Origin: Octopus vulgaris
Lineage: Eukaryota
Length of the DNA stretch: 64,000 nucleotides
Assembly (NCBI GenBank): GCA_951406725.2
Contig: OX597815.1
Location: 90,210,001-90,274,000 of the forward strand
Direction of reading: 5' to 3'
Shown: positions 1 to 64,000 of the stretch, piece by piece
Position numbering within the stretch: the first letter of the stretch is position 1
Layout: every line of letters begins with the position of its first letter
Position numbers and translations under genes: made by a program
The notes under the pieces: generated by a model
Database searches by the model: none
Told to the model about the DNA's origin: nothing
What the model saw: the letters and a program-made list of their open reading frames with translations, nothing else

Positions 1-2038
1 TGAATATGAATTAATAAACAAATTCTGACTAAAGGTTGATGTGTCCATAAATCTGTTGAGACCCCTGTCTATAAATGTGTCTGTTCTAGAGCCTTTCTTT
101 GCAGTTTCGCTAACTGCTGGAAATGTCTTTTTAAGCTTAAATCTGGTTTGCCTTCATTAAGATATTTCATTTACAAAATGTGATGTCATATGTAGGATAC
201 CTAATGTTAAGAATAGCAACAATTGTTAAATTTCTTTTCCTTAGGTGACGCGCAAATAAACGCCAAGGCAAATGAATAGAAAAACGTCGTTCTCATAATT
301 AAATAGTTAATACAATTCCTGAGTTATAATTAATATGGTGTTAATTTTCAATTAGAAAATAATACATATGAACACCTAGTAAATAATGTATGGACACATA
401 CTGCGATAATGAATAAACAACATTGACCCCTAGAAATTTTAATTAAATAAATTCGAACAATTATTCGTATTGTATTGTTATTGAAGTATATAAGTTTATT
501 GTTAATATGAAAAGATATTTTCCTGTTAATGTCAAATATATAGCTATATTAGAGCTTTTTTATTTTGTAAAATTGTATTTGTAATTGCAATGTTTGTTTC
601 AATATAACTAATTTGGAAATTATTTTATACATATCAAAAATATTAAATTTAAATTGCTTTGATTCTAATACATAATTGCTATTTAGATGTGCAAAACATA
701 AAAAGAAATAAATTAAAGGAAAACATATAAAAGGTAAAGTAAAAACCAAATGAGAGAATTGGAAAATGAGAACAGAGGATTCAACAACTCAATTAATTAT
801 CTTATTCATTGGTTTTATGGATATTTAATTAAAACCGGAGTTTTTTATTGCACCACTAAACAGCATGAAACAAATACACAGTTCCCGCACAGAATAGAGA
901 GCAGTAATTAATTTAGATTGTATCACGATGATGAAGCCTAATAACACTTTCTGAAGTCTATTTGAGAATTCCCTAAATAAGTATTTGTAAACATGATGCA
1001 GATAGTGAAAATTTATGTGTGAGACAGTCGCAGTACATCGTTAATTGTCTGTTGTCGGCTATGACAATGGTTCGTATTCTGTCAACTGATGATGCCTCGA
1101 TTGCTCAAGATGCATAGTGTGATAATATTGCTGCTGTAACATGAAAAAACACTGCACACTTAGAGGTTTCGTTGACTTCTGTCACTTTATTCCTTTGTTA
1201 GCTTAGCAATATATTCAACCTATGACCAATGTGGGCAGTTCTTGACTAGTAGTTCATTTTATTGGCTTCAGATTTAAGGACCGGGTTTGTTGATTAGATA
1301 AATATGTAGCCCATATGTGGTCCTATATATTTTATTGACTTAAAGGGATAAAAATTACAATTGTCCTCGGTGCGATTTGAAACCAAAATGCAGTACCAAA
1401 AGAAATACGTCGAGCGAAAGATTCTCCAAAAGTACCGCCCTAAAATTAAATCTCTTAACAAGTACAGGCCAGAAATTTGGTGGAAGGACTTAGTAAACAG
1501 GATGGAAGCTTGTAATGTTCTATACTTCTTTTTGTGTTAATAAAAATAAGTATTAGTCAAGTATTTAGGTCGATGTCATTGACTAACACTCTGACAAACT
1601 TCATAACCAAATGAGGCGGTCTGACGCCCGTTATTATCTCATACTAACACTGTGGTTGTAAATTATTACACTCTCTCTTAATTTCATTTTTTGTTAATCC
1701 TTGATTCTTACCCAAGTTAATCAACAACAAAACGTGTCTATCCTAAAGTTCTGCTGGTCAGTTCGCCTGCCTATATTTATTTTTATTATCCCTCTCTTTA
1801 CCCCTAAATGAATCAGCATCATATGATATCAACTTTGGTACTGCTAATTATTTTTAAAAAGATGAAACAAAATTCTGCTGTTTTCGTTATTACTGCAATT
1901 CCAACTACTACAGCTGTTTTTACCATTCCTATTTCTACAACAGCCATTAGAGCAGTGTTGCTGCCTCCAATTTTTTTGATACTGATGCTGATACTGATTT
2001 GAAGTTAATGTCGCTGCTGCTGTTCTTGTTGTTGCTGG

Positions 2039-2040
<2 letters not shown>

Positions 2041-2096
<56 letters not shown>
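2041..2096. repeat. (CTA)n microsatellite
   Basis: Direct trinucleotide tract; source of the poly-Ser/poly-Thr ORFs nearby. Confidence 0.95.
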
Positions 2097-2149
2097 GTTA
2101 CGAGTTTTACTAATGATGATGTTGATGATGAGGATAAGAGAGAGTTGAA

Positions 2150-3941
2150 ATTTATAGAAAGGCAAGGATGATAACAGGTGTGGAAACAACAGCCATGCCT
2201 ATTAGTTTCACACTCGAGAAAAATGGAAAAGTTTTTTACGTTTCGAGCCTAAGCTCTTCGACAGAAAGGAATAAGCGGAAATAAACAGAGAGAGAATGTA
2301 TCTGTGTGTGATACTGTTAGTAAATAGTGTGCTTAGTGTATGTATGTGGGCGAAAGGTATCTTTGTATATGTGTATTGAGTGTGTTTATGGGTGTTGCGT
2401 GTGTGTGTATGTGTGCATGTGTATATAATTCTGTGTTCAGGTATTATGTGCTTTTGTCGATGTGGGAGTGTGTATGATGGTGTGCTGTGTGGATGCTGAG
2501 AAGTGTGTATGGTGTGCGAAGGTGTTGTGTAATGGTATGTGAAGTGAGTGATGAGTTGAATATTGTGGGTGGGAGTGTTTATAGCGGTGGGTGTGGGTGA
2601 GTATGCCGAGTTGAGCTGTATGCATGTGTGTACGGGATTGTGGGAGGTGAGGGATTATTGTTAAATGAAGAGAGGAGTTGACGTTGGTGTCACATGAAAA
2701 GTGGAGGTGAGTTGAGCCCAAGTGGTGCAAAGGAACGAAGTGAGAAGTTTAAATCCTGTTCACGGTGAACGTTGGGGTCCCAGTGGCCCTTGTGAAGAAA
2801 CAGTCCGAACTCAAACAGATGTAGCGAATGAGCGGTAGAGCGGAAATAGCTCGAGACCAGAGTGTCATTGCCGAGTCTGATGTCCCGGAGTTGCTCCGCG
2901 AACCGGTCGGCCAAGAAGCGGCCCTTCTGATCAATCTGCAGGGAAGGACACAGGGGATGCAGTAAAGTACATTACTAGAGGTGCAGGTAAAGGAGTCGGT
3001 GAGGTGATAGGGACGAGTCGGTGACGTGATGGGTACCCGTCATGATGGTTGTGTTGGAGAGGTAGGGGCGGGTGCGAAAGCGTGGGCGGGAACAGGGGTA
3101 GGAACCAGGCTAGGAGGTTGGGGTAGGGAAGAAACTGTGGAACAGGAGGCTCGTAGAATGATGCGTTGGGGTAGGGTAGAGGCGTGGTAGGTGAAGGGTA
3201 ACGGGAGATGAGTAAGTGTGGGGCAGATATGAGAAGAAAGAGCAGAGACACGGTCGACAGATACTGGCCGGGCAAGAACAGTAGAGATAATGATAAGGAC
3301 AATGGGGATATCCACGTACGATTAATTGGAAAGCCATGAGTTGAGACTGAGTCACAAAGTCATGGTCGTCACTGCAGAGCCTGAGTATACAGAGCAGTTG
3401 GGAGTAGGGGATGGAGTGCTTGGTCTAGGAGGAAACGTTAGGCCGGATGTAAGTCAGTGTGTTTGTACTGGACGGAGGTAGCGAGAGCGGAGTGGTGGAT
3501 GCTGCCAGAAATGTTAAAAAATTCGACGAAAGACTTAGAGATAGTGCAGGAGAATTCGAGGCAGGATGGAAGGATTGGACAAAGGAGAGGAATGGATCCA
3601 CTTGTTCATGGGGACGTGGTATCGCGCCGATACTGTCATCGATATAACGACCGTATAGCTCGGGAGTGAGACCAATGAATTGGTAGAATATTTGGGCCAC
3701 AACGTAGCCAATGAATACGTTCACATAGATGGTCCCATTCACGTTCCCATTGCCACACACGAGAACTGTTGGTAAAACTGTCCCGTGAATGAGAAGCAAT
3801 TGAGGGAGTGAACAAATTCGGCCAGACGAAGAAGTCCGGAGGTGTCAAGGTGAAAATCAGGCCGGAGATCTAGAAAGTGTTTAAGCGCAAGAAGTCCTTC
3901 TTTGTGTGGCATCACCGTATATAAAATGTTGATATCAAGGG

Positions 3942-3942
<1 letters not shown>
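2150..3942 (-). mobile_element. Penelope-like retroelement, 5'-truncated and decayed (RT + GIY-YIG endonuclease + 3' UTR)
   Basis: Minus-strand frames give DINILYTVMPH, FYQQFSCVAMGT, ELYGRYIDD (PLE RT motifs) and LADRFAEQLRDIR...REQDLNFSLRSFAPLGLN (PLE GIY-YIG C-terminus). Frameshifted; 5' side ends in a (TA)n tract. Confidence 0.9.
2233..2268 (-). ncRNA. Minimal type I hammerhead-like motif with variant core, in Penelope 3' end
   Basis: Minus strand reads cttt-CTGTCGA-A-GAGC-ttag-GCTC-GAA-ACGT-A-aaaa; same architecture as 21717-21752. Confidence 0.5.
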
Positions 3943-4009
<67 letters not shown>

Positions 4010-4928
4010 GTGATAAAGAAGAGGAGAGTGATATTATGCACATTCGAAAACTTTGAATTAAAAGAACAAAATTTTTCTACACCATATACATACCTTAACA
4101 ATGGCCAAGCGTACCACGTAGAACACCAATGCTCGTTTCCATCTTGATGGTAGCCTTAACCGGTAGATAAAGAATTATTATTCACCAATGCGGTGTTGAA
4201 CACTCATTCTCAGTGTTCAATATTAACATATATGTATATGAGTATGTATGCATTTATACGTATTTATATGTCAGTATACATATGCGTATGAGAACACAGG
4301 CATGAATATATATATATATATATATATATAATAGCATAGCGGTAATTTGTATGGTATCGCTGAACTTTCCTTCATGAGTTTCTCTTCACAGGGGTTTCTG
4401 GATGCTCTATTATAATTTTATTATTTCTTTATATTTCGTACTTTCTTGTACATATGAATACGACTTTCTATGCAGCTTGTTACTGTTTCCTTTTATAATT
4501 TTATGTTTTCTTTGAAAATTATAGATATATGGCTGTGTTCATTGAATTTCTTTACTCTTTACCTGCTGTTTTATCGATGTTTTGTATCAGGGTTTTTATT
4601 GCAGCTTCAGAGAGAGTGCATCGTTTTGACGATATCATTTATACATTTTAAAGGCTATTCGCTGAGTTTTCCAACCTTGCTTTAGCAAGACCATCCACTG
4701 TTCAATATATCTAATTTGAACGACAAGCTACAGAAATGTATAGAAAGAATATATTGTCTATTGCTCGTAGATTGCCAAGATATTTCTTTATTTTTCCTGA
4801 ATTTCACGATATCTCTTGTTGAGAAGATGAAGAGATTTGAATATCCAGCACCATGATTATTTACAATATTTTTGAAAGGATTGTGAACTCGTCGCGAAAG
4901 ACTTTCATGTACATGCAAACACACATAA

Positions 4929-4970
<42 letters not shown>

Positions 4971-5005
4971 GAGTGTGTGTGTGTATGTCTCTCTCTCTCT
5001 CTCTC

Positions 5006-5048
<43 letters not shown>

Positions 5049-5227
5049 TATATAAATAAGGATAAGATCATTATTTAAATATAGAACTTATCAAGTGGCC
5101 AGCATGGGAATAAAACTCTTCAAATGTAATAATCATTATTAAAAATATAATTTAGGGTATCTAAGAGATAGCATCACGCTGGAAATAGCAGCCAAAACTT
5201 GACTCTAAAACCACATTAATTTTAATT

Positions 5228-5315
<88 letters not shown>

Positions 5316-5354
5316 AGGCGTGTGGCTTAGTGCTTGGGCACGTGGCTTAGTGGT

Positions 5355-7019
5355 ATTTCATTGCCAACTTAGCAACATGCACATGGAAGGATACTTCATT
5401 ACTCAAGTAAATGCCTAGGTGTTGCATTGACTGTGTCTCTGGCATTGCAGTCCCTCCAGGTCCAGTGTATTTCATTGATATTGTATCTAGTTTTGAAAAG
5501 TGATAGGATAGGGTTTCAAACTTTTCAGCATTAAATTGCATGTAATTCTTCTTAACCCACTTGTATATTTCGCATAACTCACGTTACAAGTGTATAGCAT
5601 CTTCAGCGCTCTGTATCACCTGTGAGACTTTTCTATCATCTACATAACTTGTGATCGTGGCTCTCTGTGTAGCTGAGGGTATATCTAAGAGGGTCATTAG
5701 GAACAGTAGTGGTCGAAAAAAAGTGCCTTGCGGAACACCACCCACTGTTTGCACGTCATTGGAGACGGCCTCATTGGATGCAACTGCTTATTCTCCCAAT
5801 GTCCTGATTGTACCGAGATCACGCAGTTTGTGACATATCTTTCCATGATCGACTTTGCTGAGTCGAGATATATCCCGTCCACATTTGAGTGCTAGGATAG
5901 CTGTTTCAACACACAGTTATAGTATTATAAGAGCTGAGTCAGGCAGCTTCTTCCTGGTCGGAAATCATGTTGGGTGTCAATCAGCAAATCATTTTCCTCA
6001 AGGAAGGTGATTAAATTTCTTCTGAATATTCGGTCCATGACTTTTCGTTCCATGACTCGCTGATGTACGGGGTCAAAGAGATAGGACTGTAATTTTTGGC
6101 CTCTGCTCTGCTACCCCATTTATAGATGGGGCAACTTTTCCCTTCTTTTAGCTTCCTTAGAAGTGTGCCATTTGCAAGGATGCTCTGGAAGGGAGACTGC
6201 AGTGGTCTTGCTTGGACTCACTTACATGATTTTAGAAAGATTGCTGGGAATCCATCAGGGCCAGTAGCTGAGTTCGGGTTCATATCATCTATAGCCCTTA
6301 TTAGAGTGTCTTCTTTTATAGTGATGTAATCAATCACCACTGCCTCTGTTTTTATACTTGCAGTGGCGAAAATGTCAGCTGAATTGCTGACTTGAAAGTG
6401 TTCCTCGGGGGGAGTGAAAACAAATTTAAATTGCTCATTTTGTTTTTGACTTATCCTCACTGAGTTGTTTGTGAGCGAACCATCTTTTTCGAGGCGTGGC
6501 CCGATCCTGCGATGCACCGAGGGTGTTTATTTGGCAAAATTGTAGAAGGCTCAGGGGTTGGATTTTATATTGTCTATAGCCCAGGCGTCTTTGTCTGCTC
6601 TTTAGTTTTCATGGGAGAGTTGCAGGTTTTTTTCAGATTCCAGCAGTTGTATATTCAGACGAGATCCCTCAATTTCTTCTTTAGACAATTTGAGATTATT
6701 GTATGCCGTCTCATATGAACTTTCCTCTCCCTGGGGATTTTGTTCTCATGTACAGTGACCTTTCTCTGAGGGACATATTTGTAGCATGTGGCTTGCATTA
6801 CAGACATGAATTGTTAAAGTTTCATGTCGATGTTTGGCGAGGAGAGATATTTAGGCCGGTTTTGTTTGAGGATGTCATTCGCAAATTGTTTCCAGTTTAC
6901 CTTATAGAATTTCACACTGGAAGGATGTTGGGAGTTTCTTGTCGGCTGCATATCCATGGTTTCCTTTGGTCCATGCATGATCAGCTGTCTCATATCGTGA
7001 TTCGAGAGTAGAGTCAGTG

Positions 7020-7020
<1 letters not shown>
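5355..7020 (-). mobile_element. CR1/L2-group LINE fragment (RT domain), decayed
   Basis: Motifs SATGPDGFPAIFLK, YSPISLT, DGIYLD, GVPQGT..PLLF, SYVDD and MQFNAEKF appear in order on the minus strand, with stops and frameshifts. Confidence 0.9.
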
Positions 7021-7054
<34 letters not shown>

Positions 7055-7057
<3 letters not shown>

Positions 7058-7437
7058 TAAGTAGCTTGCTTACCAACCACATGGTTCCGGGTTCAATCCC
7101 ACTGCGTGACACCTTGGGCAAGTGTCTTCTACTATAGCCCCAGGCTGACCAAAACCTTGTGAGTGGATTTGGTAGACGGAAATTGAAAGACACCCGTCGT
7201 ATATATGTATGTGTGTATATGTATGTGCGTCTGTGATTGACCCCCAACATCGCTTGACAACTGATTCTGGTGCGTTTACGTTCCCGTAACCTAGCGGTTC
7301 GGCAAAAGAGACCGAAAGAATAAGTACTAGACTTACAAAGAATAAGTGCCGGGGTCGATTTGCTCGACTAAAGTCGGTGCTCCAGCATGGGCGCAGTCAA
7401 ATGAGTGAAACAGGCAAAAGAGAAAGAGTAAAAGAGA
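7055..7437 (+). mobile_element. tRNA-derived SINE (family A, CORE-like ccttgggcaagt segment)
   Basis: B-box ggttcaatccc, then caccttgggcaagtgtc, internal (TG)n and an A-rich tail. Homologous copies at 59060-59430 and 63958-64000. Confidence 0.85.
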
Positions 7438-7443
7438 AATATA

Positions 7444-8684
7444 CAGACATGAAGAAAGTAAATAGACACCTTTAATTTTTAAACTTTCTGATTTAAGCAT
7501 TTTAATATGTTTTCAGCGGTGTAGAATTTACAATGTAATTATTCTTTTTCATTCCAGGTGCGATTATATTAAAAAATTGTGAAGAGTAACTATGCCAGGC
7601 ACAAAAAATCAGCAAAACTGTCAGATTTTCAAAGACGTCGTATTGTTGAGCCATCTGAGGCTGTCTTACCCAGCGAAAAATTGCCGAAAATCTTCAAGTT
7701 CCTTTTGAAACTATTAATAGAATTATTGTGCAATTCAAAAGCCAAGGAAAAGAATTAACAGATTCTCATCCCGGCCGACCTGGGCCCTCCGAAAGGAAAC
7801 TTCGCCGTTTGAAGAGAATTGTGGAAAACGAACCCCATTCGAAGGTTTCTGACATTGCAAAAGGGCTAGAAGTCACTCCAAGAACATGTGTTACATATCT
7901 GCATAACCTTGGGATGAGTAAATTGAAGGAAACTTCTTCAAACAATAATATTATGAAAAGAAAGAGGTGGGCTAAGGAGATGTCAGAAAAATCCAATTCA
8001 TTTTGGGATAGAGTGATTTTATGAGTTAAATCCAGATTTACATTATTTTCAGACAGTGGATATGTTTGGGTCTGGAGGTTTCCCAATCAAGAATTTGACT
8101 TGAAACGGCTCCACCCAACTATGAAACATGGCGGTTTCTCTGTAATTGTATAGGTAGCTGTCACCAGCAATAGTCGTTCTGAGCTGATCGAATGTGTTGG
8201 ACCCATAAACTCTGAGAATATATCGAAATACTTAAGCAAGGACTACTTCCGATGTATTCACACGATAACATAACAAAAAATGAATTTTTATTCATGGAAG
8301 ATGGGGCTCCATACCACACAGCGAAAAGGAATCAACAATGGCTGACTGAAAATGGGATCAAAATGCTTCCTTGGCCGAGCCAATCTCCTGACATGAACCC
8401 AATTGAAAATCTGTAGAGCATACTAGATAGAGCTATACAAAAATCTCGACGGCAACCTAAATCTAAAAATGAATTGTTTCGATTGTTGTATTAAACGTGG
8501 GTAGTAATTCCACAAGAGACAATCACAAAGCTCATCAAAAAGGCTCTGAATTAAAAACAGCAAAGGAAATATCAAGTAAATACTAAAGTATGTAGTTCTA
8601 CCTATCGATTACATTTCAATTGTTCGTTTTGCATATTAAATAAAAGGTTTTGAAAATTAAAGGTGTCTATTTACCTCATGCGTG

Positions 8685-8688
<4 letters not shown>
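7444..8688 (+). mobile_element. Full-length Tc1-family DNA transposon, decayed
   Basis: Imperfect TIRs (CAGACAtgaagaaaGTAAATAGACACCTTTAATTTT and the reverse complement at 8654-8688) flanked by TA; contains a transposase pseudogene. Confidence 0.95.
7592..8586 (+). pseudogene. Tc1 DD34E transposase pseudogene
   Basis: [32 protein letters not shown] and WPSQSPDMNPIENL motifs, with several stops and frameshifts. Confidence 0.92.
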
Positions 8689-8772
<84 letters not shown>

Positions 8773-9606
8773 TGTGTGCGTGTGTCTGTGTATAAAATAA
8801 TATATGTATATATATTATACATTTGTGTGTATGGATATATATGTGTGTGTGTGTGTGTGTGTGTCGCTGTGTCTATCTGTATGTGTGTGTGCGTGTGTGT
8901 GTTTGTGTGAGTGTGCGTGTGTGTGTGTGTGTACATATATGTATCATGTAACTATCAATAAAAACTCTCCTCTGGTAGACAAGAGCGAAGGAATTATTTT
9001 ATGAGGACTATCCAAACCATAAAATGTTAGTATGTATAAGAGGTGAATGTATCTATTTAACGTGTTATCCTTTGGATGAAGGCCGTGCCAGAGCTGAAAT
9101 CTTCATTGATTTGCTAAACCTCATATCAAAGAGTTTCTAGCAGTGGCTATCCTATAATTCTTCCCGACGTTGTGCATACAAAATTATACTCTCCGATGCA
9201 ATACATTATTCCGTGTGTAAGACAGAAGACCGCACTGTAAACAAGATCTGGCTGCTATTTCTGCCTAGTCTTTTATTTACTACAGAGGAATTAACGTTGG
9301 ATACTTACTTCCAAATGATAGAACATTAGACATATTACTTTTGCAGCATGGAACACTGCCAAAAGTTTTCACGATACGTTGTTTCACATACCTTGCTAAT
9401 GATTATTGATTTCTAATTGAAGTAACTAATTTAGATAGATAGTGTGTGAGTAGATTAAATAACTTAACAGACTTTAATTTCGTTCATCTACATTGTAAAC
9501 CGAAACCTGATACAATTTAATTGTTCACCTTATTTGAGACGATGAGAATAATTATAATTACCAGTAATGAACGGTGGTCAGTTCAATATCTAAATACTTT
9601 GCCTTC

Positions 9607-9643
<37 letters not shown>

Positions 9644-9712
9644 CATACACACATACATATGTATATACATATATATATTATATATATATACATACATACA
9701 CACATACATGTG

Positions 9713-9752
<40 letters not shown>

Positions 9753-9761
9753 CACACATAC

Positions 9762-9820
<59 letters not shown>

Positions 9821-10699
9821 GTTCTAACATTACAGATTGTTATTAAGACGGTTTAGTCATAGACTAATCCTTCAATTGATTTGCAAGTCATAATGCTTAT
9901 AGTTATTTCCGTAAACACTATTATTTATAGTTTGATAAAGCTTTTTCTCAAAGTCTTTAAAGGTAAAGGGTAATGTTTCTTAAATTATGTCTTAAGAAGG
10001 TTCGACTAATATGATTCAGTTATATCACAATAGTCTCTCCTTTAATATTTCCGTCTTGTTATTATGCATGTTATGTTAGGTCGGAACGTATTAAAGTATG
10101 GGAAGAAAAGGAGATATAATGCAGCTTTCGATAAAATAACAGCTCTCTCAACATACTACTGCTCACTTGACTTTTCTTCCGATCTTTATCTTCGTGTAAG
10201 GTAGCACAAAGTAAAAACAATTTATAGCTTAGTATGAAAATATAACTATCAGGTATATTTGCGCTGAGAAATGGAGAATATTCTGCAAAGTTCCCAGTAG
10301 TCAGAATAATTACGCAACAATTAATTCCGTATTGCAGTAATGAAGCTCGCTTCGCACGTCATAGTTTCTACAACAGCCATTGTATGCTTTTTACCTATCT
10401 TTATTATATACTCCAGTTCATTCTAATCCATTAAACATATCGCTAAAAACAGTTGTCCAACATTTTCCCCTGAAATATTGTACTCCAAACTTAAACTATT
10501 CAATTAATTTTTTTAAAGGCCGTTGGGTGATATTCGGGAGGGATTTGATTGTTGTTTGTAACAAGAGAGTCAAATCTGTTTTCTGACGACATGAATGTTT
10601 TGTATGTATAAGAAAGTATCATCATTACTCGCACTAAAGCCACATCATCTGAAATCTGTAAATTTTCTACATTTCGGTATCGGTGCAAAATGTTGGATT

Positions 10700-11100
10700 C
10701 AAATATTGGCAAAAGACCGCATCAATGAAAATTATTGGTTTAAATTTAGTCCCAAAACCAATAAGTTCGGAGGAAGGTTTAGTGGATTACATCGACCCCA
10801 CAGCTCTGTGAAAGGGTCGAAAGGAACTTGTACTCAGAGCGTAAAGCTGAACGAAATGGCCGCTTAGCATTTTGCTTGGCGTGTTAACTTTTCTTCAAGC
10901 TCGCTTCCTTATTGGTGACAAATATTGGTCTCAAATATTGGTACAAGGCCAGCGCGTTTGAAGGAGGAGATAAGTCGATCACATCTATCTCAGTTTTCAA
11001 CTGGTACTTATTTTATCGACACTGAAAAGGATGGAAAGCAAAGTCAACCTGGCGGAATTTGAACTTAGAACTTAGGTGAAACGCGGCCAAACATTTCGAT
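10700..11100 (-). mobile_element. Two decayed tandem copies of SINE family B
   Basis: Matches to ggtacttattttatcgac...aaaggatg.aagcaaagtc..cct.gcggaatttgaact, shared with better-preserved copies. Confidence 0.75.
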
Positions 11101-11821
11101 CAGTGAAAAATATTAACATCAGGATATCAGTCGGTAATAACACTGGCGTTGCTTTGATAGAATCACACATTTCATTTACTTATAGAAGTCAACGTATTAT
11201 ATATTTGACCATAGCAGAGACCAGCTAGAAACGAACTCGGTGACAAAGACATTGATGCCAGCCACCATTCGAATGACAGAACTGATTACTTACAATTACT
11301 TCGGATATTAAGTCTGTTGATACATGACACAAGTACATGCGTATTAAATAAATAAATAGTTTTTTTATTTTAGTTTTTATCTTTGTAGTCCAATTTTTTT
11401 TACTCTTTTAAAGATTTTAGGTTATCATTATATTCACGTGTTCTATGGATTGGCATTATTTCTATATAATTCGTTCTTTGAAATATTAGCTGCAAAGTGT
11501 AAGGGGACGTTTAACAACAAAATAAAATTAGAATCTTTTATCGAAACGTGTAATATTAATTCTTCACAGATATATAGGAACAAATTTTGTTCTTCAACCT
11601 TTTAATTCAAACTTTGGTTTACAACATAGGAAATTTATGTATTTATCTTTAAGATGTTGATGGTATACTTTAATTTAAGAGCTTTTAAAAGAGATTGTAA
11701 TTTAAGAACTTTTAGAAAATATTTTTAAGAGTAAAACACTTCTTTTGTGGGGTTAGGAATATAATTATATAAGGTATTCGAAAGTAAGTATTATTAAATA
11801 TATTATTATTTATACATATAT

Positions 11822-11877
<56 letters not shown>

Positions 11878-14387
11878 GCACTATCGGCCACATGCGTATT
11901 ATTGTTATAAATATATACTCTACATACATTATATATATATACATATACACATATTCACGCACAGACACATTCGTACATACACATATACATACATTTGTGT
12001 GTGTGTGTTTGTGTTTGTGTGTATATATGTAAGCACCATCTTTTCCAAACTCAGTAAATTTACGTACAGCATTTAGTGATTTTTCAGAGGGAAGTTACAT
12101 TGTAGCAATGAAATAATGGGATAATACACACAACACAAACACAAATATAATACTATAAAATTCTATATGATTGTGTGGTAGATATTTTTTTGTCTATAAA
12201 CAAAGCCACATGAAAAATTAAAATCAAAGCTCCGTGCATGGCGGCAGGTTTTGTCTGGAGCACAGAAAATTACAGTTGTCAGTCAATCCATTCCTTATAT
12301 ATATATATATATTTGTTTAATGCTATCACTTTTGGTTCTGAATTTATAGGATCTTATTCTAGTTCATCACGTTTCAAATTTTGCAGAAGTTCACTAATTA
12401 CCCATAATCACAAAGCCTATAATCACAAACAATGTGTAGAGCAATTTCCTTTTGAAAAATGTTTATAATACTTTTGTTTTACATGGCGTTTATCGAATAT
12501 GCCCAACTATAATGTACAGATATTTCAGTAAGTCGTTTTCTCTTTTTTTGCTATTAAAGATTGTATGCATATCCACAACTTAAAATATTACTAATTTACT
12601 TCAAATGAATATCATTACTTTATACCCTTAATTATTTGTTTAACTAATAGACAATTAATGAGTTTATAATGGAGTATCTTTCCCTTATTATTTTCTCTTC
12701 ATCTTTCTACTTGAAATTAGTAATTATTTATTATTTATATTCTTTCATTTAAGAATAAAAATGTTCATTATCCTCATAAGGCTAATAATATCAATTATTG
12801 TGAGCATATCTACACGATGTTTAGATTTATGATTAAATTATATTTGTATAGAAACAAAGTATTTGGTTGAAAATTGGTAAACTTGACGAACGAAATTTAA
12901 GAATATTGGCATAATATTGATTAAAATATTTGTCATTCTCAATGTTGATGTCTTGAAAAGACATGTTTTCTGGTTTAAGCGGGCCACTGATCTACAAGAT
13001 ACATTTCTTCCTCTACATTGTTATATACTTCTGAATATGTTTCTGGCAATATAAATATGTTTCTCTAATAACTGGAAAATATGATTAAATAGTTCACCTA
13101 TTTTCTGCTCGACACAATTCAGGTACTTATATATTTACGTCGTTTTTAGTTTATAATTAGTTCCAAATATAGAAGAATGTGTGAGGCTATTAAATAGTTA
13201 TAGTTTGTGCAGTAAACAGATCAATAATTGGCACCAGACGAAAGAATTTTATACATGCCTACAACAGACACACACACACTCACATTTATATATATTTTCA
13301 TATGTATATGATTATTTCAGTGTTGATCTCTGCTAATCTTCTAATGTACTGCTTATTTGCGTATTTCCCAGTTAGATATTTTAATTTATTATTAACTGTT
13401 GAGAAAATATACATTTGGCTCGTTCTAAGTGCCTTAATCTGGGTGTCACTGGAACTGAGAATATAGCAGATTTTAGATATTTCAAAATGATTAAAATCTA
13501 GAATAATTGATTTTTGTATAATATATCTCGAGATGAAAGATTCATCTATGTTCTGTTGTCCTGAATAAATACCGATCGTAATGGTCGACAATTATATTAA
13601 TCTATTATAGTATATTCTACCCTCTTAAAATGGAGTCGATGAATACCGTATTAATCACTTCGCAATTTCCATGACCTATAAATATTTGTGCCAAACGTTG
13701 TCATTGGACGTTACAGCAGCAGAACGGGGCGCCACTGCAATGTGCCAAAAGTCCCAACATTGCCACCAGGATACAAGAAAAGATACTGCAACAGCTTGGG
13801 CTTCAAGTACCTACACCTCTTCAATATCCTCACAAAACGTCTGTGAGAGCGCGTGTGCAGTTAGAAGAAATGTAGCATGGCTACAGCGCACGAATTGAAA
13901 CTAGTAAAAGAATAAAGAGAATATACACCTACAGAGTAAATCTGCGTACATATGCATACAGATGGATGCTCGAAGTCTGCAAACCAGTGTGCTTACCACC
14001 GGCCAGTATGTACACGCAACCGTATTATCTGCAGGCTTTTAAGCATTCATGTATATGCTAATGTATGTTGATTTCCTCTCTAAATATATGTACATTTATT
14101 TAAGAATTTCTATATGAGGTTGTGCGAATTTCTTTATGCCTACAGCTTGGAGTTGCTATGCATAGACATGTTTATCTGCACCTCTATTTTTCTGTATTAT
14201 ATATCTATATCTAGCCATGCATCTGTGTGCTTGTATATTTATATTTTTCACACATACACATATAACGCGTACACACACTCGCATACTCACACACTCACAT
14301 TCACATACATACATCTATAATTCCATATACATATATGCATGTCAATATTCACATACGCTCAATACCGGCATCATAATATGTATGTAT

Positions 14388-14555
14388 ATCGTTTCGTCTG
14401 TCTTTATGTTCTGAGTTCAAACTCCACCTAGGTCGACTTTGTATTTCATCCTTTCGGGGTCGATAAAATAAGTACCAGTTTCGTACTGAAGTCGATCTAT
14501 TCGACTGGTCCTTCTCCCAAAATTTCGGGCCTTATGCCTAGAGTAGAAAAGAATA
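14388..14555 (+). mobile_element. SINE family B (tRNA head, Meta-domain-like core, short tail), 5' part missing
   Basis: B-box gagttcaaactcc, core ttcatcctttcggggtcgataaaataagtaccag resembling the MetaSINE domain as I recall it, tail gggccttatgcctagagtagaaaaga. Confidence 0.85.
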
Positions 14556-14697
14556 TGTATATATCGTATAAATGCATAAGTGCACATATATGCATGTACA
14601 AATTGAAAAGCACTTGTGTCATACTGTTGCGCATGCATTGTATGCGTGCGGATAAGCGTTCGTAACGCAATATACCATAACTATAAATACGTATATC

Positions 14698-14978
<281 letters not shown>

Positions 14979-16147
14979 TAGATAGATACAAGACTGCATA
15001 ACATTCAAACGGTGCGTCGACGAATTTCCCCGAAGAAATACTGGGCAAACCATCGCCACTCACATACACATTGGCAAACAACTCCTTATAGGAGAGCATC
15101 ATGTTGTTCAAAAACATAAATGAAAAGACTACCTTTGGTGCATTACTAAGTTAGGCGTGACATGGGTCTATAATGGCCTAAAATCCAAGTTATCCAAGTT
15201 ATGTAGATGTGTGAGCGCGCGCATGTGAATATGTGTATGTGTTTCATACTATATTTGTCTATTCATTCTATCACCACTGTCCACAATGCTTCTATAATCT
15301 AATTTATTCAAAAGCCTGAAGTCCACTACCCTTTGACTGACAATGACGATTCTTCAACCTATAGCAGGACATCTGACCTCTGCTAGCATGATTTACTTTA
15401 ATAAGTATATTTATGCTCCAGTGAAAATCATTTCCACAAATTTTCCCGCCAGTTCAATTGTTGTACGACGACATACCTTTACACACTATCTCACAAAATG
15501 ACAAATTAATCATAAAAGAAGACATTTCACAAAAGCTTTGCATCGGACCGGCGACATACACTCACGCACACATATACACAAGCATTGTCATCAAATTAAA
15601 GCAAATGAAATAACCACCACATCACACACGCACAAAATCTACAGTCCATATTCTTCATAATTTGGAACAGAATATATACAACGTCATGACTACTGAAAGG
15701 AAAAGTAAAATGGAATCTGGAAAAAAATATTTCAAACTCGTAAGGCTGCATTAAGGATAAAACTAGTAATTTCAATGTGACAAAGAACATTTGAAATAGA
15801 ATCGTTGCATCACAAGTGTACTATGTTCTTCTTTTCTTCAGGGTATTCGAAGTTTGTACTCTATACTTACTCTCATGTGCATATTTGAAACGTAAACACA
15901 CACACACTGATACGCACGCCCACACACGCTTACGCGAACGCATGCACACATTCACACACGAAGAGACGCGTACAGCTACATAAACAAGTTCAGAAACATA
16001 TAGTTGTATATATGGGTACACGTATAATTATATATGTATCCATGAGTGTATTATATGTATATAATGTACACATACACGCATGTATGGATGTGAATATAGA
16101 ATACATACATATACATACCTATCTGCCTACATACATACATACATACA

Positions 16148-16213
<66 letters not shown>

Positions 16214-16445
16214 TATATTGATATATTGACATACAGTATTTTATGTAGATACATGCATATGCACGCGGGTGTGCATGTATGCATGTGACGTGTGTGTGTG
16301 TATGTATATGTGTGTTTACGCACCCATTTCACTGTGCATATATATGTATATACATACAGATATATATTATATATATATATATCATATATATATATATATA
16401 TATACATATATATATACATATATATATATACATATATATATATAC

Positions 16446-16509
<64 letters not shown>

Positions 16510-16731
16510 TCGTCGGTGGGTTTGCAACTTCTGATACGTCATCCCTGGGAATCATTATTGAGAGTTATCTTATTTATTGCAGATTACGAAAAACATGGTG
16601 ATGGAGAAAATTGACTCCAGTCAAGCGACAATGTAATCAGAGTGGACAAAGGGACATCTTCTATATTAGTGATATACGAGAATGAAGATGGATAGCATAA
16701 GTGTAATTTGAAATGTATGTATGTATGTATG

Positions 16732-16785
<54 letters not shown>

Positions 16786-16819
16786 TACATATATATTTAA
16801 ATATAGATATATATACATA

Positions 16820-16883
<64 letters not shown>

Positions 16884-17130
16884 GAGAGAGAGAAAGAGAT
16901 GAAGAGAAATTTGATTTACAACACAAAGCCGGTGAACATAAATGCATAAATAAATAAGCAAAACATATCAACAATAGCTACTAGAATAATAAATGAAATA
17001 AATTTATATCAGCGTTGGTTGCGCTTCCCAGCTACATTGCTTTCTATGTTTAGATTGAATTATTTCCGTTGTAAATTTCTCAGTGGAATTACAATGCTAC
17101 TCACCATCATAGATTTGAAATTGTGTACGT

Positions 17131-17312
17131 TATGGTGATGGTGGTGGTAATGGTGCTGGTGGTGGTGGTAGTGGTGATTGCGATGATTACGAGGACCATG
17201 ATGATGAGGATGTTGATAATGATGATGATGATGATGATGACGATGGTGATGGTGGTGGAGGTAGTGGTTTTAGTGATGACGGTGATGGTGATGATAGTTG
17301 CCGTGGTGGTGG
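17131..17312. repeat. (GGT/GAT)n compound microsatellite
   Basis: Direct observation. Confidence 0.9.
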
Positions 17313-17339
17313 TTTTTCCTGGTTGTAGTGAGGATACAT

Positions 17340-17470
17340 GATGACGGGGTTGATCGGTATTATCAGCGCCAAAACCTGATGAGCTCATGGGGCAAAGAAC
17401 CAGTCTTCTCATGGTCTCTCAACTCGGATGAGGTGTCAGCATGACGTCCTGCAGACACAGCTTGGCATCT
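17340..17470 (-). mobile_element. Possible RTE-type LINE C-terminal fragment
   Basis: Minus strand gives frameshifted pieces resembling the RTE C-terminal pattern LAGH..RHPEL...LVLW.P. Confidence 0.35.
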
Positions 17471-18344
17471 TTAAGAATTTATACATCGGATAATGTAGTT
17501 CTGTAGAATATAGAGATGATTACATTTCAATACGTCAGTCCTGTAAAATACAGTCCTAAAATAAGGAGTGAAAATTAGTTGGAATGACTTGGTCATAGAT
17601 CTACTTAAACAGAGCTAACTTTCAGCTAATCATCACCAACAACAGTGAAGACAACTTTGCCTTATATAAAAGAGCTAATAGATCAATTTCAACATCGTTA
17701 TCAACACCGTGATTGTCATCATCATAAACTCATTCAATCTCATAGAAGATGTTTGATCATGTTCCCCTTCGCCAACTTAATAATCACAACCTTGTTATGA
17801 AGATATTTGCTATCATCGTTATAAACATCAACGATGCTTCAGCAATTTGTACCTTAACTTTTCTCTCCATCTTTATTTCTGCTACAATTGTTTGCAAATA
17901 GCTTATATTATTATCCCGCAGCACTTCATACAGAATTTTGGCTAACATTGTCTTCGAATAAACGAATGGTGATTAGTTATACATCGGTCAGTTATAAAAG
18001 CCGGACCTCACTAATTCAGTAGGTACGTTATAATCCTCGCAGGAAGAATAATAATGATTTTAAATGAAGAAAAAAATGCCAAATCAATGGTATGTCCGTT
18101 TCCGTGAACTAAAACCGCTTACTTCATGTTACATACGAAGTTGAATAATCTATGCAACACATGCAATAAAATTAGGGAAGATTAACTTTTTAGACATTTA
18201 ACTTGAATCAAAGTCAACGCCTAAAATGAATCTGCAGTGTGGTGTGTATTTACTGCATGATTTGCCTAACCTTGCATATCATATGAAACAAATGGCGTTC
18301 GTCCACGAAACCGAACAGTTAACACTTATTTAACTTAATTTTTC

Positions 18345-18381
<37 letters not shown>

Positions 18382-18382
<1 letters not shown>

Positions 18383-18800
18383 GTGGTCTGATCAATAGGT
18401 ATCCGGACTGCTACTAAAGCACGCAGAGTGAAGCGGCTCTGCACAGATTGACCTTCAACCCTGTTGTTTTAACGTTCTAACTCACTTCCACTGTTTACAG
18501 CAGTGCTTGGAAGGAAGGTATGTAGCGTGTGTTCGTCGATTGACCATAACAGAGAAAGTTGAGCAGAGAGTCTGCATCAAACTTTGCTCAGACGCAAAGT
18601 TTTCAAAAAGTTTTCATCGTTCTCGATAGAACGAAAGAGATTTTGTGCGACTCAAATCCGAGTGTCTTTTTCGTCAGCTGAAAGCAATTTCAGCGCAAAT
18701 TTGACAGAAACGCGTGTCTTACCCAAATCTTTAGTGATGATTTAGTGAACTGTAACCGTAGCTAATCAGTACATCCTCTTATATCTCACGGATAGTGATG
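18382..18800. mobile_element. Mariner fragment with internal inversion
   Basis: TA then TIR-like CGTGGTCTGATCAATA.GTATCCGGACT and N-terminal EKVEQRVCIKL on +. From 18594 to 18800 the minus strand encodes ITIREI...DLGKTRVSVKFALKLLSADEKDTR...ENDENFLK. Confidence 0.85.
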
Positions 18801-18894
18801 AGGGAAGTGTCAGTTTCGAATATATGAAATATATGTATGTATTTGAATATATGTATGTATTTGATCTCTCTGTGTGGATTGTAGTAATGTTCCT

Positions 18895-19483
18895 TTAGTT
18901 ACTGCTCCCATTGCACAAGGCCCGAAAGTTTGGGGGAGGGGGCCAGTAGATTAGATCGACCCTGGTATGCAAGTGTTACTTAATTTATCGACCCCGAAAG
19001 GATGACAGACAAAATGACCTCAGCGGAATTTGAATTCAGAGCATAAAGACACACGAAACACCTATGTCTATTTCTTTACTACCCACAAAGGGCTAAACAC
19101 AGAGAGGACAAACAAGGACAGACAAACGGATTAAGTTGATTATATCGACCCCTGTGCGTAACTTGTACTTATTTAATCGACCTCGAAAGGATGAAATGCA
19201 AAGTCGACCTCGGCGGAATTTGATCTCAGAACGTAGCGGCAGACGAAATACCTATTTCTTTACTACCCACAAGGGGCTAAACACAGAGGGGACAAACAAG
19301 GACAGGCAAACGGATTAAGTCGATTATATCGACCCCAGTGCGTAACTGGTACTTATTTAATCGACCCCGAAAGGATTAAAGGCAAAGTTAACCTCGGCGG
19401 AATTTGAACTCACAACGTAACGGCAGACGAAATACGGCTACGCATTTCTCCCGGCGTGCTAACGTTTCTGACAGCTCGCCGCC
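18895..19483 (-). mobile_element. Trimeric SINE family B (head + two long-tail units + one short-tail unit)
   Basis: Head ggcggcgagctg at 19483; three about 185-nt units, each with a B-box and Meta-like core; junctions at 19251/19252 and 19061/19062. Confidence 0.92.
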
Positions 19484-19539
19484 TTAATATACTAATGTAA
19501 ATTATATGAATACAGAATCAGTTGTTCAGATTTTATTTC

Positions 19540-19570
<31 letters not shown>

Positions 19571-20527
19571 ATGCACACCTAAAGTTCGTTATCAGTCGCA
19601 GTTATTCCGGAAGGCTTTATTAGTACATTGCTCCAGAAAAGGATTCCTTAAAGCATTTCTTGAGAAATATTATGCATTAACTTCACAATAGAGTTGGATT
19701 TATAAAGTATTCATTTGATTGCGTAATAATAATTAAAAACTCTTATATTAGATAAATCAGGTATGTTATGAAAACAAAGTTCGAGGATCCTGTTTCATAG
19801 ATTATCTAGTAATGCTTCAAATAAAGCAATGTTATTTCTTGAAATCGGTGATAGCATATTCAGTTGTGTCGCAATGTCGTTACAGTTTCTGTATTATTTA
19901 GTGTTTTGGATACAAGCTATATGCTTGCAATGAATCACACATGTCTTAATCCAGGCAGATATCAGGAAACATAACAATTAATTATAAATGAAAAATGTTT
20001 GAAACAATTATTTACATTTTCTGATGGCTATAAAATTAGACATGAGTATGATATGCAACTTTTAGTCCAACAGTAGGCATATTCAAACTGGTCTATAAGA
20101 AAAATTACTATCACTGGTACAACAAAACTGAAAGACAATCTCTATTTATAATCTAAATAAGATTAGAATATGTTTCACCTGACAATCCCTACTCTTCTAC
20201 TCACAAAAGAGAAGTGGAATTTTGAGCTAACAGGTTGGGTGAAGGTAAAATTAAACGAATTTGGATAATATGCTTTCTGAACTTTAAGCATTGATGCTAC
20301 ACTTGCTTGTTAATGTTTTGGGATTCGTAAGCCCCTAATAGCAACACAGAAGGAACATTCTCAGTTCTGAGATTTAGGATTAATGGAGCCACCTTCAAAT
20401 GACGCGAGCAGAGAAGGTGACATAGACAATTAGACTGTAATTCACATCATCAATCACTGGTAATTGCCATGCATTTTTAAGCGCAGTCGGTTTTGAGACC
20501 CTTTTCATCACACATCTTTACAGCGCC

Positions 20528-21030
20528 ATGCGTCAGACCAAATGGTCAGTCGCTGGAGCTGACTCAGTTTTTAAGTTTTGTCCGTTACTGGTAAATCTTC
20601 TTATACCATCATCTTGTAAATCATCTTGTGCATTTATATTGTTTACCCATTGTTTCAGAGACGATATGTGTTGCGAAACATTTCTTCAGAAATTACGCAC
20701 TGGTTAGCCTGTATATTTAAATCGGATGAAGTTGCAGACATGGTACCGAATATATGAAAAACTGAAGTAGTCGACATCAAACTCAATGGATATGCAAGAG
20801 TAATGGGAGCAAGTGTTTACCAGTGCAAGTTTAATAAAAGAGACAAGACCATGATGACAAGCATCTGCTTTTCGGACAAAACTCTGCCTAAAGCGGTTGG
20901 AAACTGGTTCACTCCAGATTTCTGTGGGTATAGAGACTGGGAGATTTCTAGTAGAGTAAACAATTTCGAATATGGCCAGCAAGCTAGTGGCACAAATAAT
21001 TCATGCAGTTGTGAAAATCGACTATTATAA
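20528..21030 (+). other. Candidate two-exon ORF or pseudogene with one in-frame TGA
   Basis: cgccATG at 20528, CTG|gtaaat donor at 20591, tgtttcag acceptor ending 20658. Phase-0 join gives 53 aa, TGA at 20755-20757, then 90 more codons to TAA at 21028-21030. Non-repetitive sequence. Confidence 0.3.
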
Positions 21031-21129
21031 TCTGATAAATGTAGAAAACATCTGCCCCTTTGCCTTTTTAGAAAGCAAATATTTTCTAGACTTCGGTATT
21101 CGGAGTTCTCACATGTGTTTTTTTTTTTT

Positions 21130-21510
21130 TTCCTTTAGTATCATGCCTCATAAACCCAAGTGCTCGCTATTTCAATCTTGTGAATTTCAACTTCTTTTGC
21201 ATAGATACTATCGTCATTAGCATCAGTCACATAAATAACTTCACAAGATCAGACCACGTCTCCGTTATCATTACTTTCAATTAATTTTTGCCCATGTCTA
21301 AAATGGAATTCTGATCATTCCAAAAGATTGGGATATATACCGCAGTTAGGACGATCACACGTTTTACTCTTGCGTCCTTTATTCTTGAAAATAATTTGGC
21401 ATTTGTGAGGATCATCATTAATGGCTTTGGTTGTTTACTGCATTTAATGATTTTCTGGGTGCGTAGAATTTCCTTCACCTTGGAGTCCTTATGGAGTGTT
21501 GGGAGATTCT
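21130..21510 (-). mobile_element. Penelope-like fragment (linker and start of GIY-YIG)
   Basis: KEILRTQKIIKCSKQPKPLMMILTNAKL followed, across a frameshift, by C.RPNC..Y...F.F..GQK, typical of the PLE region upstream of GIY-YIG. Confidence 0.75.
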
Positions 21511-21614
21511 GGACATGGGCGACTGCTGGTCTTCCATAAACAAAATTGCTCGGACTTGTGCCTCGGAGGGTAACTTCTAGGGGCAATCCGATGGTCATTC
21601 ATGGCCGAATCAGG

Positions 21615-21848
21615 CTACCCTTTCTCTTGTGTAACCCCTCTGTCCGGCATTCGCCATGATAGATCGCTAGCCACCAATCCTTTTGCTATTTTCTCTCCCT
21701 GTTTATTTCTGTGTTCCTTCCTGTCGAAGAGCGTAGGCTCGAAACGTAAAAGACTTTCTCACTTCCCGAGTGTTAAACTAATACATCTGTTTGTTGTTTA
21801 CACACCCGTCTCCGTCTTGTGTTTTTTTTTCTTTTTGTAAATTCTGAC
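21615..21848 (+). mobile_element. Penelope 3' end (same family as 2150-3942), ending at (TA)n
   Basis: Shares ctgtcgaagagc.taggctcgaaacgtaaaa.actt and downstream tail with the reverse complement of 2150-2295. A further tail-only copy lies at about 39025-39110 on the minus strand. Confidence 0.8.
21717..21752 (+). ncRNA. Minimal type I hammerhead-like motif with variant core
   Basis: cttc-CTGTCGA-A-GAGC-gtag-GCTC-GAA-ACGT-A-aaag: 4-bp stem II, palindromic ACGU stem III, GUA triplet. Confidence 0.55.
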
Positions 21849-22744
21849 TATATATATATATATATATTAAAACAAACATTAGTATATGTATGTATGCATG
21901 CATAATTGTATATGCAATATTGTGTAATATTCTTTGTGCTCACGTCTCTATGACTACTTGACTGTATCTAAATTTTCAAGACGTTTCACATGTTGCAGGA
22001 CCTTTTCGGATTTGTTCGCTCATTCCCTCATTCTTATGTGCTCAGTCAGTTTAGTGTCTTTGATCTGCAAATATTTATATCCCTCAATTTTCCTCAATTT
22101 ACATAAAACTTTTTTTTATTTCATTGTATTTATGTACCAAAAGATGTTACTGCATCTCGGTTGATTACATTATCTCCCTTTTTTCGTTTAGGTATATATT
22201 ATCTTCTGTCCGGATTGATATGTGGTTTAACATTTTGTAATGTACTGTTTTTTTACATAGTTCAGCTTCTTGCCTTGCAGTTTTACTACTGTTGAGTATT
22301 TTCGTATTCGCTTCTCTTTTATATATATTCCTTATGAACTGAGAATAAAGTGAATTTTTTTGCTAAACTCTTAGTGCGCATTTATAACATTATTTTCAAC
22401 CCAGATTTTAGTTATTCACCCATCTATTGTAATAAATTAGATGTTGATGGGGTATTGCAAGTAGTTCATATCGATGAGCACACCACCAGCATCCGACTTG
22501 AAACGAAGCGAAATATATATCTTATAACTTTTGAAGCATATTACGTCACCTGTTTGGGATCCTCGTACGTGTGATGCAATCGATGCCATTACATCGTTCC
22601 ATACCCACTAGGGGGCATTGTAGAACGCAGTCGAAACAATTTTAGTGCTAAATAAAGTTTCTAGTTTTACTCTGTCTTTATTACATAGATGAGTATTACA
22701 TAGATGCGCTTTCGTCATGGGATCTATGTAATATTAGAGTATTA

Positions 22745-23180
22745 CTTTAAACAGAGCCAAATTTCAAACATAACATAATCAGCAAAATCTAATCTATTAC
22801 AATTCTCAATTCTCAATTCGCTTATATTGGGATATAGAAAATAGTTTCTTCTGTTGTCTTTTTCTATATTATAATTATTGGACAATCTGCTATTTCTTGT
22901 TGTGGGTGCACCTGCATCGTTTTGTTGAAATATTAGTATCCGCAAGCAAGAAACTCTTTTCTTTTCTTTTCAATAGTCAAATCCTGAATGTCAGATGTTG
23001 CTGTAGGTAAACCAACTTACCCATATGCTTAGTAAATCAGGCATTGATGATAGCCTCAGTAGCTAACTAAATCACAGTATATGAAAAGTCAGCTTGGTAG
23101 CTGGAAATTTGATGGAACAACTGTGGGGCAATAAGCTCTTTTTTCAAGTGAAATTAAGTATACCGATTAATGTCGCTATT
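22745..23180 (-). mobile_element. Highly decayed Tc1/mariner transposase fragment
   Basis: LIFQQNDAGAPTTR resembles the FQQDGAPAH motif, followed by NRLDFADYVMFEIW resembling NPLDY..W. Confidence 0.45.
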
Positions 23181-23392
23181 GGGTTACTTTACAAACTGAA
23201 ATATCAACCGTATACTGCAAATAGGTACGAATATATTCATGCCTGCGTGGTAAAAGATCTGTAACAGATTATTGTCTTCCTCTGGAAAGACAAGGCTTGG
23301 AAAAGCATTATCCCAGAGAATATTTTCTAGTATAGAAGACAATGCTGCAGCAAAATCTCTTCTAGCTTAGTCATGTTCAACGAATGGAAAAA

Positions 23393-23435
23393 AAAGACTA
23401 GATTACTAAAGCTCTCCTTTAGTAATCTAGTCTTT
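23393..23435. other. Perfect 19-bp inverted repeat with 5-nt loop
   Basis: aaagactagattactaaag-ctctc-ctttagtaatctagtcttt. Confidence 0.95.
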
Positions 23436-23949
23436 CATTACTAATATTTCAGCGAGAAAAAACACTACTATATCCAAAGCGAAAACAAATACGTTTAAAT
23501 ATGAAGAGATGAAACTTTGATACCCAGCTTCGGATATCATCTCAGAAAAGACATCTGTGCAATATCCACTTTCTACACAACAGGTAGCTATTCCACAAGG
23601 ACAACTATTGTCGTTATCAGCTGAGAGAGACTGTGAGCTGTCTAAATTTCTTCTCGATTAATTGATATTCATCTAGTCTTATTGTATACTAATTTTACAC
23701 TATTGTATTAGTGTACTATTGTAAACTAATTTCAGTCGATATTGTACACTAATTTTATACATACAGAAAGAACCCTACCCACGTTTCTGTATTTGGTAAA
23801 TAATATATGTTACTATTAGTGGTTGTTTGCTGTCTACTAATTCAGTAATTATTTTACCTGTTTTCGTGTCTAGCATTACTAATTTATTTAGCTTCTGTTC
23901 AGAAGATTATAACTGTAATATTACTCGTACACGTACTGTAATGTTGCTG

Positions 23950-25900
23950 ATTATGATATGTTTCGAATTTTGCTCACTTTAAAGTAGTACTCTAATGCGT
24001 CTACATATTGTTTTATAACCTAGCTTCTCATGTGCCTATGTTGTTCACTGTCTAGTGCATTAATTCTTAAGAATGTGTATGTCTGTATTTGGTCTAACAA
24101 TTTTATCTTTGTTCCTTTATCTTACATGAGGAAAATAGTGTTTATTAATTTTCTTCTCTTCAAAGTTATATTGACACACTCACTAAACTGAATTTCATGT
24201 CAAATTCTTCCACTGAATTCATGTACTGTATATAACATTGTTTCCAGTTCTTTACCATCTTGAACGTATAGCTTGAAGTAATCAATATACAAAGGATGAT
24301 TAATTATCCGTCATTCTCTCAAAGCATTTGCATTCGAGTCCAGTCTGGTTTAGCATGTTTGTCAAAAATGTTAACCTAGAGTAGAGAAACAGTATCTGAC
24401 GCTAGTCTCCTTGGAATATGAATAAGACTTGAGTTTATATTTTCTTTTGTTTTTCTATTTACAAGATTGTCATTAATTCCTGAGATATTTTGTTTGTTGA
24501 GTATTGTTACCTATATCTACTATTTCCAGTAATTGAAATAGCTTTCATGTAATCAATCCATGCCATCCCCAGATTCAGTCTTATGACTTTGTTCATCAGT
24601 CATTGATTCCTACCCCCATATCAGATTTCGTTGTATTTATTCTGTGAATTTTGTATTATTTACAGCCGATAATGTATATATTTCTGATATTATGACTCAC
24701 AGGATATGTATCATAACGGTAACAAAATGTAAGGCTCCGCCTCTTTTTTTTACTTATTGTTCTTTAGTTATTGGCATTAAAGTGAGAAGGACTAACTCAC
24801 TAGCATCCATCCTGTAACCGATAGATCAAAACCACATTTTATGGTCACTCCTCTTCTTTTAACACTACTACAATGGTCTTTACTCGACGATAGTACCTAG
24901 TTGCAAACAGCTGATAGCTGATCTTACCAACCATACGTTTTGTCCTTCTTGTGCTATGCATGCAGTAATCTTACTTGTAGACCTACCACTCATCTTCATC
25001 ATTTCTCTTCCCAGACGTTAATTCACTGGATATCTTTTCCACCTTCGTTCATTGACCTGCAACATGAACCATAGCTGTGTAGTATGTCAATGCCGGCAAA
25101 TCTCTTCCTGAGCTCAACCTTAGAACATAACCTCGAATTTTTGTTGCTCTTTATAGCAAACAATTGATATGTGGCAAGTTCTTTATGAGTGTATGTTAAG
25201 TATTTCATTCAGTGATTTTGATATTTACCACTTCGTCCAGTGACGTGGAAGCTATTCTTTTTTTAAACATTGTGTCTGAGCTACACCCTCTCTTGCTATT
25301 GTCTGCTTAGATTTTTTAGATATTGAAATTTATGTTTCTAACAATCTCGCTTAAAGTAATCGCTTTGATATCCATAATTCCCCGTAAAATTATTCTACTT
25401 GGCTTGCTGTTGGCGAGGCATTGATTTGCGTCATAGTAAAATCGCGTTGGTGTGGAGTCGTACTGTTTGGTCTGCTCAAAGAACGGTCGCTTTTCATAAT
25501 GAGAACTTGTTACAATTTAGAAATCATCTTTTGTTTCAAATGTTCTTTGATTTCGGGTACTATATTTTCTTTGTTATGTTTCTACAGCATTATCTCAATT
25601 TCTAATTTTACCTTTCTTTCCTATTTGGATTTCATAAATGATTAAGAAATTATTTTCCTTTTTTATATCTTTCTATCTATTTGTTTCCGCGTTGTTTAAC
25701 TGGGTTTTGAAATTCCTGTATGACAAATATCTGCTTTTCTTAGTAACTATTGTGTTCTATAGATTATTTTGTTTATTTGCTTGATAAGGATGATTGCATC
25801 TATTTTCTCTAAGCCTTAGATAGCCAGGCTGGTGTTTTTCTTTTGTGCTGTAGTTGCTATTATGTCTTAAAAGGGTCTACTATTGATTGGTTCATAAAAA
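23950..25900 (-). mobile_element. Old R4/Dong-like (RLE) LINE relic, RT region
   Basis: NLGMAWIDYMKA, IFQGD and LYIDYFKLYVQDGKEL (YMDD equivalent) on the minus strand. Boundaries approximate; a related fragment at about 21900-22300 carries EGYKYL. Confidence 0.65.
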
Positions 25901-27039
25901 TATAAAAGGTCGATTATTTTGTTGCCATAATCAAAATGTCCATCTTTAGATTTTGTATTCTTAAATACTTTTCCTATTCACATTAATTATATTGATACTT
26001 ATATTGTTCTGACTCAGCTTTTGATGATTTCTTATCTGTAGATATAGCAGAGATTTACTTTGTAATATTTTGTCATTCAGCCGGAGTAACTATATCACAG
26101 AATTTGAAACTGTAAATATGAGATATTTTGTTCCTGCCCTACTTAGCACATATTTGCTTTAGCATGCTGAAGGCATTGTGAATACAAGCAATGGAAAGCC
26201 CTGATCTTTTCCCACTCACAGATATCTGAGGAATTATTATAAGACTAGGCAATAAAAGCTGAACAATGAAAGTGCCAAACTTAAAAATGAGAATATACAG
26301 GAAGCGAAACCAAATACCTAAAGGAATGTGAGATTGGCTGCATTCATAAAGATAGATTTGAATGTATAGATAGACGTGTTTGATAGCTTAAGATTAAAAA
26401 GAACAAAATGTTAATTTTTATATATAGAAATATGTAAAGTAGCGGTGTAATTAAATTCTATTACATGAATGCACCTTAAGCCATTCATAGAATATCATCT
26501 CTGTTCAAATACTACAATGTCAAAAAATACAGAAAAAGACAGAGACAAATAAAAGAAAGAAAAACCGAAACAAAAATGAATGAAAGAAAAAAAACGATAA
26601 AAAGAGGAGAAAATTCTAAAATTTCTTAGCTGAACAGTTGATTATAAACCGCGTCCAAAATTTGAATTTCCTTTCATAAAATCATGTAAGGTGATCAAAC
26701 AGCTTGCAACGGTTCACAGATGGAATAGTTAAACAGAAAATATAGAATTGGAAAACTGTCAGAAACTTCTTGTGCATATTTCTGTGGAGTGGCTGCAATA
26801 TGACAATTACATAACAATCTTTCGACCAATGTAATCAACACCATGAGGTGGAAGATTTTCGTTTAGCTGGATTATAACTTCATTTCATGAACGTGTGTCT
26901 TGGAATTCCGTGGAGAGGTCTACTTTTAATGTAACGCTCATACTTCTAGGTTATTTGCAAATATAATAAATGAATATCTGTATTTGAACTTTATTTCACA
27001 CGGAGTAATTCATTAAACGTTTTAGGAGTCCACAGCATT

Positions 27040-28850
27040 GAGTTATTCCTTTTTACAATATTTACATTCTGTTTTAACGTAAAACGCTACTGTAAATTGA
27101 TATTTAACTTATAAGTACCGATCCAAAAATCCTCAGTGTCCCCAATAAAGCAGATTTCTGAGCATGTTCCACCCTCATTTTCTCCACCAAATTTCTCAAA
27201 CTTGGTTGTTAATACTCTACAACTACTGGGATGTCAGTCACTTTTTCTTCGTCTGCCATATTCGTGAAAACTCATGTATTAGGTGCTTGTACTTCTCAAT
27301 ATTTTTCAGTTATTTATCATCCTTTCATACGTCCCCGGGTATGGCAGTATCTATGAACTTGAATTACTTCATCATTTTATCAACTACAACAATGGATCAC
27401 ACTGGATTGTAAAATCTCACAAGATCTTGTACTCATTATTCTCGGCTACGCCTTTTGGTTTATGCTTGCATCATTTAAATGTCCTCTCAAGATCATTTCA
27501 TAGTTTTGCAAAGTTACTTTTCGTGTAATGCTGGGTAAACTTTCATCTAGTAACCTGGTAACTCATCCGGTCCTGCACATTTCCAGTTCGAAACCTTTGT
27601 TGTCTGCTCGATCACCATTTCAATTGTTATCCTAATATTGTTCTGTTTCACTTCATTTTCCTCCGCTTTTAATTCAGCATCTTTCTTATGATTTCTCCCC
27701 TTATTGCAGATGTGATTCCAAAAACACCTACTTTCTCAGCATGTTAAGATTTCCGTTCAACTGTTGATAAATCCTTTTCCCATCTTGTTGGAATAATCTC
27801 TTCATCTTATTCTGTTCAATTCGTGGATCATGTCTCTTAATTTGTGTATTTGTAACCTGCAGTCATTTTCAGATCTTCACGGACCTCATTTAACTCCTTT
27901 TTCGTGATGCTATACCTACGTTTTAGTTCCTGATAGTCCTCCTTCTTCCTGATTACACCTTGTTTATTTTTTCCAGTTTGTTGATATGTTTCCGCAGTTA
28001 GTTGATTAATTGCTTTAGCCTTCTTTTCCACTAAGTGTTTTTCACAACGTTTCCGCTTTTACGGTTCAAGAGCTACTTTCTGTTCTATGTAGATGAAACA
28101 AACGTTAATCAATCTATTCGTTCCAGTTATATTATCAGTCTTAATTAATTTCGGTACATTATTCACCATGCGAGTCCAACCCTGAACGAAGTTCTATCCA
28201 CTTTCTTGAATCTGTTTATTTCTACATCCAAATATTTCTCAATAATACCAGTGATGTCTTCGATCATGCCTCTGTTCATCGTTAGTCCCTCTACGTTTTC
28301 AAGACTTAACCCAACAGCATTCTCCAGAAAACTTTCATTTAATACAGCCTCGTTGATTTCCTTTGTAAATACTACATCTTCATTCATTGTGTGTTTAATT
28401 GCCACCCTCTTATCATGTTCATATGCGGCTAACTATCCGTTATTCCTTATTATCCTTGTCTGAACACACTTCATCTTACATAATATCCAAACCCTGCGTC
28501 TCCATCCCGTTACCGTGCATTCTCTTTTCATATCCTCTTATAAGGCTTTTCTTCAGTATCAACAGGTCGGTTCAGAAATAGCATTCTATGACATCTACAT
28601 TCATCACTGCAGACCATATAATTCTAGCAGCCGTATAATGACAACCAGGCTTCTCCTGCTTGCCCACAGGACATCTGCCGGGTGAGAATCTGTCACCTGA
28701 TGTTCCGTGCTCATTTACGCCGTTGTTTGTATTAATTCTTTTATCCATTACTTTCATAGTGACGTAAGTGATAATAAGGCGTCACAGCCATATTTTTATC
28801 GAGACATCATCTCTAGAGGGATTTGCTTCAAACTACTCAAAGGGGTCTCT
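27040..28850 (-). mobile_element. R4/Dong-like RLE LINE, internally deleted (N-terminus + RLE endonuclease, RT absent)
   Basis: N-terminal IWSAVMNVDVIECY; C-terminal ENNEYKIL*DFTIQCD, IVVVDK, FIDTAIPGD, IEKYKHL, IPVVV, KSALLGT. 5' region is homologous to 55800-56020. Confidence 0.85.
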
Positions 28851-29439
28851 CTACTCTTCAAAGTTTAAGATTGCTATCCTGCGCTGGGCACCCGCCCAAT
28901 ACTCTGAGCTCACTCCACAGGTGGAGAAATATATTGTTCATTATTATCACTGCTGTGCTAAACGGTAATTGCTTAATCGGCAGAACCCATCCACCTTTAG
29001 AGATCATCCACAGAGTCCATTCACTCTTAGACAGATCTTGCTCTTTTATCGTGTATGCATGAGGACAAATTTATTTGTGAATAACTAATATCACGCCCTA
29101 CAAGAGTGAACAAAATGACAGTTGAATTTCATCACATTTACTGTTCGACTAAGTATACTTTTTCCTATTTTGCATTTATTTTCTGTTTCTTTTTCTGTTA
29201 TTCTTTTCTATCCTCTCTATTTTCTTCGTTTTTCTTTTACCAGTTATAAATGTGAAAACCGATGATATAATTGTATCTAAAGAGGAACACACGATTTCCT
29301 CGTATAAATTTTGCATTTCTGTCTTTCTGTAATTTATTTGATTTTTCATTTTAAACCTGAAGACAGATGATCTGTTGAAATATTGTTCAAACAGTTAAAT
29401 AAAAAATATCTATTAAAAATCGCATATTTCTTATTGTCG

Positions 29440-29440
<1 letters not shown>

Positions 29441-29492
<52 letters not shown>

Positions 29493-29511
29493 CATCATCA
29501 TCATCATCATC
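29441..29511. repeat. (ATT)n(ATC)n microsatellite
   Basis: Direct observation. Confidence 0.95.
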
Positions 29512-29514
29512 AAA

Positions 29515-29725
29515 GGCGGCGAGCTGACAGAACCGTTAGCACGCTGGACGGAATGCTTAGCGGTATCTCGCCCGCCGCTACGTTCTGAGTTCAAATTCCG
29601 CCGAAGTCGACTTCGCCTTTCATCCTTTCGATGTCGATAAATTAAGTACCAGTGAAACACTGGAGTCGAAGCAATCGAGTTAATCCCCTCCCTCAAACTG
29701 CCCTTGTGACAAAAATTTGAAATCG

Positions 29726-29759
<34 letters not shown>

Positions 29760-30345
29760 CATAATCATCAGGATGGTGAGCTGGCTGAATTGTTATTGCG
29801 CTGGTTGATTAGAACGATCTCAGTTGAGGACTGGGCTCGATCTAATCGGCTTCCACTCTCCCCTGAACTTGCTGGCCTCGCGCCAAAATTTGAAACCATT
29901 GACATTTTCAATAGAGTGGTGAGCTGCCAGAACCTTTAGTATATCTGATAAAATGCTTATCGTCATTTCCTCCGACTTTAGGTTCTGCTTTCAAATGTGG
30001 TTGATTTTACCTTTCATTCTTTCGGGGTTAATAAAATAAGTCCCAGTCAGGTACGAAGTACGATGTAATCGACTAAACCTCCTCACCGTTGTGTAATCGA
30101 CTAAACCTCCTCAGCCTATAGTAGAAAGGATCATTTCTCTTGTTATTGTCGTTGTTTATGTAGTTAAGGCGATGTTTTAGTACAAGTTGGAACTTCAGAC
30201 AAACTCCTTAGAGGCATATCTACCAACTGTTTACGGTCTGAGTTCAAATTCCGCCAAGACCAATTTTAACTTCCTCCCCAGTTGTTAATATAATAGTCTA
30301 TCCTCCTACAAAGAAATTTGATGTCTTGTGCAAAAATTTCTCAGT
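29515..30345 (+). mobile_element. Cluster of about four head-to-tail SINE family B copies
   Basis: Complete copy at 29515-29725 (ggcggcgagctg...gagttcaaattccgccg...ttcatcctttcg), followed by decayed copies starting near 29770, 29915 and 30165. Confidence 0.85.
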
Positions 30346-31171
30346 GTTATTATTATTATTTGAAATTTCTTTTAATATCGATATTTTTGTGGAATTCTTT
30401 TACATTTTTCAAACAGATGTAATCTTTTTCCCCAAGTTTTTTTTCTTCTTTATATGCATAGTCAATAATTTTGCTATTGTGATAAAATATAATTACATAT
30501 TGCAAAAGAGATTCGTGCATGAAGCATAGGCTTAAGACTAATTTTAGCATATATTCGTGAAGAAAGTCCCCCAGTTGACTCGTAGGATAAAAACAAATTA
30601 TATTTTGCTGAAGAAAAAAACGCTTTCACTTTCTGTTTTATAATCTTTAAATATATAGCAAAAGTTTGATAGTATTTTATACTGGGAATTGAAAAATTGT
30701 ATTTCATTTTCATTATTTTTTTTCTTTCTGTAATTGCTACCAAACATAACTCCCAAATCGAAAGCGTAACTTAGTAACAGTGATCCGAACTGCAGCCATG
30801 TTAGATTTCAATGTAAAAAAAATTGAAATAAAATAACAAATGCACATACTAAAATAGGGGATTAAAACGCACGCACCCGCACATGCATACATACACACAC
30901 GCACGCTCACTCGCATATACGTATATTGTTTAAAAAATAACTAAAACGTATATATATGAAAATATTTCATGAGAGTTTGCGTGAAGTTAGACTTTTACAA
31001 CGTACAGTCATATACGCAGGTATACGCACTGCCATAAGCAAAGTTATATGTGTAAGTGCTTCTGTAATGCGTGTCAAAGTGTGTATGCCGTTATTGGCAG
31101 GTACATAAGTCCTTTCACACGCATTAATATACATATGTATGCACATACGCACGCACAGACATACACACGCG

Positions 31172-31218
<47 letters not shown>

Positions 31219-31267
31219 CAAATCCAATCATAGATGAAAGGTAACAAAATCCGAGGGAATTTTGCAA

Positions 31268-31500
31268 CTAATATAAGTTTGCTTAAGACGGTGAGTCAGC
31301 AGAATAGCACGCTGGACGATATGTTTAGCGGTATTTCACACCTGTCGCTACGTTGCGTGTTCAAATTCCGCCGAGGTCGACTTTGCTTATTTTTCCTTTC
31401 AGGGTCGACAAATCAAGTAACAGTGAAACTCTGCAGTCGATGTAATCGACTAGTCTCCTCTCCACGAATCTGAAGCCTTGTCCCTCCTGTAGAAATGATT
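31268..31500 (+). mobile_element. SINE family B copy
   Basis: Head, B-box gtgttcaaattccgccgaggtcgac, core and short tail. Confidence 0.85.
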
Positions 31501-31825
31501 AAGTTGACATTCTAAAAGGAAATACCGTTATAAAGTTAGCTAGTGAAAGTATAATGTTGAAGATATAGTCCTTCCTTCGACAAAAGAGGAAACTTAATGG
31601 AAAGGGAATTAATTGAGGAAAGGAGGCAAGGCCATAAAAGAATGAGAGAGTAGACCTAAGACAAAAACGTACATGGGTTAATTCACATGATTGACTTCTG
31701 ACTAAGCAAAAGCGTGAGACAGTTTTTAGATTTTAACGGCAAGAACGTACCAGTTCGCACGTATATGTATGTCTGTATGTGTGTGTTAGTATGTGCATAT
31801 GCGAGACTGTAAATGTGTACATGTG

Positions 31826-32265
31826 TTGGGCCATCCCATAGATAATGAGGGTTTTTTTTCAATTGTATGAATTAAAGTTGAAGGGGGACGGGATAAACTA
31901 CCCGCATGAACTTGCTATAAAAGCAGACAGTAATTTTACCTTGTACTTATTCTTAGTGCAAGTTTTGAAGAGTGCAGTTCGATTTTAGCAGTTATTTTTT
32001 CAAAGCTATAATGAAAGTGAAAAAGGAGCCTATTCGGTATTTTCGGCATAATTTGTTTTATGAGTTCAATAAAAGCAACAACGCAACGGAACCTGCGAGG
32101 AATATCAATGCAGTATATGTGGATCGGACAATAAGCGTAAGCCAATGTCAACCGTGGTGCCAGAAATTCTGAGCGGGAAACTACAGCCTAGAAGACAAGC
32201 CTCGTACTCGAAGATCTGTAGAACATGAAGAGGACATCCTGCAAACCCTGGTCGAACAAAATCCT
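31826..32265 (+). mobile_element. Mariner 5' fragment (TIR + N-terminal HTH), 3'-truncated
   Basis: TIR-like ttgggccatcccata; ATG at 32011 gives MKVKKEPIRYFRHNLFYEFNKSNNATEPARNINAVY...WCQKF*AGNYSLEDKPR. Confidence 0.9.
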
Positions 32266-32832
32266 GTATGCATGTATGTATGAATCTTTATTGATTTACC
32301 AGAAGCAATGACAAGACTCAGTAAAAATGTAGGTTACACTTTAAAACATTACAACTGAAAGGTTTCGCTTCCTAGGACTCAGAGTTGCTCGTATCCACGT
32401 TCTTGTTTTCTTTTGGATTTCGACTGTGTGAATATTTTTAGAAATGTGAAATGAAAGTTTGAAGAAAAGTTTTACCTTCGTGTTCTTTTGTTAAGAACCT
32501 TTGTGAGCGATAATCGCGAAAGCGGTTGATTCAAAAACGCACTTTTGGTTTCAATTTTGGCTACAAGCAATCGAAATCAGGATATTTCATTGAAGTTTAC
32601 CCAATTTTCCAAAATAATATTTTGAAGCAAAACGTTTAATTAATGATTTTCAAAGCAATGAGTTTGTGAGTGTCCATTTTGCATTCGTATGTGCACACGC
32701 ATATATACATAAGTACATCACAGGCCCACATAAATAAATATAATCATATATCCACGTGTACATGTGTACATGTACAAATTTATATCCATATATACCTACA
32801 TAGATGTACTCACACAGACACTGACACACACC

Positions 32833-32864
<32 letters not shown>

Positions 32865-33299
32865 CACACACTCAGACACACACACGCGCGCAGACACACA
32901 CATAAGAATATATATGGTAAGTTAAAGACGGAAGATCGAATATACGAGAATATTAATTAATAATCAGGACAATTGTTTCGGGAGCATCCGGCGGTGAGAG
33001 ATCGATGCTAGCTAGATGTGCTGAAACAGATGTCACGATTAACAATCAAAATTCTCGTATATTCCATGTTCCGTCTTTCATTTACCATATACATAACGAA
33101 CACAAGAGTGTGAGTTTTATATTGCAGAAAGAGTATGTATATTCATATTAGAGAGACAGTGCTTGTGCTTGTATGTGTGTGAGGGTGGTGTTTGTGTGTA
33201 TGTGTATGTGTGTGTGTGTGTGCGTGTGTGTGTGTGTGTGAGAGAGAGAGAGATAACACTGCAAACAATGAACGAAATAAACATGAAATGAAAAATATC

Positions 33300-33524
33300 T
33301 CACAAATAAAAACCCGTAAAATCTATCGACATTCTTTGGGTTGAACCGTCAGAAATGCCAAAATGAACAGATTTTGTTCGTTGATTTCCGTAATATTTTA
33401 TTTATTTATTCATTTATTTTATTTTATAATGAAACAGAGGAGAGAGTGAAATATGTATGTATGTGTATATGAAACGGACGTGTATATGGGTGAGTGCATG
33501 AGAGAGAGTGAGAGAGTGACATCA

Positions 33525-33580
<56 letters not shown>

Positions 33581-33912
33581 TGCACACACGCACACATACA
33601 TCCGAAAAGATTTATGCATATGTATTTATGTATGTACGTATACAAGAAAAAACAGCCCTACAATTTCTCTTTCTCTCTCTCTCTCTGTCACACACACACA
33701 CACATTCACACACACACACATTCACACACACATACACACACATAAATGTATACAAATGTACACACAAAAACACGTATGCGTATATAACTGACTACAAAAT
33801 GCATAATTTTGAACACGGCACGAAAAAAGTAAATAAATAAAAATTAACGAAATATGCGGGTTCAAGCGAAAGAATGCTAAACTATCTTGTACGGAATATT
33901 TAAATTTGTGAA
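33300..33912. mobile_element. Decayed MITE-like element with inverted ends
   Basis: cacaaat..ccgta.aa..cattcttt...ttgaacc near 33300-33348 recurs as a reverse complement at about 33858-33912; interior is microsatellite. Confidence 0.45.
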
Positions 33913-34664
33913 CTTGAAATATTCAATAATAGAAGGAAATTCAGTAAATTTTCCCAAAAACTTCAAGTTATACAAAATCTCACTTGCCTAGTACATATTT
34001 ATCAGAAATTTATCATAGTTGTGAATATCTGTAATTTAAAGCAGCTTCAACATAATCCTAGTACTCTTAGCGTGCTAGAAATAGCAGCAATCGCATAGTA
34101 AATATTGTAAGGCATAAAGTGTTCAAAACAAACATACCAACAAAATTACTTCTTAATTTTTCTTTTAATTAAACCGGCATGGTATATCATGGAAGCCTCA
34201 AAGTTATGCATCTATTTTGTCTAATAGCATTCATTTAATAAATATTTTCTTTTTACATTACGTATATAGAATAAACTGTGGATTCTGCAAATAGCAAATT
34301 AAAACTTGAAATGAAAACATTGAAATGAATATATATTAAATTATAATTATTGAAAATAAAGGATAGTGAGAGTCAGAGACTGTTGCAAAAGAAAACGGAA
34401 AATCTCACCTGAAACGAGTTAATTTTGCTTATTAAATCTACTCTGCAGTGAATGCAACGAATATTTATCTTGGCGAAAAACTTCTAGTTCAAACATTCAA
34501 TAAAGTTCAAAAATCGAAATTACAGCAAATTTCTTGGAACATGGATTTATAAAAATATTATGATCTAAAAAAAATGTCCCGACGGTCAAGCCATAATAAT
34601 CGCGTTCATATAGTAACTGCTACATACCTAATTCATAAGCTTCCTCCATAGATACGTTCGTATG

Positions 34665-34704
<40 letters not shown>

Positions 34705-34747
34705 AACACACACATACACACACACGCACACGCACATGCACACTCAC

Positions 34748-34779
<32 letters not shown>

Positions 34780-34798
34780 ATGTATATATATTTATGTA

Positions 34799-34829
<31 letters not shown>

Positions 34830-34836
34830 GTATATA

Positions 34837-34949
<113 letters not shown>

Positions 34950-34992
34950 ATATATATATATGTATGTATGTATATGTATATGCATATGTATA

Positions 34993-35730
34993 TAGACGTT
35001 GGACAAAATAATGGAAACGGCTTCAAATTTCAAACAAATTTATTTTAATATGTTGTAGGACCGCATTTAGTAGTAATTACACCTTGAATTCTATGTGGTA
35101 TGGACTCATACTAAGTTTGAACCGTTTCCAAAAGAATTTTTGTCCACTTTTCAGCTAAAACAGTCTCCAGTTCTAGTTGTGATGATGGTGAAGGATATCA
35201 ACACCTTACTTGTTTTTCTAAAATGCACCATAAATCTTCAATGATATTGAGATCGGGGGACTGTGGTGGTCAGGTAAGATGTTCAAGTTCACTGGCATGC
35301 TCCTCGTGCAATTCAGTAACAACTTTAGCAGTGTGAATTGGTGCATTATCATCCTAAAAGATTGCGTTTTCCTTCGAAATTAGTTCCACAACCATAGACC
35401 AAATTTGATCAGATGAAATGCTTAAACTTGACTATTAATTTTGCCATTGGGCCGGTGGATTTCCAAGATATAGACACCCCTCCCCCTGCTCATCACAGAT
35501 CCTCCTCCATGTTTAACAGTTGGAATAAGGCAACTGGGCCAAATGCTTGTTTTGGCTGTCTCTACACGTATACTTGGCGGTAGTCGGAAATAAGGTAAAG
35601 GATGACTCGTCCGAGAAAATAACATTCTTCCACCGCTCTAGGGACTATTTCTGTAGGTTTTTACTCCACTCTAAGTGCTTTTCAGCCTTTGTTATTGAAA
35701 GTAGTGGTTTCCTGATTGCATCCCTCCCGT
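34993..35730 (-). mobile_element. Tc1 transposon 3' half (one TIR + DDE domain)
   Basis: PTVKHGGGSVM, DDNAPIHTAK, PDLNIIEDLW and ESIPHRIQGVI on the minus strand; TIR-like agacgttggacaaaataatggaaac after TA. Confidence 0.92.
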
Positions 35731-35807
35731 GAAATATAAACAAGCTTTTGAAAGTTTTACAGATATTTCGAAATTTTGATGCTATGATGCTAAGCGTTTC
35801 CAATCCC

Positions 35808-35841
<34 letters not shown>

Positions 35842-35993
35842 TACATATGTAGCATGGCAGCTTCAGCCATTTTGAAATATGACTATAGCGATTTCTAATA
35901 TCTTCACTGTTTGAAAGGCAAGGCAGAAATGATCTCGTTTGAGGTTACAGCCATCTTTGGCCAACTTGTTCTTGTTGTAAACACTAACCTGAT

Positions 35994-36169
35994 TGGTTGA
36001 CATGTGACACGAGTGGTCTCTACATAGTTCCCGCCACTGGTTGACATGTGACACGAGTGGTCTCTACATAGTTCGCGCCACAGGTTGATATGTGACACGA
36101 GTGGTCTCTACATAGTTCGCGCTACTGGTTGACATGTGACGCGGTTTGTCTCTACATATTTCGCGCCAT
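35994..36169 (+). repeat. Four tandem 44-bp repeats in LTR U3
   Basis: Unit tggttgacatgtgacacgagtggtctctacatagttc(c/g)cgccac, starting at 35994, 36038, 36082 and 36126. Confidence 0.95.
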
Positions 36170-36182
36170 TGCTCCAAGCCAA

Positions 36183-36248
36183 CCAATCGCGGCCTTTGGT
36201 AAGAATCCATTTCTGAAGTTCGTTTGAGCCACCCAAACGGTATATAAA
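36183..36248 (+). promoter_or_regulatory. CCAAT + TATA core promoter of the LTR
   Basis: CCAAT 58 nt upstream of TATATAAA, directly downstream of the repeat array. Confidence 0.6.
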
Positions 36249-39127
36249 GGAATGTTTTCAGACACTTTTCGTCTTTTAGTTCCAGTTCTTCTAAGAGCTA
36301 ACTTTAGGCCACAGCGTTACTCAACCAAGCGATATACGATTGTTCCTGCTACGACGCTAATGTACACTATCACAGAAAGCCTACTACCTTCACCGTCTCC
36401 ATCATCATGTATCGACTTCGAGTCGCCTCTAACATCTTTGCCACACAAACTGTAAGCCAAATTCCATTATTAACTCTGTACTTCGTACTTTTCTATGTCA
36501 ACCGCATTCACCTTGTTTGTTCTCTCATACACACGAACACACAGACACAAACACGTGTTGCATGCGTACATACGTGATAACGTTTACAAACTCCTAACAT
36601 TGACACGATTGTAAAATAAATAATGTTTATATCTCAAACAGAAGACTTGTCAAGCCACTTATGTTCTATTGTTACTGCATGTATTTATGGCTTGTAATAA
36701 TTCGTTAAGAGTAGAACCACGTGCGATCGTATTTCCTACACGATACGACCACATGTGATCCTATTTCTTACACATGCATACATATATAGGGATTGGAAAC
36801 ACTTAGCATCAGATCATTATAATTTCGAAATGTCTGTAAAACCGTCAAAAGCTTGTTTATACATACATACATACATACATACATACATACATACATACAA
36901 ACAAAATACACATATATACATACACAAATACAGAAACACACACTCACAGATTCTAATATTTAATGATATCTCCTTTGACTTATATATAAATTTGAAGGAA
37001 CATAGTGCGTTAGGGAACGTAAGTACTAACTTTTGCTGAGACTGTGTCTTCCTTCCAATACAATACGTCGCATTGAGCCGCATGTTACATATTTCTTCCT
37101 TATTTCCTCCTATGCTGGGTAGTTTCTACTGTGTAATACTACGATGAACTGTCAAAACCTCTACTAAAGCCAGGTTAGATTACAAGCCCGCTTGAGCCCT
37201 TTTCCAAAACATAGAGAATATCGCTTCACACGTATAGATCTATACGATCTAACAAATATATAACCATGTTGTTATGAAATGCGATAGTTGTTGCTCTTCA
37301 GATAATCGGATATTCCTTATCCGGCACTCTGTCAAATATTTTAATTATAAGCAATGTTAGTTAGTTGGTCCTGCCATTTGCTGCAAGTATCTTATTTACC
37401 TTTGTGAAAGTTGGGATGACTCACTACAATTGAAAACTTCTATGTATAATAGTATGCCTTAGGCCATTTCATCCAGAACGTAGTTAAGGAAGTTAAAGGT
37501 GATCTTGGCATAGCTTAAGAAAATTAGCAGGTAGTGATTAATCTTATATATTTCTGCTCTAAGTATCTAATGTGTCAATTGTATGTTATATATGTTATGT
37601 TGCGTTTGTTCAGAACTGACTCTATCGAAATTCCATAGGTTTACATGAAACAAAGTGATATTCTTTCGTAGACTTTCTCCTTTCTTGAGAAAAAAAAATG
37701 TTCTTTAATTTCATCCAGTTACTTGAAACAGATTCTGAGGTTGTTTAAAGTGTTTGTCATATGCGAGTACCTCTTAATGTTAGCATAATATTACTGATCG
37801 ATACATTTATTTTAGTTCCCTTGTCTCTCGTTAATATGTACGATAAAATAAGTTTGGAGTAGTGGTCGAAACTTGGTTACTCCATTAAATTACATCATGT
37901 AGCATTTAGCTGCACCCTTTAATGTGCTGAGTTCAAGTCCAGCATCGATTTTCTTTGACTTTTGTCTATATTGAATCGATAAACGCTAGTTAAAATCTGT
38001 AGTCAATCATATAAAATATATCATTGCTTATACATTTCTGGGTTTGTGCTAATGTGAGAAACGAACTTTGCTTTTCAATCCATAAACTTGTTAATATGAT
38101 AGAGGTCTTCATTCTATATCTTGCAGAGGATGCGTGATATTTGCCAGTTACTGCAAAACTCGACTTCTGTAACTTCCTGTTGATAATTCACATAACTTTT
38201 TGATTAACGAAAACGAATTTCAACATCTCATAGATGCCAAATATAATAATTTTAGGAATTTCATCTCTTGCTTCTATGCTTTATTGTATAACGTTTCACA
38301 TATATGTTTCTTCTCTTTCTAAACGATGAACAGAGCTGTCAACATGACGTTTCTCCATTCCTTTGCAACATTAGAAAATATAACGATATCAGACATAAAG
38401 CTGACCTAAAAACCGGAAGGTGAGAACTTAGAAACCTTGTTCTGAACGCATTAAATTCAGATCTTAATAGATTTCAATGAAAGACTGTATCAATTGTTAT
38501 TATTATGACTGGAACACTAAAAGTTTGGGATTTATTTAGCAACAAGAGAAACTTTGAAGTAGTACTGAATCAAATAAGAGTTGAATGTCTCAATGCTATG
38601 AGGGAATGGAATTGATATAGACAGATTACCTAAATATAGCTAATGTCGTTCAATGATAAAGTAACTGTAGACTGGAGTGATGATAATTATAATGTCTTTG
38701 AGATAACGACAAGCCAGCTACAATATACTTTGCTACAAATAGGACAAATGGCACATAAATTTAGAACTGCTTATTTGCCATATGTTCGATTAAGATACTA
38801 AAAGGTCATTGAGCGAAGATATGTAAATGACTTAGGAATCACTCACCTACGTTAGTGGAGTATAATCCTCGCGCTATTTAAAAGCTTCTGAATAGATTTC
38901 AGACATATTCATTGTTTCTGTTTTCAATTTGCGATGTTGTTAAGTATACAGATATGTACATAAATTGCATTAATTTTATTAACGCAGCACGCGGCAAATT
39001 CACACATTATATATATATATATATAGGGGGAGAGTTCACGAAAAAAACAAAGGACGAAGACAGGTGGTATACAAAACAAACATATATTAGTACAACGCTC
39101 AGGAATAGAATAAGTCAGGAATAGAAA

Positions 39128-39168
<41 letters not shown>

Positions 39169-39293
39169 GACACTCATACATACACATATACATGTGTGTG
39201 TATGTATGTATGTATGTATATATATTATATATATTATATGTGTATATATCTATACATATACACTTATATATATGTACACATATAAGTGTATAA

Positions 39294-39342
<49 letters not shown>

Positions 39343-39429
39343 CCACACATATATATGTATATATATATATATATATATAGATATATATGAGTGGGTATGT
39401 ATGCATGTATGTATATAACTGTATCTTTA

Positions 39430-40640
39430 TACACAGAGTTGTAAGATCAATGTTAACTTTACTAGTAGGCCCATAATTACCAATGCAGGTAAGTCATTCC
39501 TCTTCCCATTGAATGTTGTCGAAGAAAAGTAAGGTCATAAAATTTAGAGCTGAAAAAGTGATCAAGCAGTTCATCAGACCACTGTTTAGTTTATATATAT
39601 AATTATACACACACGCACGCACACATTCACACATACACATGCACACGCATACACATATTCACACACACACACACACATATATATAACTATATGCATATAT
39701 CCAAATATATGTAACAATGCATCAATGTATCATATAACCATACAACCGAAAAGGAAGCATAATATAAAGCATAGAGTAGTAATGTATTTCTAAATAGTTA
39801 AGTCTATGTCTGGCCATGGAGTGACAAATGGTTCCGCATCCACAAAGAACTTAGTCCCATGGACGTCTAGATGGACTCTAAAGCCGAAGACAAGCATAAG
39901 TCTTCATCTCTGGGTGGCAGGTCAGTTGGTTAGTAAGTCACTAGAGAATAAATATACCGGGTCGGCGAAGACGGGTCGTCTCTCATAGACCAATCCCTCT
40001 GGATCAAAACCGGGGAGGAATGAATTTTACCTTTGGGTTGCCTCTAGCTTGTAAGGACCATTCAGAGTCTAATCGGGGAACCCTATCCTTGCAGCAGGTA
40101 GCATTTGAAATAGATGTAGAGACTGTAACTGTCCTGGAAAGAGTATAGTAACTGTAGTTTAGGGGAATCTTTGAGGATACTCGTTCGTTCAGCTATACAA
40201 AACCTTCAATATCCGCTCCCGTTAGTGTAGGGTCCCGGCCGATCTATGATACTCCATTTGATATCGTATGGAGTTCTTTCATCTTTGAGCACCACAGGCG
40301 GATGGACAGGGATATAACGAATCGTCTTTCCGGAATCCTGAAAGAGGAATGTTCGTTGTACACGCGTCACTCCAAGGCCGGCCCCGCTGATGCGATATAT
40401 TTCCAGACTTTGCTGCTGGTTGTGCTCACATTTCCGGTTCATCTTCGGTTGACTCCAGGTCTAGAGATGCTATTGCAGTGGTGTCAATGGTGCTGCCTTC
40501 GATGTTGTTATTATTACGAGGCCTGAATCTAGTGATATCGCAGCGGCTGTTGTCGTTGTGGTGGTAATCACTTGTCGTGGTGTTGGCGTTACTACCACCG
40601 ATGGTGATATAACAGGATTGCGCTTGTGTTTTTGTGTCGT
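39430..40640 (-). mobile_element. Penelope-like 3' fragment (GIY-YIG + 3' UTR)
   Basis: KYIAS..., HSSFRIPE and LKDERTPYDIKWSIIDRPGPYTNGSGY*RFCIAE match the PLE EN pattern LK....Y.I.WSI......Y......C.LC..EK. Confidence 0.75.
39533..39580 (-). ncRNA. Decayed hammerhead-like motif
   Basis: ggt-CTGATGA-actg...cagctc-TAAA...acc: intact CUGAUGA but a mutated GAAA; at the expected position in the PLE 3' end. Confidence 0.35.
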
Positions 40641-40740
40641 TTTTAGGTGTATGCAAAAGGCAGTCGGACATATGCGTACGTACGTGTATTTGTGCCTAAT
40701 GTGTGTGTTTGTGTGTGTGTGTGCATGTGTGCGTGTGTGA

Positions 40741-40805
40741 CACTGTTGTGTGCCTGTGACACTGTTGTGTGCCTGTGTCACTGTTGTGTGCGTGTGACAC
40801 TTGTG
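40741..40805. repeat. 19-bp minisatellite, about 3.4 copies
   Basis: cactgttgtgtgc(c/g)tgtg(a/t) repeated. Confidence 0.9.
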
Positions 40806-40959
40806 TACATGTGTATTATGCGTGTTTATGTGTGAAAATTATGTGTGTTTATACATGTATGTGTGAGTATATGTAACCATGTGATCCGTTGGTGTGTATA
40901 CGGGGCTGTTGAATAAAGTGTATATGAGAATGGAGTTGATATGTCTGTGTGTATTCTGT

Positions 40960-41210
40960 GTTTTAGTTCGATGTCCCGGAGACGTTCGGTAAAGCGATTG
41001 GCTAAGCACATGCAACCAGTTTGGCCAGTGTACAGGAAATTACAGTCAGCATAAGATACAGTGGATTACATTACTGGAGGTGCAGGGGAATTAATCAATT
41101 ATAGTAGGGGTGGTGGTGAGTGCTGGTGAGGATAGGTCTTTTGGAGAGGCTTATGCAGCAATGTGAGCGAGAGCAAGGAAAAGAGACAGGCTGGGTGCCA
41201 AGCAGGAGGA
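40960..41210 (-). mobile_element. Penelope GIY-YIG fragment (family of 2150-3942)
   Basis: FLYTGQTG..LANRFTERLRDI; DNA similar to 2870-2990. Confidence 0.8.
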
Positions 41211-41462
41211 AGAAGCTACGAACAAGATCACGTAGGTTATACAAAACAACTAACAGTATAGATAATATGGCATATTTAATAGATGACAAAAAATTGACAT
41301 TTACCCCGAAATATTTTACTGCTTTCGTTCAATTTTATTTCTCTTAGCTAAATTTTCTCTGGTAAATTATCTCCACCCACCTACAGAGGGGAGGGTCGGA
41401 GGGTGAGTGTAGGTGTTTGAGTGTGTATGTTTGTGCAGATTGTGTGTGTGTATGTGTGTGTG

Positions 41463-41496
<34 letters not shown>

Positions 41497-42094
41497 GGAG
41501 ACAGAGGGGGTAAATTTGCAGAAGAAATGTCTCTTCAGCTTGGGAGATGGTAAAAATTATGTCAGATACGATAATTTTGCTAAGCGAAATAGAATTAGAG
41601 CAAAGGAGTAAAATTTTTAAACAACACATTTCGGGCATAAAATTCGATTTTTAGGCATCTGTTAAAGATGATATATTATTCATACTGTGTTATTGGTTTT
41701 ACATATTTCACATATTTCAAAATAGATTGTAAAGTTTTCTGTTAGAGAGGCATGACTTTCTAGTAGTTTATTCAGTATTTTATTTAAATATGACATTATA
41801 CGAATGTTAACAGGCTTAAATTGGGTAAAAAGAGACATAGCTTTTACAATATATTTAAGTGTTGCTTAATATTCAGTTGCTTTATTTACCGATTTTGGGA
41901 AGAATTTTACCGCTGTCTGACAAATGTTACTTATGTTAATTCATATTTCATATTTTTCTTGTGTTATTTAACTTTGCTCGACTCGCTTTTTTTATTATGC
42001 TACATGCTTTTGTACCAAAAACATTCTTCTTTGGTAAAAATTCAGCAAGTTTACAATATTCACACGCACACATACACACATGTCTACTGACTTA

Positions 42095-42480
42095 TCTCTA
42101 TTAATCTTCCCTCTTCGTTCATTTGCACTTTATGGGCTTAATTAATTACCTCACTTCATCTGACACCAACCCCACACGGGTTTCGACACACCTTCCACAT
42201 TCAACTGCTTCCTCTACCCACATGCCTGCATACTGCCTAGCTCGGTACACTCACCATACACACACCACCACTATACAAACACCCGTCCACACACACACTA
42301 TTACACACACACACAAACACATTCCTTCTCCACACATACACTAGCACTGAACACTTCTCAGCACCTCACCACACACCATTATATCCACACATCCACACAC
42401 CGTTACCCGCACACCCACTCACAATCATTAATAGCGTCCGCATACATACCACAATGCGAACAGTCATACACAGTTTAAAT
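42095..42480 (+). mobile_element. Penelope C-terminus and CA-rich 3' UTR
   Basis: LIFPLRSFALYGLN parallels LNFSLRSFAPLGLN of the 2150-3942 copy, followed by tgacaccaac and a similar CA-rich UTR. Confidence 0.7.
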
Positions 42481-44859
42481 CAGTACACACACATACACAC
42501 ACACACACACCACACAACATCAAGTACACTCCGATACCCATACAAGCACATAATACCCGAGCACAGACATAAACATACGCAACACGCATAAACACAGATA
42601 AACTTCAACCACAAACATACACTATACACATGCACACTATTTGGTCGCAGACACACACACATACACACGTGCACACCCCACGTGAACAAGCACACATTAA
42701 CTGCTACACACAACACACACCCGCGCACGTTACCCTCACACACTTATACACACGTCCATACGCACACAACACACACACAGTCGTACACATATACGTACTC
42801 ACACATTTGCCCCCATACGCCCTAAGATACGGTTGTTTACGGATATTACAGATATATAAATAATGATGTGAACAGAAGGTGTATAAATGTGTATATACAT
42901 ATATATATATATGTAAACAATAAACTTAGGAGCCATTCTCTCGCTTTAAGTACTAACTCCTAGTAATTCCACTTAGTGTCCATGAAATACTGTTCAGATT
43001 TCAAATGTTATCAGCAGAAACTGAGACAAAGTTCCATGGCGTGATAGGACAAAATTATATTGGCTTTAATCATTCCGGTAGTAACGCAAAATCAAAATAC
43101 AAGCAGACGTTCCTTATTTCCATCACCGTATAAATTACGAGGGCTTTTGTATATGTCCGCATTGAAGTCATTAAATATAACTACAGAAAGAACCATTGCA
43201 GAAGGCAAATCTATGCTGGAACAATTCTCTGAGCTCACGCCAGGAAAAAGACATTTAGAGAACATTTTTCTACTGTTAGAAGAAAAAGAAAAAGAACAGA
43301 AATAGATCGTTTTGAATTTTTCAATAAATTTAGATAAACTGATTTTAAAATCTTGTGTTACGTTTTACTGAATAGTCCAGAAAGTGGACGAAACAGTACT
43401 ATCCACAGCTAACAGAGACTTTAAGAACATTTTCTCATGAAAACAGAGAGTTATATGGGAATATATGTATGCGCTTTACACTTTTTCATAATATTTTCTC
43501 AACGTGAAAAAAATAAATTTAGAAGCGACTCTCTTCCCTAAAGCAGTACACCCACCCCTTAAGCAGCAATCCCTAGTAATTCCGCCAAGCGTATGAAAAT
43601 GAAAGAATCTATCAAAATATAGAAAGTAAAAGACTATAGAAATTGGGGATTTAGTTTTCCGTTTATAGTCCTTTGTCATCCCTATGCGCTAAACGTTTAA
43701 TTCATTCAATCTTTCATTCATACATGCATGCAAGCACACATACATACATATATACATACATACGCACTCATATATATATATACATGGATACATATGTATG
43801 TATGTGTGTTTGTGCGTATGCGTGTGTGTGTATGTATACATAAATAAATAAAGAGATGAACGAATAAATAGGTCAGGACACGGACGACAAAGAACTATAA
43901 ATAGAAAACGAATAAATACAACACAAATGAACACAAACACGCAAGTCCCTTCGTCAGTATACCAATGAAAAATTCGAGACGCCTGCGCAAACGTGTGTGT
44001 AAGCAAATCTGCAAATATTCTAATGGATTTCTTGTATTTTTTCATTAGTAAAACTAAACAGACACTTCTACACAAACATGAGTGTATGTTTATTTATGTG
44101 CCAATAAATGTGTGTCCTTGTATATGTTTATGTATGTCTGTTTGTTTTGTTTATGTGCGTTGTATTAGCTATTTGGCAAAATAGTTAATGGAATAGAGGA
44201 CTCGAGTGTTTTATTTCAATTCTTTTAATAATTACACATTATAGCAACATTTTATTTTAACAGTAAATTTTGCAGAATAAAACTGATGCATGCCAAAGAT
44301 CAATCTCACTCCGTACTATATTTGACATTTAATTCATTTACAAAAAGACTTTTAAAAACTTAAATTCTGGTTCTTCTGACCAGAATCAATAATGATATTA
44401 ATGGTTGTGAATCATCACTATGGCTATAAATTGTATTCGTATTTCTTGGTTTACTCCATCAATTATTTTAGTGTTTGTTTTATCCAGTGCTTCTTATGCA
44501 GAAGCATAAGTTATCTCACTGCAGACATTCAGTTACATAAGGCCAATTACCTAGCTTCCATACAGGAAATACCTATAATCGTTCGAATCATTACAATATC
44601 TAGCAATATAGTTTGACGTTTTTCTGACGAGGTATAATTAAACAAAAACCTGTCTAGCGTTATCGCTTTGCTTTTAATTACGGTAAATTCCGAATTGTTT
44701 CTCCTGTTTTTCTTCATCATTGCCACATATGAATATAAAGATTTTTTTCAATCGGTTCTGGTATAATTTTAAAGCATTAAAATTTCTTGCACTCTCCATT
44801 ACTTGTCTTTCTAATCAAATATTATATTATTTTTTCTAATGCAGAATATTTCTTGCATT

Positions 44860-45042
44860 TGATGGGGAATGGAATAATAGATTACATCACATCAACAGCC
44901 CAATTGGTACTTATTTACTCGACCTCGACAGAAGGAAAGGCAAAGCCAATCACGGAGGAATTTCAGTTCAGAACGTAAAGAAGGATGAAATGACGTGAAG
45001 CATTTTGTCCGACGTGCTAGCCGTTGTGTCACATCATTGCCT
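44860..45042 (-). mobile_element. Decayed SINE family B copy
   Basis: ggtacttattt..tcgacc...aaggcaaag...cggaggaattt. Similar relics at about 1330-1440, 37900-38065 (+) and 51255-51335. Confidence 0.65.
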
Positions 45043-45340
45043 TATCCATCCAGGTAATAATAGTAGAACTGTGCCTAAGGAGCGTCCATCAATTGTGTCT
45101 CTTTGTTTTAATTTCAAACATTTTGTTCATCTTTCTGTAGCAATATTAATTTTGTTCTCCATCAGTTACATAATCAAGTTCGTAGTTCTAAAAATCTCTA
45201 AGAACAATTTTATTTCACTTAACAAGAATGTCTCCGTGTTATGCAACTCTGCACTTAAGGGTGATTAACGGCGTTGGTACAGTCCTTGGTAAAAGGTATA
45301 CGGTAGCAGGTAATTCAACGGGTAAACCGTTGCTTACATT

Positions 45341-46374
45341 ATATGCAAGAAGTAAATGGAGGAAAAATAACAGGAAGAAGTGAGTCATTTGCGCTAGTAA
45401 GCCATTAATTTAATCAATTAATATAGAACAGTAGTAATAGCGCATTTACTATCGTTTCTGTTTACCAGTTGTAGTGGTAGACATCATTAGAATGAGAAGA
45501 GCGAAAGACATAGCGATACATTGGTAACGAGAGTAAAGTTAATGAGTGGTGAGTCGTACATTACAGTAGATTTCTTAGTTGATAATTCTGCTGCGAAGTG
45601 GATGTAGGGTGGAGGTTATTTTGATCTGTAGTCCCAAGTTTAAGTAGGCGCATATTTTCCACGTGTTTATTCTCGCTAGACATTTCACCGGCGGTGTAAA
45701 GAAAGTGGGTTAAGTCTACGTCATGGTGAAAATGGGGCTAACACTATCCGGATTACTCAGCCCGGGGTGAGTAAGGCATTTATGTGTCTTTTGGACACAT
45801 AAAGTTGTAGAAAGTTTTTTACAATGGAGGAAGCCCTGTTTAGGTGTAAAATAGTTTCTTATGGGGTGTGTAAAGTGAGTAAGGGTTTATGAAGTGAATG
45901 TTTGCGTGTAAGTAGTTTAAGTGGTTTCCGGCTAAATGGTATTATTTAGATGAAGAAGCTAGCGTAGGCGGAGATACTGATGCCATATATTCTACTGAGA
46001 AGAGGCGGTTTAACCGTTAGTATTACCAGGCATTCGGTTAAACAGAGATCCCACCGTCTATTGGTAGAGTTGTAAGAAGTAGTTTTTGCGAGTATGCACC
46101 ATTCTAATATCTAAATTCTAATTTTTTGTCCTTAAGCTCCCAGATATAGCTACTTAGTTCTGTAGAATTTGGCTCACTCCTATTCCTGAAACTAGTTTAG
46201 CGTGCTTGTAGCGAAGTATCATGTGGTTTTTCGTGGCTTCTATATAGGATTTCTTATGACTCTTAAATATACTTTTACTACCGCTGTCCGTTATTAATTA
46301 ATTAGATTAATTGGTTACTAGCGCAAACGAGTAACTTTTTCCTCTTATTTTTCCTCCATTCACTTCTTGCATAT
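45341..46374 (-). mobile_element. 5'-truncated Penelope-like element with inverted copy of its 3' tail
   Basis: Minus strand KSYIEAT...TSFRNRSEPNSTELSSYIWELKDK...EWCILAKTTSYNSTNRRWDLCLTE (GIY-YIG). 45341-45446 is the reverse complement of 46266-46374. Confidence 0.9.
45443..45494 (-). ncRNA. Type I hammerhead ribozyme relic
   Basis: catt-CTAATGA-tgtctacc-actacaact-ggtaaaca-GAA-AC-gata-GT-A-aatg: stems I, II and III all form, GUA cleavage triplet, single G5A change in the core. Confidence 0.75.
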
Positions 46375-46386
46375 ATATATATGGGA

Positions 46387-46449
<63 letters not shown>

Positions 46450-46450
<1 letters not shown>

Positions 46451-46790
46451 ATTTATTTTGCTCTTTGCAAAACTCTTCCTTCATAGTGATGCCGTCGATG
46501 ACTTTCCTCTGGTGGCTTCGAATTCCTTCGTTGCGATACCAATGGACGACCTTCATTTCGTACGGTCTCGGGCTTATGTTTCAAAAGATTTCCGCTCATG
46601 TAGCTCTCAGTGTTGCTTTGAGTTGGTCCTTGCATCTTCGATGACGGAAAACGCGTGGTCATTTTCATGGCGTGAGCTCACAGAATAAGACTTGACTCTT
46701 CCTTTCTTGGTACATGTTCTCACTATCGAATACAGTGTTTCATGTTCAGTGATTCGATACTTCACCTGCTAGCTGTTTGCTTGTCATACA
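46450..46790 (-). mobile_element. Penelope GIY-YIG fragment of another family, between (TA)n tracts
   Basis: QT..., [10 protein letters not shown] and HENDHAF..EDART across frameshifts. Confidence 0.6.
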
Positions 46791-46804
46791 CACACACACA
46801 CACA

Positions 46805-46876
<72 letters not shown>

Positions 46877-46907
46877 AACATATACATACATAAGTGCTTA
46901 CACACAC

Positions 46908-46963
<56 letters not shown>

Positions 46964-47406
46964 TATATATATATACATGCATACAAACTGTTATGATGCA
47001 GGCGTGTAATGTAGTTTGTTTTCTGAACGAATATGTACAAAAGTGAACGATGATATACAGCACTCGGCTATGACAAAAATATAGAGAAAATACACAAAAC
47101 ATAACATAACCATATGAGAAAGAACAGAAATAAGAAATTCCTAAGATTAGACTTAGTAGGTATGAGTATAGCAAAATGAAATGTAAATTGTAAGTTACAT
47201 ACAGCATATCGCAGTAAAAGAAACTAATGCTAAACGTCATATTTAGTTCCTTTGTGAGTCTTGAAAGAAAAATGGCATAAAATATCACATATATTAAATT
47301 TCTATGATAAGGAATATGAAAGAAACATACTCAAGCTCTTTTATTTTTCCTACAATACATAGATTCACACATGTATGTGTGTGTCAGTGTATGTGTACGC
47401 ATATTT

Positions 47407-47499
<93 letters not shown>

Positions 47500-48439
47500 T
47501 CCAGATACACATACATATATATGCATGCACATACGTGCCTATGCTTCAGATTTGTAGGAAAGCCTTTCTATTATATGAGGTATATGATAAATCAATGTAT
47601 CAAGAATATTCCAAATAAAATGTCAGTAATGATACGTGTGGTCAGTGAATTACACCTTTAGCTTTTAAGTTGAAAGAATCGTGCATGAATGTTGTACCAT
47701 TATAAGGGAAATTTAGTCAAGCTAGAAATTGGAAAGCAACAATACACGTTGGAAGAATGAATATAATTCACCAAAGATATGAAGAAAACAATTATTTGCC
47801 TTAATACATATTTTCTTAAGATGTAGTTCCTTTCTATTTATTTTACGCGTCCATTGACTATTAGCATTTTTTTCTTACTAAATATGTGTAGCAAAATATA
47901 TGTCTATATGTAACTATAATCCTTGAAAAATAATAGCATACATTGAACAGCTTACTACGAATCTACGATACATTTGAATTCTGATAACATAGCATGTGTT
48001 TAGAATGTTATAACATTATCTGCAAACCTGAAAGAATTTCATTTCTTAAAAGTGGTTCTAAAATGAAGTTGTTTGTATTAGTTTCCCATTTTCTGTTGTT
48101 TGTGTGTGTGTGTGTGTTTCTATTATCTTTTTTTTTTTTTGTTATCTTTCACGAATATCTTTTTCACTTTTGTACGTACAGCAATATTTCTTATTGTAAA
48201 CTGCAGATCTTTCTAGAATTCCTTCTTAACTTATGCTTATACTGTATTGATATGCTCCACTGCGGTAAAAAAGGATTGTTTTATCAAATAGATTTATGCT
48301 ACATTATAAATTATATAGGTTCTTTTCACTGAGACGAATGCAACTTAAAATGATAGCGGTCTCCTACTGAAACAAAATAATAATCAGCATCTGTTTGAAA
48401 ATTTACAATTGAAAGCGATATTACCGGTCTAGTATTCGT

Positions 48440-48810
48440 GAAGGCGCACGTGGTTCAAGATCTCTATCATAATGTCGAGGATTCGATTCCCGCGGTAGAT
48501 GATTGTTTCTGATATTGAGAAAGCATTTCAATTTACTCAGCGAAAATTAAGTTCGTGCGAGTGCAATTCTCTCACCCGTCCACTGTCACATTGTGAATGT
48601 CCGGCATGGGCTACAGCGGAGCATGTATGTGTCTGTTCGTGACCACGTTGATGCCTAAAACAATTCGCGAATTCATAGTACGTGCTACCATGTCATCTTC
48701 GATGCCGAGTAAGAGTTGTAAAAGTTGGTACCCAATCTGTATGATAAATTTAGTGTGCATGGTCAATACCAAACTTTGGTATCCCAGTGCTAGATTAACA
48801 GCAAAGTGAA
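48440..48810 (+). mobile_element. Decayed tRNA-derived SINE (family C)
   Basis: gaaggcgc..gtggtt head and B-box ggattcgattccc; a head-only duplicate of a similar sequence sits at 5315-5354. Confidence 0.55.
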
Positions 48811-49409
48811 CTTAGATTTGAGAGAGAGAAATATAACGGTTTTACGTTCTTTTTCCCACCATTTTGCTCACCATAGTTAAGCCTTTTATTATCGTTTTAT
48901 TTAGACGTAAGCAATGTGATACACAGTTGGACTTATACAATTGACTGTTAATGCTAATATCCTACATAGGTAGTCAATGGAAATTTTAATATAAATATTT
49001 AGATAATTCAATATGTTATCAAATAAGTATCGCAGCAGCAGTTAACTGTTGTAGTATTGTATATTTATTAAGCGAATTTCGTATTCAAAGACTTTTAAAA
49101 ACGAAATTAGAGTGTGAAAAACCTACCTTCCATTGATGGTATTCTATTGACTTCAGCATTTCTTCATAATAGTGATTTGTTGCAATATAAAAATGATTGA
49201 GGCAGACACACAATAACGTGCTTTCCAACATGGTCTTTATACAAGTTTTAGTATTGGTGAGTTTTTGCTTCTATACGTGTTCAGAGACCACTGCGTCAGA
49301 CCCTAATAATTTCTAAATTAACATGTGGACATCAGAGTAGAAGTGAGATTTAGGGTTAGGGCGAAAATGAATGAGCGAAGGCAATAGGACACACTTATTT
49401 ATGTATGTT

Positions 49410-50558
49410 TTGTTTGTGAATTCGAAAGATCATGGGGAAATTCGGCTGCACGGACAAGTTCATCAGCGTGGTGTGACAATTCCACGAATGCATGGTCGCT
49501 CGGGTTCTGGACAGTAGATGTTCTTCCGAGGTATTCCTACAGTTGTACTCTTGCGCATACTCTGCTCAACGACGACACAACCAATATGAAGATCAGATTC
49601 AAGATTGATGACAAACTCCTCAAACTATGGAGACTAAAAGCTAAGACAAGGATGGATGAGGACTCCGTGCGCGACTTCCTGTTCAAAGGCGACTACGCAA
49701 TCAAATCCGCTGCAGAGGCCCAGATGTAACAGACCATGAACTGCTTTCCACTACTTGCAACTTTAACATCTCAATGAGTGCACAGAAGACACCAACTTAC
49801 CCGCATAAGTTGTATGTGAAACCAACTAACTCTTTCGGAGGAGAAATTCTGAATGCTTTTGATATGTTCACGTACAACGTCATCACAATCTCCAGATCCT
49901 TCGACACTCACGAGGAAGTCGACACACACATCGCCAAGGGCGGTTACTTGAGACAGTATGAGATAAGAATGGAATTAGAGTAGCCACTAAGCAGAAGGTT
50001 TACAAAGTTGTTGTGCTGACAATGCCTGCCTGAGAAATCTATTGAAAATCACCTGACAAAACAGGCTCCCAGAAACAGATGCTATCTCAAGATCTGTCTA
50101 GCATTTACACACTGCTGAGGATAGCGCAAGACAGGAGGGCAAGCCGCCTTGTTCAGCTGCCTGACACATGACTCCCTAAAAGATTGTTTTACAATGCATG
50201 CAAGGTGGACAGAAACAGCGTTCAAGAATACTCTCAAAAGCTCACTGAAGAATTTGGGGATTAATCACGACACCTTGAAAACGCAAGCGCAACGCGCTAT
50301 TCATGGTAAAGTAGTACCTGAAAGTACCTCATCCTACGAGCGTAACAGGATTGCAGAGGCACAAAGTAAATGAGAACTACTCAACTTCAGTTCCAACTCA
50401 TCGCTTCAGATCCAGCAGACCACCAGGTCCAATGCTGGACCTGCAGCAGTGTTTCATAGCACGTATCGCACTGATCGATCACAGCCGAACTCACCGTGCT
50501 CCGTCTTCTTTTCCAATGTGATGTCCTTGGTCATTGTCTATAACGACGGACGAACTAT
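49410..50558 (+). mobile_element. RTE-clade LINE, 5'-truncated and decayed
   Basis: KFGCTDKFISVV*QFHECMVARVLD, LKAKTR...VRDFLFKGDYAI (FADD equivalent), FKNTLKSSLKNLGI, a C-terminal H..TH, and 3' end tggtcattgtctataacgacggacgaac. Confidence 0.9.
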
Positions 50559-52021
50559 GATATGATAAACTCTTTTATTAGTGAAATTTGCATTAAAATC
50601 ACCTGTGACCAGAACCACTATTAGCCGAAGACTTACTGTATCCTCTTGCTAAAGAAGGTAGAAAGTTAATATAACAGTATTTGCAAACCACCGCGCACAA
50701 TTAGTAACATGTATGTAGGCCACCAAACAGGGAATTATTATAATTTTTCTGTATCTTATAGTCGCTATGATTGACGATATAGCACTTTAATATATTTTAG
50801 GTAACATATACACCTAAAAACAAAGGTGAAGTAATTCCTGTTGGAATTTCAGCTCTTATAGTTTTATTGCTAAATTGCTTATGTCCTGAGAACAGAGAGT
50901 AATAGATTAAAATAAAGGATGTTTTGTTTTTATTTTAATATGTATTTTGACGTGTGCTAAAACAAGATCAGCTTTATAGCTTACCACTCACCCATTGTTG
51001 TGATATGGTTTCAAATCGATTTAAGTGCATAAATGAATTTTACAACGGTTTTTTTTTCCCAGAAAATAACTGTTATTAGGCGAACTAGTGTAATCCAAGG
51101 TTACACTAACGAAGATATCGAACATACAAGTTACATTTGTTTGTATTGCTATTTTGTAAACTTATTAAACGAATATTAAACCTTGTCAAGCATTTTAGAA
51201 AAGCAGCATAACTATTGACATTTTATAATATATTTTTAGAATGTATGTATGAAAGAGATGAAAAGCAAAATCAACCTTGGTGTAATTTGAACTCATATAC
51301 AGACGGTCGAAATGCCGCAAAGCGTCTTTTCCCAGGCTCGCAGCTTTTATAGCAGTGTAAAATATTTGTGTAGCGTAATATAATAACGTGAATATTGTAC
51401 AGTGTACGAGGAATTATTGCAGTATATATGATTCATTATATATGCCGCTGATAATTATAGTTTACGTATACAACTTATCAAAATCTTTCAAAATGTTCAT
51501 ATTACATTTTGTATTTCGTCCTTCTGTGAAACGTTAGAGCTTTCTGCCTGGCAACATGACGTGTGGTAAACATGAGAAAACTACATTTGCTGATCTTGGA
51601 AGCGCTGTAGAGAATTAGTAAAGTTTTCATACTTTCTAGTCAAGTCTTGCTGCGACGTTAGTTTTGGGAAATAGCAAATATGATAAAATCCATTTCCACC
51701 TTCCTCATAAAGTAACATAATTATAGCTAATCAAGAGAAACACGCTAAATTCATACTCTTTGCCATTAGTTTTTTTTTACGTAATTTAACATTAGAGGTA
51801 CACGTACCGAAAAAGGAAGGTTGCAGCATTTAGTTTACAGAGCAATATTTCTCGCAGGTGCTAACATGTTATAGTATTAAATGATAACCTTTATCGTTAA
51901 AGTATCTTACATGTAGAGTTTTGTGTACTATTTTCTTTTCTTTAATATATACCATTTGTTGGAAATGAGAATAAGATCAGTTCAATTTCTAGTTAGTCAG
52001 AAGCAATACGAGAATTAATAA

Positions 52022-52234
52022 TGATTTCAAATTTTGGCACAAGGCCAGCAATTTCAGAGTGGGGTTTAGTCGATGGCATCGACCCAAGTATTCAAGTGGT
52101 ACTTATTTTATCGACCCTGAAAATATGAAAGGCAAATTTGACCTCGGCAGAATTTGAACTCAGAACCCCAAGATGGACGAAATACTGTTTAGCATTTCGC
52201 CCAACGGAGCTAACGATTCTACCAGCTCGCCGCC
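52022..52234 (-). mobile_element. Complete short-tail SINE family B copy
   Basis: Head ggcggcgagctgg at 52234, B-box, core, tail ggccttgtgccaaaatttgaaatc. Confidence 0.9.
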
Positions 52235-52369
52235 TTATTACGAGAACTGATAATACAAGATCGACATAGTACAAGCTCAAATGTATGATTTATGCTGCAT
52301 GATAGTAATAAAACCCAAATGTTTGTAAACGATACTAATACATGTATACATACCCACACATATACTGGA

Positions 52370-52371
<2 letters not shown>

Positions 52372-52401
<30 letters not shown>

Positions 52402-52590
52402 CTTCTTCTTCTTCTTCTTCTTCTTCTTCTTCTTCTTCCTTCTTCTTCTTCTTCCTTCTTCTTCTTCCTCTCCTTCTTCTTCTTCTTCTTCTTCTTCTTC
52501 TTCCTCTCCTTCTTTTTCTACATCCTCCTCCTCCACCCCTTCATCTTCTTCTTCCTCTTCTCATCATCATCGACGTCGTCGTCGTTGTCG
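52372..52590. repeat. (CTT)n-rich compound microsatellite
   Basis: Direct observation. Confidence 0.95.
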
Positions 52591-52599
52591 CTCGGGTAC

Positions 52600-53372
52600 T
52601 ATCATGAATAATTTCCAGATGTCCTTGATCTGACAATGCTACTGGGGTCGCAAACGGTTCGAGATAAACTCTACAAGTACGGATGTGCTGTCAGATGGGC
52701 TTATCCAAGGTGCTCTCAGAGTGACGAAACCGCTCTGCATGTCTGGGCATTGCTGACTCGTGGGGTCGAACAGCTACTGTCACGTGAGGGACGGATCCGT
52801 CTGTCGGCCGAGTCTGCAGTGATGATTGTCCTGCCACCATCCTTCAATCGGGCAGGCAAAGCAGTTTTCTTTTGGCTGTGGACAAGGCTGAAAGGCATGA
52901 GGACAGATACATTCCTCTTTGGTAGAGCTATCATTGACTTCTTCAAGTTTCATTTGGAAAAGGAAATTGAGAGTGAAACGGGAAGTGCTGTCCTGGAGTG
53001 AGTTTATTAAACGGTAGGTAAAAGTTGTGAAAATGGAAAAAGTGGATGGTATCGCTCTAAGTGTGGACCTGTAAGTCAGAGAGAAGGAATTGGAGAGTAC
53101 GCTTGTTGGGGGTTTCAAGGAAATCTCGGGCAGTGGGGCTCCTAGATTATCCCTAGAGATCTTCATGTATCAGAGCTCTATAAACCTCCCCGCGACTTTC
53201 CTTTTAACTTTGCTATGCATATGTCCCTCCTTTTTCAGTGTATACCGTGTATACTTACCCGCTTTTTATCAGTTTATTATATGTAAACACCCATACTCTA
53301 TGCCTGTCTTCGTATTGTCTCCTCATCCTTCGCCCTTGTGGCAAATAAAATCCTTCGCCCTTGTGGCAAAAA
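52600..53372 (+). mobile_element. L1/Tx1-clade LINE 3' fragment (zinc-knuckle C-terminus + 3' UTR)
   Basis: TVRDKLYKYGCAVRWAYPRCSQSDETALH matches the L1/Tx1 CxxC...ET..H pattern. Ends gcccttgtggcaaataaaa with the last about 21 nt duplicated, then (CAT)n. Confidence 0.8.
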
Positions 53373-53406
53373 ATCATCATCATCATCATTATTATTATTA
53401 TCATAG

Positions 53407-53453
<47 letters not shown>

Positions 53454-53456
53454 GTT

Positions 53457-53498
<42 letters not shown>

Positions 53499-53514
53499 CT
53501 TGTTCTTGTTTTCC

Positions 53515-56026
53515 TTCTAACAACGTTCGATGATGCTTCTTCCGGTAGATTATGCGAGAGCTGACTTCAGCGTGCTGTCACAGGTCTCACAAGGCCTCTG
53601 TCCGTACATAAGCTTTGATATTTGGTTGTTAAATATCGTGGGAGACATTCAACATCCAGGTACCAATCTCAAAATTTTGTTTCTTCCATTGAGTCTATTT
53701 CCCATAATTAATTTGGTCTTTCTGAGATATTCTCACCTAAATCTTTCCTTAATTTCACTATCCTTGATTTTGTCGCATTCTAAAATCCCCAGATATGTAT
53801 ATCCATTAGTCTCAATATCCTGGTTTTTCTCGTCGTTGGGAAGTTTTACACCATCGGGCGACAGTATTTTGCCTCTTTGTATTACAAGTATACATATCAC
53901 ACTATTTGGTCCCAAATTTCATTCCGATATCCTTACTGAATATCGGCACGGTTGAAACTAGCTCATTTATTTCACGTTCAGTCTTTCCAAAGATATTTAA
54001 ATCTTCCATATATAACAGGTAATTTAATTTTCCTCACTTTTCAAGATGTACGCCGATGTCACTACCCCGTAGTATCTATGTGAGTGGTATCATACAAATC
54101 AAAAACAACAATGGAGATAGGCTATCTCCTTGAAATATGCCTCTCTTGATGTTAACCTTCCTCAAAAATGTTTCCATTTGAAATTACCTCTGTATTCCAG
54201 TTTTTCATTGATCTCCTAATAAAATTTGATAAGCTATTAGTCACCTGTATCAGCTCAAGACTTTCTAAACTCCAGGAATGGGGGACCATGTCACACGCTT
54301 TCTTATAATCGATCCACGCCATACCTAGATGAGTAAGTCTTTTCTTTCAGTCGTTCAGTACCATTCTGTCTATCAGAAGTAGGCCTTTTGCCCTGCGGGT
54401 TTTCCTTCTGTACCATTTTTGTTCCGCTAGCAGCTTGTTATTCATTTCTAGAAGGTTATACACAGATATTATTCCATAAATTAAGTACCAGTTACGCACT
54501 GGGGTCGATGTAATCGACTTAATACCTATGTCTGTCCTTGTTTGTTCCCTCTGTGTTTAGCCCCTTGTGGGTAATAAAGAAATAGATATTATTCCATATC
54601 AGGGGAAGACAGGTGATAGGCCCGTAATTATCAACTACGTAATTATCAACTGTCCTTGCGGAGGTTCTTTTTTCAAAGAATTGTTCAGCCACTCTGGGAT
54701 TTGTACAATATTTTATCCACTTGTGTGGATAATCTTCTGTGAAGCGCTGGGAAATTTTTCATCCAATATCCTTGCACTCCATCCGGTCCTGGGCATTTCC
54801 ATTATTTTGGGATCTTTATTGTCTGTTCGGTTACCATTTCGGTCGTTATTATAATATTGCTGTTTCACTTCATATTTTTCCGAACCTAATTCCTTCAACC
54901 ATTTAGCATTTTGTTATGCTTTCTTCCATTACCCCAGGTGTTACTCCAAAATCTTTTACTTTCGTCAGCGTCTGGTATCGCACTGCTGTTAACCTTTCTA
55001 TCCAGTTGTTGATAAACCCTTTTCTGGTCTTGTTGGAACAATCTGTTGAGTTTATATTGTTCAATTCTTTGGTTATGTCTCTTGATCTTTGTTGCTTTAG
55101 CGTGCAATCTTTGTTTCATCTCTTCAAGTACTATATTCAGCCCATTTCTTTGTCCTATATATACGTTGTAATTCCTGATATTCCTCCTCCCTCTTGATTT
55201 CACTATTTTTCTTTCTCTCCAAGATGTTGATATGTTTTCGTAGTTCGTTCATTGATCGTTTTCGTTCGAGGCCTACTTTATTTCCTGTATATATATATGA
55301 AGTAGTTTTTAACCAATCTATTCGTTCCAGTTATATTATCTGTCTTGATTTCTTTCAGTATTTTATCCACCTGAATGATCCACCCCTGAGAACATTTGTA
55401 TCTACTTCCTGACTCTATTTATTTCCATATCCAGGTTTTCCTCGATGATACTAGCAATGTCTTTGATCATTCCTTTGCCTTCATTATTTAACCCCTTTTC
55501 TACAGTCAGGGCTTGAGACATTATACTTATCCCGGTTACTCTCGTTAAGTGCAGCATCGTCAGCATTCTCTGTACCTGTTTCTGCAATGCTCCCCGAATT
55601 TTTGGCCATCATCCTCCTCTTAATCTCATCGAGCTCTAATACGGTAAGCCATTCTTTCTTCCTTATTGCTTTTACCTGGTCAGAGTCTCTGTTCTGTAAT
55701 ATCTGAGCCCTACTTCTCCATCCATATGTTATATATTCGCTTTCTATATCCTATTATGTATCTCCCTTCATTATCAGTGAACCTACTCAAAAACTAATAT
55801 CCCATGACAGCTACATTCACCGTCTTAGTCTATTTAATTCTAGCAGCCGTAAAATGACCCCCGGGTCTGTGCTGCTTACCCATAGGGCACCTATTGAGTG
55901 CAAGTCTGTCACTTGTAGTTCCGTCCTCATTCACGCCGTTGTTTGTGTTAATTATAATAGTCGTTACTCTCATGCAGAGTATTTTTATCGAGGCATCATC
56001 TCTAGATGGGTTTGTCTAAAAAGACA

Positions 56027-56028
<2 letters not shown>
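53515..56028 (-). mobile_element. R4/Dong-like RLE LINE, internally deleted, between (TAA)n-type tracts
   Basis: [65 protein letters not shown]; 5' region homologous to 28600-28830. Confidence 0.92.
54479..54583 (+). mobile_element. 5'-truncated long-tail SINE B inserted in the LINE, with a 15-bp TSD
   Basis: agatattattccata occurs at 54464-54478 and 54584-54598, flanking the SINE core and long tail. Confidence 0.92.

Positions 56029-56029
<1 letters not shown>

Positions 56030-56120
<91 letters not shown>
56030..56120. repeat. (TAT)n microsatellite
   Basis: Direct observation; abuts the LINE 5' end. Confidence 0.95.
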
Positions 56121-56121
<1 letters not shown>

Positions 56122-56559
56122 TTACCTCTAAAGAACTAACCGATGCAATTGAAAATCTGATATCTGTTATATAAAAAAAATGCTGCTAATAAAATTCGTG
56201 ACACTGAATGCAAAAAATTGTTTTTAACAAAGATAAATTTACATGAAGTACCTCTAAGCCATAACTATGATCATTTGCAATTCACATATATTGAGGATGC
56301 CTAACATTTAGTCTACATATTTGTTTGTCCTTAACATTCCATGTGCAACAATAGCTAGAGGTAATGTTATTTTGACTTGCACATCCTTCTGATTTATATG
56401 TCTAAGTCCATACAGTTGCTCAATTTTTCAAACGTTTTCAGAGATGCAGCTTTTTTTTTTCAGTTGGAATTGCATCATTTATCAAAATATATGTCTTTCC
56501 AACATGATTTTTCACAATATTATCCAGTAGTTTACCTGCATTTCCTACTTAATTTGAAC

Positions 56560-57560
56560 ACTGAGATTTATAAAGAGTGCTAAATCAATATTCTTCACAA
56601 TTTTCGTTATGAGAGAGATTACAGTTGCGACATATGACCAGTGTATGTTCTTACATGTCATGTATGTTCTTACATGTCTGGATGTTAATCAGACACCGCG
56701 AAAGATTATGTCGTTGACTGTTTTTGGATGTTCCCCGCATACAAGACACGATAGGCTGCTTTCATATCTCAGAAAATTAAGATTACACTGGTAACTTCTA
56801 GTTTGAAGGCATTCATCCTGAGATATAATATTCTCCTCAATTTCCAGCTTGAGACCAGCGCATGCCAGCCACAGTTGGATAAGAGCTTGCTTTACATCAC
56901 GATTCCTGGCTCTAAACAGGGTTTTTGCCTGCACTGCTTTTTGCCACCACTTTACCATAGTGTACCGAAAGTTTGTATGCTCACCTACTTTTTATAATTT
57001 TGTTTTTCAGTTGTAAGCACTTAATTTTGCGGTTACTGGTTCATCTTGTGGAATTTCCCGAAGGAGTATTCTTGAAATTTTAGTCACTCAGTACAGCTTC
57101 TTGTTACCTTAATAGTTCATAACCAGATATAGCATTCAATCGTTTATTTGTTGCTAGAATTCCCAACTGCCTTCTTTTCGCGGAAGGCATAATCAATTTC
57201 TGTCAGCTTTTGGATAATTCATGCGATTCATCGGCATCAAGGTTTAGGCTTTGACATCAATTGCACTGATCTCAGAGGTGAACCAGTAAATAATGTTCAA
57301 GCCGCATGTGCTTACTTGCATAGCGAACGTGTTTATCGCCTCGATTTTGTTATAGACTGTCAACCTACTTTTCGGTATAGCTCTGACTCTACGATAGCAT
57401 TCTTTCCTATGTTTTCTCTCTTTAACGAGTACTTACTATTCCTAACTGCGCTCATGTCCTAATTCTTTTATATCTTTATCTATGGTGATGCTGCATGATT
57501 TTGAAAGATTTTCCTTGAAATTTTTCAGTCTCAATCCCATTTCAGTGTTATTGCTAAACA
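56560..57560 (-). mobile_element. R4/Dong-like LINE fragment (post-RT region and CCHC zinc knuckle)
   Basis: WLACAGLKLEIEENIISQDECLQTRSY...CLVCGEHPKTVNDII matches WL...GLK.ETEG.I.AAQDQ.L.TR.Y...CR.C....ET..HI. Confidence 0.8.
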
Positions 57561-57882
57561 GTTCGACTGTGTGAATAACAGGGCAAAGAATTTTCTTGTT
57601 CAGTAGCAGAAGTTTAATGGAATGAGTGCAAAGATTTTTACATCGATAAAGGCATGTGGTTTTCTGTTATAAGTTACGCTTCAAAGCTGCCAGCGAAAAA
57701 CATGAAGTTTCACTCCATTAGGCTGCTACATAGATTTCATGTAACACATTTAACGTACAAAGCTTTTGCTGATCCGAAGCAAAGCTCGAAGTCTCTTTCC
57801 TAACGATCTGCTTAGTGATCTCAAACCTAAAGCCATGTAGCTGTGAAGCGACTTTTATAATTTTTTTAATTACATATACATG

Positions 57883-57883
<1 letters not shown>

Positions 57884-57932
<49 letters not shown>

Positions 57933-57980
57933 ACCTGCAACAGCAAAAACTTCTACTACTACCACCACCACCACCACCAC
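57884..57980. repeat. (CTA)n and (CCA)n microsatellites
   Basis: Direct observation. Confidence 0.9.
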
Positions 57981-59059
57981 TCCTGGTACTGCTCCTACAA
58001 TTACAAGAAAATTGACAAAACTTATGAAAGTGTAGAGTCACATTAAGTGACCCGAGTAAATGTCTGGTTGTTATTTCATTGCGCTTGTGTGGATGAAAGA
58101 CAAAGATAAACTTTGCTTGTTAAATGATTAGTGACAAAATTAATTAACACCGCGTTACATCATACATTCATAGAATTTCTACAAAATTTCAGCAATACAA
58201 CTGTGAACTCAATTTCGATTTGTAGTATATTTTCATCCTTTTAATTTTGCATTTCCTTCTATTTCATACAATTAGTGAGATTTCTGTCGACATCAAATAG
58301 ACAAATGTTTATATATTACACTCAGATATGTTAGAATAAACTTGTCGTAATTTTTAATGAAATGCATACATTAAATGTGATTTCGAATGATTGTGTTTCA
58401 AAGTAAATTCATAGTAGCAGTCAATATCATATTTAAACGAAATGTTCGTTACGTTTGCAGAATTCCCGCAGTTCTTAACCATGAATTAATTTTCAGTATA
58501 ATTTTTCTTTATAAATCCGTTCACAAGTTAATGTTAAATAGACGAAACAAGTTGGTGTGTTAATAGGAAATTAATACTCTTTCATATTTTACTATCATTA
58601 TTAATGTGATCAAGTGCGTCTTTCCAATCAGTTTCCATGGTCTGTGTCTGTGTATACACAATGAAGTGTAAGGATAACCGTGGTGTTATTTTTCTTGACA
58701 TAGAAGTAAAAAATTAAAAGTTTTTTTCCATGAAATAGTACACTTCAACTTTATCCTTTAGGCTTCCGGTAGTACACATAATACATTGATACATGTTTTT
58801 TTCTTCTAAATAATTTCTGTGGTGTATGTGTAGCATTATAGGCAAATGTCATTTACAATAGGGCCGCGTTAGTTCAAGACTTGTGAGTGAAATTCATTAA
58901 ACAGAAGTGACGAGGAAGCTCATCAGATCGACTTACACGGGTTAGCCATGTTACCCACTATTGCATACACGCTGATACAATTTCAAGGCAATTCATTTGC
59001 TTTGCAGCCAGTGTCAAAAGTGAGGAAACTTTTTCGTTAGGAAACTACGCAGACGCGGA

Positions 59060-59178
59060 AATGTCTTCTACTGTAATCATTTGGCAGACCAATTCCTTGT
59101 GAGTGAATTTGGTAGAGGTAAAATATATGCAAACATATCGTATAAGTGTGTGTGTGTGTATGTGTGTGTATATGTGTG

Positions 59179-59236
<58 letters not shown>

Positions 59237-59430
59237 TCCTCCTGTTCTGCCGAAGCATGGAAACCAATGTTGTTTTGTTTACGTCACTGTAAATTAGCGT
59301 TCTGGCAAAACAAACCGATGGAATAAGTACTAAACTTTAAAAAATAATACTTTGGTCGATCTTTTCCACAAACCCCTTTAATGTTGTGCCCTTGCATGAC
59401 CGTAGTAGACTGACTGAAACAATGGAAACT
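59060..59430 (+). mobile_element. Decayed SINE family A copy
   Basis: tgtcttctact...ccttgtgagtgaatttggtaga...gaataagtacta...tgactgaaaca, colinear with 7120-7415. Confidence 0.8.
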
Positions 59431-59442
59431 TAAAATACAAAA

Positions 59443-59487
<45 letters not shown>

Positions 59488-59503
59488 CTATATACATATA
59501 TAC

Positions 59504-59557
<54 letters not shown>

Positions 59558-59804
59558 GTTATGTCGCGCTTCCACACGACAATATATATTTGTATAAATG
59601 GGTTTGTGTGTGTGATTGTATGAGAACAATAGCTCTGTAGATTGTATTTATTGTTCCACTATTTATTGATCGCATTTTGCTTACGTCTTAGGCCATTTCC
59701 TAAGCTGCTATCCACAGAATGTATATACATCATTGCAGAATTCAATAAGTCTCACATCTGCAAGTTCTGAAATATAGGGTGTATATAAAGCAGAAAAAAT
59801 TCTT

Positions 59805-60146
59805 TTCTACTCTAGGGACAATGCCCGGAATTTTGGGGGAGGGTGCTAGTTGATTAGATCGACACCAGTATGCAATTGGTACGTAACTTATCGAACCTGA
59901 AAGGATGAAAGGCAAAGTCGACCCCGATGTAATTTTAACTCAGAAGGTAAAGATAGACGAAATACCTACTTCTTTACTACTCACAATGGGATAAACACAG
60001 AGAGGACAAACAAGGACAGACAAACGGATTAAGTCGATTATATCGACTCCAGTGAATAACTGGTACCTATTTAATCGAAATAACGGCAGACGAAATACAG
60101 CTAAGTATTTTGCCCGGCGTCCTAACGTTTCTGCCAGCTCACCGCC
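59805..60146 (-). mobile_element. Dimeric SINE family B (long-tail unit + short-tail unit)
   Basis: Head at 60146; junction at 59965/59966, at the same SINE position as the junctions in the 18895-19483 trimer. Confidence 0.9.
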
Positions 60147-61295
60147 TTTAAAGCAGAAAATATTGCAAACGTTTAGATGAGACCCAGTACAATAGTCGTT
60201 GCCGAAATATCTATACATCAAAACAGTTAGAAATTACAATTAGAGATAGTTTCATATTGGCAATGTATATATATATATTTATATATAAGAATTTATTACT
60301 TCATATTTGCCACTACTGCATTGTTGTTATTGTAATTGACTATGAATTTTGATTTTCCATTAATATTCAATAATTGTGTCTCTTAAACGATAATTATGTA
60401 TTAACTTAGTTTTTGTTTTGTTTTTCTGTGCAATCAAATTTGTTTTGTACACAATCAATCAAATATTGCATCTAACAGAATGACAATACATTCAATTTAA
60501 AACTTATTACATCATTTTATACACTAAACTTCAAATTGAAATTATAGTATATGATTCGATGGAGAAAATGAAGATAAATGAAAAATTAATGATTCAACTT
60601 GCATGCATTATATTTTTAAAATACCTACATGCGTATTAATATGAAGAATTAGCAGCTAAATCTTTTTTCAAATCATACCTTGCTATCATAAAAATAGAAG
60701 GTTACAACCAATAATGTAGTGCAAACGTAAAGATGGATTTCTCACCACCAGAACAAGTGTGTATATAAGCCAGCGCGATCACACTGCTCAGGAAACAGAC
60801 TAAATACTGTTTTTTGTAACCTAAAATAAGTAATTTCTTCTGTCTTTCTGATAACATAACGAAGATGTAATATTCCTCTAATAGATCGTTTTCAGAAGCC
60901 AAATTGTTTCTTCACCGTATTGAAATATTTTATATAGGATCTCTTCAGTGTAGCAGTCGTGAACTGATGTCGGGAAATTCATTTTGCAACCCTCTCGTTA
61001 TATAGCAAATATCTATATGACCTTTCAATTCCGTTGAGAAAAATATATTTTAAGGCTATGCGATATCAGTAAAAGAGAGCAGTTTAAAGAGCAATCTGTA
61101 TTAGGCCTATGTGCATTCGATCTAAAAACCTACACTTCAGTAATAGCCGTATATTGAATAGGTGTGCGAAATGACATAAAATTTAAACGTCTTTGTAGTT
61201 AGAGATAGCTCTGTAGGAATTCAAAGGCAACATACATCAGAATTCCATCGCAAAGAAAAAAGAATTAATACATACATCTGTGCAGGCGTGTGTGT

Positions 61296-61433
<138 letters not shown>

Positions 61434-61485
61434 ATTCATATATATATATTCATATATATGCATATGTGTATATATCTATATCTAT

Positions 61486-61522
<37 letters not shown>

Positions 61523-61831
61523 CATATACATGCATTTCTATACATATACTTATACATAGATACATACATGCACACATTCATTAAATAATTCCATTCATTT
61601 TTCCTTGTTTTGAATATTTCATCAAAACAAAATTGAAAGGGTCGATTCGGAGAAACCTATCTTTGATAAAGTGGCCACATGTTGATGTCAGCTTCAGTTT
61701 ATTCTCTTTTTTTTATTTTTAGCATAGAGAGAGAGCAACCAACTTGTGAGCAAGCATTTACAAATATGCAGTCGGTTATATGTATGTGCACATACGTATT
61801 AAATATGCATTTTTCAAGCACACACATTCTA

Positions 61832-61899
<68 letters not shown>

Positions 61900-62209
61900 T
61901 TATGTATATATACGAATGTTTCATATATATTATATATATTATATATATTCAAGAAGAATAGTTGATCATGAAAGACATCAAACAGTAAAATGCAAAACAA
62001 GCCAAAACATATTTCAACATATATCATTCTCCTTTTCTCTTAAGACATTCTCCAGTCACATAAATCTTTATCTCTTTTTATTTCAATCAATTTCTTCCCA
62101 GATTCTTTCGTCACGCTTTCCAATTGCAAATAACTTGTAAATTCGATTCCTACAGGTCTGCAAGAAAATGTGTAAAATATGTAAATAATATATATAATTG
62201 TATATCAAT

Positions 62210-62327
62210 AATGATAACGATGATGATGATGATGATGATTCATGGTGGTGGTGGTAATGGTGATGATGGTGATGAAAATGGTGACGATGATGATGATGAG
62301 GATATGATGATGATGATGATGATGATG

Positions 62328-62398
<71 letters not shown>
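62210..62398. repeat. (GAT)n/(AAT)n compound microsatellite
   Basis: Direct observation. Confidence 0.95.
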
Positions 62399-62400
<2 letters not shown>

Positions 62401-63095
62401 GTCCTTCAATGTCTACAAGGTCTCAAAGAAGTTAAAGACGTTACAAAAGGACAGATAATGACATGTTGGGCGTTCCGTACAGTGTGATAAAATTTCATAG
62501 GAGAAATAATTAACAACGATATTGGAAACAAGCAAAATTCTCTTATAAGTAGATAGTTGCGAATCAAGAAAATAATCCAAAATCTCATTAACCCCAATTA
62601 TTAAAGACTTGTGCACTTTTACGTATATATGCAATGTAAGCTTCTCCACACATACATTATTCGATATTTTCAGTAACCTTTCAACTAATTTACATACAAG
62701 CACTTCTCTTTATACACCCACTTTCCACTTCAAGTGAAAGATCATACATTTGGAGACTGCTCGGCCGAGAAGTAAATTGTATTTCGCCATACCTGTCACA
62801 TAGAGAAAATGTTTCTGTTCCTCGCGACCAACGAAATACAGTGCAGCGAACACGACTGGCATTTGCCTTGATGGATTATAGCCGTGAAAAACGGAGTAAC
62901 GCTGTTATATCCTCAACAACAAAATTCTCACATAGAATTCGTTTATACTTATTTAGAGTAACAAATAGTTAAACCTAATGCAAAAAACATATATAGTGAT
63001 GGCAGAAGCATCAACCGTGTTGAAAAATCTTAAACGTGTAATTCCATGAAATATATGTTCCTGTTATAAACATAAATCTATTTCTGTTTTTGCAG

Positions 63096-63152
63096 GACTG
63101 TTCTAGTGAGAATTATGCAAGGCAAACATGGGAACCTCCGCTCCACTATCAG
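63096..63152 (+). CDS. Candidate 57-nt internal exon of an unidentified gene
   Basis: tttctgtttttgcag acceptor, CAG|gtaatt donor, length a multiple of 3, open in two frames (DCSSENYARQTWEPPLHYQ or TVLVRIMQGKHGNLRSTI), GC-richer than its flanks. Confidence 0.45.
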
Positions 63153-63957
63153 GTAATTCTTTCGGTAGTAGTTTGCATAGTAATTTTAACTATATATCCA
63201 GCTATTACAATAAGGTTTTGCAATGTTAACTGTGTACTGTATTGTCCAAAACAATACTTCACGTTGTATAAGGGCGTCTAACAATTTCTTCAGCAAAATA
63301 TGTTCAGAGAGAAAAAGATAAATATGTAGCATAGCGTCTCTATACCTATAACCATGGCAGAACAAATTTAATTCATGCGACGGAAGTATACAGATTTACG
63401 CCTTTGGTATTCGAAAAGAGCGTCTAGCCTCATTTGCTACGTTTATTCTTGCACCAGTTGACAAATCAGAGTAGCTGCTAATTAGAGTTTGGTAAGTGAT
63501 TCAAGGCTTCAGGAACGGATTCTATATTTTGAACATCATCAATAATGGTGTCATTAATTATTTGATCCATATTAATTATTTGATCCAAAACGTATTCGCC
63601 CTTCAAAGGGATTATTGTATTATTTACGGTTGGAAATCTAATTCTAGTTTGTTGTGGTTCATCATGACATCTGCGACAGTACCAAACCAGAGTCACTGAC
63701 TTTGAAACGTCTTCTTTGACGGTAACTCTAACTCGTATATATCACGTAACTGACACTGACTCCAACTGAGAACTCGTACAAATACTCTACTACTGCTGAC
63801 CCCCTACAAAGACTGACTGTCTGAAGTTGTAGTTGCTGAGTCACATGGGAAGGGGGTACCATTTTCCCTACAACAAACACCTTAATAATTCATTTCTTTA
63901 GATTTTCTATGACTAAAATGCATGAATGGTAAGCGTCCTGCCTCAAAATTCACGGTG

Positions 63958-64000
63958 ATTCTTTTATTCTTTTATTTGTTTCAGTCATTTGACTACAGCC
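63958..64000 (-). mobile_element. 3' tail of a SINE family A copy running off the window
   Basis: Reverse complement agtcaaatgactgaaacaaataaaagaataaaag matches the tail at 7396-7435. Confidence 0.75.

Follow-up and report, generated by a model that had tools for sequence, protein, structure and literature searches.

The long-tail subfamily of an abundant SINE of Octopus vulgaris shares its 3'-terminal sequence with LINEs, and sequence comparisons indicate that this tail is a property of a lineage and not of a single LINE, at least six related families having it. The tail of the long-tail SINE is homologous to the 3' end of a radiation of L1-superfamily LINEs, and in the reading that we favor, and consider likely to be correct, the SINE would be copied by an ORF2 protein of that radiation via a predicted hairpin close to the end of the RNA. 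This would likely be the known arrangement of a stringent SINE and its LINE partner, here in an enzyme group for which the literature searched held reports from plants and a green alga only and none from animals. The analyses started from a stretch of 64 000 nt (contig OX597815.1, positions 90 210 001 to 90 274 000, forward strand), here called the window, the features of which are given in Table 1, and were extended to the genome (2.8 Gb searched).

Table 1. Features of the window bearing on the shared SINE/LINE tail, with positions counted from the first base of the window.
Positions	Strand	Feature	Basis or remark
18913..19485	-	Long-tail SINE dimer (184-bp period), then short-tail (T3) remnant	
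52016..52236	-	Full-length short-tail (T2) SINE; predicted hairpin with the same loop (52039-52043), middle pair inverted	
52589..53349	+	Old 5'-truncated family A LINE copy: ORF2 C-terminus (about 52612-53001) and 3' UTR	72-80% identity to other copies
53293..53349	+	3' tail of the LINE, homologous with that of the SINE; GCC-CTTGT-GGC predicted to form a hairpin (53332-53342)	Alignments, consensus comparison
53350..53372	+	LINE end with its hairpin duplicated in tandem (23 nt)	Sequence; absent from 29 other copies
53373..53510	+	ATC/ATT/TTG microsatellite 3' of the LINE end	Such runs in 27/30 family A copies
54464..54478	+	15-bp target site duplication, perfect, 5' copy	Final 6 bases shared with the SINE body (5' microhomology)
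54479..54583	+	5'-truncated long-tail (T1) SINE: UCON3-like body end and tail (54522-54583)	94-98% identity to best genomic copies
54584..54598	+	15-bp target site duplication, 3' copy	
59801..60148	-	Long-tail unit, then T3 short-tail unit	

Within the window, the LINE end (53293-53350) and the SINE tail (54522-54582) were identical in 44 of 59 aligned columns; in 10 000 dinucleotide shuffles, neither the local nor the global alignment score was reached once. When the LINE end was slid over 6392 tiles of the window, the top three non-self matches were all ends of long-tail SINEs (54521+, 19320- and 19140-), with a fourth such end (60040-) merely tying with two unrelated tiles. The similarity was also present between consensus sequences, where the tail of the long-tail subfamily (T1) agreed with that of the window's LINE, here called family A, at 42 of 57 positions, a value that none of 5000 shuffles equaled. 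The shared tail of about 60 nt that the initial annotation had proposed by eye is thus real, although the alignment it gave begins with four matching bases that are copy-specific changes absent from the consensus.

The family A sample came from a genome search with 52590-53372, in which 40 of 3633 candidates were scored and the best 30 retrieved, and it is biased toward copies matching the query end since the query included that end. Because the same terminal motif closes all 29 other copies, and ATT/CAT triplets follow in 27 of the 30, 53293-53349 is the LINE's own end, and an independent insertion of a SINE tail at 53293-53372, which had been named as the finding that would overturn the proposal, is thereby ruled out. 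The 23-nt duplication that follows is private to the window copy (0 of 29 other copies) and likely arose from re-priming or slippage. Stuttered 3' ends of this kind, in which the final 40-60 bases recur once or several times after the element end, were also seen at family C loci, including L235. The window copy lies 11.7% from the family majority, while the best-scoring copies retrieved had a median divergence of 8.9% (range 6-22%, minimum 6.3%). At one place in the genome (G000:C4:161191562-161191647, locus L281), a family A 3' UTR continues into the exact long SINE tail. This one chimera, which we also count in favor of the main reading, is, together with the shortness and the pyrimidine- and A-rich composition of the sequences compared, what could be said for chance, or for a reversed direction in which LINE copies took their tails from SINEs by insertion or gene conversion. 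We regard that explanation as extremely improbable, since the chimera is unique in the genome, the other 29 family A copies end at the same point, the intact young families B and C have tail versions of their own, and T1 is the youngest of the SINE subfamilies.

To describe the SINE in an unselected sample, we used one head-and-body model on 864 kb of sequence, made up of the window, an adjacent 200 kb and 600 kb from other places. It gave 146 matches, 119 of which reached the end of the body, dividing into 41 with the long tail (T1), 33 and 30 with the short tails T2 and T3, and 15 left unassigned; the 41 long-tail units extrapolate to about 130 000 in the genome. Median divergence was 6.5% for T1 (n = 27, range 1-14%), 14% for T3 (n = 12) and 17% for T2 (n = 22). 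Of 30 full-length T1 copies of young age, 11 had target site duplications of 10-21 bp, as against none of 288 flank-swapped controls; the length of such duplications does not tell L1/Tx1 from RTE partners. At 18 of these 30 copies there was no duplication at the first unit, many of these being first units of dimers, and 10 of the 41 unselected T1 units belonged to dimers. An earlier count of 15 duplications (at least 10 bp) among 71 ends was set aside, about 13 family D ends having contaminated the set and the T3 control also being high. The youth of the long-tail subfamily and its target duplications support the tail swap that the initial annotation had suggested for this SINE. By eye, three long-tail SINEs (L032, L043 and L052) were inserted at position 50 of another SINE with 15-16-bp duplications, and this position is where the second unit of the dimers begins.

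The SINE is likely tRNA-derived. Its head has A-box-like and B-box-like motifs by eye; ARAGORN and Rfam found nothing within the window. Its assignment as Meta-like did not hold, the body being by eye unlike BivaMeta-SINE1 and BivaMD-SINE1 as given in the supplement of PMC4824008 and instead resembling the UCON3 domain. Compared by eye and ungapped with the sequences in Fig. S2 of PMC7245038, it matched lamprey SINE2-5_PM at 39 of 49 and rattlesnake SINE2-1_CrH at 37 of 48 positions. Like the SINEs with a UCON3 domain described there, it has several tails on one body; unlike the octopus case, the tails given in that source are RTE-like, CR1-like or unassigned, and Fig. S2 includes no mollusc.

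The closest match to the long tail was not the window's LINE. A genome search for poly-T followed by the T1 core gave 184 matches, and among the 100 listed most were truncated SINEs, with three leading to a further family, D. In family D an ORF1 is followed directly by a 165-base 3' UTR: ORF1 similarity was found upstream at 18 of 30 loci, and ORF2 between ORF1 and tail at none of the 30. With an ORF1, a LINE-type 3' end and no ORF2, family D is HAL1-like. The T1 consensus was identical to the tail of subfamily D2 at 55 of 59 positions and to that of D1 at 48 of 56, compared with 38 of 50 for family C and the 42 of 57 for family A (each 0 of 5000 shuffles); for family B the value was 45 of 76 (58 of 5000 shuffles), and single copies of families E and F gave 42 of 59 and 36 of 46 (0 of 5000 shuffles). 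Neither genome pattern searches nor the loci examined revealed an autonomous family whose tail is exactly the long one, and family D may be either the donor itself or the sister of an unsampled autonomous donor. As an observation on its own, the D1 subfamily (12 loci, e.g. L279, L292, L293, L296, L298, L301, L306 and L309) runs into one common sequence, reflecting either site-specific targeting or a composite element; that sequence translates like what we take to be the start of a mariner transposase.

With D2 at 55 of 59 and family A at 42 of 57, the window's LINE is a cousin of the donor. Mobilization by 'this LINE or a relative', as proposed earlier, is the best reading of the data, and family A itself is not the closest tail donor. 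We therefore weighed whether family A could still have been both donor and mobilizer of the long-tail SINE, with the differences having arisen later. Its 3633 candidates make it abundant, its consensus is identical with that of T1 at 42 of 57 positions, and its median divergence overlaps the range of T1. In addition to the better match of D2 and D1, however, the predicted stem of family A has three pairs as opposed to the four-pair form of T1, D and F, its copies end in ATT/CAT runs, which T1 mostly does not, and T1 copies at 1-3% divergence postdate the sampled family A copies. We hence find this explanation very unlikely. Judged from these divergences, the youngest T1 copies would need a LINE family younger than the family A copies sampled.

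Ends of T2 continued into ATTAT/AATAT-like sequence in 10 of 16 located cases (background 398 of 8640), as do families A and B. Downstream of T1 ends, GGTA was found instead in 18 of 36 located cases, partly from dimers, compared with 0 of 16 for T2 and 0 of 21 for T3; the ATT metric fails to separate T1 because the dimer junction itself matches it. The T1 junction was seen in none of the LINE families examined, and no LINE end was found at the SINE-internal site among the loci examined (three matches, all SINE). Its ATT junctions and greater age would make family A more plausible as the partner of the older short-tail subfamilies than of the long-tail subfamily. With regard to the donor of the T2 tail, a search for poly-T and that tail gave 112 matches, with no common non-SINE upstream sequence by eye among the 100 listed.

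Pfam gave no match to the window's own LINE piece, and the classification of the LINE lineage rests on its relatives. A protein search with the C-terminus of family A found family B, which is young and has an intact ORF2 of 1145 residues and an ORF1 with a CCHC knuckle; the window copy was 53% identical to residues 989-1114 of this ORF2 (E 2e-30). A search with an outgroup C-terminus retrieved almost nothing but family B. The ORF2 of the intact families B and C contained Exo_endo_phos, RVT_1 and zf-RVT domains, an RT fragment of family A matched RVT_1 (2e-14), and the best solved relative of ORF2 was human L1 ORF2p (E 6e-52, compared with 1e-22 for R2). This domain order and this closest structure bear out the assignment of the LINE to the L1 superfamily. 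The closest named protein was from Argonauta hians (72%), and in a tree of 26 rows, without labeled references, families A (as the RT fragment), B and C formed one RT clade together with the Argonauta protein (support 97/98). In eight stretches downstream of ORF1 matches, an ORF2 end was present in five, yielding the further autonomous families E and F, and absent from three.

Family B diverged by about 2% and family C by about 1%. Family C had TATC on its 3' side in 20 of 20 cases; on the 5' side, 13 of 15 rows had it, or 10 of 12 when each locus is counted once. ATT stood on the 3' side of family B in 18 of 19 cases, and TC runs followed all three copies of family E. A preference for microsatellite targets, which is a feature of the Tx1 clade, is thus present in families B, C and E, where 3' runs alone could be element-encoded, and this bias is in keeping with the account of the Tx1 clade in PMC4494074. 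From these sequence features the families likely belong to the Tx1 clade; neither the 120 homologues listed nor the seven clusters examined included a named Tx1 protein. Intact family B LINEs also formed head-to-tail arrays, repeating every 5.87 kb or so, at G000:C4:93.80-93.83 Mb (L108-L110) and on contigs C47 and C50; short ATT runs join the units, which number at least six on C4 and ten on C50.

The ends of families A, B and D and of the three SINE tails T1, T2 and T3 can all be drawn with a predicted hairpin having a CUUGU loop and 3-4 closing pairs, 16-24 bases from the end; in the window's T1 copy this is GCCC-CTTGT-GGGT at 54560-54572. In an alignment of 12 hand-picked ends, which left out C, E and D2 and for which the motif was chosen after looking, 89.6% of the cells were paired, compared with 17-46% in slid controls. 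Two stem positions changed on both sides between groups, compensatory changes that represent two or three events and are not independent. When the two short tails were each shuffled 100 000 times, the loop with three pairs arose 179 times for one and 48 times for the other. Family A has a stem of three pairs and T1, D and F the four-pair form; the loop has six bases in C and reads CUAGU in F, and E falls outside the register. Folding z-scores were unremarkable (-1.05 to +1.14), and the hairpin was not in the minimum-energy structures of the window's T1 and LINE tails.

The short-tail copies had initially been described as having a different tail, which is true of their sequence, but the predicted hairpin is kept in them, with its CUUGU loop unchanged and its stem altered in a compensatory way. 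In direct comparison with LINE tails they gave marginal values (T2 with A 170, T3 with A 166 and T3 with B 67 of 5000 shuffles), the other nine comparisons not being notable. The same loop and the compensating stem suggest that the short tails, too, are probably of the lineage type.

Alternatively, the captured tail may be a passenger whose hairpin is unread, and the SINE may owe its copying to another LINE clade or to recognition that has become relaxed. In favor of this are the weak folding and the loop variants among autonomous families, and the families examined had no target signature matching that of T1. We consider this alternative unlikely, as the tail is the best-kept part of the otherwise dissimilar 3' UTRs of families A-F, both non-autonomous classes (family D and the SINE) retain it, and the stem changes are compensatory. 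In the reading that we favor, an ORF2 protein of the radiation, which is likely of the Tx1 clade, would recognize the predicted hairpin by its CUUGU loop some 16 bases from the RNA end, and reverse transcription would start right behind this hairpin. Just before the shared tail, the older SINE body end and D2 have, by eye, five bases in common; at this microhomology, reverse transcription would have switched templates, passing from a D-like RNA to an older short-tail SINE and so giving it the long tail. More tentatively, one hairpin code might be read by the whole Tx1-type radiation of the octopus, in which case the SINE would have used it through all three of its tails, the newest having come from an ORF1-only element, with partner and target preference changing at the swap; we hold this broader proposal to be possible but somewhat doubtful.

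Stem-loop recognition is established for LINEs of the L2 clade (PMC4176376, where 'TX1' is the name of a mutant and was set aside as a lead to the Tx1 clade). For the L1 clade, stringent pairs are described in maize and sorghum (ZmSINE2/3 with LINE1-1_ZM) and in Chlamydomonas (SINEX-3_CR with L1-1_CR) (PMC3747384, PMC3472496), and Table 1 of PMC3747384 includes these as its only L1-clade pairs, with no animal L1 or Tx1 pair. The octopus case resembles those in the 50-80 or so terminal bases held in common and in a predicted hairpin with a conserved loop and a variable, compensating stem; it differs in that the host is an animal, the target-biased families end in microsatellites and not in poly(A), and the closest donor is without ORF2. 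For the crocodilian SINEU, mobilization by Tx1-Mar was inferred from targets, with no LINE found that shares the 3' end of SINEU-1 (PMC4494074). Points of likeness are the probable dependence of the SINE on a Tx1-type element and the existence of Tx1 families with microsatellites or a Mariner element as their targets, whereas SINEU has snRNA heads and poly(A) in place of a shared tail. Family D is like HAL1 (half-L1; PMC5786205) in that ORF1 is directly followed by the 3' UTR, but unlike it in coming from a Tx1-like lineage and in having a tail common to a SINE. Tail homologies and tail shuffling are also described in molluscs for bivalve HCD SINE/LINE pairs (35-61 bp at 72-95%), the partners there being CR1, CR1-Zenon, L2 and Nimb, with no mention of Tx1 (PMC11481361).

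It has been proposed, from plants and a green alga, that the L1 group ancestrally recognized a specific 3' RNA structure and that this was relaxed to poly(A) in mammals, a proposal still open (PMC3472496). An animal case with young intact LINEs, an ORF1-only passenger and an abundant SINE on one tail would make it directly testable. A SINE/LINE burst at a distance of 0.065 is reported for O. vulgaris (PMC13282606), and the partnership would name the engine of a major octopus SINE expansion. The literature searched contained no octopus or other animal SINE with an L1/Tx1 tail, and older octopus-SINE or repeat-database records may name it. Three octopus SINEs were reportedly described by Ohshima and Okada in 1994, and the SINE studied here may be identical with one of them, possibly OK.

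Other repeats were seen in the window. The long-tail SINE copy at 54479-54583 is inserted in a degraded RT-like element (53511-55975, minus strand), which presumably is R4/Dong-like from its look and has a second copy at 27530-28757, the two being 66% similar; Pfam found no match in two fragments of it. A degraded RT-like coding stretch at 49420-50480 (plus strand) resembles, by eye, what we take to be an RTE element. Finally, a 44-bp unit is repeated four times at 35994-36168 with 90% identity, and a frame of 121 residues at 7659-8024 (plus strand) is by eye like the DNA-binding part of a Tc1/mariner transposase.
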